DNA of 64,000 nt from an uncultured Acidobacteriota bacterium (GTDB lineage Bacteria; Acidobacteriota; Vicinamibacteria; Vicinamibacterales; 2-12-FULL-66-21). Made by a program: the position numbers and the translations under genes. This document shows, piece by piece, positions 1 through 64,000 of the stretch (positions are counted from its first letter, which is position 1; every line of letters starts with the position of its first letter). The stretch is from the NCBI GenBank assembly GCA_963750935.1, contig CAVVSR010000002.1, positions 14,029-78,028 on the forward strand, written 5' to 3'. Under the pieces are notes generated by a model, which was not told the DNA's origin, made no database searches, and saw nothing but the letters and a program-made list of their open reading frames with translations.

Positions 1-903
1 ACGCGCTGAACCCCACGATCGACGAGTCCTCGATCCGCTATTCGGCGGTGGCCGTGGAGATCGATCGCGCCAAGCGGGTGGCCACGCTGACCGTGACCGG
101 GCCGGAGGGCCCGCAGCCGGCGACGGCAGACGAGGTCATGACGGCGGGCGATCAGTTCTGGCCGCTGCGCGCGTTCCGTGAGCTGGACGACGTGCTGCTG
201 CGGCTGCGCATGAACGAGCCGCTGATCGGCACGGTGGTGGTGAAGACGCGCGGCAGCGCCGAGGCGGTGCTCGCGGTGGACGCGATCCTCCTCGCCAACC
301 AGGATCACTGGCTGGTGCGTGAGATCGTCCACTTCATCAAGCGCACGCTGAAGCGGATGGATCTGACGTCACGCAGCTTCTTCGCGCTGATCGAGCCTGG
401 CAGCTGCTTCGCCGGCACGCTGTTCGAGCTGGCGCTCGCCGCCGATCGCAGCTACATGCTCGACGATCCCGAACAGCCGAACACGATTGCGCTGTCGGGC
501 ATGAACGGCCGTCCTGCCGATGAGCAACGGGCTCAGCCGCCTGCAGACGCGCTTCCTCGCCACGCCGGCGCTCGTCGACGAGGTCCTCGCGGAGGGGGAG
601 CCGTTCGACGCGCAAGCCGCGCTCGACGCCGGACTCGTCTCGTTCGCGCCCGACGAGCTCGATTGGGACGACGAGGTGCGGCTGGCCATCGAGAGCCGGG
701 CCGCGCTCTCGCCGGACGCGCTCACCGGGATGGAAGCCAACCTGCGCTTCGCCGGCCCGGAGACGCTGGAAACGAAGATCTTCGGCCGGCTCACCGCGTG
801 GCAGAACTGGATCTTCATCCGGCCGAACGCGGTCGGGGAGAAGGGCGCGCTGACCGCGTACGGCTCGCAGTCGCGGCCGGAGTTTGATTTCAACAGAACG
901 TAG
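1..903 (+). pseudogene. boxC: benzoyl-CoA-dihydrodiol lyase BoxC, 5' end outside window; frame broken near 508-512 (pseudogene or 1-nt insertion error)
   Basis: The frame is open to base 1. ORF 48..887 gives crotonase-fold sequence (VVVKTRGSAEAVLAVDA, FFALIEPGSCFAGTLFELALAADRSYML) and then turns into Arg/Ala-rich junk. The conserved C-terminus (LPMSNGLSRLQTRF...LTAWQNWIFIRPNAVGEKGALTAYG) is in ORF 520..903. The junction MNG|VLPMSNG needs one base removed. It lies directly upstream of boxB. Confidence 0.7.
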
Positions 904-906
904 GTG

Positions 907-935
907 AGGTGCTCAGTGCCAGGCACCGAGCACCT
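907..935 (+). repeat. 29-nt near-perfect palindrome between boxC and boxB, built from heptamer-like units
   Basis: AGGTGCTCAGTGCC-A-GGCACCGAGCACCT forms a 14-bp stem with one mismatch. It can be parsed as GTGCTCA GTGCCAG | GCACCGA GCACCTG. Confidence 0.7.
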
Positions 936-949
936 GATCGAGGCCCCTG

Positions 950-2369
950 ATGATTTCAGCCGAGAAGATCCCCAACAACGTCGGCCTCTCGAGCAACAAG
1001 CGGCTGCAGCGCGCGCTCGAGCACTGGCAGCCCGCCTATATCCAGTGGTGGCGCGAGATGGGCCCGCAGGGGTTCCAGGACTATCACCAGGTCTACGTGC
1101 GCACGGCGGTGAGCGTCGATCCGTCGGGGTGGGCGCATTTCGAATACGTCAAGCTGCCGGAATACCGGTGGGGCATCTTCCTCGCCGAGCCCGTGCACGA
1201 TCGCCGCATCGGCTTCGGCGATTTCTTCGGCCAGCCGGTGTGGCAGGAGGTGCCGGGCGAGTTCCGCAACCAGCTGCGGCGCCTGATCGTGACCCAGGGG
1301 GACACCGAGCCGGCCAGCGTCGAGCAGCAGCGCTGGCTCGGCCAGCGCTGCCCGAGCCTCTACGACCTGCGCAACCTGTTCCAGGTCAACGTCGAAGAGG
1401 GGCGCCACCTGTGGGCGATGGTCTACCTGCTGCACTCCTACTTCGGCCGCGACGGCCGCGACGAGGCGGAGGAGCTGCTGGCGCGCCAGAGCGGCAACCG
1501 CGACAAGCCGCGCATCCTCGACGCGTTCAACGAGCCGATCGACAACTGGCTCGACTTCTTCATGTTCACGATGTTCACCGACCGTGACGGCAAGTCGCAG
1601 CTGCTGTCGCTGTCGGAGAGCTCGCTCGACCCGCTGGCGCGCACCACGCGGTTCATGCTGACCGAGGAAGCCCATCACATGTTCGTCGGCGAGACCGGCG
1701 TCGCCCGCATCGTCGAACGGACCTGCCAGCTGCTCAAGACCGCCGGCTTCTCCGAGGACGTGCGGCGGCTGGGCGGGATCGACATCCCGACCGTGCAGAA
1801 GTTCATCAACCTGTGGTTCAGCCTGTCGCTGGACCTGCACGGCAACGAGATCTCGACCAACGCGGCGTCCTACTTCGCCAACGGACTCAAGGGGCGCGCC
1901 CAGGAAGAGAAGTGGGACGATCACCTCGTCACCGAGCGGTATCTACGATCTCGAGGTGGCGGCGGACGGCAAGCTCGATCGCCGCGCCATTCCGATGCGG
2001 ACCGCGATGAACGAGGTGCTGCGCGACTGGTACGTCGGCGACTGCCAGGCCGGTATCGAGCGCTGGAACAAGATCTTCGAGCGGCACGGCATGTCGGAGC
2101 GGCTGCGCCTGCCCGATCGCAAGTTCAACCGCGGCATCGGCATGTTCTCGTCGCTGCATTTCGATCCGGGCGGCGCGCCGCTGTCCGACAGCGAGTGGGA
2201 ACGCCGCAAGCACGAGTGGCTGCCGGCGCAGGCCGATCGCGACTATCTGCTCAGCATCATGGCCGAACCGGTCTACGAGCCGGGCAAGTTCGCCAACTAC
2301 ATCGCGCCGCCGCTGCGCGGCGTCAACCGGATGCCGATCGACTTCGAGTATGTGAGGACTGAAGCCTGA
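950..2369 (+). pseudogene. boxB: benzoyl-CoA 2,3-epoxidase (oxygenase) subunit B BoxB; frame broken near 1938-1941
   Basis: ORF 950..2362 matches the di-iron BoxB family (LFQVNVEEGRHLWAMVYLLH, RFMLTEEAHHMFVGE) up to WDDHLVTER. The conserved end (IYDLEVAADGKLDRRAIPMRTAMNEVLRDWYV...PIDFEYVR) continues in ORF 1956..2369, one frame over. Confidence 0.8.
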
Positions 2370-2375
2370 TCATGT

Positions 2376-2523
2376 CAACTCCCAACTCCCAACTCCCAAC
2401 TCCCAAAGGACATCACTCGCAAGGAGCAGGGCGGAAACTGTCACAACGGGCAAGATCGAACGGCTTTCACCCCGTGGCGTCGAGTGGCATGCCTTGGGAG
2501 TTGGGAGTTGGAGGTTGGGAGTG
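2376..2523 (+). repeat. inverted heptamer arrays (CAACTCC)x4 ... (TTGGGAG)x4 forming a long hairpin with an ~85-nt interior
   Basis: The left arm (2376-2409) reads CAACTCCCAACTCCCAACTCCCAACTCCCAAAGG. The right arm (2492-2523) reads CCTTGGGAGTTGGGAGTTGGAGGTTGGGAGTG. The reverse complement of the right arm aligns with the left arm except for a few mismatches or bulges. Confidence 0.85.
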
Positions 2524-2592
2524 TGACGTCCGTCCATCAACGCAGCCCTCCTCATCAACAACGAGTGGCGCCCTTCGTCGTCCGGCAAGACG

Positions 2593-3978
2593 ATGCCCGT
2601 GGTCAATCCGGCCACCGAGGAGGTGATCGCCGAGGTCGCGTCGGCTGAGAAGAGCGACGTCGATGCCGCCGTGGCGGCGGCACGTGCGGCGCTCGAGGGG
2701 CCGTGGGGCCGGATGTCGGCCCGTGAGCGCGGACGGCTGGTGCGCAAGCTCGGGGATCGCCTGATGGAGCGCGCCGACGAGGTCGCGCGGCTGGAGACGC
2801 TGCACAACGGCAAGCCGATCAGCGAGTCCCGCCACATCGAGATCCCGGCCGCCGCCGAGTGCTTCGAGTACTACGCCGGCTGGTCCGACAAGGTGATGGG
2901 GGAGACCATCCCGGTCAAGGGCAATCACCTCACCTACACGCTGCGCGAACCGGTGGGCGTGGTCGCCGCCATCGTGCCGTGGAATTTCCCGCTGCTGCTG
3001 GCGTCGTGGAAGGTGGCGCCGGCGCTGGCGTGCGGCAACACCGTGATCCTGAAGCCCGCGAGCCAGACGCCGCTGACCGCCCTGGCGCTCGGCGAGATCG
3101 CGGTCGAGGTCGGCCTGCCGCCTGGCGTGCTCAACGTGATCACCGGCGCCGGCTCGAAGGTCGGGCAGGCGCTCGTCGAGCATCCCGGCATCGACAAGAT
3201 CGCGTTCACCGGCGACACCAGCACCGGCAAGTCGATCATGCGGAGCGCGGCCGACACCCTCAAGCGGATCACGCTCGAGCTCGGCGGCAAGTCCCCCAAC
3301 ATCGTGCTCGCCGACGCCGACATCGACGCCGCGATTCGCGGCGCCACGATCGGCATCTTCTACGGCAAGGGCGAGGTGTGCGCGGCCGGATCGCGGCTGC
3401 TCGTCGATCGGTCGATCAAGGACGAGTTCATCGACAAGCTGTCGGCGCGGGCGAAGAAGATGGTGCCCGGGGATCCGCTGGATCCGAAGACGCGGTTCGG
3501 CGCAATCTCGTCGAAGAAGCAGCTCGACACGGTGCTCAAGTACGTCGAGAGCGGGACCCGCGAAGGCGCGACCCTGGTCGCCGGCGGGCAGCGGGCGGAC
3601 ATCGGCACCGGCAAGGGCTACTTCATGCAGCCGACGGTCTTCGCCGACGTCAAGCCGGAGATGACGATCTCGCGCGAGGAGATCTTCGGCCCGGTCCTCG
3701 CCGCGATCGACTTCGCCGATCTGGACGAGGCGATCGCGATCGCGAACGACAGCCCGTACGGACTGGCCGCCGGCGTCTGGACGCGCGACCTGAAGAAGGC
3801 GCACTACGCCGCGCGGAAGCTGCAGGCCGGCACGGTCTGGGTCAACACCTACAACGTCTACGACACCGCGGCGCCGTTCGGCGGCTACAAGCAGAGCGGC
3901 TTCGGCCGTGAGATGAGCGCGCACGCCCTCGAGCACTACACCCAGGTCAAGTCCGTGTGGATCGATCTGAACCTGTGA
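2593..3978 (+). CDS. NAD(P)-dependent aldehyde dehydrogenase (N-terminus probably extends to GTG 2523 across a 1-nt frame break near 2532)
   Basis: 461-aa ORF with ALDH hallmarks: WNFPLLLASWKVAPALACGNTV, ELGGKSP, GEVCAAGSRL, EEIFGPV. The upstream in-frame text SINAALLINNEWRPSSSGKT has no start codon. GTG 2523 with GGAGG at 2511-2515 would give MTS-SINAALLINNEW if one base is removed. Confidence 0.85.
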   Translation: MPVVNPATEEVIAEVASAEKSDVDAAVAAARAALEGPWGRMSARERGRLVRKLGDRLMERADEVARLETLHNGKPISESRHIEIPAAAECFEYYAGWSDKVMGETIPVKGNHLTYTLREPVGVVAAIVPWNFPLLLASWKVAPALACGNTVILKPASQTPLTALALGEIAVEVGLPPGVLNVITGAGSKVGQALVEHPGIDKIAFTGDTSTGKSIMRSAADTLKRITLELGGKSPNIVLADADIDAAIRGATIGIFYGKGEVCAAGSRLLVDRSIKDEFIDKLSARAKKMVPGDPLDPKTRFGAISSKKQLDTVLKYVESGTREGATLVAGGQRADIGTGKGYFMQPTVFADVKPEMTISREEIFGPVLAAIDFADLDEAIAIANDSPYGLAAGVWTRDLKKAHYAARKLQAGTVWVNTYNVYDTAAPFGGYKQSGFGREMSAHALEHYTQVKSVWIDLNL

Positions 3979-5147
3979 GCGCCGATCCGCTGCTCGGCTG
4001 GCGCGACGAGTTCCCGATCGTCGAGACCTGCACCTACCTCGTCAGCCATTCGCTCGGCGCGATGCCGCGCCGCGCCACCGCCAGCCTGCAGGCGTTCGCG
4101 GACTCCTGGATGACCCGCGGCGTGCGCGCGTGGAGCGAGGGCTGGTGGGAGATGGGCCGCACCGTCGGCGATCTGCTGGCGCCGACGATCGGCGCGCCGC
4201 CCGGCTCGATCTCGATGCACCAGAACGTCAGCGTGGCCCAGGGCGTCATCGGGTCCTGCTTCCGCTACGACTCGCCCCGGCGGAAGATCGTGATGACCGA
4301 CCTCGAGTTCCCGACCAACATCTACCTGTTCTCGGGCTTCCGCCGCTACGGCGCCGAGATCGTCATCGTTCCATCGGATGACGCGATCCGGACCAACCTC
4401 GATCGGCTGATCGACGCCATCGACGAACGGACGCTGCTGGTGCCGCTGTCGCTGGTGCTGTTCCGCAGCAGCTACATCCAGCGCGCCCGCGAGGTCATCG
4501 AGAAAGCCCACCGCGTCGGCGCCCACGTGATCCTCGACATCTATCAGGCGGCCGGCGTGATTCCGGTCGACGTGCAGGCGCTGGGCGCGAGCTTCGCGGT
4601 CGGCGGATCCGTCAAGTGGCTGTGCGGCGGGCCCGGGGCCGGCTATCTCTACGTCCGGCCGGACCTGGCCGCGACGCTCGAGCCCGGCTTCGTCGGCTGG
4701 GCCGCGCACGAGGCCCCCTTCGACTTCGAGGCCGCGCCGATTCGCTACGCCGGCGCGCCCGAGCGATTCCAGAGCGGGACGCCCAACGTGCCGGCGCTCT
4801 ATTCAGCGCGGGCCGGCTACGAGATCGTCGCCGAGATCGGCGTCGAGGCGATCCGCGCCAAGTCGCTGCGGCTGACGCGGCGCCTGATCGATCGCGCGCG
4901 CACCGCCGGCTTCCGCGTCAATACGCCGGACGACGACGCGGAGCGCGCCGGCGCGGTGATCATCGACGTGCCCGATGGCTACGCCGTGACCCAGGAGCTG
5001 ATTCGCCGCGAGGTCATCGTCGACTACCGCCCCGGGGCCGGGATCCGGATGGCGCCGCACTTCTACAACACGGAAGCGGAGATCGATCACGCGGCCGATG
5101 TGCTGGAGGAGCTGGTGCGTGGCTACTTGAGCGCGAAGGCGACGTAG
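3975..5147 (+). CDS. kynureninase-like PLP-dependent enzyme (class V aminotransferase fold)
   Basis: ORF 3957..5147. The likely start is GTG 3975, overlapping the ALDH stop (GTGA). Motifs: [17 protein letters not shown], and the PLP-lysine context [18 protein letters not shown]. Confidence 0.7.
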
Positions 5148-7226
5148 ACCCCGCCCTTCGGCTCGCGCGACTTGCCGCCCGATGCCGCGATCACCACGAA
5201 CTGCCGGCCGTTGACCTCGTAGGTCGCGGGCGTCGCGTTGCCCGAGAACGGCAGCGTCGTTTCCCACAGCAGCGCGCCCGTGGCCTTGTCGAAGGCGCGG
5301 AACTTCCGATCGTGGTTGGTCGCGCCGATGAAGACCAGGCCGCCGGCCGTCACGACGGGGCCGCCATAGTTCTCGGTGCCGGTGTTCTTGAGGCCCTTTG
5401 CCGCCAGCTCCGGATACTCCCCGAACGGGATCTGCCAGGCGAACTCGCCGGTGTGCAGGTTGATCGCGTTCATCGTGCCCCAGGGCGGTTCGACCGCAGG
5501 GTAGCCGTCGGGATCGAGGAACTTGCGGTAGCCGGTAAAGCGGTATTTCACATAGGCCGGGGTGATGGCGGGTGCGGCGGTCGGCGTGTCTTCGCCGGTC
5601 CGCAGGAACTGCACGATGGCGTTGACGGCGAGCGTCTGCAGGGCCGGGAAGCCCGGCATCCGTCCCGCGCCCTTCTGGATGACGGCCGCGATCTCCTGCG
5701 GCGTCTTGCGATCGCCGATGCCGGCGAGCGACGGGATCTGCGGCGGCGCGCCGGCGCGATCGTCGCGGTGGCACGCGGCGCAGTCCCGCAGGTAGAGCGC
5801 CTTCCCGCTCTGGCCGGCATCGTCCGGCAGCAGCGATCCGCTCCACGGGATGTCGTTGGCGTTGACGTAGAGGAGCCCGGTGTCCGGATCGTAGGCGGAT
5901 CCTCCCCACTCGGCGCCGCCGTCGAAGCCGGGAAACACGAACGTCTGCTGGCCGATGGTGAGCGGCGTGAACACGCCGCCGCTCCGGTACTTCGCGAACT
6001 CTTCGGCCGCCCACTTCTGCGCCTCGGGCGTCCTCGTCGTCAGCATGCCGGCGGTGAGCTGCTGCCGCGAGAACGGGCGAGGGCGCGTGGGAATCGGCTG
6101 CGTCTCGGCGGCGACCTCGCCGGGCACGTCGCTCGCGGGGAACTTCCGGTACTCGATGGGGAAGACCGGCTTGCCGGTCTCGCGCTCGAAGACGAAGACG
6201 TAGCCGTGCTTGGTGGTCTGCGCCACCGCGTCGATGGTCCGGCCGTTCTGGCGCACCGTCACCAGCGTTGGCGGCGACGGCGGATCGCGATCGAGGATGT
6301 CGTGCTTGACGAACTGGAAGTGCCAGATCCGCTTGCCGGTTTCGGCGTTCAGCGCGAGCAGCGAGTTCGCGAACAGGTTGTCGCCGAGCCGGTTGGCCCC
6401 GTAGAAGTCCGCCGACGCCGACCCGGTCGGAATGAACACGATGCCGCGGCGCTCGTCGAGCGCCATGCCGGCCCAGTTGTTGGCGCCGCCGTTGTAGGTC
6501 CACGAGTCCTTCGACCACGTCTCGTAGCCGAACTGGCCGGGCTGCGGAATGGTGTGGAAGATCCAGCGCAGCGCCCCGGTGCGGACGTCGTAGGCGCGGA
6601 TGTGTCCCGGCGAGCCGGGCAGGCCTTCGTTGACGCGTCCGCCGACGATCATCAGGTCGCGATAGATCGCTCCGGGCGTGGTCAGGCGGACCGACTGCGT
6701 CTGCGCATCGCGGCCGAGGTTCTCGCGGAGATCGATCCGTCCCTCGGCGCCGAACGTCGCCGATCGGCGTGCCGGTCTTGGGGTCGAGGGCATAGATGTA
6801 TTCGTGGACCGGCGCGAGAATCCGCGGCGTGTGGTCGGCATCGCCCGGCCAGTACATCAGGCCGCGATTCGGGCCGCGGCCCTGCAGCTTCGCGTCGAAG
6901 GTCCAGACCGGCGCGCCGGTGGCCGCGTCCAGGGCGAACACTTTCTGCAGCGGGGAGTAGCCGTAGAGGATGCCGTCGATCACCATCGGCTGGGTCTGCA
7001 GGTCCCCGGCCTCGCGGGTGTCGTAGGTCCACGCGACCTGCAGCCGCGCGACGGTGGTCCGGTTGATCTGCGTGAGCGTGGAATAGCGGCGCTGCTCCGG
7101 CCCGCCGCCGTAGGTCCAGCGCGTTCCCGGGCGCGGCGGTTCCGGCGCACGCTGGCGGGCCGCGACCGCGGCCAGGGGAAGGAGCAAGGTCAGCGCGGCG
7201 ATCGCCTGAACTCGTCGTGATGGCAT
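5123..7226 (-). pseudogene. PQQ-dependent dehydrogenase (glucose/quinate-like propeller) with an inserted c-type cytochrome domain; frame broken near 6755-6768
   Basis: The N-terminal ~150 aa (signal peptide [53 protein letters not shown]) are at the start of ORF 4803..7226(-). The rest is in ORF 5123..6841(-), beginning at [14 protein letters not shown]. It carries an internal haem site, [11 protein letters not shown]...GAGRMPGFP. Confidence 0.7.
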
Positions 7227-7280
7227 CGGCGCCGATCCTAATGGTTCGGCGGCCGGCGGGTAGATCGCCCGCGCGCGCGG

Positions 7281-8501
7281 CTATCGGGCCTTGAGGATGA
7301 CGTAGGTGGGGAGACCGATTGCGTCGAAGCGCCACATCACGATCTTCGCCGGCTCGGCCTCGGGATCTTCCGCCTGGAACTTGATCTTCACGAAGCGGTC
7401 GAGCGCCTTCCTGACCTCGGGATCCTTGAAGGTGGTGTTGTCCATGACGCCGCAGGACTTGCACCAGGTCGCCCACATGTCGATGAAGACCGGCTTGCCT
7501 TCCTTCTTCGCGACGGCCAGCCCCTCGGTCAGCGACGTGTGCCACCCTTCCTCGATCGCGCCGGCGGCCGAGACCGTGGTGGAGTGACGGAAGATCGTGT
7601 ACGACTCGTAGCCGTAGTACGCGGCGGTGGCGAGGATGATGACGCCGAACGCCTGCTTCACGCGGACCATCCACTTGCCCGGCCGCGGCAGCGCCGCCAG
7701 CCCGGCGCCCGCGATCGGCCACGGGATCGCCATGCCGACGCCGAGCAGGAACGGCAGCGCGAGCGCGATCGGCGACCCGTTCGCGTAGAGATTGCTGGCG
7801 AACAGCACGACCTGGATGACCACCGGCGCGACGCAGGCGCCCGCGAGCAGCGCCGCGATGCCGCCCATCACGAACGACATCACGAACGTGCCCTGTCCGG
7901 GCGTGCCGATGCGGACCTTGCTCATCAGGTGCGAGAAGTCGATCGTGAGCACGTCGAACATCGCCAGCGCGAGCACGACGAACAGCAGGGCGATGGCGAG
8001 GTTGAACCAGGGGGACGAGTTCACCGTGCCGAAGGTGCTCGCGGTGAGCGTCACGACCAGGCCGAGCGCGCCATAGGCCAGCGCCATGCCGAGGCCGTAG
8101 GCGCAGCCGAGCAGGAAGCCGCGCCGGCGTGACGACGCCTGCGTGCCGGCGCCGATGATCGCCAGGTTGATCGGGATCATCGGCAGCACGCACGGCGTGA
8201 GGTTCAGCGCGAGACCGCCGACCAGCACGATGAGCAGGATGGCGAGCGGACCTCGCCCGGCGAAGAGATCCTCTTCCTTGATCCCGGCTGTCGTGTCTTC
8301 CGTGAACTTGATGAACTCGGCGGACGGGATGTAGCCCGCCTTGGTGCCGAGGATGTCGAACTCGGCGAGGGCTCGCAGCTCTGGTTGGCCGGGGGCATTC
8401 GGATCCGGCGCCGGCTGCTGCGCGTGGACGCCGGCGGCGATCGCCGCAACAGTTACAAAAGCGGCGACACGCAGCAGCGCGCGCAGGCCGGTCCTCGGCA
8501 T
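7281..8501 (-). CDS. dsbD: DsbD-family thiol:disulfide interchange / cytochrome c biogenesis membrane protein with C-terminal thioredoxin domain
   Basis: Start taken at MPRTGLRALLRVAAF (signal peptide). The multi-pass core carries LNLTPCVLPMIP and LLAGACVAPV. The C-terminal thioredoxin motif is WATWCKSC. Confidence 0.75.
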   Translation of the reverse strand: MPRTGLRALLRVAAFVTVAAIAAGVHAQQPAPDPNAPGQPELRALAEFDILGTKAGYIPSAEFIKFTEDTTAGIKEEDLFAGRGPLAILLIVLVGGLALNLTPCVLPMIPINLAIIGAGTQASSRRRGFLLGCAYGLGMALAYGALGLVVTLTASTFGTVNSSPWFNLAIALLFVVLALAMFDVLTIDFSHLMSKVRIGTPGQGTFVMSFVMGGIAALLAGACVAPVVIQVVLFASNLYANGSPIALALPFLLGVGMAIPWPIAGAGLAALPRPGKWMVRVKQAFGVIILATAAYYGYESYTIFRHSTTVSAAGAIEEGWHTSLTEGLAVAKKEGKPVFIDMWATWCKSCGVMDNTTFKDPEVRKALDRFVKIKFQAEDPEAEPAKIVMWRFDAIGLPTYVILKAR

Positions 8502-8549
8502 ATGGCGATCAAACCCCGTCCCCCGGCCAGGAATTCCCACCGGCGAATT

Positions 8550-9623
8550 CTAGCGGGAATCTCCCTTCGATTGCGTGGACCCCGGGCGCCGGGCCGCGGC
8601 AAAGGCGTCGTATTCCTTCTTCAGCTGGGCGGCGTCGAGCTGACCGTCGCGGACCAGGATCCGATGATGGAAGGTCACGGCCTGACCAGGCTGAAGCGTG
8701 AACGACGTCGGCTCCTGTTTGGGGTCGTAGCCCTGCCGTCCGAGTGGATTCGCGGCAAACAGCCCGTAGCCGCGCGCGTGCCAGTAGGTTGGATGTCCGT
8801 GATTGGTCGGCGCATCGAAGATGGCGAGCGTGACCGGCTGGCCCTCCACGACGCCCGTCAGCCCCATCCATGGCCCTCGAGTTCCCCAGACATCTTCGCC
8901 GGTGCGGCCGTCACTCCCGATATACCGTCCGGTGATCCCGTTGGTCTCGACGCGCTTGTCCGTGCCCTTGCCGTCGGGGCCCACCAGGACTTCCGGCGCC
9001 TTCGACACGTGATCGAGCGCGCGAGCGACCCGGATGCCGAACGCGCCTTCCTTGGTGTCCTTGAACGTGACCGGCTTGCCGGTCGCGGTCCACGTCGTCG
9101 TCCGGTCGATGACGCGCCGGCCGGGGCCGCCCGAGAACTCGAAGCGCGTGTCCTCGCGCATCAGGGTCGATCCGTCCGGGATGTTCCAGTCGGCGCGGAT
9201 CACCAGCTCGCCGGTGCTGCCGCCGGATGCCTTGACGACCTCCTTGTGGACGATCACGCCCATTCGCGGCTTGTTGGCGGCTGGCGTCTCGTCCGAGTGG
9301 CCCCAGAAGTCGAAGCCGTTGACGTCGCCGTGGTTGAACCAGTGCCCGACGTGATGCGGATGATCCGCGCGCTCGCCGGCCTTCGGCTCGAGCGGATAGC
9401 CACGCGTCACGGCCACGCCACCCGCCGATCGAATCGGGAAGAGCACGGGCTTCTGGAGCGCCAACGGGTACAGGTAGGACGTGAACGGCTTGCCGTCGAT
9501 CGTGATGTCGACTCGCCGCTCGGCTGGCCGGTGTTCGACGGCCACCGCGGACGGGCGCGTCTGCGCCGACAGGCTCACGAACAGACCGACCGAGGCGATC
9601 AGGGCGAAGTGGAACTTCTTCAC
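8550..9623 (-). CDS. PmoA-family (DUF6807) secreted protein
   Basis: GTG 9623 has GAGAGGA just upstream. Signal peptide VKKFHFALIASVGLFVSLSAQ. Family-like motifs: HPHHVGHWFNHGDVNGFDFW, HPTYWHARGYGLFAANP. Confidence 0.6.
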   Translation of the reverse strand: MKKFHFALIASVGLFVSLSAQTRPSAVAVEHRPAERRVDITIDGKPFTSYLYPLALQKPVLFPIRSAGGVAVTRGYPLEPKAGERADHPHHVGHWFNHGDVNGFDFWGHSDETPAANKPRMGVIVHKEVVKASGGSTGELVIRADWNIPDGSTLMREDTRFEFSGGPGRRVIDRTTTWTATGKPVTFKDTKEGAFGIRVARALDHVSKAPEVLVGPDGKGTDKRVETNGITGRYIGSDGRTGEDVWGTRGPWMGLTGVVEGQPVTLAIFDAPTNHGHPTYWHARGYGLFAANPLGRQGYDPKQEPTSFTLQPGQAVTFHHRILVRDGQLDAAQLKKEYDAFAAARRPGSTQSKGDSR

Positions 9624-9705
9624 GGTAGTCCTCTCAGGTCCCGGTGATGGGCTGCCAGACAATCCTATACCTTCCGGGCCGCTCGATCTGCGCAGCTGAG
9701 CCGGT

Positions 9706-9714
9706 TGGTATAAT
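9706..9714 (+). promoter_or_regulatory. candidate extended -10 promoter element TGGTATAAT for the AAA+ gene
   Basis: A perfect TGnTATAAT lies 37 nt upstream of ATG 9751, inside the divergent 127-bp intergenic region. I saw no clear -35. Confidence 0.4.
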
Positions 9715-9750
9715 CTGCCCTCCACGCCCGATACCCAACGAGATTCCAGC

Positions 9751-11025
9751 ATGTCCGTCGATCCGGTTGTGTTGCGCAGCATCGCCACGCTCGTCGAACA
9801 GGATCCATCGAACGTCGCGCTACGGCTGCATCTCAGCGAACTCCTCCTCTCGGCCGGCCAGGCCGCCGAAGCGCTCTCGCACGCAGCGGCCGTGCTCGCG
9901 GCGCAGCCCGATCACCCGCGAGCGCTCGAGCTCGCGGCCAGTGCCGCCGACGCCGCCGGCGAGACGGTGCGAGCCGACGGCTATCGAAGGCTGGCGTCGG
10001 CGCTTGGCGCCGGGTCCGCCGCTCCGGCTTCGAGCATCGATCCCCCACCTCCGCCCGATGAGCGCGAGGCGCAATCGGGGCCATCGGGACGGCCCGCGCT
10101 GCGGCTGATCGAAGGCAACCGGCCGCACGACGTCGCCGAGGACGTGGAGGTCCAGGCGCCGACGATCACCCTCCGCGACGTGGCGGGCATGGAGACCGTC
10201 AAGCACCGGCTGAATCTCGCGTTCCTCGCGCCGCTGCGCAATCCGGAGCTGCGGAAGACCTTCGGCAAGTCGCTGCGCGGCGGTCTGCTCCTCTACGGCC
10301 CGCCGGGCTGCGGCAAGACCTTCATTGCGCGCGCCGCCGCCGGAGAGCTGGGCGCCAAGTTCGTGTGCGTGGGCATCGCCGACGTGCTCGACATGTATCT
10401 CGGCCAGAGCGAGCAGAACCTGAAAGGCTACTTCGAGGCCGCGCGCCGACAGGCGCCCTGCGTGCTGTTCTTCGACGAAGTGGATGCGCTCGGGCGCAAG
10501 CGCAGCCTGACGCGGCACAGCGCCGCCAGCGGCGTGATCAGCCAGTTCCTCGCGGAGCTCGACGGGATGCAGGCCGACAACCGCGGCGTGTTCGTGCTCG
10601 CCGCGACCAATCATCCCTGGGACGTGGATGCGGCGCTGCGCCGGCCTGGCCGTCTCGATCGCATGCTGCTCGTGCTTCCGCCCGACGCACCCGCACGCGA
10701 GGCGATTCTGCGGGCACACTGCCGCGACCGCCCGATCGCGTCCGACGTCGACTTCGCGGCCATCGCGGCACGGCTCGACGACTACTCGGGCGCCGACGTC
10801 GCACACCTGTGCGAAGGGGCGGCGGAGTTCGCGCTGGAAGAGTCGCTCGATGCGCCGTCGGTGAAGCCGATCTCGGCCGCGCATTTCAAGCGTGCCCTGA
10901 AGGACGTCCGGCCGAGCATCCGGCCGTGGCTCGAAACCGCCAAGAATCACGCGCTCTTCGCCAACGACGGCGGGGTCTACGACGATCTCCTGGCCTACCT
11001 GCGCGCGCGGAGGATCGTGTCATGA
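9751..11025 (+). CDS. AAA+ ATPase (single CDC48/SpoVK-type AAA domain) with N-terminal TPR-like helical region
   Basis: Walker A GPPGCGKT, Walker B VLFFDEVD, SRH ATNHPWDVDAALRRPGRLDR. A Pro-rich linker follows the ~90-aa helical N-terminus. The stop overlaps the next start (ATGA). Confidence 0.8.
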   Translation: MSVDPVVLRSIATLVEQDPSNVALRLHLSELLLSAGQAAEALSHAAAVLAAQPDHPRALELAASAADAAGETVRADGYRRLASALGAGSAAPASSIDPPPPPDEREAQSGPSGRPALRLIEGNRPHDVAEDVEVQAPTITLRDVAGMETVKHRLNLAFLAPLRNPELRKTFGKSLRGGLLLYGPPGCGKTFIARAAAGELGAKFVCVGIADVLDMYLGQSEQNLKGYFEAARRQAPCVLFFDEVDALGRKRSLTRHSAASGVISQFLAELDGMQADNRGVFVLAATNHPWDVDAALRRPGRLDRMLLVLPPDAPAREAILRAHCRDRPIASDVDFAAIAARLDDYSGADVAHLCEGAAEFALEESLDAPSVKPISAAHFKRALKDVRPSIRPWLETAKNHALFANDGGVYDDLLAYLRARRIVS

Positions 11026-12261
11026 CGATGGACGCCGCTCTCGTGTTCGCCCAGCAGGGAGACTGGCGCCGTGTCGTGCCGGCGGCGCGTCAAGCCATCA
11101 CCGCCGACCCCGAGAACGCCACCGCGCATGCGCTGCTCGCGCTCGGCCTGTCGCATCTCGAAGAGGGCGGCGCCGTCGAGGCGGGACGCAGGGCCGTGGC
11201 GCTCGAGCCCGAGCTCTCGTTCGCGCAATACGCCTTCGGCTGGGCGCTTCTCGAATCCGGGGATGTCGACGCGGCGGAACGCGCCGCGCGCGAGGCGTTG
11301 CGGCTCTCGCCGGACGGCGACGAGCACGCGCTTCTGGCGCAGGTGCATCTCAAACGACGGCGGTGGAAGGATGCGGTGGAGACGGCCGAACGCGGCCTCC
11401 AGACGTCGCCCGAACATCCCGGCTGCGCCAACGTCCGTGCCGTCGCGCTCGCCAACCTCGGGCGGTCCGAGGAAGCGATGGCGGGCGTGCACGACATGCT
11501 CGCGATCGATCCGAGACGATGCGTACGCGCATGCGAATCGCGGGTGGCTGCTGCTTCGCCAGGCGCAGCCAGACGAGGCGATGCTGAGCTTTCAGGCCGC
11601 GCTGCGGCTGGACCCGACGCTCGAGTGGGCGCGCCTCGGCATGATTGAAGCGATGAAGGCGCGCAATCTCGCCTATCGCCTGGTGCTCCGGTATTCGTTC
11701 TGGGCGGCATCGCTCAGCGGCCGGGCCCAGTGGTTCCTGATCATCGGCGCGTATGTCGGCTCGCGCGTGGTCCGGAACATCCTGCGCGAGAACCCCGCGC
11801 TGTGGCCGGTGCTCGGGCCGTTGCTCGGTCTCTATGTCGTCTTCGTGTTCGGCAGCTGGATCGCCGACCCGCTCTCGAATCTGATCCTTCGTCTCCATCC
11901 GATCGGCCGGATGGCGCTGAACCGGGTCGAGACGATCGCCTCGAACATCGTCGGGGTCTGCCTGCTGAGCGCGATCGTCGCGGGACTCGCGTTCCTGGCC
12001 ACCGGCGCCGTGCCGGCGATCGTGATTGCGCTGGTGTGCGGCCTGATGCTCGTGCCGATCGGCGCCGCGGTCAACGCGCACGGGACGAACGCGTTCAAGG
12101 CGCTCGCCTCCGGCGCAGGCCTGCTCGGTCTGATCGGCCTCACTGCCATCGTGGCCGCGCCGATCGATCGCCAGGTCGCCGTCATGGCGACGGCGACCTT
12201 CGCGATTGGCGCGTTCTTCTTCAGCTTCTTCGCCAACTACCAGCTGCTGAAGCATCGCTGA
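11022..12261 (+). pseudogene. TPR-repeat protein with C-terminal six-helix membrane domain; frame broken near 11513-11515
   Basis: From ATG 11022, TPR repeats run in the frame of ORF 10365..11648 up to VHDMLAIDP. The sequence DDAYAHANRGWLLLRQAQPDEAMLSFQAALRLDP and six hydrophobic helices continue in ORF 11071..12261. Confidence 0.65.
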
Positions 12262-12283
12262 TCCGAGATTGGAAGTCTTGCGT

Positions 12284-13132
12284 CTAGCGTGGCATGAAGG
12301 TCGCAGTCACCGTCAGCACGGTGCCGCGGTCCACGGTGGCCGGATCGAATTCCCATTGGCGCACCGCGTCGACCGCCGCCTGCGTCAGCATGGGCTGGGT
12401 CTTCACTACGCGGACCTGCGCGACCTTCCCGCGTGAGTCGACGGTCGCCTCGAGCACGACCTCGCCTTTGATGCCGCTCGCCATCACCATTGGCGCGTAG
12501 ATCGGACGGGTGTCCTTGGTCTGCGTCGGGCGGACGCCGTTTGCTGCCGAATAGGCGGTGGTCGCATAGACCCAGTCAATCTTGTCCGTGGTTCCACCCG
12601 GCGGCGGTGGCGGAGGTGGCGGCGGTGGGCCCGGCGTGACGACAGTGCCTTCGGGGATCGGCTGGAAGGCGCGCGCGCTCTGGAGCTGCAGCGCGCGATT
12701 CCTGAGCGCGTCCGCGTCGCGGATCAGCGCCTCCCTCGTTGCGGGATCGGTCTCGGCGGCCGCCTGCGTCCGCAGCATGATGTTCTTGTAGACGAGCGCC
12801 TCGATGTAGTCGGGGTCGGCCTCGAGTGCGCGATCTTCCGCCTTCAGTCCGCGCGCGAGGTACTCGCGTTTCAGATCGGCGGTGAGCGAGGCGTCGCGCG
12901 TCTTCTCGAAGTAGAAGGTGCCGACGACGTGCTGCGCGCGCGCGTCCGCCGGTTTCTGCGCTGCCTCGCGTTCGAGCGCGGCGACCTTCTGCTCGAACTG
13001 ACCGAGGTCGGCCGCAGTCTGGTCCGCGAGGCGCCGGTCCCGCGGCATCTGTTGCGGTCCGAGGGCGTACGCGAGGGCTGCCGACGCCGCCATTGCCGCC
13101 GTCATCCCGAGTAACGTTCGTTTCAGCCTCAT
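12284..13132 (-). CDS. TonB C-terminal domain protein with poly-proline linker
   Basis: Start at MRLKRTLLGMTAAMAASAALA. A helical region is followed by the PGPPPPPPPPPPGG linker and a TonB_C-like end (GIKGEVVLEATVDSRGKVAQVRVVK...AAVDAVRQWEFDP). Confidence 0.65.
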   Translation of the reverse strand: MRLKRTLLGMTAAMAASAALAYALGPQQMPRDRRLADQTAADLGQFEQKVAALEREAAQKPADARAQHVVGTFYFEKTRDASLTADLKREYLARGLKAEDRALEADPDYIEALVYKNIMLRTQAAAETDPATREALIRDADALRNRALQLQSARAFQPIPEGTVVTPGPPPPPPPPPPGGTTDKIDWVYATTAYSAANGVRPTQTKDTRPIYAPMVMASGIKGEVVLEATVDSRGKVAQVRVVKTQPMLTQAAVDAVRQWEFDPATVDRGTVLTVTATFMPR

Positions 13133-13240
13133 CGTCTTTCTCCTTCCTTGGGGTCCGACCCTGTCGGCCCGCACGGTCGCCGTCAGACGTGGGCTGGCCC
13201 TGTCCTGCCATCCCCGCCTGGCGCGAGCGCCCGCGGATGG

Positions 13241-13271
13241 ATTATAAGCATATATATGCTAATAACGTCAA
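13241..13271 (-). promoter_or_regulatory. candidate sigma70-type promoter with embedded perfect palindrome, upstream of the TonB-like gene
   Basis: The minus strand reads TTGACG (13271-13266), then 19 nt, then TATAAT (13246-13241). The spacer contains the perfect 14-bp palindrome AGCATATATATGCT (13247-13260), inside an AT-rich island in GC-rich DNA. Confidence 0.45.
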
Positions 13272-13302
13272 GGTACGCGAGAAGACGATTACGCGGTGAC
13301 CG

Positions 13303-14610
13303 TCAGAACTGCTGCATGACGAGCTGTCGAAGCCGACCGGCTCGACCGTCGACGCGGTCGGGCGGGCGCAGGCCGAGCAGCTCAGTCATCAACGGATACA
13401 CGTCCACGTTGTCGATGTCGGGAATCGTCGCGCCTTCGCGGACGCCCGGCCCGGCGATCGCGAAGATGGCTCGCATCGACTGATAGGCGGGATCCCAGCC
13501 GTGCTGCCCCCAGGGTTCCCAGAAGCGCAGCTTCTCCAGGGGAGTTGACGCGATCGTCCACGACTCGTCCATGATCACGACCACGTCGCCGATGCGCGGG
13601 TCGGCGCGATAGTGATGCCGTTCCGGCAGGTCGGCGCGCAGATACGCGCGTCCGTTCTTCAGGCGGGCGTTCAGCTGATCCCGCACCTGTTCGGCCTCCC
13701 GCGGCCCCCCGTTCACGTGCAGGCTGGCGACCGGTCCCGCGAAGCCGACGCGCACCGCCGACGGATCGATCAGGGAGCTGAGGAGCACGGTCTGCGTCGC
13801 GGACGTTTCGACCATGCCGTGATCGGACGTGAGGATCAGATACACGCGATCGCGGTGCGGCAGGGCGGCGATGCCGTCCACCAGCTGGCCGAGCGCCTCG
13901 TCCAGCGCTGATGCCGCGCGACCGACCGCCGGCGCGTCGAGCGGACCCAGATGCGCCGCGGAGTCCACGTCGCTGAAGTAGAGCGTCATCACGTGCGGAC
14001 GGCGTTCTTCCGGCAGCCGCAGCCACTCGAGCACGGTCGCGACGCGTGTCCGGTTCGGGACGCTGCCGTCGTATGCCTTCCAGAACGTCGGCCTGACGCC
14101 ATTGATCGCCGCCTCGGATCCGGGAAAGAAGAAGCACGCCGCCACCATGCCCTGGCTCTCGGCGGTGACCCAGATCGGCTCGCCGCGATACCAGCTGCCG
14201 TCGCCGACGTCCTTCGTGTCCCGGAAGTTGTAGGAGTCCTTGCGCTGCGGGTCGTAGAAGTTGTTGCCGACGATGCCGTGGTTCTCGGGATGAAGTCCGG
14301 TGACCAGCGAGTAGTGGTTCGGGAACGTCAGCGAGGGAAAGACCGGAATCATCCCCGCGGCGCGGGTGCCCCGGCGCAGGACCCGCTGGAAGTTCGGCAG
14401 CGCGAACCGGTCGAGATAGTCGGCGCGGAGCCCGTCGAACGAGATCAGGATGACGTACGGCTTGGCGATCTGCTCCGGCCGGTTGATGCCGGCGGTGCCT
14501 GCAGGCGCGGCTTGCGACGCCGCCGGCGGAAGCGGCGGCCCGGCCACCGCCTGACTGACGACGAGCGCGAAGGCCAGGGTGAGCCGGCGCAGCGGCCGTC
14601 GCGGATGCAT
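13303..14610 (-). CDS. ectonucleotide pyrophosphatase/phosphodiesterase (alkaline phosphatase superfamily)
   Basis: Start taken at MHPRRPLRRLTLAFALV (signal peptide). Motifs: ILISFDGLRADYL, FPSLTFPNHYSLVTGLHPENHG, LTSDHGM. Confidence 0.8.
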   Translation of the reverse strand: MHPRRPLRRLTLAFALVVSQAVAGPPLPPAASQAAPAGTAGINRPEQIAKPYVILISFDGLRADYLDRFALPNFQRVLRRGTRAAGMIPVFPSLTFPNHYSLVTGLHPENHGIVGNNFYDPQRKDSYNFRDTKDVGDGSWYRGEPIWVTAESQGMVAACFFFPGSEAAINGVRPTFWKAYDGSVPNRTRVATVLEWLRLPEERRPHVMTLYFSDVDSAAHLGPLDAPAVGRAASALDEALGQLVDGIAALPHRDRVYLILTSDHGMVETSATQTVLLSSLIDPSAVRVGFAGPVASLHVNGGPREAEQVRDQLNARLKNGRAYLRADLPERHHYRADPRIGDVVVIMDESWTIASTPLEKLRFWEPWGQHGWDPAYQSMRAIFAIAGPGVREGATIPDIDNVDVYPLMTELLGLRPPDRVDGRAGRLRQLVMQQF

Positions 14611-14707
14611 GGCCAACGATAACATCGGCCCCGCGAGCCGCTCGTGCCCGTAGCCCTTGTCGCCCTCGCTTTCCGGATGAGGACTACAATCGCGGTAGGA
14701 CTCAGGC

Positions 14708-15537
14708 ATGCAGACCTCCCGACTGCGCGCGTTCGCCACCTGCCTGGCCGCCCTCGTTGCGCTCGCCACGCTGGACGGCCAGTACCGGTTCCGGGAGGGA
14801 CGGTTCCCGGCCCGCTTCGCGCCGCCGTCGATGCCCGACGCGCGCGTTCACCTTCTGCCGCATCATGTACGACCGGGTTCGAGAAGAGCCCATGGGCCTC
14901 GGCTGGGTCACCGACTATCCGTTCGCCGAGATCAACCTGATGACGCGGCTGTCGGAGCTCACCAAGACGCAGATCAGCGTCGACGGCACCGGCAAGCCCA
15001 ATCACTGGGTGGTGCGGCTGACCGACGACGCCTTGTTCAACTGCCCGTTCACGATGGCGTCGGATGCGGGCACCATCGGCTTCTCGCCGGAAGAGGCGGA
15101 GCGGCTGAGGCGCGTACCTGCTCAAGGGCGGGTTCCTGTGGGTGGACGACTTCTGGGGCACGGCGGCGTGGGAGCACTGGGAGTCGCAGATCGCCCAGGT
15201 CCTGCCGCCGGCGACGTATCCGATCGAGGACGTGAAGCCGGGGGATCCCATCCTGTCCAGCCAGTTCAACGTCGCCCACGTCCCGCAGATCACCAACATC
15301 CAGTTCTGGCGTGGCGTCGGCGGCACCGTGACGTCCGAGCGTGGCGAGGACAGCGCCGAGCCGCACTTCCGGGTCATCCGCGACGAGACCGGCCGCATCC
15401 TGGTCGTGATGACCCACAACACGGACATCGCGGACTCGTGGGAGCGGGAAGGGGAGGATGCCGCGTTTTTCCGCCAGTTCTCACCAGGCGGCTACGCATT
15501 CGGCATCAACGTGCTGCTCTACGCGATGACCCACTGA
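14708..15537 (+). pseudogene. DUF4159 domain protein; two frame breaks (near 14840-14846 and 15110-15114)
   Basis: Three consecutive pieces make up the gene. The first is the signal peptide MQTSRLRAFATCLAALVALA (ORF 14708..). The second is AFTFCRIMYDRVREEPMGLGWVTDYPFAE... (ORF 14757..). The third is YLLKGGFLWVDDFWGTAAWEHW...VLLYAMTH (ORF 15142..15537). Each junction needs one base removed. Confidence 0.65.
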
Positions 15538-15720
15538 GCCCGGCCGCGGCTCCAAGAGCTCGGCTGTATCCCTGATGAGCACCCGCCGTGGCTGCAATTC
15601 CAGCCGAGGCGTGCTATCATTGCCGCGTTCCCCGACAACTGAGTGGTAGTCGCAGCCGCGGTCAAGCGCTGCGCACGCGCCATCTTTTCGAGCCTCCTGC
15701 TCGAATACGCGAGAGCGCTT

Positions 15721-16650
15721 ATGAGAGCTCTACTGGGATCTTCCTTCGCCGTGCTGTGCCTCCTCGGCACCATGCCGGTCACCGCTCAAACGCAGGAAAG
15801 TCAGACGGTTCAGCGATTTCGGAGCTCGGCCGACGTGGTCACCATTCAGGCGTCGGTGCGAAACAACCGCGGACGCCCGCTGCAGGGCCTGACCGCGGAC
15901 GACTTCGAGGTGCGGGACAACGGTCAGCTTCGCCCGATCCTCTCCCTGCGCGCCGACCTGAAATCTCCGGTCAGCCTCGCCATCCTCGTCGACATGAGCG
16001 GGAGCATGGCGCTGCCGGCCAAGATCGCGATGGCCCGGCAGGCGTTCGAGTCGATCCTGACCGAACTGCGTCCCGGCCAGGACGAGGTCGCGGTGTTCAC
16101 GTTCGACTCGGCGCTGCACGAGCGGCGCGGGTTCAGCGGCGACGTGGCGTCTCTCAAGGGTGCGCTCGACTCATTCGAGCCGTTCGGATCGACGTCGCTC
16201 TACGATGCGACCGCCGCGGCGGCACGCCGGGTGGCGGAGCGGTCGGCCGCCCACAAGGCGGTCGTCGTCCTCACCGACGGCAGCGATACCAGCAGCGACG
16301 CGACCGCCGCCGAGGTGTCGGGACTGGCCAGCTCGATCGCCGTGCCCGTCTACGTCGTGGCGACGGTGCCGTCGATCGATCAGCGGTCGATTCAGGAATC
16401 CGCGGTGCGCGCGCCGGGCTCCGTGGCGGCCGACCTGCGCGAGCTCGCCGAATGGACCGGCGGCCAGCTGGTGTTCGCGAGCAGCTTCACCGAGACCGTG
16501 GTGGCCGCGTCGGCCCTGGTCAATCAGCTCCGGCAGCAGTACGTGCTGGCGATTGAGGCGGCGTCCGGTCCGGAGTGGCGGCGGCTCGACGTGCGCGTCA
16601 AGCGTTCGTCGGCGAGGGTCAAGGCCCGCAGCGGCTACTACGGAGGCTAG
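15721..16650 (+). CDS. VWA domain protein (acidobacterial VWFA-related type)
   Basis: Start at MRALLGSSFAVLCLLG. FRSSADVVTIQASVRNNRGRPLQGLTADDFEVRDNG is followed by MIDAS-like LVDMSGSM ... TSLYDA ... LTDGSDT. Confidence 0.75.
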   Translation: MRALLGSSFAVLCLLGTMPVTAQTQESQTVQRFRSSADVVTIQASVRNNRGRPLQGLTADDFEVRDNGQLRPILSLRADLKSPVSLAILVDMSGSMALPAKIAMARQAFESILTELRPGQDEVAVFTFDSALHERRGFSGDVASLKGALDSFEPFGSTSLYDATAAAARRVAERSAAHKAVVVLTDGSDTSSDATAAEVSGLASSIAVPVYVVATVPSIDQRSIQESAVRAPGSVAADLRELAEWTGGQLVFASSFTETVVAASALVNQLRQQYVLAIEAASGPEWRRLDVRVKRSSARVKARSGYYGG

Positions 16651-17510
16651 CGCCCGCCGCGTTCCGGCGTCCCCGGCTTGCGTTCGAGGTATTTCACGAA
16701 CACGACCTCGTTCCGCTTCTCGTTGTAGAGCAGCTCGTCGACGCTGGCCCTGACCATCAGCAGCCCGAAGCCGCCGGGCCGGATGCCTTTCGCCTCGCGG
16801 ACGTCCATGTGGGCGATGGGTTGCGTCGGCTCGTGGCCGATCGCGGCGTGCGGCAGATTCGCGATGTTGAAGCCGGGCCCAGGGTCCGCAATCCGATAGA
16901 GCAGCATCTTCTGCGCGCGCAGGCACGAGATCCGCACCTTGCGGCTCGGGTCGAGCTTGCCGCCCCATTCCACCGCATTCAGCAACAGCTCCCGGAACGC
17001 GTACGCGATCGACTCGCGCACCTCCGGGTCGAGATCCGCGTCGAGCTGCGCGACGACGTTCTGGATCCGCTCGGCCGCCTCGCGCGTGCACGGAACGACG
17101 AGCTCGACCCATTCGGGCCGCGCGGAGATGACCTCGATCGGCGGCGCCGCCTCCGCCTTGAGGACGTCGCGCACGGTGCGCAGCAGCACGGCCGGCTCGA
17201 CCGGCTTGTGCACGTAATCGAACGCCTGTTCCCGCACCGCCCTGAGCAGCGTCTCCGGCGCATCGTCCGACGTCATGACCAGGACGCGCGGGCGGGACTT
17301 CCGGGTGCGGATCTGCGCGAGCAGGTCGAGGCCGTTCATCCGCGGCATCCAGACGTCGAGCAGCAGCAGATCGAAGCGCTGGGCGCGCAGCGCCTTCAGC
17401 CCCTCGACGCCGTCCTTGGCCACCGACGTCGTGAACCCGGCGCTGGTCAGCACCTTCTTCAGCACGTGCCGGGTCATCCGGTCGTCGTCCACCACCAGGA
17501 TCCTGCTCAT
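16647..17510 (-). CDS. response-regulator receiver fused to an RsbW/SpoIIAB-like ATP-binding domain (no DNA-binding domain)
   Basis: REC motifs: [21 protein letters not shown], and the conserved K in YVHKPV. The C-terminal ~140 aa carries [26 protein letters not shown]. It overlaps the upstream kinase gene by 4 nt. Confidence 0.75.
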
Positions 17511-20500
17511 GACTTCTTCCGCTTCCTGACCGCCGGGCGCGGCGTGCGTCGCTTCACCGAAGCCCTCGCGAGCTTCGCGGCGACGAACGCGGCGTCGAGC
17601 TGCTTCATGCGGCGGAGCAGCAAAACGTAGGACGTGGCCGCGACGTCGAAGCGGAGGCTTCGTCCGGCGTGCTCGACCTCCGCCGCCGCCTGCCGCCCGG
17701 CCGGCGAGCCGACGGTGGCGATGGCGCCTTTCAGTCCGTGCGCCGCGGTGCGCAGCGCCTCGCCGTCCTCGCGTTTCAGCGCCCGCTCGATCCGCCTGAC
17801 ATACGACGGCGCGTCCGAGCGGAACAGCGTGATGATTTCCTTCAGCAGCTTGCGATCGCCGCCGGTGTGGGCGAGCGCGGACCGTTCGTCGAAGATCGCG
17901 TCCGACTTCGGCGGATGCGCGGTCGTGCGGCGTGGCGCGGCCACTGGCGGGCCGACACCGCCGATGCGCTCGACGGTGGCGATCAGCTCGTCGACATCGA
18001 TGGGCTTCGGGAGATAGGCATCCATGCCGGCGGCCAGGCAGCGCTCGCGATCGCCCTGCATCGCGTGCGCTGTCAGCGCCACGATTGGCAGGTGGGCGCC
18101 GGTGCGCGCCTCGGCGCGGCGGATCGCCTCGGTCGCTTCGAATCCGCTCATTTCGGGCATCTGCAGGTCCATCAGCACGAGATCGAACGGCGGTGCGCCG
18201 TCGGCTGCCTTCACCGCTTCGCGGCCGTTCTCGACGCCGGTGACCGCATGTCCGCGCTTCTCGAGCAGCGTCGTCACCAGGCGGCGATTGACGACGTTGT
18301 CCTCGGCGACGAGGATGCGAAGCGGACGGAAGGGTGCGGCCGGCTGCTCGGCGGCAGCTTCTGACCTGGCGCGTGCCGAGGGATCGAACAGGGTCGCCAG
18401 CGTGTCGAGGAGATCGGAGTGCTTGACCGGCTTGACCAGATACGCGTCGACGCCGATCTGGCGGAACCGCGCGGCTTCGTCCGCGCGCCCGGCCGACGTG
18501 AGCATCACGATCGGCGTGCGGAGGAGCGCCTGGTCACGCCTGATGCGTTTGGCCAGCGCGACGCCGTCCACGTCGGGCATCTGGCAATCGGAGATCACCA
18601 CGTGGAACCGCTCGGTGGCTGCCGCGTCCTGGAGGCGGGACATCGCCGTGTCGGCATCGGGCACGACGGTCGGCGCCATGCGCCAGCTGGCGAGCATTTC
18701 CTCGAGAATGCGCCGGTTGGTCGCGTTGTCGTCGACGACCAGGACGCGCAGGCCCTCGAGGGCGGCGGGCTCTGGCGCGCTGCGCGCGGGGGAGTCGGTC
18801 GACGGACGCTCGAAGTTGGCGGTGAAGTGGAAGGCGCTGCCCCGTCCCACTTCGCTCTCGACCCAGATGCGTCCGCCCATCAGCTCGACGAGCCGCAGCG
18901 CGATGGCGAGGCCGAGGCCGGTGCCGCCGAAGCGGCGGGTCGTGGACACGTCGGCCTGCGTGAACGCCTGGAAAATCTCCGGCTGCTTGTCGGCGGGGAT
19001 GCCGATCCCGGTGTCGGTCACGGCGAAATGCAGGGTCACGCGATCGGCAACCGCGGATTCGAGCGCGACGTCGACGACGACCTCGCCGGCCGGTGTGAAC
19101 TTCACTGCGTTGCCGACCACGTTGAGCAGGACCTGACGGATCCGGCCCGGGTCGCCGAGCAGGACGTCCGGGACGTCGGGCGCGACATGGCAGGCGAGCT
19201 CGAGTCCCTTCTCCGACGAGCGCAGCGCCAGCAGCTTGACGGCGTCCTCGACCGTCTCGCGCACGTTCATGTCGACGCGTTCGAGGTCGAGACGGCGGGC
19301 CTCGATCTTCGAGAAGTCGAGGATGTCGTTGATCAGGCCCATCAACGCCTCCGCCGACGACTTCACCGTGGCGAGATAGTCGCGCTGTTCGGCCGTCAGC
19401 TTCGTCTTCAGCGCCAGCACGGTCATGCCGAGGATCGCGTTCAAAGGCGTGCGAATCTCGTGACTCATGTTGGCGAGGAACGCGCTCTTTGCCTCGGTGG
19501 CCTCCTCGGCGCGCTGCTTGGAGACTTCCAGCTCCTTGACCAGCTGCACCAGCCGTGACGCCTGGTCCTCGAGCGCATACTGCGAGGTCCGCAGCTCGCG
19601 CGCATACGACGCCAGCGTGTCCTCGGCCGCCTTGCGCTCGGTGATGTCGCGAGCGGCCGCGTAGACGATGCGGTGGGTGGCGTACGGGGTGGCAGCCCAC
19701 AACAGCCACCGGAACGTGCCGTCCTTGTGCAGGTAGCGGTTCTCGAAATAGACCACCGACTCGCCGTCGGCCAGCTTGGCCGTCGCCGCTGCCGTCGCCT
19801 CGCGATCCTCCGGGTGCACGAACTCCACGTACGGGCGTGACAGCAGTTCCTCCTCGGTGTAGCCGAGCAGCTTGGTCCACGCCGGGTTCACGCGCGTGAA
19901 GTAACCGTCGTAGCCGGCGACGCAGAGGAGATCGAGGGACAGCGTGAAGAACCGGTCGAGCTCCTCTTCGGCGCGGCGGCGATCGATGAACATGCCGATC
20001 TGCGTGCCGACGGTGGACAGCATCGACAGCAGCTCCGGGTCGGGCTCACGAATCTCGCGGCTGAAGAACTCGAGGACGTAGTGCACCTTGCCGCGGACCA
20101 TGACGGGGAAGCCGAACGCCGCGTGCAGGCCCTCGCTCGCGGCGATCGGCGCACGCGGGAAGTTGGCGTCGCTGACGACGTCGGGTATCCAGGCTGGCTC
20201 GGCGCTTGCCCACACCCGTCCCGGCAGGCCGACGCCCTTGACGAAGGTCGAGGCGCGGCTGGCCGCCGCGAACCCGGCGAACGCACCCGGCGACTCGTTC
20301 CAGACCTCGACGCAGCGCAGGACATGGGTCTCGCCGTCGATGCGCCACATCGCCGCATGCTCCCAGCCCAGCGCGCGGCAGATCGCCTCGAGAATCCTCG
20401 GCGCGGCCTCGCCGAGCGTCTGCGACTCGAGCAGGGCGCGCGCGGCAAGATTCTCGGCAGTGAGCCACCGCTCCCGGATCGCGTGGCCGGGCCGCAGGCT

Positions 20501-20515
20501 GGTGTCAGGTGTCAT
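17507..20515 (-). CDS. hybrid sensor histidine kinase: GAF-PAS-HisKA-HATPase-REC-REC-HPt
   Basis: Intact 1002-aa ORF. It contains a GAF domain (GLPGRVW...FGFPV), a PAS domain ([15 protein letters not shown]) and the H-box [14 protein letters not shown]. The G-boxes are DTGIGI and GGTGLGLAI. Two receivers are present (DCQMPDVDG; DLQMPEMSG), followed by HPt (AAHGLKGA). Confidence 0.9.
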
Positions 20516-20542
20516 GGGACGTGCCGATTATAGGCACGTCCC
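20516..20542 (-). promoter_or_regulatory. perfect 10-bp-stem hairpin abutting the kinase start codon; on the minus strand its loop reads TATAAT (candidate -10 of a near-leaderless transcript)
   Basis: GGGACGTGCC-gattata-GGCACGTCCC. The minus-strand TATAAT (20532-20527) ends 11 nt before the ATG (20515). No SD-like sequence lies in between. Confidence 0.35.
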
Positions 20543-20630
20543 ACGTGCGACGTGCTACGTGCAACGTGCGCACGTGCTGACGTGCCACGGGCTACGTGCT
20601 ACGTCAGGACGTGCGGACGTGCTATGTGCG
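20543..20630. repeat. tandem heptamer array ACGTGCN, about 12 units
   Basis: Units read directly: acgtgcg acgtgct acgtgca acgtgcg (c) acgtgct (g) acgtgcc acgggct acgtgct acgtcag (g) acgtgcg (g) acgtgct atgtgcg. The array lies in the divergent kinase/STK intergenic region. Confidence 0.9.
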
Positions 20631-20655
20631 GGCGCGCGAGGTGCGAGCCGCGGCG

Positions 20656-20661
20656 TATAAT
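20656..20661 (+). promoter_or_regulatory. candidate -10 box TATAAT for the Ser/Thr kinase gene
   Basis: A perfect TATAAT ends 30 nt upstream of ATG 20692. The heptamer array occupies the -35/upstream position. Confidence 0.35.
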
Positions 20662-20691
20662 CCGTCGCTCTGCGGGGAATCCAGTTCAGCC

Positions 20692-23337
20692 ATGGGATTG
20701 ACGCCGGGTGCGCGTCTGGGATCGTATGAAGTCGTCGCCGCCATTGGCCGCGGCGGCATGGGGGAAGTGTTCCGGGCGCGTGACCTCGAGCTGCAGCGTG
20801 ACGTCGCGCTCAAGGTCCTGCCCGACGTGTTCGCGGCCGACCCGCAGCGTCTGGCGCGGTTCCGGCGCGAGGCGCAGATTCTCGCGTCGCTCAACCACCC
20901 CAACATCGCCAGCATCTATGGCATTCACGAGGCCGAAGGCATCCGCGCGCTGGTGCTCGAGCTGGCGGACGGGCAGACGCTCGGCGAGCGGCTCCGCCTC
21001 GGACCGATCCCGGTGGCCGACGCGCTGGTGCTGGCGCTGCAGATCGCGCAGGCGCTCGAAGCGGCGCACGACAAGGGCATCGTGCACCGCGACCTCAAGC
21101 CGGCCAACATCACGTTGTCGGACGAGGGGCGGATCAAGGTGCTCGACTTCGGCCTGGCCAAGGCGTTCGACACCGCCCAGGCGTCGCAGCCGGACGAACT
21201 CACGCTCACCGAACACGACCACACCAAACTCGGCGCAGTGATGGGGACGGCCGGCTACATGAGCCCCGAGCAGGCGCGCGGGCGGCAGGTGGACAGGCGC
21301 ACCGACATCTGGGCGTTCGGATGCGTGCTCTTCGAAATGCTTGCCGGCGACGCGCCGTTCCGCAGCGAGACCAGCTCGGACACGGTCGCGGCGGTTCTCG
21401 GCCGCGATCCAGACTGGGGCCGGCTTCCCGATCGACTGCCGTCGCGTATCCACGCGCTGTTGCGCCGGTGCCTCGAGAAGGATCACCGGGAGCGGCTGCG
21501 CGACATCGGCGACGCGCGCCTGGAGCTGCGCGACGCGCTGGCCGCGGGCGTGGCGGCCGACGATCCCCAGCTCGCGTTGCAGTCTGGCGGTGGCCTGTGG
21601 CGCACGGCCGCGATCGTCCTCGGCATCGCCGCGCTGGCCTTGACGGCGATCGCGTATGCCCTGTCGGGGCGGCAGCCCACCACCCCGGAATGGCGCAATC
21701 CGCTGGCCGACGCGGTCTTCGCGCGCCTCACCGATTTCGACGGCGCAGAATCGTCGGCGGCGATTTCGCCGGACGGCCGCTTCGTCGCGTTCCGTGCCGA
21801 CCGCGACGGTCCGCAGGACATCTGGCTGACGCAGGTGGGCACCGGCACGTTCGTCAATCTCACGCGCGGCAAGGAAGAGGAACTGCTGCTGCCGGTGCGG
21901 AACATCGGGTTCACCGCCGACGGATCGGAAATCTGGCTGGCCGGGCTGGGATCGGCGAACCGGCGGCTGCGGCTCCTGCCGATGATGGGCGGCAGGCCGC
22001 GCGTGTTCCTGCGCGAGAACACCGTCAACGTCGCGTTCGCGCCGGACGGCGCGCGGGTCGTCTACCATACCAACGACGCCGGCGACCCGATGTTCGTCGC
22101 GGATCGCGCCGGGTCGGGCGCGCGCCAGATCTTCGTGCACGGCCCCGCGGGCCACAATCATTTCCCGACCTGGTCGCCGGACGGCCGCTGGATCTATTTC
22201 GTCAGCGGCATCTGGCAGGCGCGGCAGATGGACGTCTGGCGCATCGCGCCCGAGGGGGGCACGCCCGAGCGGCTCACCACGCACGACAGCGACGTCCGCA
22301 GCGTGGCGCCGCTCGATGCGCGTACGGTGCTCTACGTGTCGCCCGACGCCGACGGCTCGGGTCCCTGGCTGTGGGCGCTCGACGTCGAGAGCCGGCAGAC
22401 CCGGCGCGTGAGCTACGGTCTCGAGCGCTACACCTCGGTCGCCTCCAGCCTCGACGGCCGCCGCATCGTCGCCACCGTGGCGAATCCGACGGCGTCGCTG
22501 TGGAGCACGCCGATCCTCGATCGCGTGGCGGAGGATCGCGACGCGGAGCGCGTCGACGTGCCCAGCGTCCGGGCGCACGTGCCGCGGTTCGGCGGGCAGG
22601 CGCTGTTCTATCTCTCGTCGACCGGGGCCGGCGACGGGTTGTGGCGGCTGCAGGACGGGCAGGCGGTCGAGATCTGGAAAGCCGCGAACGGACCCTTGCA
22701 CGCCCCGCCGGCGGTCTCGTTCGACGGACGACGGATCGTGCTGCCGCTGCGGCGGCAGCAGGCGCTGCGCCTGCACATCATGTCCGCGGACGGCGCCGAG
22801 CTCCAGCCGCTCGCCGACACCATCCAGGTCCAGGGTGCGGCGTCGTGGTCGCCGGACGGGACGTGGGTCGCGGTCGGCGGGAACGACGGCTCGGGAGCGG
22901 GCCTGTTCAAGATTCCAACCGACGGCGGGTCGCCGGTTCGCCTGGTGAAGGGACAGGCGCTCAACCCGGAGTGGGCGCCGGACTCTTCGTTGATCGTCTA
23001 CACCGGGACGCTGGTGGGCAATCAGGCGCCGCTCCTGGCGGTGCGACCTGACGGCACGCCGGTCGAGCTGCCGCGGATCACGATTTACGGCGACGGCAAT
23101 GCGGTCGGCGCGCGCTACCGGTTCGTCCGGGACGGCCGCGGGCTGGTGTACATGCAGGGGAGCAGCCTGTGGCAGGAGTTCTGGCTGCTCGACATCGCCA
23201 CCACGGCGCGCCGGCAACTCACGCGATTCACCAGCCGCGCGGCGATGCGCACGTTCGACATCACCCCGGACGGCGCGCGCATCGTCTTCGATCGCGGGCA
23301 CGACAATTCCGACGTCGTGTTGATCGACCGGAAGTAG
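20692..23337 (+). CDS. Ser/Thr protein kinase with transmembrane segment and C-terminal TolB-like (PD40) beta-propeller
   Basis: Start at [14 protein letters not shown]. Kinase motifs: [28 protein letters not shown]. The TM helix is [24 protein letters not shown]40-like repeats follow ([29 protein letters not shown]). Confidence 0.9.
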
Positions 23338-23359
23338 CGGACTGGCAACGGAGCGCAGC

Positions 23360-24769
23360 ATGCACAGCAACCTGATGACGATCGGCGGTGCGGCCGTGCT
23401 GGCCGGCCTCGCGGCGATCGGGCAGGATCGGGGTGGAGCGAGGACCGACGTGCGATTGATGACCGTGGATCCGGGGCACTTCCATGCCGCCCTGATCCAG
23501 AAAGACATGTACGCGGGTGTCGACAAGCGCGTCGACGTCTACGCGCCGCTCGGCCCCGATCTGTTCGAGCACCTGAAGCGCGTGTCGGCGTTCAACAGCC
23601 GCGCCGATCGGCCGACGGCGTGGGAAGTCGAGGTCCACACCGGACCGGATTATTTCGAACGCATGCTCCAGGAGCGGCCGGGCAACGTCGTGGTGTTGTC
23701 GGGCCGCAACCGGACGAAGATCGATCGCATCGGGGCGGCGGTGCGCGGCGGCCTGCACGTCCTGGCGGACAAGCCGTGGATCCTGAAATCCGACGACCTG
23801 TCGAAGCTCGAGGCGGCGCTGGCCGTGGCCGACGAGAAAGGCACCGTCGCCTACGACATCATGACCGAGCGGTACGAGATCACCTCGATCCTCCAGCGCG
23901 CGCTCGTCAACGATCCTGCGGTGTTCGGCACTATCGTGAAGGGGACGCCCGGGGATCCGGCGGTCTACATGGAGAGCGTGCACAACCTGATGAAGACCGT
24001 TGCCGGCGCGCCACTCATCCGGCCCGCCTGGTTCTTCAGCAACGACGAGACGGAAGGCCTCAACGACGTCGGTACCCATCTCGTGGATCTGGTGCAGTGG
24101 ACGCTGTTTCCGGATCAGGCGCTCGACTACCGGGCGGACGTGCAGGTCACCGCGGCGCAGCGATGGCCGACCTGGATTCCCGAGGCCGAGTTCCGGCGCG
24201 TCACCGGCGAGGCGCGATTTCCGACGGCGTTGTCCGCATCGGTGAAGGACGGGCGGCTCGAGTACTACTGCAACACGCTGGTCTCGTACGCGCTCGGCGG
24301 CGTTCACACGACGCTCAACGTGATCTGGGACTGGGAAGCGCCGGCGGGGGCGGGCGACACCCACTTCGCCGTGTACAAGGGCACACGCGCCCGCGTCGAA
24401 GTGCGCCAGACGCGCGCGGATCGTTACCGGCCCGAGCTGTACGTCGTTCCGTCCGAGCCTGGCGTTCATGCACAAGTGCTCGCCGGCGCGCAGGCACTGC
24501 TCCAGTCGCTGCAGCGTGCGTATCCCGGAGTGGCGGCTGTCGATCGCGGCGCCGAAATCCACGTGACGATCCCCGACGCGTTCCGGGTCGGCCACGAAGC
24601 CCACTTCGCCGAGGTGGCCGCGAACTACTTCAAGTACCTCCGCGACCGGCGTGCGCTGCCCGGGTGGGAGCGCGCCAACATGCTCGCGAAGTACGCCGTG
24701 ACGACGCGCGGCACCGAGTTGAGCCGTAAGAGCCCGCCACGAGAAGCGCCCCGCATCGCGCCGCAATAG
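23360..24769 (+). CDS. Gfo/Idh/MocA-like oxidoreductase with 'putative oxidoreductase C-terminal' domain
   Basis: Intact 469-aa ORF. It has an N-terminal hydrophobic segment, then the VDPGHFHAAL and VLADKPW motifs typical of this family. Confidence 0.6.
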   Translation: MHSNLMTIGGAAVLAGLAAIGQDRGGARTDVRLMTVDPGHFHAALIQKDMYAGVDKRVDVYAPLGPDLFEHLKRVSAFNSRADRPTAWEVEVHTGPDYFERMLQERPGNVVVLSGRNRTKIDRIGAAVRGGLHVLADKPWILKSDDLSKLEAALAVADEKGTVAYDIMTERYEITSILQRALVNDPAVFGTIVKGTPGDPAVYMESVHNLMKTVAGAPLIRPAWFFSNDETEGLNDVGTHLVDLVQWTLFPDQALDYRADVQVTAAQRWPTWIPEAEFRRVTGEARFPTALSASVKDGRLEYYCNTLVSYALGGVHTTLNVIWDWEAPAGAGDTHFAVYKGTRARVEVRQTRADRYRPELYVVPSEPGVHAQVLAGAQALLQSLQRAYPGVAAVDRGAEIHVTIPDAFRVGHEAHFAEVAANYFKYLRDRRALPGWERANMLAKYAVTTRGTELSRKSPPREAPRIAPQ

Positions 24770-24859
24770 CTGAATTGCCGGCCCGGCCGTTGTGACGGTC
24801 CCTTCATTGCAGGAGAGTGCTGCGATAGGAACCACTCTGCGAGTGAAGGAGTAGCACCG

Positions 24860-25433
24860 ATGATGAAGAACGTAATTACAGGCGGCTTCTGTTCAGCGGT
24901 CGTGTTGGCTTCGGGAATGGCTGTGTTCGCGCAGACGACTCAGCCACCGGCGCCGCCGACGGCTGGCAGCGCGCCCTCAGCCGCGCAGCAGCCTGCGCCG
25001 CCAGCGGACGCGCAGCAGATCACAGTGGCCGGCTGCGTGCAGCGTGAGGCCGACTACCGTCAAGCGAAGGACGCCGGCAAGGGCGGCGCGGCCAACACCG
25101 GCGTGGGCGCGGGGAACGAGTTCGTGCTCGTCGGCGCGCGTCCAGCGGGTGCGGCGGCTTCGGGAACCGAGACCGTCGGAGACCGTGGGCACCAGCGGCG
25201 CCGCAGGCGACGCTTACGAACTGACGGGCTCCGGTGAAGGTCAGCTCGAGCAGTACGTCGGGAAGCGTGTCGAAATCACCGGCAAGCCAAAGGCGATGGC
25301 ACCCGGCGGCACCGCGCCGAACGCAGCCGCACAGACGGCCGAAGACGCGGTCGGTAAGGACCTCAAGCTTCGCGAGTTCGAAGTGATCTCGGTTCGCGCG
25401 GCTGCCGGGGAGTGCCCGCCGATCTCCCGCTAG
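24860..25433 (+). pseudogene. secreted hypothetical protein; frame broken near 25178-25182
   Basis: ORF 24860..25237 carries the signal peptide MMKNVITGGFCSAVVLASGMAVFAQ and a Pro/Ala-rich region. ORF 25044..25433, one frame over, continues with TVGTSGAAGDAYELTGSGEGQLEQYVGKRVEITGK. A terminator follows the gene. Confidence 0.45.
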
Positions 25434-25466
25434 CGCGGGCAGAACCAGAAGGCCGGCTCAACGGCA

Positions 25467-25502
25467 GGGTGTCCGTGGGTAGTACGCGGACACCCATTTT
25501 TT
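25467..25502 (+). terminator. rho-independent terminator
   Basis: GGGTGTCCG-(11-nt loop)-CGGACACCC is followed by A-TTTTTT, 34 nt after the stop at 25433. Confidence 0.75.
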
Positions 25503-25514
25503 CGCGCCCCGACC

Positions 25515-26918
25515 TCATCGGCGCGTGAACGCCGCCGGCAGCAGCGCGCGCACGCGCTGGACGATCAGGTCCTCAGTCCCTGGCGCGAGCGGCGCCGGCT
25601 GGCCGTAGAAGACCATCGACCGATCCACTTCATAGCCACCCTCCGGAATCATCCGTCGGGACGCCACATAGAACGGCACGTCGTTGCTGTAGGCGTTGAC
25701 CCACAGCTTCGCGCCATTGAGCTCGCGCTTCAGCCGCAGCGCATACTCCGACACGACTTCTCCCGCCAGGAACACCATCGCGAGATCGCGGCCGAACGTC
25801 CACGCCTGAACTGGATACGGATAGGCTGTGGCAACCGCCTCGCCGCGATCCAGCCTCTGCAGCACGGCCCTCGCATAGGCGCCGGCCGCGTCCTGTCGTG
25901 TGGCCTGCGCTTCCCACTCTGTCCGCGCCGGGACCCGATCGAAGGCGAGCTCGACGTCACGGACCACGCCGCGCGGTGTGGCGGTGAGTGGCCGCATCAC
26001 CGCACCCAGGAGGCGATCGACTTCCTGTGCGATCTCGATCGCATGACGCTCGACGTCCCGGACGCCGCGTCCGCGCGGGTTCGGGTTCGCATCCGCCCCG
26101 GCGCCGATCGTCACGAGCGCGACCGCGCCCGGATGCCGCTGCTCGATCGCCGCCTGGGCCGCGCCGGGCCAGTCGCCGTGGACGAAGTTGTCGTTGCCGT
26201 CGAAGGTGGTCGCGTGGCAGGCGTAGCTGACCAGGGCGGCACGCAGCCGGCCGTCGGGATGGCGCACCGCGAGCAGCGGCATCTCGTGATCGACCGGCCC
26301 TTCCGGATCGACGCCGAACGCGGCCCACTTGCCGTCTTTCATCACCCGCCGGTGCGCCGCGAACCGCGCCGTGCCGACGGCCCATTCGACGTTCCCGGGC
26401 CGTCGATCCGCCAGCGCCGCCCGTGCCACCTGTTCGAGCTTGCCGGTCAGCGTCCGCGTGTAGGCGTCGATCGCCGTCTGCTCGTCCGCGGTGAGCGGCG
26501 TGGTGAAGATGTGTGGCAGCACGCCGGCGAGGCTGGGTCCGGTGTGCGTGTGGGTGGTGGCGATCGCCAGCTGATGCCGCTCGATGCCCGCCGCGCGCAG
26601 CCGTGATGAGACGTCCTCGGTGATGGCGCGGCTGACGCCGATCAGGTCCGCCGTGATCAGCACCGCCGGCTCGGCGCCGTCGGCGCCGAAGGCCAGCGCC
26701 TTCGCGCGGAGCCGCTGCCCGATGACGGCGGCGGGCCGCGCACGATTGCCGTAGCCGGTGAGCCGGATCGGTTGATCGGGTGTGATGTCGATCGACGCCA
26801 CGCCGACGACGAGCGCGACGCGTGGCGCAGACGATGGCCCTGACGGCCCTGGCGGCGCCGACGCGCAGGCCAGTGTCGACACGACGGCCGACGACAGCAG
26901 TAGACGCAGCAGCTTCAC
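25515..26918 (-). CDS. neutral/alkaline ceramidase-like hydrolase
   Basis: GTG start and signal peptide MKLLRLLLSSAVVSTLACA. Family-like segments: ASIDITPDQPIRLTGYG, ATTHTHTGPS, SYACHATT, NAYSNDVPFYV. Confidence 0.7.
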   Translation of the reverse strand: MKLLRLLLSSAVVSTLACASAPPGPSGPSSAPRVALVVGVASIDITPDQPIRLTGYGNRARPAAVIGQRLRAKALAFGADGAEPAVLITADLIGVSRAITEDVSSRLRAAGIERHQLAIATTHTHTGPSLAGVLPHIFTTPLTADEQTAIDAYTRTLTGKLEQVARAALADRRPGNVEWAVGTARFAAHRRVMKDGKWAAFGVDPEGPVDHEMPLLAVRHPDGRLRAALVSYACHATTFDGNDNFVHGDWPGAAQAAIEQRHPGAVALVTIGAGADANPNPRGRGVRDVERHAIEIAQEVDRLLGAVMRPLTATPRGVVRDVELAFDRVPARTEWEAQATRQDAAGAYARAVLQRLDRGEAVATAYPYPVQAWTFGRDLAMVFLAGEVVSEYALRLKRELNGAKLWVNAYSNDVPFYVASRRMIPEGGYEVDRSMVFYGQPAPLAPGTEDLIVQRVRALLPAAFTRR

Positions 26919-26970
26919 GATTCGCGCGCGATCCTAACATTGCCTTCGCCCCGTCCGGCCTCGGACCGGC

Positions 26971-27250
26971 CGGGAGTTATCGGAGGGTACGGAGAGACCG
27001 GATCTAATAACCGGAGCATCGGAGACAACGGAGGCTATCGGAGGTTCGATTCGCGGGCCGCGCTCCGCGCGGCTGCGGTGGGCCCGATCCCGATCTCACA
27101 AGCGGCGCAGTGATCCAAAGGCCGTTTGTGAGATCGGGGTCGGACCCACCGAAGTGCCGGCGATGCCGGCACCCGCGAAGCTGTCTTCTCCGTTGGTCTT
27201 CGTTGCCGCCGGTGCTCCGTTTGTAAGATCCGGTACCTCCGAGAACTCCG
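26971..27250. repeat. ~280-nt imperfect palindrome (MITE-like or structured-RNA-like) with periodic CGGAG / CTCCG motifs and nested hairpins
   Basis: The left arm 26971-27016 (GGGAGTTATCGGAGGGTACGG...CCGGATCTAATAACCGGAG) is the near reverse complement of 27215-27250. Seven CGGAG-like motifs (six CGGAG plus one CCGGA) sit at roughly 9-bp spacing (26981-27043). A central 25-bp stem spans 27078-27150, and a GTGCCGGC/GCCGGCAC hairpin lies at 27153-27171. Confidence 0.7.
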
Positions 27251-27338
27251 TTCGCTCGTATACCCATGGTCTCGTGTTCTTCCCAAGCTCGCCCGCCGCG
27301 TTCGGCGTCTGAGCTCGCGAAACAGATACGATGGGAGG

Positions 27339-27659
27339 ATGGAAGCCGCGGCTGCCCGCATCACGATCGTCCGCAAGCACCCCGAGGACGTTCGCGATCG
27401 GCAGATCATCGTCTCGCTCGACGGCGACTCGTTCGGGACGCTGCTCTTCGGCGACACCCTGACGCGCGATGTTCCCGCCGGGCCGCACCGGCTGCGCGCG
27501 CACAACACGCTGTTCTGGAAGACGCTCGACGTCGACCTGCGTCCGGGCGAGCAGGCGCGCTTCATCGCGGTGAACCGATCCGGATTCGGCACCTACTCGC
27601 TGCTCGGCCTGCTTGGCGTAGGGCCGCTCTACCTGACTTTCGAACGCGAGGCTGCATGA
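27339..27659 (+). CDS. hypothetical small protein
   Basis: 106-aa ORF with coding-like composition and a hydrophobic C-terminal segment (GFGTYSLLGLLGVGPLYL). GGGAGG abuts the ATG, which is unusually short spacing. I recognised no family. Confidence 0.35.
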   Translation: MEAAAARITIVRKHPEDVRDRQIIVSLDGDSFGTLLFGDTLTRDVPAGPHRLRAHNTLFWKTLDVDLRPGEQARFIAVNRSGFGTYSLLGLLGVGPLYLTFEREAA

Positions 27660-27687
27660 CGATCATCACGAGAGGCGAACGGGCGGC

Positions 27688-28317
27688 ATGAGCACCGATC
27701 CACACGCCGGCCAGCCGATCCTGGCCTACGGGCCCGAGCCCGAAGACGCACGGATCACCGTCATCATGGTGCACGGACGGGGCGCGTCCGCACAGGACAT
27801 CCTCGGACTGGCGCACGAGCTGCAGCTCGCGGACGTCGCCTACCTGGCGCCGCAGGCCGCGGGCAACACCTGGTATCCGTATTCGTTCCTCACGCCGATG
27901 GAGAAGAACGAGCCCGCGCTCGGCTCCGCGCTGCGGCGCCTGGCCGTGCTCGTCGAAGGGTTGTCGGAGCGGGGGATCGGCTCGCCGCGCGTGGCGCTGC
28001 TCGGCTTTTCTCAGGGAGCCTGCCTGTCGCTGGAGTTCGCCGCGCGCAACCCACGCCGCTTTGCCGGGATCGCGGGCTTGAGCGGCGGACTGATCGGGCC
28101 GCCGGGCACGCCCCGCGACTACGCAGGCACGCTGGCGTCCACCCCCGTGTTCCTCGGCTGCAGCGACGTCGACGCGCACATCCCGGTCGAGCGCGTCCGC
28201 GAAAGCGCGGAGGTGTTTCGTCGCCTCGGCGCGCGCGTGGACGAGCGCATCTATCCGCAGATGGGCCACACGATCAACACCGACGAAATCGAGGCCGTGC
28301 GCACCCTGCTCGGGTGA
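27688..28317 (+). CDS. phospholipase/carboxylesterase-family alpha/beta hydrolase (MhqD / dienelactone-hydrolase-like)
   Basis: 209-aa ORF with VIMVHGRGAS, the nucleophile elbow GFSQGA, and distal D and H residues (CSDVDAHIP, MGHTI). Confidence 0.75.
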   Translation: MSTDPHAGQPILAYGPEPEDARITVIMVHGRGASAQDILGLAHELQLADVAYLAPQAAGNTWYPYSFLTPMEKNEPALGSALRRLAVLVEGLSERGIGSPRVALLGFSQGACLSLEFAARNPRRFAGIAGLSGGLIGPPGTPRDYAGTLASTPVFLGCSDVDAHIPVERVRESAEVFRRLGARVDERIYPQMGHTINTDEIEAVRTLLG

Positions 28318-28325
28318 AGTCGCGC

Positions 28326-29384
28326 TCAGCGCGGCGCCCGTCCATGGAACGCGTCATCGAGAATCGTCCGCACCCCCTCGCGCGTCACCGGCCTCGGATT
28401 GGGGTAAGTGGCGGTCATGGCGAGGTCGGCCGCGCGATCGAGATGCTCGGCCTTCAGGCCCAGCTCGCGCAGCGACCGCACCACCCCGATCTCCCGGTTC
28501 AGGGCATCCAGTCCCTCCGCCGCATCCGCCGATCCGATCGCGCGCGCGATCGTGGCCATCGCCTCGCGGGCGTGGTCGCGGTTGTAGGCGGTCGCGTGCG
28601 GCAGCAGGGCAGCATGGGTGTCGGCGTGCGGCAGCCCGAACGATCCGCCGAGCACATGACACAGCTTGTGATGCAGCCCCATCGAGGTCTGGTTCAACGC
28701 GACGCCGGCCAGGTGCGCCGCCCGCAGTGCCGCGGTGCGCGCGTCGACGTTCGAGCCGTCGCGAACCACCACGGGGAGCGCGGTCGCGAATCCGTGGAGC
28801 GCCGCTTCGGCGAGCAGCGAGGCGAGCGGATTGGCGTCGAACGCGTAGAGCGCCTCGACCGCGTGTGCGACGCCGTTCATGCCGCTGGCCGCGCTGACCG
28901 GCGCGGGCAGGGAGAGCGTCAACTCCGGGTCGTAGATGACGATCGCTGGAGCGGCGTGGATGCTCCGGCTCGTCGACTTCGCGTGCTCGCGAGTCATGCC
29001 CCAGATGTCGGTCATCTCCGATCCCGAGTACGTCGTCGGCATCGAGACGAGCGGCAGGTGCCGCTCCACCGCCAGCGCCTTGCCGAGGCCGATCGCCGAC
29101 CCGCCGCCGACAGACACGAGGCAGTCAGGGCGCAAGCGGTCCACGTCGCGCCCCGCGCCTTCGACGACAGCGGCTGGCACGTGGAGCTGCGCGCGGTCGA
29201 AGCGGCCCACCGAGAGGTCTCCGAGAACCGCGTCGAGCCAATCGAGCAGTTCGCGACGGCCCGGCGTCGCGAGCAGCAGCGCACGCGTGTAGCCGGCGCG
29301 GCTCAGCTCGGCGCCGAGCTCGCCCGCGGCACCGGCACCGAAGACGACGCGGACCGGCCGCAGCTGATAGGTGAAACGGTTCAC
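28326..29384 (-). CDS. maleylacetate reductase (iron-containing alcohol dehydrogenase family)
   Basis: This is the C-terminal part of ORF 28326..30425(-). The start is GTG 29384 (VNRFTYQLRPVRVVFGAGA), overlapping the upstream stop (GTGA). Motifs: VSVGGGSAIGLGKA, PTTYSGSEMT, GLHHKLCHVLGG. Confidence 0.8.
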   Translation of the reverse strand: MNRFTYQLRPVRVVFGAGAAGELGAELSRAGYTRALLLATPGRRELLDWLDAVLGDLSVGRFDRAQLHVPAAVVEGAGRDVDRLRPDCLVSVGGGSAIGLGKALAVERHLPLVSMPTTYSGSEMTDIWGMTREHAKSTSRSIHAAPAIVIYDPELTLSLPAPVSAASGMNGVAHAVEALYAFDANPLASLLAEAALHGFATALPVVVRDGSNVDARTAALRAAHLAGVALNQTSMGLHHKLCHVLGGSFGLPHADTHAALLPHATAYNRDHAREAMATIARAIGSADAAEGLDALNREIGVVRSLRELGLKAEHLDRAADLAMTATYPNPRPVTREGVRTILDDAFHGRAPR

Positions 29385-30334
29385 GATGCCGTTCGGACCG
29401 CGATCGCCGGGAGGCCCGACTCGATCGCTCCCCGATTCACTTCCTCCCACGGCGGGAGCTTCAGATCCTGCCCCAGGCAGGGCAGCGTCTCGTCGAAGGT
29501 GAATCCCGGCTGCACCGTCGCGACCTCGAGCAGCACGCCGCCCGGTTCGCGGAAGTAGATCGATCGGAAGTACTGCCGATCCATGACGTCGGTGACGTCG
29601 AACCCGCGCGCAATCAGCTCGCCGCGAAGGCGCAGCTGGTCGTCGGCGCTCGCGATGGCGAGCGCGACGTGGTGCACGGTCCCGAGCCCGTTGGCCGCGG
29701 GCGCCGCCTCCGGATCGACGACGACGTCGATGGTCTTGCCTGGTTCGTCGCCGTTGACCGCGAGCCGGGTCACTCCCGCCATTTCGTTCACGGTGGAGAA
29801 CCCGAGCAGGCCGGTCATCAACTCGAGCGTCGGCCCTTTCGCTCGTACGACCATCGACACGCTGTGGAGGCCGCGGACGGCCGCCCGTTCGTCGATGGCG
29901 CCAGCGCGCCACGGGGATCGCCGATCGCGGCCGGTGCCGATCAGCTCGATGGCGAGGCCGGACGGATCGGTGGCGACGATCGACTCCTCGCCGAACCGCG
30001 GCGCGGCGTCGCGGACGTGAACGCCACGCTCGACGAGACGCGAGCGCCAGTAGTCCAGCGACTGGTCTGGGACCGAGAACGAGGTGACGGTGACTTGCCC
30101 CGCCCCCTTCAGGCCGACGCGCACGCTGCGGCCCTTGTAGGGGAAGGTCGTCCAGATCGTGCCCGGCGTGCCCTGCTCGTCCCCGTAGTAGAAGTGATAC
30201 ACGTGACGGTTGTCGAAATTGACCGTCTTCTTGACCAGGCGAAGACCGAGCGCCTCCGTGCAGAAGTCGAGGTCTGCCTGCGCGTCGTCGACCGTCGCCG
30301 TGACGTGGTGGAGGCCGAGAATCGGGTGCGTCAT
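29381..30334 (-). CDS. two-domain VOC-superfamily ring-cleaving dioxygenase (hydroquinone/MhqO-LinE-PcpA type)
   Basis: Start at MTHPILGLHHVTATV. The second VOC repeat is VRGLHSVSMVV...VHHVALA. It is translationally coupled to maleylacetate reductase. Confidence 0.75.
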   Translation of the reverse strand: MTHPILGLHHVTATVDDAQADLDFCTEALGLRLVKKTVNFDNRHVYHFYYGDEQGTPGTIWTTFPYKGRSVRVGLKGAGQVTVTSFSVPDQSLDYWRSRLVERGVHVRDAAPRFGEESIVATDPSGLAIELIGTGRDRRSPWRAGAIDERAAVRGLHSVSMVVRAKGPTLELMTGLLGFSTVNEMAGVTRLAVNGDEPGKTIDVVVDPEAAPAANGLGTVHHVALAIASADDQLRLRGELIARGFDVTDVMDRQYFRSIYFREPGGVLLEVATVQPGFTFDETLPCLGQDLKLPPWEEVNRGAIESGLPAIAVRTAS

Positions 30335-30459
30335 TTCGGTGGACCGGTGAATGCGGGCGGGCCCGCGGGGTCGCGGGCTGCCGCTGATCATAATGCCCCG
30401 ACCGCTGATATGCTGAGGCGCCCATACCGACGGTGGACGTGCGCCGCAGGACAAGGACG

Positions 30460-31725
30460 ATGCCAAGTCATTCGATCGAACGGGCCTATGAGAGCGCCCG
30501 TGACCGCTATGCCGAACTCGGCGTCAACGCCGACGCGGCGCTCAGCCGTCTCGCCGGCGTACCGATCTCACTCCATTGCTGGCAGGGTGATGATGTCGGC
30601 GGGTTCGAGCATTTCGGAACCGGCCTCGGCGGCGGCCTGGCCGCCACCGGCAACTATCCCGGCAAGGCCCGCACGCCGGACGAGCTGCGATCGGACGCCC
30701 AGAAGGCGTTCTCGCTGATCCCCGGACGGCACCGCTTCAACCTGCACGCCTTCTACGGCGAATTCGGCGGCCGCACCGTCGACCGCGACCAGATCGGCCC
30801 GCAGCATTTCGAGGGCTGGATCGACTGGGCCAGGCGGCTGGGCATCGGGCTCGACTTCAACCCGACCTTCTTCTCGCATCCGAACGCGGCCGACAACTTC
30901 ACGCTGTCGCACGCCGACACCGCCATCCGCGAGTTCTGGATCGCGCACGGCGTGGCGTGCCGGCGTATCGGCGCCACGATCGGCAAGAGCCTCAACAACA
31001 CCTGCGTCACGAACTTCTGGATCCCGGACGGCATGAAGGACACGCCGGTCGATCGGGTGCAGCCGCGCGAGCGCCTGATCACGGCGCTCGATGCCATCTT
31101 CGACGATGCGGTCGACCCCGCGCACAACCTGGATGCGGTGGAAGGCAAGCTGTTCGGGATCGGCTGCGAGAGCTACACCGTCGGCTCGCACGAGTTCTAC
31201 TACGGCTACGCGGTGTCGCGCCGCAAGCTGCTGACGCTGGACTCGGGCCACTACCATCCCACCGAGACCGTCACCGACAAGATCAGCTCGGTGCTGATAT
31301 TCCTGCCGGAGATCCTCCTGCACGTCAGCCGCGGCGTCCGCTGGGACAGCGATCACGTGGTCGTGCTCAACGACGACCTCGAAGCGGTCGGACAGGAGCT
31401 GGTGCGCGGCAACTTCCTCGATCGGGTGCACATCGGGCTGGACTACTTCGACGCCAGCATCAACCGCGTCGCGGCGTGGACGATCGGCACCCGGAACATG
31501 ATCAAGTCTCTGCTGAAGGCGCTCCTCGAGCCGACGGACACGCTGCGCACGCTCGAGGCCAACGGTGATTACACGGAGCGCCTGGCGCTGCTCGAGGAGA
31601 TCAAGACCCTGCCGTTCGGCGCCGTCTGGGATCGCTACTGCGAGACGTCGGGCGTTCCGGTCGGCGGGGCATGGCTGAAGGACATCAAGACGTACGAGGA
31701 ACAGGTCCTCGCCGGACGGTCGTGA
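30460..31725 (+). CDS. rhaA: L-rhamnose isomerase
   Basis: It looks collinear with my recollection of E. coli RhaA: [83 protein letters not shown]. Confidence 0.9.
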
Positions 31726-32042
31726 TCCGGCGGGCCTTCCGGATGTCCGTCAATCCCGGCCAGCGGGACGAGTATGCGCGCCGCCATCAGCCGATCTGGC
31801 AGGAACTGGCGGACACGCTGCGGGCGCACGGCGTCCAGACCTACTCGATCTTCGTGGACCAGGACACCAACGATCTGTTTGCCTATGTGGAGTTCGACAG
31901 CATCGAACGCTGGGAAGCGGTCGCTGCGACCGATGTCTGCCGCCGCTGGTGGCACCACATGCGGGATGTGATGCCGGCGACCGATGACGGCCAGCCGCTC
32001 AGCCGGACCTTGACCGAAGTGTTTCACCTCGGGCGACATTGA
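31722..32042 (+). CDS. rhaM: L-rhamnose mutarotase
   Basis: GTG 31722 overlaps the rhaA stop (GTGA). The 106-aa product shows RhaM-like sequence: [57 protein letters not shown]. Confidence 0.85.
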
Positions 32043-32054
32043 TTCCCTGACCTC

Positions 32055-33396
32055 ATGATGGACTCGAAGCCTTCCGCCACCGCCTCTGTCACAGCCGCGA
32101 GCGGCCCCTGGTATCGCGAGCTGAATCGCGGCCACTGGTTCGTGCTCATCGTCGCGTCGCTCGGCTGGCTGTTCGACACGATGGACCAGCAGCTGTTCAA
32201 CCTGGCGCGGCGGCCGGCGGTTGCCGAGCTGCTCGGGCCGGGACGCGACGCCGGCGATGATCGCCGAGTACTCGGGCTACGCGACGACGATCTTCATCAT
32301 CGGCTGGGCGACCGGAGGCGTCTACTTCGGCATCCTCGGCGACCGCGTCGGCCGCGCCCGGACGATGGTCTACACCATCCTGCTGTATTCGATGTTCACC
32401 GGCCTGAGCGTGTTCTCGGTCGGCGTCTGGGACTTCGCGTTCTACCGGTTCCTGACCGGCCTTGGCGTCGGCGGGCAGTTCGCCGTCGGGGTGGCGCTGG
32501 TCGCCGAGTCGCTGCCCGATCGCGCGCGCCCGTATGCGCTCGGCTGGCTGCAGGCGTCCTCGGCGATCGGGAACATGATGGCGGCGACCGCCGGCATCAT
32601 CCTCGGCCAGATGCAGTCGGCCGGCTACATCGACAGCGCGTGGCGGGCGATGTTCCTGGTCGGCTCGCTGCCGGCGCTCCTCTGCATCGTCGTGTTCAAG
32701 AAGCTGAAGGAGCCCGAGCGATGGCAGCGGGAAGCCAAGACCGGACACAAACGCGGCTCGATGGGTGAGCTGTTCTCCGATCCGCGCTGGCGCTACAACG
32801 CCATCGTCGGGATGCTGCTGGCGTTCGCGGGCGTGGTCGGGTTGTGGGGCATCGGATTCTTCAGCTTCGATCTGTTCCGCTCGGTGCTGGAGCGGTCGAA
32901 CCTGCCGCCCGGAGAGATCACGTTCTGGATCGGGATGACGTCGCTGCTGCAGAACGCCGGCGCGTTCTTCGGCATTTACGCCTTCACGCACCTGACGCAG
33001 AAGATCGGCCGCCGCCCCGCGTTCGCGATTGCCTTCGTGGCGGCGATGCTGTCGACCGCGTACACGTTCTGGAACCTGAACACGTTCAGCGACATCTTCT
33101 GGATGATCCCGCTGATGGGCTTCTGCCAGCTTGCGCTGTTCGGCGGCTACGCGATCTACCTGCCGGAGCTGTTCCCGACGCGCCTGCGCAGCACGGGCAC
33201 GTCGTTCTGTTACAACGTCGGACGGTTCGTGGCCGCGATCGGGCCGCTGGCGCTCGGGCTGCTCACCAGCCGCGTCTACGCGGGGTATCCCGAGCCGATG
33301 CGCTACGCCGGCGTCACGATGTGCCTGGTGTTCCTGATCGGGCTGGCCACGGTGCCGTTCGCCCCAGAGACCAAAGGAAAGCCGCTCCCCGAATGA
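32055..33396 (+). pseudogene. MFS transporter; frame broken near 32236-32242
   Basis: The N-terminal ~60 aa (WFVLIVASLGWLFDTMDQQLFNLARRPAVAELLGP) are in ORF 32055..32768. The remaining 12-TM body (DATPAMIAEYSGYATTIFIIGW...TKGKPLPE) is in ORF 32221..33396. Confidence 0.7.
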
Positions 33397-34274
33397 GCCT
33401 GTATCCCATTGCCGCCATCACCGACGAGTTCTCGCCGGCCGACCTCGACGCCTCGCTGAAGCGCATGGCGGAGGTCGGCATGACCGGCGCCGAGCTCCGC
33501 GTCGCCTTCGGCAAGAACATGATCGACCTCAGCGACGACGAGGTCGCGAAGGTGCGCGAGGCTGTCACGGCGCACGGCATGGAGGTCGTGTCGCTGGCCT
33601 CGCCGCTGCTGAAGTGCGTGCTGCCGGACTCGCCGCCGCTCGACAGCCGCGTCCAGCACGACGTGTTCGGCTCGGCCCACACCTACGAGGACCAGCCGCG
33701 CCTGACGCGCCGGGCCTTCGAGGTCGCGGAGCGCACCGGCGCGAAGATCATCCGCGTCTTCTCGTACTGGCGCACCGTCGAGCCGCAGAAGACCTACGAT
33801 CGGGTCGCGTCGGCGCTCGCCGCGCTCGGCGACGAGGCGGCGAGCCGCGGCATGACGATCGCCCTCGAGAACGAGCACGCGTGCAACGTCGCCACCGCGG
33901 CCGAGACGGCGACGCTCCTCGCGACCTTCCGCCATCCGGCCGTGAAGGTCCTGTGGGACCCCGCCAATGCCTCGATCCTCGGGGAGGTGCCGTTCCCGGA
34001 CGGGTACGCGAAGCTGCCGGTCGATCAGATCATCCACGTGCACGCGAAGGACTGTTTCGTGAAGGACTTCAAGCCGACGTGGGGACCGGTGGGGGAGATG
34101 GGCATCGACTGGCGCGGCCAGATCGACGCGCTGGTCCGCGACGGCTACAAGGGCTGGATCAGCCTCGAGACCCACTGGACCGGCCCGAACGGCGACAAGT
34201 TCGAGGCGAGCACGATCTGCGGGCGGAATCTCAAGGCGCTCGTGGACCGATCGGGACTGGGGACGCGGGACTAA
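33393..34274 (+). CDS. sugar phosphate isomerase/epimerase (xylose-isomerase-like TIM barrel)
   Basis: ATG 33393 overlaps the MFS stop (ATGA). The 293-aa product carries IIRVFSYW, IALENEH, HVHAKD, WISLETHW. Its last 7 codons are part of the GGGACNN array. Confidence 0.75.
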   Translation: MSLYPIAAITDEFSPADLDASLKRMAEVGMTGAELRVAFGKNMIDLSDDEVAKVREAVTAHGMEVVSLASPLLKCVLPDSPPLDSRVQHDVFGSAHTYEDQPRLTRRAFEVAERTGAKIIRVFSYWRTVEPQKTYDRVASALAALGDEAASRGMTIALENEHACNVATAAETATLLATFRHPAVKVLWDPANASILGEVPFPDGYAKLPVDQIIHVHAKDCFVKDFKPTWGPVGEMGIDWRGQIDALVRDGYKGWISLETHWTGPNGDKFEASTICGRNLKALVDRSGLGTRD

Positions 34275-34328
34275 GGGACTCGGGACTCGGGACTCGGGAC
34301 GCGGGACGCGGGACGCGGGACGGGGGAC
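34253..34328 (+). repeat. tandem heptamer array GGGACNN, 11 units (11 G3 tracts)
   Basis: GGGAC starts at 34253, 34260, 34267, 34275, 34282, 34289, 34296, 34303, 34310, 34317 and 34324. The array spans the stop codon (34272-34274) and ends 4 nt before ATG 34333. Confidence 0.9.
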
Positions 34329-34332
34329 TGGA

Positions 34333-35157
34333 ATGAAGTTCGCGACGTGCAACGAACATTTCAAGGACTGGCCGTTCGAACGCGTCTGCCGCTACGTCAA
34401 GAGCGTCGGTTACGAGGGAGTGGAGGTCGCTCCATTCACGCTCGCGCCGATGATCACCGACCTGGGCGCCGACGACCGCCGGCGGTTGCGTCAGCAGGCC
34501 GACGAGGCCGGGGTGCAGATCATCGGGTTGCACTGGCTGCTTGCCGGCACGAGCGGCTTCTATCTGACGTCCCCCGACCGCGACGTGCGCCAGCGCACGG
34601 CCGACTACCTCGGCGAACTCGCCAGGGCGACGAAGGACTTCGGCGGCGACTTGATGGTGTTCGGCTCGCCGAAGCAACGGTCGCTGCTGCCGGGCGTGTC
34701 CTGGGAACAGGCCTTCGACTTCGCGGCCGAGACGTTCCGCCAGGCGATGCCGGCGATCGCCGACTGCGGCGTCATGCTCTGTATCGAGCCGCTGGCCCCG
34801 GCCGAAACGGACTTTCTGAACACGTGCGAGGAGGGGGCGCGGCTGATGGAGGCCGTGGCGCACCCGAACTTCGTGCTGCACCTCGACGTGAAGGCGATGT
34901 CCAGCGAGGGTCGATCGGTGCCCGAGTTGATCCGCCAGTACATTCCGCGCACCGGACACTTCCACGCCAACGATCCGAACCTGAAAGGCCCGGGCTTCGG
35001 CGACGTCGACTTCGTGCCGATCTTCAAGGCGCTGCGCGAAAGCGGCTACGACCGCTGGGTGTCAGTGGAAGTCTTCGACTACACGCCAGACCCGGAAACC
35101 ATCGCGACGAAGAGCATCGACTACATGAAGCGGACGCTCGCGGAAGCGAGCGCGTAG
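34333..35157 (+). CDS. sugar phosphate isomerase/epimerase (xylose-isomerase-like TIM barrel)
   Basis: Intact 274-aa ORF with GYEGVEVAPF, LCIEPL, HLDVKAM, HFHANDPN, WVSVEVFD. Confidence 0.75.
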   Translation: MKFATCNEHFKDWPFERVCRYVKSVGYEGVEVAPFTLAPMITDLGADDRRRLRQQADEAGVQIIGLHWLLAGTSGFYLTSPDRDVRQRTADYLGELARATKDFGGDLMVFGSPKQRSLLPGVSWEQAFDFAAETFRQAMPAIADCGVMLCIEPLAPAETDFLNTCEEGARLMEAVAHPNFVLHLDVKAMSSEGRSVPELIRQYIPRTGHFHANDPNLKGPGFGDVDFVPIFKALRESGYDRWVSVEVFDYTPDPETIATKSIDYMKRTLAEASA

Positions 35158-36828
35158 TCACTTCCCATTCATCACGAACGTCCACAACGTATCCCCTGAC
35201 GCCGCGACGACGAACTGCTTGCCGTCGAGCTCGTAGGTGATCGGGCCGTTCGTGATCGGTCCGTTGATGCCGGCGTGCCACAGCGCCTGGCCGTTCGTGG
35301 CGTCCAGCGCCACGATGTCGTTCGACGGGCCGCCGGTGAAGAGCACGTTGCCGGCGGTGGAGACGAGCCCGGTGCGGGCCGCGTTGCCTTCCCACTTGTG
35401 CGTCCACCGCACCTTGCCGGTCTTGTAGTCGATGGCCTGCAGCATCGATTCCGACCAGCCGCCGCGATCGAAGCCGCCCCATCCCTGCGGGTTCTCGCTC
35501 GGGTCGTAGATGTAATAGATGCTGAAGGCGCGCGCCGCGCTGACGTAGAACAACCCGGTCGCCGGACTGAAGCTCGGCGACTGCCAGTTGGTCGCTCCGC
35601 CCTGATTGGGCGAGACCAGCGCGCCGTCGACCTGCGGGTGCTTCTCCGGTTTCGGGATCGGCTGGCCGCGCTTGTCGTAGCCGCTCCACCAGTTGCTCTT
35701 GACGTATTCGGCCGAGACGATCGCCTTGCCGGTGACGCGATCGAGCAGGAAGTAGTGGCCGTTTCTCGCCGCCTGCGCGATCAGCTTCCGCTTCTGGCCG
35801 TTCACCTCGTCGTCGATCAGCACCGCGGTCTGCGTCGAGTCCCAGTCGTGCGTGTCGTGCGGCGACGACTGGAAGTACCACACCATCTGGCCGGTGTCGG
35901 CCTTGACCGCGACGATCGAGCCGGTGAACAGGTTGTCGCCGGCGCGGTTCTTGTGGGCGATGACCGGCTGCGGGTTGCCGGTGGTGACGTAGATGTAGTT
36001 GAGCTCCGGGTCGTAGGTGATCGGCTGCCACGTCATGCCGCCGCCGTGGCGCATCATGTCCTCGTTCGGCCAGCTCTCCGAGCCCGTTTCGCCGGCCTTC
36101 TGCGGCACCGTATACCAGCGCCATTCGAACTCGCCGCTCTCCAGGTTGTGGGACTGGATGTAGCCGGGAATGTCGAAGTCGTCGCCGCTGACGCCGACGA
36201 TCAGGCTGTTGTTGACGACCGTCGGCGCGACCGAGGCGTAGTAGAAGCGGTCGATGTCGCAGATCTGCTTGCGCCAGCGCTCCTTGCCGTCCTTGACGTT
36301 CAGCGAGATCAGGAAGCAGTCAGGCGTTTCGAAGTAGAGCCAGTCCTGGTAGATGGCGACGCCGCGATTGCCCAGGTGATTGCCGCCGGTCGTCTGCCAC
36401 TGGTAATGCCAGACCTCCCGACCCGTCCGCGCGTCGACCGCCCACACATGGTCGGGCACGGTGAAGTAGAGGATGCCGTTGACCAGGAGCGGCGTGCTCT
36501 TGATCGCGCCGAGTCCGGTGCCGGTGATCCGGTAGATCCAGCCCAGGCTCAGCTGATGGACGTTGCCGCTGGTGATCTTCGTCAGCGGGCTGAATCGTCG
36601 GCCCGAGTAGTCGCCGTTGAACGTCGGCCAGCTGTCGGTCGGCGGCTTGAGGAAAGCCGCGGGATCGACGCGGGATTGCGGGGTCAGCGTGACCGTCGCG
36701 GCGACCAACAACAAGAGACGACCCCCAGGCGCCGCCGTCCCGCAGAGTCGGTGGAGTCGGAATCCGCCTGTGCTCGCCTGAGGGTTATGCGAGCTCCGGC
36801 GAGGTCTCGCCGTAGCGCGCGCTGTCAC
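35158..36828 (-). CDS. PQQ-dependent dehydrogenase, methanol/ethanol (quinoprotein ADH) family
   Basis: 556-aa ORF starting at GTG, with a long N-region before the hydrophobic LLLLVAATVTL (start uncertain). It is an eight-bladed propeller with W-docking repeats (LSLGWIY, VWAVDARTGREVW, MVWYFQSSPHDTHDWD, ALDATNGQALW). It lies directly downstream of a cytochrome c gene. Confidence 0.8.
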   Translation of the reverse strand: MTARATARPRRSSHNPQASTGGFRLHRLCGTAAPGGRLLLLVAATVTLTPQSRVDPAAFLKPPTDSWPTFNGDYSGRRFSPLTKITSGNVHQLSLGWIYRITGTGLGAIKSTPLLVNGILYFTVPDHVWAVDARTGREVWHYQWQTTGGNHLGNRGVAIYQDWLYFETPDCFLISLNVKDGKERWRKQICDIDRFYYASVAPTVVNNSLIVGVSGDDFDIPGYIQSHNLESGEFEWRWYTVPQKAGETGSESWPNEDMMRHGGGMTWQPITYDPELNYIYVTTGNPQPVIAHKNRAGDNLFTGSIVAVKADTGQMVWYFQSSPHDTHDWDSTQTAVLIDDEVNGQKRKLIAQAARNGHYFLLDRVTGKAIVSAEYVKSNWWSGYDKRGQPIPKPEKHPQVDGALVSPNQGGATNWQSPSFSPATGLFYVSAARAFSIYYIYDPSENPQGWGGFDRGGWSESMLQAIDYKTGKVRWTHKWEGNAARTGLVSTAGNVLFTGGPSNDIVALDATNGQALWHAGINGPITNGPITYELDGKQFVVAASGDTLWTFVMNGK

Positions 36829-36847
36829 CCAGGCCGCGCGCGAAGGC

Positions 36848-36867
36848 GGAGGAGTTGGGAGTTGAGG
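36848..36867. repeat. short GGAGTTG heptamer repeat (2 units)
   Basis: gcggagGAGTTGGGAGTTGagg lies between the cytochrome c stop and the quinoprotein start. It is the same unit family as the 2494-2521 array. Confidence 0.6.
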
Positions 36868-36873
36868 CTACTC

Positions 36874-38013
36874 TCATTTCAACGACTCCAGATACGCGAC
36901 CACGTCGTGCATCGCCTTGTCGGTCAGTCGGTCGAGCAGTTCGATGTGGGCAGCGAACGGATCCTTCCGCTCGATCTTCATGTCGGGAGTGCGCGCCAGG
37001 GAGCGGTACTCGCCCGAGGCGTCGCGCAGCGACACGTGGAAGTCGTCGATGCTGACCAGGACCCCCGACAGCGTCTGGCCGTTGGCCATGGTGACGGTCG
37101 CGGTGACCTGGGTGCGCGTGTTGCTGCCGCCGCGTCCGCGGCCGCCGGCGGCGAACGGGAACACGAACCGCTGCTGGATGTCGACCGGCTGATAGCGCTT
37201 GCCGTAGCCGGCGAGGTCGCCGGTCGGCGAATGGCAGCCGCTGCAGCGTCCTTCGCCGGTGAAGTAGGCCTGGCCCGCCTTCGGGTCGCCGGTGAGGACG
37301 TCCTTGACGTCGAACTCCGGGGATCCACGGAGCGTGTTGTTGATCCGATCCCAGATGAAGTGCGAGAGGTCCGTAATCTGCGCGTCGGTCAGCGCGGTGC
37401 TCGACTTCGACGTCTGCATCGGATGTCCCTGCTTGAGGAACGGACCGATGGCGCTGCCGTAGCGATCGCGGAGGACGCGAGTCGAGCGGACCAGGTTGGC
37501 GCCGCGCTCGGTGCCGCGCGCGCTGGGACCATGGCACGTGACGCATTCAGCCGCGTAGATCTTGCGTCCGCGATCCGCGGCCGCCGGTTCGACGCGATGA
37601 CGATCGGCCGCGCCGACGTTCGCCCGCGGCCCGCGGCCGGCGGCCCCGGGTGCCGCGGCGGCGGTCTGCGCCAGGCTGTCGCGGCTGTGGTACTTCGTCA
37701 GGTAGTTGAGGATGATGTCGAACTCATCCGCGGCGATCACCGCGCCGCGCGAAGTCTGCATCGCCACCATCGTGTTCTCCCACTGCGACCGCGACCGCCC
37801 TTCGGCGGTGACGCGCTCCGCGGGATGGCACTTGAGGCAGGCGCGGAGGAACGCCTGCCGTCCCTTTTCGTCTTCCGCGGTCAGCTGCGGCGGCTTCGCC
37901 GGTTCCTGGGCGGCTCCGGACATCCAGCCGGCCGCGAGGACGACGAACGCCGACGCGATGCCGAACGGGGCGGCGCGGCGATGGCGCCGGAACATCGACA
38001 AGATGGTCGTCAT
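36874..38013 (-). CDS. c-type cytochrome with three CxxCH haem-binding sites
   Basis: This is the real part of ORF 36874..38940(-), starting at MTTILSMFRRHRRAAPFGIASAFVVLAAG (38013). Haem sites: CLKCH, CVTCH, CSGCH. Confidence 0.8.
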   Translation of the reverse strand: MTTILSMFRRHRRAAPFGIASAFVVLAAGWMSGAAQEPAKPPQLTAEDEKGRQAFLRACLKCHPAERVTAEGRSRSQWENTMVAMQTSRGAVIAADEFDIILNYLTKYHSRDSLAQTAAAAPGAAGRGPRANVGAADRHRVEPAAADRGRKIYAAECVTCHGPSARGTERGANLVRSTRVLRDRYGSAIGPFLKQGHPMQTSKSSTALTDAQITDLSHFIWDRINNTLRGSPEFDVKDVLTGDPKAGQAYFTGEGRCSGCHSPTGDLAGYGKRYQPVDIQQRFVFPFAAGGRGRGGSNTRTQVTATVTMANGQTLSGVLVSIDDFHVSLRDASGEYRSLARTPDMKIERKDPFAAHIELLDRLTDKAMHDVVAYLESLK

Positions 38014-38121
38014 GGGCCTCACGATGATATCGAGAAACCGTCCGGCCGCGCGTGGTACTGCCGAGGCTGTTGTAGGATGCCCTGATGGCGTCGGCGCCCG
38101 ATTCGCGGGACGGATACGAGC

Positions 38122-39330
38122 ATGACTGAGCGGGCGGTCTACATCTGTGACGCCGTGCGCACGCCGTTCGGCCGCTATGGCGGCGCGCTCGCGGGTGTCA
38201 GGACCGACGACCTCGCGGCGATCCCCATTCAGGCGCTCCGCCACCGCAATCCCCGCGCCGACTGGCACCTCATCGACGACGTCCTGTACGGCTGCGCGAA
38301 CCAGGCGGGGGAGGACAACCGGAACGTCGCGCGCATGGCGCTGCTGCTCGCGGGCCTGCCGCACGAGGTGCCGGGTGCGACGGTGAACCGGCTGTGCGGA
38401 TCGAGCATGGAGGCGTTCACGCAGGGCGCGCGCGCCATCGCCAGCGGGGAGATGCAGCTGGTCGTCGCCGGCGGCGTCGAGAGCATGTCGCGGGCGCCCT
38501 TCGTGATGGGCAAGTCCGAGGCGCCGTTCGCGCGCAGCGTGCGCGTCGAAGACACCACGCTCGGCTGGCGGTTCGTGAACCCGAAGATGCAGGAGCTGTA
38601 CGGCGTCGACTCGATGGGCGAGACCGCGGAGAACGTCGCCGCGGAGTATGGGGTGTCGCGCGCCGATCAGGACGCGTTCGCGTTCCGCAGCCAGCAGCGC
38701 GCCGGCGCGGCCATGGCGGACGGCCGGCTCGCCGAGGAGATCGTTCCCGTCACGGTGCCGGCGCGGAAGGGCACGGCCACCGTCGCCGCCGACGAGCATC
38801 CGCGGACCGACACCACGCTCGAGGCGCTGGCCAAGCTGAAGCCGGTCGTCCGCCCCGACGGGACCGTCACCGCGGGCAATGCCTCCGGCATCAACGACGG
38901 TGCGTGCGCGATGCTGCTGGCGTCCGAGAAGGCGGTGCATGACTACGGTCTGCGGCCGCGCGCCCGCTACGTCGCGTCGGCGGTCGCCGGCGTCGCGCCC
39001 CGCATCATGGGGATCGGCCCGGTGACGGCCTCACAGAAGGTCCTGGCGCGCGCCGGGCTGCGCGTCGATCAGATGGATGTCATCGAGTTGAACGAAGCGT
39101 TCGCGGCGCAGGCGCTGGCCGTGCTGCGGGAGCTCGGCGTGCCGGACGACGCCGCGCACGTCAACCCGCTCGGCGGCGCGATCGCGCTCGGTCATCCGCT
39201 CGGCGCCAGCGGCGCCCGGCTCCTGACCACCGCGATGTATCAGCTCGTACGGACGCGCGGCCGCTACGCCCTCTGCACGATGTGCATCGGCGTCGGGCAG
39301 GGAATCGCGACCGTCATCGAGCGCGTCTGA
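38122..39330 (+). CDS. pcaF: 3-oxoadipyl-CoA thiolase (acetyl-CoA C-acyltransferase)
   Basis: 402-aa thiolase with VYICDAVRTPFGRYGGALAGVRTDDLAA (PcaF/PaaJ-type N-terminus), NRLCGSS, NASGINDGA, GHPLGASGARL, CIGVGQG. Confidence 0.85.
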   Translation: MTERAVYICDAVRTPFGRYGGALAGVRTDDLAAIPIQALRHRNPRADWHLIDDVLYGCANQAGEDNRNVARMALLLAGLPHEVPGATVNRLCGSSMEAFTQGARAIASGEMQLVVAGGVESMSRAPFVMGKSEAPFARSVRVEDTTLGWRFVNPKMQELYGVDSMGETAENVAAEYGVSRADQDAFAFRSQQRAGAAMADGRLAEEIVPVTVPARKGTATVAADEHPRTDTTLEALAKLKPVVRPDGTVTAGNASGINDGACAMLLASEKAVHDYGLRPRARYVASAVAGVAPRIMGIGPVTASQKVLARAGLRVDQMDVIELNEAFAAQALAVLRELGVPDDAAHVNPLGGAIALGHPLGASGARLLTTAMYQLVRTRGRYALCTMCIGVGQGIATVIERV

Positions 39331-39333
39331 CGA

Positions 39334-39375
39334 CGAAGTCAGAAGTCAGAAGGCAAAAGTCAGAAGTTAGAAGGC
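39334..39375. repeat. tandem heptamer array AGAAGTC-like, 6 units
   Basis: acgaagtc agaagtc agaaggc aaaagtc agaagtt agaaggc, immediately after the pcaF stop. Confidence 0.8.
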
Positions 39376-41806
<2,431 letters not shown>

Positions 41807-41810
<4 letters not shown>

Positions 41811-42511
41811 CGCGATTGAGCGATGCAGACGTGAAGGGAACGCAGCCGCCGCTGTTCTATCCGCGCTACAACTCCACGGTGCGGCGCGCGCCGTCGCAGC
41901 CGCTGATCCAGATCCCCCGTCACTTCGCGGATCTGTCGGCGCCGCTGTTCGGCGAGCTGCCGATCGGCGGCACCGACAACGACCTGACGCGGCAGCATGC
42001 CGGCGAGCCGCTCGGGGAGCGGATCGTCGTCGCCGGCCGGGTCCTGGACGAAGATGGGCGGGCGGTGCCGAACACGCTCGTCGAGCTCTGGCAGTGCAAT
42101 GCGGCGGGACGCTACATCCACACCCGCGACGATCATCCGGCGCCGCTCGACCCGAACTTCACCGGGGCGGGCCGCGCCATGACCGACGCGGAGGGGCGCT
42201 ACCGGTTCGTGACGATCAAGCCGGGCGCCTATCCGTGGCGCAATCACCCGAACGCGTGGCGGCCGGCGCACATTCACTTCTCGCTGTTCGGCACGTCGTT
42301 CCAGTCGCGGCTGGTCACCCAGATGTACTTCCCGAACGACCCGCTGTTTGCGCACGATCCGATCTATCAGTCGATCCCGGACCTTCGCGCGCGCGAGCGC
42401 ATGGTGTCCCGGTTCGACCTGGATCTCACCGAGCCCCTGTGGGCGCTCGGCTATCGGTTCGACATCGTGCTGCGCGGCCGCGAGTCGACGCCGTTCGAGC
42501 AGCGCACGTGA
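41807..42511 (+). CDS. pcaH: protocatechuate 3,4-dioxygenase beta subunit
   Basis: ATG 41807 overlaps the upstream stop (ATGA). Motifs: LVELWQCNAAGRYIH, GRYRFVTIKPGAYPWRNHPNAWRPAHIHFSLFG. Confidence 0.9.
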
Positions 42512-42518
42512 GCCGCCG

Positions 42519-43088
42519 ATGACCGACGACACCCGGCCGATCGCCACTCCGTCGCAGACCGTCGGCCCGTTTTTTCATTTCGGGATCGCGAAAGACGACT
42601 CGCTCGGGCAGATCGCCGGCGAGGCGACGCCGGGCGAGCGGATCCAGCTGCGGATCCGCGTCCTCGACGGCGATGGCGCGCCCGTCCCTGACGCCCTCCT
42701 CGAGCTCTATCAGGCCGACGCCGGCGGCCGCTACGGCTCCCCGACCGCGCCGGCAGGTGCCGGCTTCACCGGGTTTGGCCGGCTCGCGACCCATGCCGAC
42801 GGCACGTGCCTGTTCGAGACGGTGCGTCCCGGTCCGGTGCAGACCGCGCACGGGACCCAGGCCCCTCACATCCTGGTCTGCCTGCTCGCGCGGGGTCTGC
42901 TGCGGCAGGTTTACACGCGCATCTATTTCGCCGGCGATCCCGGGCACGACGTCGATCCCATCCTCGGACTCGTTCCAGCCGGTCGCCGGCAGACGCTGCT
43001 CGCGTCGCGGCCGGGCGAGGATGCATCCCTGTGGGAGTTCACCCTCAGGATGCAGGGTGACGCCGAAACCGTGTTCTTCGACGTCTGA
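42519..43088 (+). CDS. pcaG: protocatechuate 3,4-dioxygenase alpha subunit
   Basis: 189 aa with TPSQTVGPFFHFG, LELYQADAGGRY, TVRPGPV...APHILVCLLARGLLRQVYTRIYF. Confidence 0.9.
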   Translation: MTDDTRPIATPSQTVGPFFHFGIAKDDSLGQIAGEATPGERIQLRIRVLDGDGAPVPDALLELYQADAGGRYGSPTAPAGAGFTGFGRLATHADGTCLFETVRPGPVQTAHGTQAPHILVCLLARGLLRQVYTRIYFAGDPGHDVDPILGLVPAGRRQTLLASRPGEDASLWEFTLRMQGDAETVFFDV

Positions 43089-43106
43089 CGGCCTGCCCTC
43101 GTCTCC

Positions 43107-44438
43107 ATGAGCTCACGGCTGATCGACTGCCTCTCGACGACCCCACCGCTTGCCGACGTCTTTTCCGATGCGGCCGTCGTGGGCGCCATGCTCGACTTCG
43201 AAGTTGCGCTCGCGCGCGCCGCGGCGCGGGCCGGAGCGATTCCCGCAGCGGCGGCAGCGGCGATCGAAGCGGCCGCCGTCGTCGATCGTTTTGATCCCGG
43301 CGCGCTCGCGCGTGACGCCCGCGAATCCGCCACCCCCGCGATCCCGTTCGTGAAAGCGTTGACCGATGTCGTCCGGGCGGACGACCCGGACAGTGCGCAG
43401 TACGTGCACTGGGGCGCAACCAGCCAGGACGTCACCGACACGGCGATCGTGCTGCTCCTGAAACAGGCGCGCGGCATCGTCACGGCTGATCACGCTCGCG
43501 TGGACCGCGCCCTGCGATCGCTCTCGGACGCCCACGCCGCCACGGTCATGCTCGGCCGCACGCTGCTGCAGCCCGCAGCGGTCATCACGTTCGGCCTGAA
43601 GGTTGCCGGCTGGTGGGCGGCGCTCGATCGATCGTGGCGCCGGCTCTCGGCGGCCTGGGACGACGTGCTGGTGGTGCAGCTTGGTGGCGCGGCAGGCACG
43701 CGGGCGGCGCTCGGTGACGGGGCCTCGCGGGTCGTCTCGGATGTGGCGCAGTCGTTGGGACTGGCCGTCGCGGCGCCGTGGCATACCGATCGCGATCGTC
43801 TGGGCGCGTTCGTCGCGGCGCTCGGCCTTTACACCGCCGCTGTTGGGAAGGCCGCGCAGGACGTGGTCCTGCTGATGCAGGCCGAGGTCGCGGAAGTCGC
43901 GGAGCCTGGCGGCGGGTCCTCGACCATGCCGCAGAAGCGGAATCCGTCCGGGTGCGCCGTCGCGCGGGCGGCGGCCGTTCGGTTGCCGCACCTCGTCGGC
44001 GCATTCCTCGCCGGCGCGGCGCAGGAACACGAGCGGGCGGTCGGCGGAATCCAGGCGGAGTGGCCGACGATCGCGTCGGCGGTGCAGGCGTGCGGCTCGG
44101 CCGCCGAGGCATTTGCGCGCGTGGCTGAGGGGCTGCACGTCGATACCGTACGCATGCGCATGAACGTCGACGCAACACGGGGTCTCGTGTTCGCCGAGCA
44201 GGCGGTGACGATCATCGGCGCGCGGCTCGGCCGCGACGCGGCGAAAGTGCTCGTCAACCAGGCCGTGCAGCGCTGTCGCGAATCCGCCCTGTCGTTTCCG
44301 GACGTCGTTCGGGGACTGCCCGAGGTGGCCCGGGCATTGACGCCGGAGGAGCTCGGCGCGATCGATCGCGTGGAGCGTGCACTGGGCGATGCCGAGGCGC
44401 TGCGGCGCGAGCTGCTCGGCGGCACGGGGGGATCCTGA
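43107..44438 (+). CDS. pcaB: 3-carboxy-cis,cis-muconate cycloisomerase
   Basis: 443 aa, fumarate-lyase superfamily, with the signature GSSTMPQKRNP. It sits directly after pcaHG. Confidence 0.85.
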   Translation: MSSRLIDCLSTTPPLADVFSDAAVVGAMLDFEVALARAAARAGAIPAAAAAAIEAAAVVDRFDPGALARDARESATPAIPFVKALTDVVRADDPDSAQYVHWGATSQDVTDTAIVLLLKQARGIVTADHARVDRALRSLSDAHAATVMLGRTLLQPAAVITFGLKVAGWWAALDRSWRRLSAAWDDVLVVQLGGAAGTRAALGDGASRVVSDVAQSLGLAVAAPWHTDRDRLGAFVAALGLYTAAVGKAAQDVVLLMQAEVAEVAEPGGGSSTMPQKRNPSGCAVARAAAVRLPHLVGAFLAGAAQEHERAVGGIQAEWPTIASAVQACGSAAEAFARVAEGLHVDTVRMRMNVDATRGLVFAEQAVTIIGARLGRDAAKVLVNQAVQRCRESALSFPDVVRGLPEVARALTPEELGAIDRVERALGDAEALRRELLGGTGGS

Positions 44439-45600
44439 TGGCCTTCGTCGAGCACGACGACGCTACCCACTACTACCGGGACGAAGGACGCGACGATCGT
44501 CCAGCCCTGGTCCTGTCGCATTCGCTCGGCCAGGACCACACGATGTGGGATCCCCAGATCGCCGCGTGGCTGCCGCATTTCCGGATCGTGCGCTACGACA
44601 CGCGCGGACACGGCGCCTCGAGCGCGCCCGCGGGGGACTACCGCATCGACCTGCTCGGCCGCGACGTCCTGGCCATCGCCGATCGGGCCGGCCTTCGCAC
44701 CTTCGCCTTCTGCGGGCTGTCGCTGGGCGGGATGATCGGCATGTGGCTGGCGGCCCACGCGCCGGATCGCCTGACGCACCTGATGCTCGCCAACACCTCG
44801 CCTCGGCTCTCCGATCCGTCGGCGATGGAATCGCGGCGCCGCAGCGTGCTCGAGGGCGGCATGCCCGCCGTGGCCGACATGGTCATGGGCCGGTTCTTCT
44901 CGCCCGCGCCGCTCGAGGCCAACGCGCCCGTCGTGACGTCGTCCCGCCGGACACTGCTCGCGACGTCGCCGATCGGCTACGCGGGCTGCTGCGCGGCGAT
45001 TCGCGACATGGATCAGCGGGAGCTGCTCGGATCGATCAAGACCCCGACGTTGATCATCAGCGGCACCCGGGATGTCTCGACGCCGTGGGATCCGCACGGG
45101 ACGCTGCTGGCGACGTCGATCGCCGGCTCGCGCGTCGTGCACCTGCGGGCCGCGCACCTGTCGAACCTCGAACGGCCGCGCTCGTTCGCGAGCGCGGTGC
45201 TCGAGTTCGTCGTGCCGCCGGCGGACGCGTCGCGCGAGGCCGGCACGCTGGTACGACGGGCCGTGCTGGGGGACGCGCACGTCGACGCGAGCCTGGCGTC
45301 GACGACCGACTTCACCCGCGATTTCCAGGACCTGATCACCCGCTTCGCCTGGGGCACGATCTGGTCGCGGCCCGGTCTCGATCACCGCACCCGCCGCCTG
45401 CTGGTGCTCACGACGACGGCGGCGCTCGGCCGCTGGGAGGAGTTCCGGCTGCACCTGCGCACGGGGTTCGCGCACGAGCTCGAGCTCTGCGATCTCGAGG
45501 AGATCCTGCTGCAGCTGGCGCTCTACGCCGGCGTTCCCGCGGCCAATACGGCATTTCACATTGCGGCCGAAGAACATGCCGCCTCGGAGAAGGGGGCCTC

Positions 45601-45604
<4 letters not shown>
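44438..45604 (+). CDS. pcaL: fused 3-oxoadipate enol-lactonase / 4-carboxymuconolactone decarboxylase (PcaL-type PcaD-PcaC fusion)
   Basis: The N-terminal half is an alpha/beta hydrolase (nucleophile GLSLGG). The C-terminal ~120 aa form a CMD domain (RFAWGTIWSRPGLDHRTRRLLVLTTTAALGRWEEFRLH). The start shares one base with the pcaB stop (TGATG). Confidence 0.85.
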
Positions 45605-47757
<2,153 letters not shown>

Positions 47758-49575
47758 ATGCAGGCGCCAGGGATCCTTCCGCTGCGCACGGTCATCGAGC
47801 ACGGCGGCGGCGCGATCTATGCGCGATGCCCGCAGCCGCTCGGCCCGTATCCCACCGCGATCACCGAACGCCTCGACTATTGGGCTGAGACGACACCGGA
47901 CCACATCTTCCTGGCGCGTCGCGATGACGGCGGTACCTGGAACACCGTGACCTTCGGCGCCATGCACGCGCGCGTGCGCGCGGTGGCGCAGGCCCTTCTG
48001 GACCGCCGGCTGTCCGCGAACCGGCCGGTCGTGATCCTCTCCGGCAACAGCATCGAGCACGCGGTCCTGGCCCTGGCTTCGATGTACGCCGGCGTCATGT
48101 ACGCGCCGATCGCGCCGGCCTATTCGCTGCTCGCGCGTGAGTTCACGACGCTGCGGGCGGTGTGGCAGTCGCTCGGTCCGGGGATGGTCTTCGCCGCGGA
48201 AGGGGACCGATACGAGCGCGCGCTCGCGGCGGTCGCGGGCGGCACTGAGGTGGTCACGTGTTCGCCATCGCCATCGATGCGGACCACATCATTCGCCGAG
48301 CTCGCGTCGACTCGAGCGACGTCCGGCGTCGATGACGCGAACCGCCGCGTGACCGGCGACACCATCGCCAAGATTCTCTACACGTCCGGTTCGACGGGGC
48401 GGCCGAAGGGTGTCATCAACACGCAGCGGATGCTCTGCTCGAACCAGGAGATGCTGCGAACGGTGCTGCCGCTCCTCGCGGACGAACCGCCGGTCCTGTG
48501 CGACTGGCTGCCGTGGAATCACACGTTCGGCGGCAACCACAACTTCGGACTCGTGCTCTACAACGGCGGCACGCTGTACATCGACGACGGCAAGCCGACG
48601 CCCGGGGCGTTCGAGACGACGGTGGCCAACCTCCGGGAGATTGCGTCCACGGCGTACTTCAACGTGCCGCGAGGATACGAGCTGCTCGTGCCACGGCTCC
48701 GCGCCGACGCCGATCTGCGGGCGCGGTTCTTCAGCCGCGTGCGCATGTTGTTCTGCGCCGCCGCCGCCCTGCGCCAGCAGATCGCGGACGATCTCGACGC
48801 GCTCGCGGACGAGACGCCGCGCGGGCGCATTCCGCTCGTCACCGGGCTCGGCGCCACCGAGAGCGCGCCGTTCGCCTTGTGCGCGGGCAACGCGGCGTTT
48901 ACCGGCGGGCGCATCGGCGTGCCGGCCCCCGGCGTCGAGCTGAAGCTGGCGCCGGTCGGCGAGCGCTTCGAGGGTCGCCTGCGCGGGCCCAACATCACGC
49001 CCGGCTACTGGGGCGACGACGAGGCCACGCGCGCGGCGTTCGACGACGAAGGCTTCTACCGGCTCGGCGACGCGCTCGGGTTCGCCGACCAGGCCGACCC
49101 GGCCCAAGGTTTCGTGTTCGAGGGGCGGCTCTCCGAGGACTTCAAGCTGTCCACCGGCACCTGGGTCCGTGTCGGCTCGCTCCGTGCGGCCCTGCTCGCC
49201 AGCGCCGGCGACCTGGTCCACGACGTCGTCGTCGCCGGTCAGGCGCGCGAATTCGTGGCCGCGCTCGTGTTTCCGAACGTCGAGCGCCGGCAGGCCATGG
49301 GTTGCGAGGCGTTTGCGACGGAGCTCGGCGAGCGGCTGCAGGCGTTCGCCGACCGATTCCCCGGCAGCTCCACGATGGTGCGGCGATGGCTGCTGCTCGA
49401 CGAGCCGCCGGCGATCGACGCGCACGAGGTCACCGAGAAAGGGTCCGTCAACCAGAAAGCGGTCCTCGCGAATCGTGCGGCGCTCGTCGAGCTGCTGTAC
49501 GCCGCGGAACCGCCAGAGAGCGTGGTGCACAGTGTCGAACGATCGGCCGCCCGTGAAGCGGCGCATCTCGATTGA
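47758..49575 (+). CDS. AMP-forming acyl-CoA synthetase, feruloyl-CoA-synthase-like
   Basis: 605 aa. The ATG comes directly after the upstream TGA. AMP-binding motif ILYTSGSTGRPKGV, plus WLPWNHTFGGNHNF, TGLGATES and EKGSVNQKAV. Confidence 0.8.
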   Translation: MQAPGILPLRTVIEHGGGAIYARCPQPLGPYPTAITERLDYWAETTPDHIFLARRDDGGTWNTVTFGAMHARVRAVAQALLDRRLSANRPVVILSGNSIEHAVLALASMYAGVMYAPIAPAYSLLAREFTTLRAVWQSLGPGMVFAAEGDRYERALAAVAGGTEVVTCSPSPSMRTTSFAELASTRATSGVDDANRRVTGDTIAKILYTSGSTGRPKGVINTQRMLCSNQEMLRTVLPLLADEPPVLCDWLPWNHTFGGNHNFGLVLYNGGTLYIDDGKPTPGAFETTVANLREIASTAYFNVPRGYELLVPRLRADADLRARFFSRVRMLFCAAAALRQQIADDLDALADETPRGRIPLVTGLGATESAPFALCAGNAAFTGGRIGVPAPGVELKLAPVGERFEGRLRGPNITPGYWGDDEATRAAFDDEGFYRLGDALGFADQADPAQGFVFEGRLSEDFKLSTGTWVRVGSLRAALLASAGDLVHDVVVAGQAREFVAALVFPNVERRQAMGCEAFATELGERLQAFADRFPGSSTMVRRWLLLDEPPAIDAHEVTEKGSVNQKAVLANRAALVELLYAAEPPESVVHSVERSAAREAAHLD

Positions 49576-50431
49576 TCCCCGGCAGCTCGCGGCCTTCGAC
49601 GTGCACGTGCACCTCGAAGCGGAGGAGTCGTCCGCGCCGGCCGACGCCGCGGCCCGCCAGTACTTCGGCAACGCCAGCGTGCGCCGGGACAAGCAGGGGC
49701 TGGCCGAGTACTACCGGTCGCGGAAGATCGGCTTCGTCGTTTTCACCGTCGACGAGCGGCTGACCGGGAAGCCACAGCTGTCGAACGACGAGGTCGTCCA
49801 GTTCGCGGTCGACAACGCCGACGTGGCGCTGGCGTTCGTGAGCCTCGATCCGACCCGCGGCCCGGACGCGGTCCGCGAAGCACGCCGGCTGGTGGCGACC
49901 GGCCACGTGCACGGCCTCAAGCTGCATCCGCCGGTGCAGCAGTTCTTCGCCAACGATCGCATCGTCTACCCGCTCTACGAGGTCTTCGCGGAAGCCGGGC
50001 TGCCGGTGCTGATCCACACCGGCCACAGCGGCATCGGCACGGGTGTCCCGGGAGGAGGCGGCATCCGCCTGAAGTACGGCAACCCGATGCCGATCGACGA
50101 CGTCGCCGTGGACTTTCCCGACCTGAAAATCATCATGGCGCACCCGTCGTTTCCCTGGCAGGACGAAGCGATCTCGATCTGCCTGCACAAGCCGGGCGTC
50201 TACATCGACCTGTCCGGCTGGTCGCCCAAGTACTTCTCGCCGACGCTGATTCAGTACGCGAACTCGCTGCTGAAGCACAAGGTGCTGTTCGGCTCCGACT
50301 ATCCATGGATCACGCCGGATCGGTGGCTCGCCGACTTCGAGACGCTGGCGATCAAGCCGGACGTGCGGCCGCTCATCCTCAAGGAGAATGCGATCGCGAT
50401 GCTGGGTCTGGGGCAGGAGCCGGCGCGGTGA
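49553..50431 (+). CDS. amidohydrolase-2 (ACMSD/LigW/LigI-like) family metal hydrolase or decarboxylase
   Basis: This is the real part of ORF 49169..50431. The start is GTG 49553 (or 49532), overlapping the ligase 3' end. Motifs: FDVHVH, HGLKLHP, VLIHTGH, IIMAHPSFPW, VLFGSDYPW. Confidence 0.75.
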   Translation: MKRRISIDPRQLAAFDVHVHLEAEESSAPADAAARQYFGNASVRRDKQGLAEYYRSRKIGFVVFTVDERLTGKPQLSNDEVVQFAVDNADVALAFVSLDPTRGPDAVREARRLVATGHVHGLKLHPPVQQFFANDRIVYPLYEVFAEAGLPVLIHTGHSGIGTGVPGGGGIRLKYGNPMPIDDVAVDFPDLKIIMAHPSFPWQDEAISICLHKPGVYIDLSGWSPKYFSPTLIQYANSLLKHKVLFGSDYPWITPDRWLADFETLAIKPDVRPLILKENAIAMLGLGQEPAR

Positions 50432-50447
50432 GGGTCCTCGGCGTCGG

Positions 50448-51168
50448 CTACGGAAGAGATGCGCAGCTAGGAAGGATGCGCGCCGTCGGCGCGGCGAGGG
50501 GCGTCGTCGCCGTGCCCGCCTGCGTGACGGTGAAGGTCAGCCCGCCAATCGTCATGGTGCCTGTCCGCTGCGCACCGGAGTTCGCGGCGACCTTGTAGGC
50601 GACAGACCCGATGCCGGTTCCCGCGGTGCCGCTGATGATCGTGATCCACGACGCCTGGCTGACCGCCGTCCAGGAGCAGCTCGTGCCGGTGACGACCGAC
50701 AGCGCGCCGCTGGTCGTGCCGGCGGCCGGATACGACGCGCTGGTCGCCGAGAGGTTGTAGGCGCAGCTGGTCGCGCCCTGCGTCACCGTGAAGGTAATGC
50801 CGGCAATGGTCAGCGTGCCGGTGCGCTGGCCGCCGGTCGCATTCGCGGCCACCGCATACGAGACCCAGCCGATACCGGTGCCGGTGGCGCCGCTGATCAC
50901 CGTGATCCATGACGCCTGGCTCGTCGCGGTCCACGAGCAGCTGGTGCCGGTGACGACCGACACGGTGGCGCTGGCGCTGCCGGTGGAGGGCACGGACGCG
51001 CTCGTGGCGGACAACGAAAAGGCGCACTGGCCGGCCGGTGGCGCGCCCGCGGCGAGCAGGGTGGCCGACTCGATCGAGGCCGACCTGGACACCGACCAGG
51101 CATGGACCGAGGACCTGGCTGACGACAATGCCGAGCAGCACGAGCAGCAGGCGCGTCCGAGGATGCAT
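50448..51168 (-). pseudogene. secreted protein with two tandem BACON/Ig-like ~85-aa repeats; frame broken just after the signal peptide (near 51095-51110)
   Basis: The signal peptide MHPRTRLLLVLLGIVVSQ is at the start of ORF 50467..51168(-). The repeats are in ORF 50448..51458(-): C.(F/Y).LSATSAS...VSVVTGTSCSWTA.SQASWIT.ISG..GTGIG.V.Y.VAAN....RTGT.TI.G.TFTVTQ. The repeat family was assigned by pattern only. Confidence 0.55.
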
Positions 51169-51239
51169 GGCGGTACCTCGTCGTTCCGTTTACATGGCTG
51201 GAGGGCACTCTCCGAGTGTGCACATCCCGCGCCGTCCGG

Positions 51240-51261
51240 AAAAACCCGCGCCTGCGGCGGG
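51240..51261 (-). terminator. terminator-like hairpin on the minus strand (orphan; possible attenuator or sRNA end)
   Basis: The minus strand reads CCCGC-cgcaggc-GCGGG followed by TTTTT. It lies about 70 nt upstream of the start of the 50448-51168 gene. No minus-strand gene is upstream of it. Confidence 0.3.
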
Positions 51262-51356
51262 AAAGCGGGTGTACGGGTGGGCGGATGGTGCCGGATCCGT
51301 GATGCGGCCGGCCATCCTGTGACGCAGATCTGTAAGCGGCGCGGGCCGCCCGGGCG

Positions 51357-51421
51357 CGTGCGATTATCGCCCGCCGCGTTCGATATCCGCCTTGACAGCG
51401 TTCGGGGGCGGCGCGCACAAT
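51357..51421 (+). promoter_or_regulatory. candidate operator plus sigma70-type promoter of the IclR regulator gene
   Basis: GTGCGATTATCGCCCGCCGCGTTCGATATCCGCC abuts TTGACA (51392-51397), followed by an 18-nt spacer and CACAAT (51416-51421). The architecture matches 39376-39440. Confidence 0.5.
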
Positions 51422-51474
51422 CCGCGTCGGCCTTGACCGTCAGGACCATACACCCCACCCCGAGACGTCGCTCC

Positions 51475-52269
51475 GTGGTTCCGGCCGCGAGCGGGGAGAG
51501 TGCGCCTCCCGACGCGGCCGATCCCTACTTCATGGAATCGCTGGCGCGCGGACTCTCCGTGATCCGCGCGTTCGGGCGCGGGCGGACCCGGTTGTCCGGC
51601 GCCGACGTGGCCGCCATCACCGGACTGTCGCGTGCCGCGGCGCGCCGCTGCCTGCACACCTTGCGCGTCCTGGGCTACGCGCGCGCGACCGACGGCGCAT
51701 TCGAATTGACCCCGGCGGTGCTGGGGCTGGGGCAGTCCTACGTCGGGTCGGTGTCGATCGCGAGCGTGGCGCAGCCGGTCATCGAGCGCGTCGCCGAACA
51801 GCTGCAGGAGTCGCTGGCGGTGGCCGTGCTCGACGGCGAGGAGGTCGTGTTCGTCGCCCGCGCGGCGATGCGGCGCATCCTGTCGGTGGAGGTGTCGATC
51901 GGCGGCCGCCTGCCGGCAGCCTATACCGCATCGGGCCGGGTCCTGCTCGCCTGCGCGGCCGACGAGATCAGGACGGGCTTCTTCGCGCGGGTCAGGTTGA
52001 GCCGGCACACGTCGCGAAGCGTCGTCGACAAGCGCGAGCTGCGCGCCGAGATCGACCGCGTTCGCGAACAGGAGCTGGCGATCATCGATCAGGAGCTCGA
52101 GCTGGGCCTGCGATCGATGGCGGTGCCGGTCCGGCGGCCGGACGGGGTCGTGATTGCGGCCCTGAACGTCGGCGTGCAGGCGGCGCGGGTCGAGACCAGG
52201 ACGATGCAGCGGGACTTCCTGCCGGTCATGCGCGAAGCGGCGGAGCAAATCGGCCGCGCGATCGGGTGA
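51475..52269 (+). CDS. pcaR: IclR-family transcriptional regulator (PcaR/PcaU-like)
   Basis: This is the real part of ORF 50788..52269. The start is GTG 51475 or ATG 51532 (MESLARGLSVIRAFG). The HTH is LSGADVAAITGLSRAAARRCLHTL. The IclR effector domain carries ELELGLRSMAVPV. Confidence 0.75.
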   Translation: MVPAASGESAPPDAADPYFMESLARGLSVIRAFGRGRTRLSGADVAAITGLSRAAARRCLHTLRVLGYARATDGAFELTPAVLGLGQSYVGSVSIASVAQPVIERVAEQLQESLAVAVLDGEEVVFVARAAMRRILSVEVSIGGRLPAAYTASGRVLLACAADEIRTGFFARVRLSRHTSRSVVDKRELRAEIDRVREQELAIIDQELELGLRSMAVPVRRPDGVVIAALNVGVQAARVETRTMQRDFLPVMREAAEQIGRAIG

Positions 52270-52299
52270 GTGGCCGTCTCAGAACAGGATGGAAGTGAC

Positions 52300-53398
52300 A
52301 TGACACACGTTCGATGGCGCCGGGTCGCCGCGGCGGCGCTCGTGGCCGGCATCGCGCTCGCGCTGCCACCGCTCGGCGGCGGCGCAGCGCTACACGGCGA
52401 AGCAGACCGGGGAGACGGTGGAGCTGCGCGACGCGCAGACCGACACGGTCATCTCGATTCTGCCGTCGGTCGGCAACATCGCGTTCGAGATGAAGGTCAA
52501 GGGGCACAACGTGCTGCGCTGGCCGTACGCCTCGCTCGACGAGTTCAAGCAGCGGCCGGGACTCAACGGCGTGCCGTTCCTCGCGCCGTGGGCGAACCGG
52601 CTCGACGAGCAGGCGTTCTACGCCAACGGAAAGCGGTATGCCTTCGACATGGAGCTCGGGAACGTCCGCGGCAAGATCCCAATCCATGGGCTGGTGACGT
52701 TCAGCCCGTGGAAGTTGATCGAGGTCAAGGCGGACGGGACGTCGGCACGGGCCACGAGCCGGCTGGAGTTCCATCGGAATCCGGCGCTGATCACGCAGTT
52801 TCCGTTCGCCCACGTCATCGACATGACCTACATCCTGCAAGACGGCGTGATGCAGGTCGCAACGCGGATCGAGAACCTGAGCACGGATCCGATGCCGGTG
52901 TCGGTCGGGTTCCACCCGTATTTCCAGCTGACCGACAGCCAGCGCGACGACTGGACCATCTCGGTGGGGGCGAAAACCCACTGGCTGCTCGACGCGACCA
53001 AGGTCCCGACCGGGCAGACCCAAGCCATAGAATCGATTTTTCCGGATCCGAAAGTCATTCCGTTGAAGGACTACGACCTCGATCACGTGTTCGGCGATCT
53101 GGTTCGCGACGGCTCCGGGAAGGCCGTGATGACGATGAAGGGGAAGGCGCAGCAGCTCGATGTCGTTTTGGGCCCAAATTACCGGGCGATGGTGATTTAC
53201 GCGCCGAAGCCGGCGGCCGGATCGGCCGGGGCGGCGGGCGGCGCGGCGGCGAACCGCAACTTCATCTGCTTCGAGCCGATGGTCGGCATCACGAATGCAA
53301 TGAACCTCGCGCACAAGGGACTCTACAAGGACCTGCAGACCGTGGCTCCGGGCGGAACCTGGGAGGAAAGTTTCTGGGTTCGGGTTCGCGGCTTCTGA
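52300..53398 (+). pseudogene. aldose 1-epimerase (galactose mutarotase-like), secreted; frame broken in the signal-peptide region (near 52375-52385); intact body from GTG 52418
   Basis: ATG 52300 gives MTHVRWRRVAAAALVAGIALALPPLGGG. The next frame continues with QRYTAKQTGETVELRDAQTDTVISILPSVGN (ORF 52418..53398). Epimerase motifs: PFLAPWANRL, IHGLV, GFHPYF, CFEPM. Confidence 0.7.
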
Positions 53399-53854
53399 CG
53401 GCAATCGAAAACAGCGTATCGCTCCGTGCAACGAGATTTCGGTATCCGAAACCGACTATCGATGTGCATACAGCGCTTACTCGTGCAAAGTCATCGAAGC
53501 GGTTTCATTGGCCAAAAAATCTAGACTCTGCATGCAACCTGCGCTAGGCTTCGCGGACACGACAGCCTGACGACAGACAGCAGACATCCAAGTAAGGGCG
53601 GCATGACGAGAGGGATTCAGGACCTCCAGACCCGCCAGGCGCAGCTTGCGTTCATCCAGCAGCGCGCCTGGCAGCAGTGCACGCGCGAGTCTTCGCGCGG
53701 TCCCCATCCTTTCGTCACCCTCCCCGTCAGCACGACATCACAGCGACATTCAGGCAGCACACGGAACGGCCCGCGATGGAGCGCGCGAGGCTGAGCGGAC
53801 GCACGTACGACAGCGGTTGCAATTCGTTGGAGGTTGGAGCGGGCGCCGGGATCG

Positions 53855-53868
53855 CGCAATCGATTGCG
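53855..53868. promoter_or_regulatory. perfect 14-bp palindrome CGCAATCGATTGCG upstream of the TonB-dependent receptor gene
   Basis: I read it directly and it is self-complementary. It ends 36 nt before ATG 53905. The related half-site GCAATCGA also occurs at 53401, and GCAATTCG at 53818. Confidence 0.35.
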
Positions 53869-53904
53869 GAGCCCACACATCGGTCGGTGGTGAGAGGAGG
53901 CAGC

Positions 53905-56900
53905 ATGCAGGTGAGGTGTGTGCGTGTCCTCGTGATGGCACTCGCGGCGCTGGTGATCGGTTTGTCACCCGCGGCGGCGCAGATCACGACGGGCAACGTC
54001 AGTGGAACGGTCCAGGATTCCCAGGGTGGAATCATTCCGGGGGCGACGGTCGTGTTGACCAGCGAGTCACGCGGCACCGCGCTCGCCCCTGCTACGACGA
54101 ATGAAGCCGGGGTGTACGTGTTCGCGAACGTCACGCCGGACATCTATACCGTCGAAGTCACGATGGACAGCTTCAAGACCGTCCGCCGCACCGGCGTGCG
54201 GGTGAGCGGCGCGGACCGCATCTCGGTCCAGGTCGTGACGCTCGAAGTCGGCGGCGCGACCGAGACGGTCAACGTCAGCGCCGAAGCGGCTGTCGTGCAG
54301 TCGTCCTCCGGTGAGCGCTCCTTTGCCGTCTCGACCGAGCAGATCGAGAACCTGCCGATCAACCACGGCAACTTCACAAGCCTCATCGCATTCGTGCCTG
54401 GCGTGAGGGGCGGTGCCAACCAGAACGGCGCGCGCATCGGCGGCGCGAGCCAGGACAACATCATGATGGACGGCATCTCGGCCATGGACACCGGCAACAA
54501 CGGCCAGATGCTCCAGATGAACATCGAGTCGATCGGCGAGGTCAAGGTCCTCACGCAGGGCTACCAGGCCGAGTACGGCCGGTCGAGCGGCCTCCAGATC
54601 ACCGCCGTCACCAAGAGCGGCACCAACCGGTTCCGCGGCTCCGGGTATTCGCTGCTGACCGATTCGGACTGGAACACCAACTCCTGGACCAACCAGAAGA
54701 ACAATGATCCGAAGCCGAACAGCGAGACCAAGACCTACGGCTACTCCGTCGGCGGCCCGATCGGCAAGCCTGGCGGCAACAACAAGCTGTTCTTCTTCTA
54801 CGCGCACGAGTATCGCCCGTCGACGGTGGCCATCAACAACGGCAACCCGATCCGCCTCCGCGTGCCGACCGAGGCCGAGCGGGCCGGCGACTTCTCGGCG
54901 ACGCTCGACAACAACGGCGCCCTGTTCAACCTGATCAAGGACTACACCACCGGCCTGCCCTGCGTCGCCGGCGATCAGCGCGGCTGCTTCGGCTTCGCCG
55001 AAGGTCAGGTCGGACGGATTCCGGCCAACCGGCTGTATGGGACCGGGATCAACCTGCTCAAGCGGTATCCGCTGCCGAACCGCGCGCAGACCGTCAACAC
55101 CAACTACAACTACGAGGTGCAGGCGCCGACCTACGACAACCTGCTGCAGCAGCCGGCGGTCCGCATGGACTACCAGCTCAACTCGAGTCTCCGCCTGACC
55201 GGCAAGTACTCGGGCGAGCGGCAGCGCGTCCTGGTGCGGCCGGGGCAGATTCAGGGCTTCTCGGACGTCAAGCAGCCGTACCCGTTCATCACCAACTACG
55301 CGTTCACGGTGAACTACACGCTGACGCCGACGACGTTCATCGAAGCCACCTACGGGATGATCCGCAATGAGCTCGCCGACGGCAACGAAGGCGGCGTGCT
55401 GATGAACGAGGCGGCCAACCGCCTCAACGGGCTGGCCGACTTCCCGCTGCTCTATCCGGAGGCGGGCTTCGTGAGCCCGGACTACTACGCGTTCGAAGTG
55501 CTGAACGACGTCGCGCCCCCGTTCTGGGACGGCTCGAAGATGAACCTGCCGCCGCAATTCGGCTGGGGCGGCCGCATCGGCGCGGCGCCGCCCAACCAGC
55601 GCTACCCGGGCTGGCTGAACATCAACCGCACGCAGGACATCGCCATCAGCTTGACCAAGGTCATGGGCCGGCACACCCTGAAGGGCGGGTTCTACAACAA
55701 CCACTCCTTCAAGGCGCAGAACACCGGCGTGACGTTCCAGGGCAATGTGAACTTCGGCAACGACACCAACAACCTGCTCGACACTGGCTTCGGCTACGCG
55801 AACGCGGCACTGGGCATCTTCACGCAGTACACCCAGGCGCGTGACTTCGTCGAAGGCAGCATGATCTACAACAACACCGAGTTCTACCTCCAGGACAACT
55901 GGAAGGCGAGCAACCGGTTGACCCTCGACTACGGCCTGCGGTTCACCCGCCAGCAGCCGCAGTACGACCAGTTCGGGCAGATGTCGAACTTCTTCCCGGA
56001 TCAGTGGTCGCGCGCCAACGCGCCGGTCCTCTACACCGCGGGCTTCCTCAACGGCGTCCGCAACGCGATGGATCCCCGCACCGGCCAGATCCTGACGGCC
56101 ACGGGCGCCGCCAACACGGCGGCGGCGATCGGCACGCCGATCCCCGGCACCGGCAATCCCATGAACGGGATCCGCCGCGCCGGTGACGGCATCGCCAAGA
56201 CCGGCCACACCTGGCCGTCGCTGGTCCTCGGGCCGCGCTTCGGCGTCGCCTATGACCTCACCGGCGACCAGACCACGGTGCTCCGCGGCGGCGGCGGTCT
56301 GTTCTACGACCGTCCGGACGGCAACACGGTGTTCGGCATCCCGAACAACCCGCCGATCACCACGTCGCAGGACCTCCGCAACGGTCAGCTCCAGACGCTC
56401 GGTCAGGGAGGCCTCAGCTTCCTGCCGGTGCCCGGCATGCAGATCGTCCAGTACGACGCCGACATCCCGTCGCAGTGGCAGTGGAATGTCGGCGTGCAGC
56501 GGACGCTGCCGTGGTCGATGGTGGCCGACATCTCTTACGTCGGCAACCACGGGTTCAACCGGTTCTCGGTCTTCCAGAACGGGACGCCGACCAACCTGAA
56601 CGCGGTCGACATCGGTGCCGCCTACCAGTCGCAGTACCAGGATCCGACGGTGAGCAGCACGGTGCCCGGCGCCGCCGCCTTCACGACCAACCTGCTTCGT
56701 CCGTTCCCGGGGCTCGGCAGCATCAACCAGCAGACCAGCGACTTCTCGGACACCTACCACTCGATCCAGACGTCGTTCACCCGCCGGTTCCGCAACGGCT
56801 TCTCGTTCGGTGCGAACTACACCTACGGGATCTCGTTCCAGGGCACGACCGGCCTGATCAAGCGCCTGCAGCACGCGGCGGACGGCACCATCTCGGAGCG

Positions 56901-57574
56901 TGCCGACCAGGCGCAGTACCGAGGACCTGATGTCGGACCTCGATCGCCGCCCGCACTACCTCAAGGCGAACGCGATCTGGGATCTGCCGAACGTCAACAG
57001 CCTCGGCCCGATCGTCGGCGCGCTGCTCAACGACTGGCAGCTCGCGGGCGTGTTGACGGCCGGTTCGGGTGCGACCTACGACCTGAACTACAGCTACAAC
57101 GCCAACGGCGGCAGCGTGAACCTGACCGGCTCGCCGGACTACGGCGCCCGCATCGTCTACACCGGCGATCCGGGGAAGGGCTGCGCGGGCAATCAGTTCG
57201 TGCAGTTCAACACCGCGTCGGTGACGGGTCCCGGCTACAACAGCGTCGGCCTCGAATCGGGCCGCAACGTGATGCGGGGATGCCCGGACAAGACGGTGGA
57301 CCTGTCGATCTCGCGCGACATCCGCGTGGGCGGCAACCGCCGGCTCGAGCTGCGGGTGGACGCGTTCAACGCGTTCAACACCGTGGTCATCAACAACCGG
57401 CAGAACCAGATCCAGTTCAACAGCCCGACCGACCTCACCATCCGCAATTCGCAGTTCCTCGCGAACGGGCAGATGGATCCGGCACGGCAGACGCCGCGCA
57501 CGGCAGGGTTCGGCGCCGCAACTGGTGCGCAGGCGATGCGCAGCGTCCAGTTCTACGCCCGGTTCGCGTTCTAA
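53905..57574 (+). pseudogene. TonB-dependent receptor with N-terminal carboxypeptidase-regulatory-like domain; frame broken near 56919-56921
   Basis: ATG 53905 is preceded by GAGAGGAGG. Signal peptide MQVRCVRVLVMALAALVIGLSPAAAQ. The CarboxypepD_reg domain carries GNVSGTVQDSQGGIIPGATVVLT...GVYVFANVTPDIYTV, and a plug domain follows. The barrel runs in ORF 53677..57582 up to ERADQAQY. It then continues in ORF 56900..57574 (EDLMSDLDRRPHYLKANAIWDLP...) and ends with the aromatic FYARFAF. Confidence 0.8.
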
Positions 57575-57585
57575 CCGACTGACGT

Positions 57586-57612
57586 GCGGGGGCGGGATCG
57601 TCCCGCCCCTGC
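57586..57612 (+). terminator. GC-rich hairpin after the receptor gene (no U-tract)
   Basis: GCGGGGGCGGGA-tcg-TCCCGCCCCTGC, 12 nt after the stop at 57572-57574. Confidence 0.4.
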
Positions 57613-57634
57613 ACGGTAACTTCGTGTCATGCGC

Positions 57635-57670
57635 AAAGGGCGTCTACCCGGGTAGACGCCCTTTGTGTTG
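57635..57670 (+). terminator. rho-independent terminator
   Basis: AAAGGGCGTCTAC-ccgg-GTAGACGCCCTTT forms a 13-bp stem, followed by GTGTTG. Confidence 0.6.
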
Positions 57671-57751
57671 TCCGCGCCACTGCGCCAGGCTGTATCATCC
57701 CGCCGACCTTCGTCGTATGGGCGCAGAGAGCGGTCCCGCATCGAGGTGGTG

Positions 57752-59347
57752 ATGAGAGCCTTCGTTCGACACGCAACCGCGGCCGTCCTGTTCGCCGCCG
57801 GCCTGACTTCGTCTGCCGTCTACTCCCACGCGCACCAACAGCAGCGCCCACGCCGACACCTCAGCCGCCTGCCGCGACGACCCCGGAGCCAGGAAGGGCC
57901 GGCGGTGGACGCGGGCGCGGCAACCCGACCGCCCAGCTCTACCTGGAGCGCTGTGCCGGCTGCCATGGAACCAGTACGGTCGTCGGCAGGCACCAGTCGC
58001 TCTTCGACGACACCTGGACGCGCGTCAAGACCGACGACGACATGGTCAGCGTGATCGCGAACGGCATCCCGCAGACCGAAATGGTTCCCCAGAAGGACCT
58101 GCTCACCGAGCAGCAGATCTGGCAGCTCGTCACCTACATCCGCCTGCAGGCCGGCAGCCTCAAGCCGAAGCCGTTCGTGGCCGATCCCGATGGTCAGATC
58201 GTCAAGTCCGAGAAGCAGACGCTCCGCATCGAGGTCGTCGCCCGGGACATCGAAACGCCGTGGGGGCTGGCGTTCCTGCCCGACGGCCGCCTGCTGATCA
58301 CCGAGCGGCCGGGCCGGCTCCGCATCCTCGAGAAGGGCAAGCTGCTGCCGCCGGTGAGCGGCACGCCCAAAGTGTGGGAGCGGCAGGACGGCGGCCTGTT
58401 CGACGTCGAGGTGCATCCGCAGTACGCGAAGAACGGCTGGATCTACCTGGCCTACTCCGAGACCGTTCCGAACTACGTGCCGCCGGCCGACAAGCCGGAT
58501 GCCGCGCCGCCCGCGAACCCCGGCGGACGCGGTGGCAACCAGCCGCCCAGCATTCCGTCGATGACGGTGGTCGTGCGCGGCAAGATCAACGCGACGAAAC
58601 GAGTGGGTCGAGCAGCAGGTCCTCTTCCGCGCCGCCCCGGAGCTCTACACCACCAACAACTCGCACTACGGATCGCGGTTCATCTTCGATCGTCAGGGGC
58701 ATCTCTTCTACACCATCGGCGAGCGCGGCGTCCCGGCGAACGCGCAGGACCTGACGAACCCGCTCGGCAAGATCCACCGCGTCAATGACGACGGCTCGGT
58801 GCCGAAGGACAATCCGTTCGTCGGCAAGGCGGGCGCGGTGCCGACGATCTGGAGCTACGGCCATCGCAATCCGCAGGGGCTCGCCTGGGATCCGGTGAGC
58901 GGCAAGCTGTGGGCGTCGGAACACGGTCCGCAGGGCGGCGACGAGGTCAACATCATCGAGCCGGGGAAGAACTACGGATGGGGCGTGATCACGCACGGCA
59001 TCGAGCCCGGCATCACCAAGCGCGCCGAACCGGGGATGGAGCAGCCGATCGTCTACTACACGCCGACGGTCGCCCCGAGCGGGATGCTGTTCTACACCGG
59101 GACGCAGTACCCGGCGTGGAAGAACAACCTCTTGATGGGGACGATGGCAGGGCAGCACCTGCGCCGGCTGGAGATCGCCGGCGACAAGGTGACGCACCAG
59201 GAGGCCGTGTTCACCGAGTACGGCCGCGTCCGCGACGTCGTCATGGGACCTGAGGGCTATCTCTACGTCATTCTGCAGAGGCCCGGGCAGCCGGTGTCGC
59301 AATCGACCGAGGGCCTGGTCGCCCGCCTGGTGCCGGTGCAGAAGTAG
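57752..59347 (+). pseudogene. PQQ-dependent sugar (glucose/sorbosone) dehydrogenase with N-terminal cytochrome c domain; two compensating frame breaks (near 57826-57845 and 58597-58601)
   Basis: The signal peptide MRAFVRHATAAVLFAAGLTSSAVYS is in the frame of ORF 57665... The haem domain (LYLERCAGCHG...IPQTEMVP) and the first propeller blades are one frame back (ORF 58042..58788). The rest (EWVEQQVLFRA...HYGSRFIFD...WSYGHRNPQGLAWDP...EHGPQGGDEVN...) is in the frame of ORF 58799..59347. Confidence 0.7.
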
Positions 59348-59354
59348 GAGACGC

Positions 59355-60647
59355 ATGGACAGGCGTGAGTTCCTGGGCACGGCAATCGGCGCGGTGGCGG
59401 TCAGCCGGTCGTGGGCGGTGAGCGGCGCGCCGGCGCAGGGCGGGGTGCAGGGCGCGAACGATCGCATCCGCGTGGCGTTGATCGGCGCGGGCAGCCGCGG
59501 CAACGGCGTGATGAACTCGTGGCTGAAGCATGCCGACAGCACGTTCGTGGCGGTCTGTGACGTCGCGCGCGATCGCCTGGACAACACCGCGTCGAAGCTC
59601 GCGGCGTCGAGCGGGCAGAAGGTCGACGCCTACGAGGACTACCGGCGGATTCTCGAGCGCAAGGATATCGACGCGGTGCTGATCGCGACGCCGGATCACT
59701 GGCACAGCCCGATGACCGTCGAGGCCTGCGCCGCCGGCAAGGACGTCTACTGCGAAAAGCCGGTGTCGAACGGGATCGAGCCGGCGCTGAAGATGGTCGA
59801 CGCCGCCCGCCAGCACAATCGCGTCGTCCAGATCGGGTTGCAGCAGCGGTCGTGGCCGCACTTCGTCGAGGCGGCGAAGCTGATTCAGGACGGCGGGGTC
59901 GGCGCGTCGAACCATGTGGTGATGACGCCGCCGCCGGGCGGCAGTGGCGGCGGGCAGAAGCCGCTGACGCCAACCGACCCGCCGCCGACGCTGAACTGGG
60001 AGATGTTCCAGGGGCCGGCGGCGAGGAAGCCGTTCGTGGAGCAGCGCCTCAACTGGCGCGGGTGGTTCGACTACGGCGGCGGCGAGATCACCGACTGGGG
60101 CGTGCACATCGTCGACGTCATGCACTGGTTCCTGAAGATGGACGAGCAGACGCCGCAGCTGGTGCAGGCCTCGGCGCAGTACGTGCGGGCGCCGGTGAAT
60201 CCCGAGCGGGTGCCCGACACCTACGTGGTCACGATGCGGTACGACAAGGTCGTGGCGACCCTGTCGAACGCGGCGCTGATCGGCCCCGACGACGAGCCGT
60301 GGTGGGGCAACTACTTCTTCGGCGACAAGGCGATCATGCTGATCAACCGCGAGGGCTACGAGGTGAGGCCGCGGCGGTCGGGCAGCGGCGCGGCGCGCCA
60401 GCCGCTGACGACGGCGGCGAAGGTCGGATTCTCCGGACCGATCGACGCCAATCCGATGAAGGTCGATCCGACGTCGGCGCACGTGCGCGACTTCCTCGAC
60501 TGCATGCGCTCGCGCAAGCGCCCCTCCGCCGATATCGCGATCGGGTTCAATTCGACGCTGCCGACCCTGCTGGCGATCGAGTCGGTGAAGGCCGGCGGCA
60601 AGGCGTTCACGTGGGATCGCGCAGCCAGGCGGGCCCGCGAAGTCTGA
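59355..60647 (+). CDS. Gfo/Idh/MocA-family oxidoreductase with twin-arginine signal
   Basis: TAT motif MDRREFLGTAIGAVAV. Rossmann segment IRVALIGAGSRG. Family motif DVYCEKP. Intact 430 aa. Confidence 0.8.
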   Translation: MDRREFLGTAIGAVAVSRSWAVSGAPAQGGVQGANDRIRVALIGAGSRGNGVMNSWLKHADSTFVAVCDVARDRLDNTASKLAASSGQKVDAYEDYRRILERKDIDAVLIATPDHWHSPMTVEACAAGKDVYCEKPVSNGIEPALKMVDAARQHNRVVQIGLQQRSWPHFVEAAKLIQDGGVGASNHVVMTPPPGGSGGGQKPLTPTDPPPTLNWEMFQGPAARKPFVEQRLNWRGWFDYGGGEITDWGVHIVDVMHWFLKMDEQTPQLVQASAQYVRAPVNPERVPDTYVVTMRYDKVVATLSNAALIGPDDEPWWGNYFFGDKAIMLINREGYEVRPRRSGSGAARQPLTTAAKVGFSGPIDANPMKVDPTSAHVRDFLDCMRSRKRPSADIAIGFNSTLPTLLAIESVKAGGKAFTWDRAARRAREV

Positions 60648-60692
60648 TCGGTTCTGTTTGACAGTCATGGTGAGCCACTCCAAGGAGGAGTC

Positions 60693-62252
60693 ATGAGATG
60701 GAACGAGTCAAGGGCACCGCTGGCGGCTGCGGCCTGCGCGGCGGTGGCCTTGTGCGCCGGCGCAATCGTCCCGGCGCAGCAGCCGCCGGCGGGCCAGGCG
60801 CCGCCGGGACAGGGACGCGGCGGGGGCGGCGGAGGCGGGCCGGTGGCGGCGAGGCTGTTCCTCGCGGTTGACGGCGACAAGGATGCCGCGGTCACGCGGG
60901 CCGAGATGAAGACGGCATTCGGGCGCTGGTTCACGGAGTGGGACACGGCCAAGGCCGGTTCGCTGTCGCAGGACGAGATCACCGCGGGATTGAACGCGGC
61001 GCTGCCGCAGGCCCCGGCGGCGGCGCCGGCCGGCCCGCCGCAAGCTGCCGAGTGCGGCGGCCGCAGCTCGAACCCGCAGACCGCCTGTCCCCAGGACGTG
61101 CAGGCGATGATCGCGGCGCTCCCGGCAACGGCGCCGGCCAAGCCGCGGCAGCCGCGCAAGGTGCTGGTGCTCGCGAAGTCCGCCGGCTTCGTGCACTCCT
61201 CGATTCCGCTCGCGGCGCGCACCATCGAGGAACTGGGCAAGAAGACCGGCGCGTGGACGGCGACGACGAGCTGGAACCCGGCCGACGTCAACGAACAGAA
61301 CCTGAAGCAGTACGACGCGATCTTCCTGGCGAGCACGACCGGGGAATTCCTCGACGACCCGAGCGACGCGGCGGCGACTGCCGCGCGGAAGAAGGCGTTG
61401 CTCGATTTCGTCAGGGGAGGGAAGGGACTGGCCGGCATTCATGCGTCGAGTGATTCGTATCATCGCAGCGGTCCCGCGCCAGCGGCGGCGGCTCCACCGG
61501 CGGCGGCCACCGCGCCGAATCCGCAGGGCCGGGCCGGCGGCGGCCGCGGACCTGGCGGCGGCCGCGGCGGCGGTCAGGTCGGCACGCTCGCGGCGCTGTT
61601 CGTGTCGCAGGGGGACAAGAACAGCGATCAGCGCGTGAGCCTTGCCGAGTTCACCGCGCTCTCGGATGTGTGGTTCGACCGGATCACGCCGGACAAGGCG
61701 CAGAGCGTCAGCCAGGCGGACTTCGCCAAGCGCTTCGCCGTCGTGATGCCGCCGCCCGGGCCGACCGTGCAGGGTCGCGCGACGCGCCTCGAGCCGGACA
61801 CCGAGGTCGGCACCTGGCCGGAGTGGAACAACATGATCGGCGGCTTCTTCAAGTTCCACTGGAACGACGGCCAGCAGATCACCTACAAGATCGACGAGCC
61901 GAACCACCCGCTGAACGCGCCGTTCAAGAAGGTCAAGCTGCCGTTCGTGATCGCCGACGAGACCTACACCTTCGGCCGCGAGACGTATTCACGCAAGAAC
62001 CTCCGCATCCTCACCAGCATCGACTACAACGCGATGAGCGCGGAGGACAAGGCCAAGGAATCGAATCCACGGGCCGACGGCGACTACGGACTGAGCTGGA
62101 TCAAGCGTGACGGCAAGGGCCGTGTCTTCTACATGGCGCACGGGCACAACGAGAAGATCTATGCGATCACGCCGCTGCTCGAGCACCTGTTGTATGGGAT
62201 GCAGTACACGCTCGGCGACCTGCCGGCCGACGACAGCCCGAGCGTGAAGTAG
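60693..62252 (+). CDS. ThuA-domain protein carrying EF-hand-like Ca-binding loops (one N-terminal, one inserted in the ThuA fold)
   Basis: AAGGAGGA RBS and a signal peptide. EF loops: DGDKDAAVTRAE and DKNSDQRVSLAE. ThuA segments: KVLVLAKSAGFVHSSIP, LAGIHASSDSY and, after a ~120-aa insert, FKFHWNDG...VFYMAHGHN. Confidence 0.7.
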   Translation: MRWNESRAPLAAAACAAVALCAGAIVPAQQPPAGQAPPGQGRGGGGGGGPVAARLFLAVDGDKDAAVTRAEMKTAFGRWFTEWDTAKAGSLSQDEITAGLNAALPQAPAAAPAGPPQAAECGGRSSNPQTACPQDVQAMIAALPATAPAKPRQPRKVLVLAKSAGFVHSSIPLAARTIEELGKKTGAWTATTSWNPADVNEQNLKQYDAIFLASTTGEFLDDPSDAAATAARKKALLDFVRGGKGLAGIHASSDSYHRSGPAPAAAAPPAAATAPNPQGRAGGGRGPGGGRGGGQVGTLAALFVSQGDKNSDQRVSLAEFTALSDVWFDRITPDKAQSVSQADFAKRFAVVMPPPGPTVQGRATRLEPDTEVGTWPEWNNMIGGFFKFHWNDGQQITYKIDEPNHPLNAPFKKVKLPFVIADETYTFGRETYSRKNLRILTSIDYNAMSAEDKAKESNPRADGDYGLSWIKRDGKGRVFYMAHGHNEKIYAITPLLEHLLYGMQYTLGDLPADDSPSVK

Positions 62253-62289
62253 CGGCCCGCCGCCTCGCGCGGCGTTCCGCACCCATCGC

Positions 62290-63093
62290 GTGCAGCCCAT
62301 TCTCGAACTGAGCGACGCGACGGTCGTCAAAGGCGACCGTCGCGTGCTCGACGGCCTGAACCTGACCATCCGTGCCGGCGAGCACACCGTCATCCTCGGC
62401 CCGAACGGCGCCGGCAAGTCGGTGCTGGTCGGCCTGCTCACCCACAGCGAACGTCCGCTGGCGCGGACCGACGGTACTCCGCCGGTCCGCGTCTTCGGCG
62501 AGGACAGCTGGAACATCTTCGATCTCCGCTCGCAGCTCGGCGTCGTCTCGGCGGCGCTGCACCAGCACTTCGTGAGCGGCAACAGCGAGGGGAGGATCAC
62601 CGGCGAGGCGGCGGTGCTCTCGACGTTCCTCAACTCCTACGGCATCCTGCGCTACGGCGCCGTCACCGACGCGATGCGCGAGCGGACCGCGCTGGCGCTG
62701 CAGACGGTCGGCGCGTCGCACCTGGCGCGGCGGCGGCTCGATCGGATGTCGAGCGGCGAAGCGCGGCGCGTCATGCTGGCGCGCGTGCTCGCCACCTCCC
62801 CGCGGGCGCTCGTGCTCGACGAGCCGACGACTGGACTCGATCTGGTGGCCCGGCACGGCTTCCTGGAGCGGGTCCGCGCGATCGCGCGCGCGGGCACGAC
62901 GCTGATCCTGATCACGCATCACATCGAGGAGATCGTGCCGGAGATCGAGCGGGTCATCCTGCTGCGGGACGGCCGCGTCGCCGCCGACGGGCCCAAGGCA
63001 GAGGTCCTGACCGCGGAGCGCCTCACCGCGCTGTTCGGGTTCCCGCTCACGCTCGAGCAGCGGGACGGATACCATTACGCGTGGCCGGCATGA
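62290..63093 (+). CDS. ABC-type ATP-binding protein (single NBD, ModF-like), no adjacent permease
   Basis: GTG start. Walker A GPNGAGKS, signature MSSGEARRV, Walker B LVLDEPTTGLD, H-loop ITHH. Confidence 0.8.
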   Translation: MQPILELSDATVVKGDRRVLDGLNLTIRAGEHTVILGPNGAGKSVLVGLLTHSERPLARTDGTPPVRVFGEDSWNIFDLRSQLGVVSAALHQHFVSGNSEGRITGEAAVLSTFLNSYGILRYGAVTDAMRERTALALQTVGASHLARRRLDRMSSGEARRVMLARVLATSPRALVLDEPTTGLDLVARHGFLERVRAIARAGTTLILITHHIEEIVPEIERVILLRDGRVAADGPKAEVLTAERLTALFGFPLTLEQRDGYHYAWPA

Positions 63094-63137
63094 CCGCGAG
63101 GGTCGCCCGGCAGCATTCTTCTTTCGAGGAGCCAGAC

Positions 63138-63623
63138 ATGAGAAGCCATCCGGTTCGACTGGGACTGTTCATCGCGGCGATTGCCTGTGCCGCCGCGTTC
63201 GCGCAGGCGCCGCCCAACTTCGCAGGCAAGTGGACGCTCGTGCCCGACGCGGCCGCCGGCGGCGGTCGCGGCGGCTTCGGCGGCCTCGGTCAGTCCGCCA
63301 CGATCGTGCAGGACGCCACCACCCTGACGATCACCCGGACCACCCAGGCCGGCGAGTTCACCAGCACCTACAAACTGGATGGCACCGAGAGCAAGAACAC
63401 GATGACCATCCAGGGGAACGCGGTGGAGCAGCTGTCGAAGGCCAAGTGGGACGGCGCCAAGCTGCTCATCAGCACGTCGATGAGCTTCAACGGGACCCCG
63501 GTCGAGACCAGCATGACGATGGCGCTCGACCCGTCGGGCAGCCTGATCGTCGAGTCGACACGGCCCGACTTCCAGGGCGGCGGCGCGCCGGTCACGACCA
63601 AGACGAGTTACAAGAAGGGCTAA
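63138..63623 (+). CDS. small secreted hypothetical protein (beta-rich, lipocalin-like by eye)
   Basis: Start at MRSHPVRLGLFIAAIACAAAFAQ (signal peptide). The mature part has alternating beta-strand-like patterning. I recognised no family. Confidence 0.5.
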   Translation: MRSHPVRLGLFIAAIACAAAFAQAPPNFAGKWTLVPDAAAGGGRGGFGGLGQSATIVQDATTLTITRTTQAGEFTSTYKLDGTESKNTMTIQGNAVEQLSKAKWDGAKLLISTSMSFNGTPVETSMTMALDPSGSLIVESTRPDFQGGGAPVTTKTSYKKG

Positions 63624-63698
63624 ACGGGAAGCGGGAAGCGGGAAGCGGGAAGCGGGAGCGGGAAGGGCGGGAAACGGGAGCGGGAAGCGGGAAGCGGG
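63624..63698 (+). repeat. tandem heptamer array GCGGGAA-like, about 11 units (12 G3 tracts)
   Basis: acgggaa gcgggaa gcgggaa gcgggaa gcggga gcgggaa gggc gggaaac ggga gcgggaa gcgggaa gcggg. It fills the gap between two convergent stops (63623 and 63712). Confidence 0.9.
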
Positions 63699-63711
63699 TA
63701 ACTGACGGCTT

Positions 63712-64000
63712 TCAGCGCGGCAGCTCCGATACCAGCACTTCTCGCGTGCTGCGCTGAATCGAATACAGCAGCCGCGTATCGCGGTCGAGTGCGATGCCCT
63801 GGCCTTCGCTCTCGACCGCCATTATTTCGCGCAGGACGAGTGTCGGGCCCGACGCCGGCACGTCGATCACGTACAGCTCCGGCGCGTGGTGTCCGGTGGT
63901 GTGGAGTCGGTTCGAACGGGCCCAGGTGCCTCCCGAGCTGCTCATGCCGTCCCAGCGCTGGACCACGTCCTGCGGGAACAGCCAGGTCTGCTTCGGACGC
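63712..64000 (-). CDS. hypothetical protein, 3' part only (5' end beyond window); possibly beta-propeller-like
   Basis: ORF 63712..63966(-) stays open upstream to the window edge (…TWLFPQDVVQRWDG…). It has coding-like composition. I could not assign a family. Confidence 0.4.
   Translation of the reverse strand, partial: RPKQTWLFPQDVVQRWDGMSSSGGTWARSNRLHTTGHHAPELYVIDVPASGPTLVLREIMAVESEGQGIALDRDTRLLYSIQRSTREVLVSELPR

Follow-up and report, generated by a model that had tools for sequence, protein, structure and literature searches.

A conserved hairpin with heptamer-array arms between boxB and an aldehyde dehydrogenase gene, and related intergenic palindromes in Vicinamibacterales

What is the role of a long hairpin that fills the spacer between two genes of an operon, with arms built from tandem heptamers and with the presumed ribosome-binding site of the downstream gene inside its 3' arm? 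Such a structure is seen in a stretch of 64,000 nucleotides from an uncultured member of the Vicinamibacterales (hereafter the window; GC content 68.6%). The nearest named loci belong to MAGs assigned to Vicinamibacterales or Acidobacteriota. Bacteria of this order are among the most abundant in soil and are almost uncultured, and little is known about how their gene expression is controlled. The operon is boxC-boxB-ALDH (TIGR03222 and TIGR03225), which belongs to benzoate degradation; ALDH is the aldehyde dehydrogenase gene. The identity of boxB was assigned by scoring TIGR03225 on an intact orthologue.

The hairpin and the start of the ALDH gene

An initial annotation of the window had proposed that four CAACTCC units after the boxB stop and four TTGGGAG/TTGGAGG units about 85 nt downstream pair over roughly 30 bp, forming a hairpin of about 150 nt. 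Both arrays were detected by TRF. The left array has a period of 7, 4.4 copies and 100% matches; the right array has a period of 7 and 4.1 copies. They are separated by 87 nt. Over 29 nt, the arms form 27 Watson-Crick pairs, one G-U pair and one C-A mismatch, the last because the homogeneous left arm lies opposite the variant unit TTGGAGG. The palindrome extends inward to give 42-nt arms that are 83% complementary. The whole structure is an imperfect hairpin of roughly 155 nt and roughly 57 bp at 2372-2528, which occupies the boxB-ALDH spacer and has the two arrays as its outer stem (Table 1).

The comparison with shuffled sequences suggested in that annotation also favours the stem. The RNA fold of 2360-2560 has a free energy of -87.9 kcal/mol versus -65.4 ± 4.6 kcal/mol for 200 dinucleotide shuffles (z = -4.86), none of which folded as well. 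The Rfam scan of 2200-2700 returned no meaningful match, only two chance snoRNA hits (E = 0.13 and 0.2). Neither a promoter nor an intrinsic terminator was found in the scan of 2000-2900. GGAGG had been described as the only Shine-Dalgarno-like site, at 2511-2515. It is indeed in the right arm, one position further 5', but it is accompanied by three copies of GGGAG (at 2496, 2503 and 2517) and by AGGAG at 2422.

Table 1. Features of the boxB-ALDH spacer and its flanks in the window
Feature	Position	Strand	Remarks
boxB true stop, TGA	2367-2369	+	2 nt 5' of the hairpin foot; frame 1941-2369 encodes the BoxB C-terminus ...NRMPIDFEYVRTEA / ...DFEYVRTEA
Left-arm non-repeat foot, ATGT	2372-2375	+	Pairs with the first ALDH codons; MFE pairing begins at 2372
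Left array, (CAACTCC)x4.4	2376-2406	+	G-free; complementary to the Shine-Dalgarno-bearing arm
Hairpin interior	2407-2493	+	Non-repetitive inner stem (GGGCGGAAA ... TTTCACCCC type) plus variable apex
Right array	2494-2522	+	Units TTGGGAG (2494), TTGGGAG (2501), TTGGAGG (2508), TTGGGAG (2515), then T
Putative Shine-Dalgarno, GGAGG	2510-2514	+	In the penultimate right-arm unit, 8 nt 5' of GTG 2523
GTG at the ALDH start position of orthologues	2523-2525	+	From alignments; G2523 is an extra base relative to TTG AC[N] of the orthologues
+1 frame break	2526-2550	+	Between GTG 2523 and the LLINNEW codons; TGA 2524-2526 closes the ALDH frame
ALDH reading frame	2527-3978	+	PF00171; ATG 2593 corresponds to an internal Met in homologues

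The ends of both flanking genes are affected by frameshifts. In boxB, a +1 frameshift near 1940 places the conserved C-terminus in another frame, and the TGA at 2360-2362 is in the pre-frameshift frame. As sequenced, the ALDH frame offers no canonical start before ATG 2593. The closest ALDH homologues (n = 120; 88-94% identity, mostly 482-496 residues) begin 7-13 codons 5' of LLINNEW, which is 21-25 codons before the equivalent of ATG 2593. Because all 120 begin earlier and have an internal Met there, ATG 2593 was rejected as the native start. A start of the homologues at this ATG, which would have spoken against a start buried in the hairpin, is thus not seen.

In the hairpin-bearing orthologues, ALDH starts at a TTG that runs on directly from the final right-arm unit (...TTGGGAG TTG ACN...). 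The equivalent in the window reads ...TTGGGAG TGTG ACG.... Since the alignment differs by one extra G, GTG 2523 is at the orthologous start position. The proposal of GTG 2523 as the ALDH start is therefore right as to position, but as sequenced this codon is out of the ALDH frame and opens a 41-codon ORF. The 28 nt between GTG 2523 and the CTC CTC ATC AAC codons constitute a +1 frame break. The continuous N-terminus suggested earlier, MTS-SINAALL, does not hold, as its dash spans this break.

When the proteins of a related 345-kb contig were used as reference, other frameshifts were called in the window in boxC (about 514), boxB (about 1940), a PQQ dehydrogenase gene (about 6750) and an MFS transporter gene (about 32240). 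Because at least four neighbouring genes are also frameshifted, the ALDH break is probably an assembly indel. Real gene decay is conceivable, and if the break is real, the start at GTG 2523 is non-functional in the window. A programmed +1 frameshift at 2529-2535 was considered and rejected: the site lacks a slippery or stop-codon context, and four nearby genes are frameshifted too. The 84-codon ORF from ATG 2372 was also rejected. Its start codon lacks conservation, with ACG, AGT or ATT at this place in orthologues, and it changes in concert with the opposite arm. The minus-strand ORFs 2370-2837 and 2467-3936 were discarded as antisense shadows of a GC-rich gene.

Orthologous copies and exchange of the spacer

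The search for orthologous copies covered 80 genome loci, 80 metagenome loci and 14 contigs fetched via individual proteins. The boxB-ALDH hairpin was observed in at least 12 other contigs of Vicinamibacterales (among them L081, L086, L171 to L174, L082 to L085, and L110). The L171 copy is partial and its right arm has an insertion, and L004 retains only an array resembling the left arm. Each arm consists of four units in all eight alignable copies, with an additional CAA in the left arm and TTG in the right arm. This uniformity does not agree with the suggestion, for which a comparison of orthologous spacers had been recommended, that unit number tunes the strength of the stem. In the eight aligned orthologues, the boxB stop is 2-12 nt 5' of the stem foot and the ALDH start is within the last base pairs.

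The units themselves differ between subclades, and they differ in a compensatory manner. The pairs are CAACTCC/GGGAGTTG, CAAATCC/GGGATTTG, CAAGCTC/GAGCTTG and CAGGCTC/GAGCCTG. In the alignment of the outer stem from eight sequences, standard pairs make up 92.7% of the cells, and both partners have changed in 11 of the 36 pairs. The covariation score was matched by none of 500 shuffles, and pairing dropped to 25-51% when the partner was slid by 1-3 columns. The covariation extends to the nucleotides preceding the array and to the second ALDH codon (ATGTCAA/TTGACAT and ACGTCAA/TTGACGT). RNAalifold on five full-length elements gave a consensus of 57 pairs and -71 kcal/mol. It includes a conserved non-repetitive inner helix (GGGTGGAAG/CTTCCACCC type) in which six pairs are changed on both sides; the apex above it is variable.

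The right arms of L172 and L173 are identical and also contain the variant unit TTGGAGG. There, its GGAGG is 7 nt before the TTG start and the left-arm unit CAACTTC pairs with it. The variant improves the Shine-Dalgarno sequence by creating GGAGG at an ideal distance from the start. The three G3 tracts noted previously in the right arm are present in the window, but their number is not conserved. L081 has four, and the clade of L082, L110 and L174 has two in the outer arm.

These comparisons demonstrate, at the level of sequence, that the boxB-ALDH hairpin has been inherited across a clade, that its arms co-evolve and that its 3' arm encodes the predicted ribosome-binding site of ALDH.

The spacer in which the hairpin resides is highly variable. 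At 59 loci with adjacent boxB and ALDH, the boxB stop and the INNEW codons are between 11 and 379 nt apart, and the spacers hold direct arrays, other inverted arrays, or nothing. The ALDH clade that holds all hairpin copies also includes a different array hairpin (L102), a long non-array spacer (L124) and a 16-nt spacer (L087 to L090). L082, with the hairpin, and L087, without it, encode ALDH proteins that are 99.8% identical, while the sequence from the boxB stop through the LFINNEW codons is non-homologous between them. The spacer, together with the initial ALDH codons, behaves as a replaceable cassette, and hairpins of this type mark hot spots where these segments are exchanged between near-identical strains. 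The boundary between L082 and L087 shows no target-site duplication. Because contigs with 99.8% identical ALDH lack the hairpin, it is dispensable, whatever its function.

A class of array-armed hairpins in the order

Heptamer arrays are abundant in related DNA. Among about 200 tandem arrays with at least three copies in 692 kb of related loci, 96 have a period of 7. An ungapped search of 1.08 Mb of related DNA revealed 135 long inverted repeats, and the arms are periodic at 7-10 nt in 62 of them (lag 7 in 32, lag 8 in 15, lag 9 in 14, and lag 10 in one). After de-duplication, 58 unique hairpins remained. Their units are highly diverse and many are unrelated: CACGAAG/CACGATG, CCAGCTN/CCAGTTN, GGTGAAT, CGGATTG, GGGTTCT, GCCGGGA, and others. 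All but three (55 of 58) are outside any high-GC3 reading frame, and the three fall within a stop-to-stop frame, in its 5' extension. Where the flanking genes are co-directional, a median of 7 nt separates the upstream stop from the left arm, and a median of 13.5 nt separates the right arm from the first in-frame start. A T-rich tail follows only one of 42 class hairpins. In L081, a second hairpin of the class ends 2 nt 5' of the confirmed boxB start (MISAEKIP).

Nearly half of the sampled long inverted repeats are array-armed hairpins between a stop and the next start. The sequence data place the boxB-ALDH hairpin in a class that is common in Vicinamibacterales, namely intergenic palindromes made of inverted tandem arrays of site-specific 7-9-nt units. 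An ALDH-specific regulatory role, such as the gate first proposed, is unsupported, because the hairpin is absent beside a 99.8% identical ALDH and the architecture recurs, with other units, in many other spacers. Transposed copies were considered as the source of two hairpins with a common unit family at two loci of L011, and rejected, as their loops are unrelated.

Elsewhere in the window, four more direct arrays (20536-20646, 34252-34329, 39335-39375 and 63625-63702) occupy spacers or gene ends. A plain 13-bp hairpin is located immediately 3' of the boxC stop.

Literature searches found no description of an array-armed hairpin class in Acidobacteriota, but related structures are known elsewhere. 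In the 5'-UTR of Haemophilus influenzae hmw1A, (ATCTTTC)n forms the left arm of a long hairpin with a G-rich partner, and cleavage by RNase III raises expression (PMC12721329). The boxB-ALDH element likewise has a heptamer array as an arm of a long stable hairpin 5' of a gene. The hmw1A hairpin controls the downstream gene post-transcriptionally; the same role is proposed here by analogy. In hmw1A, the left arm alone is repetitive, its copy number varies between strains (phase variation) and the 5'-UTR is monocistronic. Here, both arms are arrays, the four units per arm do not vary among the aligned copies, the position is intercistronic, and the repeat appears to encode the Shine-Dalgarno sequence and the start.

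In Xanthomonas, pairs of inverted intergenic heptamer arrays of GGGAATC occur about 70 times per genome, with unknown function (PMC4692102). These are also G3N4-type intergenic arrays, often paired on opposite strands so that they can form a stem-loop, and they keep their position between relatives while their sequence and length drift. The two arrays of the boxB-ALDH spacer, close together and on opposite strands, match this arrangement. However, Xanthomonas has essentially one unit genome-wide, whereas the units here are site-specific (CAACTCC, CACGATG, CCAGCTN, GGTGAAT and others; many unrelated units among the 58 hairpins). The 8- and 9-nt periods and the compensatory evolution of the arms are further differences. 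The TAACTGA direct repeats of Beggiatoaceae and the heptamer arrays of cyanobacteria are concentrated in intergenic regions and often end no more than 1-2 nt from a start codon (PMC4679880). The start-adjacent intergenic position is alike, but those arrays are direct, with one conserved unit (and a single inverted case), and form no long hairpin.

REP/BIME and the Correia elements (NEMIS) of Neisseria are intergenic operon hairpins that stabilise the upstream mRNA or are cut by RNase III, altering the expression of neighbouring cistrons. They are multi-copy families of conserved sequence, mobilised by dedicated transposases. Compared with these elements as they are generally described, the hairpins here have no family-wide consensus and have internally periodic arms. 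The hairpins here differ from these known systems in their locus-specific units, compensatory arms and stop-to-start intercistronic position and, in the boxB-ALDH family, in the Shine-Dalgarno sequence and start supplied by the repeat.

Predicted masking of the ALDH start and candidate roles

The initial annotation held that the stem buries the Shine-Dalgarno sequence and the start. Partition-function folding from 30 nt before the stop to 40 nt after the start agrees with this prediction, with the Shine-Dalgarno region scored at -13 to -6. In six of seven orthologues, the probability of being unpaired is at most 0.005 for both the start and the Shine-Dalgarno region. In L086, where the stem foot is degenerate, only the Shine-Dalgarno region is masked (0.004, versus 0.40 for the start). 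In the window, with its extra G and one mismatch, the probabilities are 0.38 for the start and 0.13 for the Shine-Dalgarno region. They are 0.77 and 0.44 in the hairpin-less L087. Folds in longer context are between -98.7 and -128.8 kcal/mol for the window and its orthologues.

We give about an even chance to the reading that this is an accessory intercistronic hairpin which occludes the ALDH start and probably needs cleavage, by an RNase III-like enzyme, or unwinding. The hairpin would form on the polycistronic boxCB-ALDH mRNA, hide the Shine-Dalgarno sequence and the start of ALDH, and block 30S binding. The Shine-Dalgarno sequence would be the G-rich core of the penultimate unit, and the start would be the TTG that follows on from the last unit (GTG in the window). 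Since both would be hidden, we infer that ALDH translation would depend on a cut or unwound stem. A double-strand-specific RNase of the RNase III type is the likeliest candidate agent by analogy with hmw1A. A near-perfect duplex of 30 bp is a suitable substrate for RNase III. The 3' end of the boxB message would be capped and stabilised by the same hairpin, and would still be structured after cleavage. Of the functions first suggested, an intercistronic processing or stability element remains the best fit. The best reading is that the hairpin is a replaceable module setting the relative expression of adjacent cistrons, not a temperature or ligand switch.

The main alternative, possible though in our judgement less likely, is that the hairpin is a neutral or selfish by-product of processes on DNA. 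Heptamer arrays would grow by slippage in short spacers and be inverted by strand-switch duplication, and the arms would be kept complementary by intrastrand template switching (quasipalindrome correction). The RNA hairpin would be merely tolerated, and its overlap with the ALDH start would be an accident of array growth. A mutational origin at the DNA level is argued because near-identical strains differ in whether they have the hairpin, because units differ by locus, and because the two loci of L011 combine one unit family in one genome with unrelated loops. A single site can also carry arrays that are only direct in some genomes and inverted in others; units of the GATTG family are direct in L012 and L105 but inverted in L031. 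An excess of heptamers is a known signature of slippage in prokaryotes (Mrazek 2007, as summarised in PMC4679880 and PMC4692102). The hairpin is also significant as DNA; the DNA fold of 2360-2560 is -43.9 kcal/mol (z = -4.52).

Several features are less easily explained in this manner. The four units are fixed in all eight aligned orthologues at 4-10% protein divergence, which is unexpected for free-running slippage. The non-repetitive inner helix is conserved. The distance of the GGAGG variant from the start is exactly that of a Shine-Dalgarno sequence, and a change in the opposite arm compensates for the variant. Constraint is argued because of these features. The imperfect pairs also bear on the question. 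At non-Watson-Crick positions of the sense strand in hairpins of known orientation, G-U outnumbers A-C by 63 to 35 (binomial p = 0.006, from hairpins that are not all independent). Counted per hairpin, G-U is more frequent in 26, A-C is more frequent in 13, and 10 are tied, which is borderline (p = 0.053). The G-U excess leans towards selection on the transcript, but it could come from a transcription-associated C-to-T bias instead. Covariation of the arms could likewise come from palindrome correction by template switching in DNA. Both accounts may be true: slippage and strand switching would give rise to the hairpins, and those that are useful or harmless as RNA would be retained.

Translational coupling is unlikely. 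It would require that the 150 nt are looped out so that the boxB stop is beside the ALDH start, and that the terminating ribosome melts the foot of the stem and re-initiates. The constant placement of stop and start around the stem in the eight aligned orthologues fits this arrangement, as do 12 of the 40 co-directional class hairpins, in which both ends are no more than 12 nt from the stop and the start. However, when the footprint of the terminating ribosome was forced single-stranded to stop+9, the Shine-Dalgarno sequence had an unpaired probability of 0.00-0.13 and the start of at most 0.30. Even a footprint to stop+15 freed the start alone, and this only in some orthologues. As the forced footprint leaves the Shine-Dalgarno sequence paired, simple unmasking by the terminating ribosome is not supported.

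The insertion of a mobile miniature element (MITE-, REP/BIME- or Correia-like) 5' of ALDH is very improbable. A GTCAACTCC-CAACTCC array is indeed found 3' of the stop of another gene in L010 and L100, with a two-unit remnant at 36845-36866 of the window, and the cassette-like replacement of the spacer and N-terminal codons is consistent with insertion. Against this, there is no visible target-site duplication and no conserved terminal motif common to the hairpins, copies with a common unit family have unrelated loops, and the dozens of unit sequences would require dozens of element families.

An RNA thermometer, riboswitch or G-quadruplex switch gating ALDH translation on a signal, including the thermometer- and ligand-opened gates first proposed, is hardly credible despite the predicted sequestration of the Shine-Dalgarno sequence and start and the three and four G3 tracts of the window and L081, given that the hairpin is dispensable between near-identical strains, that the G3 tracts are down to two in the clade of L082, and that stems with folds of -88 to -129 kcal/mol are too stable to open at physiological temperature (those in longer context, at -99 to -129 kcal/mol, exclude a thermometer), with no Rfam match and no conserved pocket seen in the variable apex. 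RNA thermometers are weak, mismatched Shine-Dalgarno hairpins that melt at about 30-42 °C, riboswitches match a curated covariance model and have a conserved ligand-binding core, and G-quadruplexes have four or more conserved G3 tracts with short loops; the hairpin fits none of these descriptions. The short G+C-rich stem and U tract of an intrinsic terminator are likewise absent from 2000-2900.

Returning to the intercistronic module, a broader version for the whole order can be offered tentatively. Vicinamibacterales may use self-complementary arrays of 7-9-nt units, placed from stop to start, as operon punctuation. The arrays would have arms kept complementary by selection on the mRNA, would be able to encode a Shine-Dalgarno sequence and a start, and would serve as processing or insulation modules setting the expression ratio of neighbouring genes; a dedicated generating mechanism may exist. 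If the hairpins act on mRNA, they would add to the operon regulation of Vicinamibacterales a major layer that is unannotated, and would be a natural case in which a simple repeat makes both a ribosome-binding site and its own antisense partner.

The hairpins also mislead gene callers. Several ALDH proteins in the databases have false N-terminal extensions translated from the repeat, such as WELGIGSWEL.

Sequence differences in the boxB-ALDH spacer

The spacer between boxB and ALDH was compared between two related loci, L082 (2402-2555), which has the hairpin, and L087 (1982-2045), which lacks it. The two loci share 99.8% identity in the ALDH protein and ~96% in the flanks, but no homology at all across the spacer and the first 6-10 ALDH codons. 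The difference looks like a cassette-like replacement.

About half of the loci have an enoyl-CoA-hydratase-like gene separating boxB from ALDH. At the related loci L007, L010/L100, and L118, the 3'-terminal sequence of this gene (..NLEKRKPEF..) survives as a remnant in the spacer, which implies that the gene was deleted there. Arrays adjoin the presumed scar at these loci.

Very long arrays are observed in some relatives. The boxB-ALDH spacer of L018 contains ~27 GGTGCCA units. In L032, a 370-nt palindrome (2736-3103) is composed of 17 GATTGAC units and 27 units of their complement. L118 has three different arrays in a single 377-nt spacer.

Gene callers extended ALDH too far upstream, through the right-arm repeats, in the database proteins P0119, P0026, and P0062, and in two related loci (L086, from 1459, and L082, from 2501). 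The resulting false N-termini are translated repeats, for example ...IWELGIGSWELT and VPWDLEPGAWDL.

Repeats at other positions

The CAACTCC unit is not restricted to the boxB-ALDH spacer. A two-unit remnant, GGAGTTGGGAGTTGAGG, is present in a separate intergenic region of the window (36845-36866). A full GTCAACTCC-CAACTCC array is found behind the stop codon of a gene other than boxB in L010 (6415-6450), and likewise in L100.

Three direct heptamer arrays lie elsewhere in the window (Table), and none of the three has an inverted partner in its vicinity. The GGGACNC array reaches to 4 nt upstream of the following ATG (34334). At 20536-20646, a degenerate ACGTGCN heptamer is repeated ~14 times in the spacer that separates a Ser/Thr-kinase-like gene from a divergently oriented minus-strand gene of 1006 codons. 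Part of this array is self-complementary, with arms at 20564-20589 and 20595-20620.

An intergenic inverted repeat at 27073-27154 has 34-nt arms without internal periodicity and a 14-nt loop. A plain 13-bp palindrome, GGTGCTCAGTGCC / GGCACCGAGCACC (903-949), lies in the boxC-boxB gap, beginning 4 nt past the boxC stop and ending ~16 nt upstream of the boxB ATG. A hairpin directly behind the stop codon seems to be the rule in the boxC-boxB-ALDH operon.

Reading-frame breaks

Five genes in the window carry one frame change each (Table). This suggests either an indel-prone assembly, possibly from long reads, or gene decay.

Table. Frame changes and direct heptamer arrays in the window
Feature	Gene or unit	Position	Observation
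Frame change	boxC	~514	Comparison with intact orthologues
Frame change	boxB	~1940	Comparison with intact orthologues
Frame change	ALDH	2526-2550	Comparison with intact orthologues
Frame change	PQQ dehydrogenase gene	~6750	Comparison with intact orthologues
Frame change	MFS transporter gene	~32240	Comparison with intact orthologues
Direct heptamer array	GGGACNC	34252-34329	Begins at or a few nt from a stop codon
Direct heptamer array	GAAGTCA	39335-39375	Begins at or a few nt from a stop codon
Direct heptamer array	CGGGAAG	63625-63702	Begins at or a few nt from a stop codon
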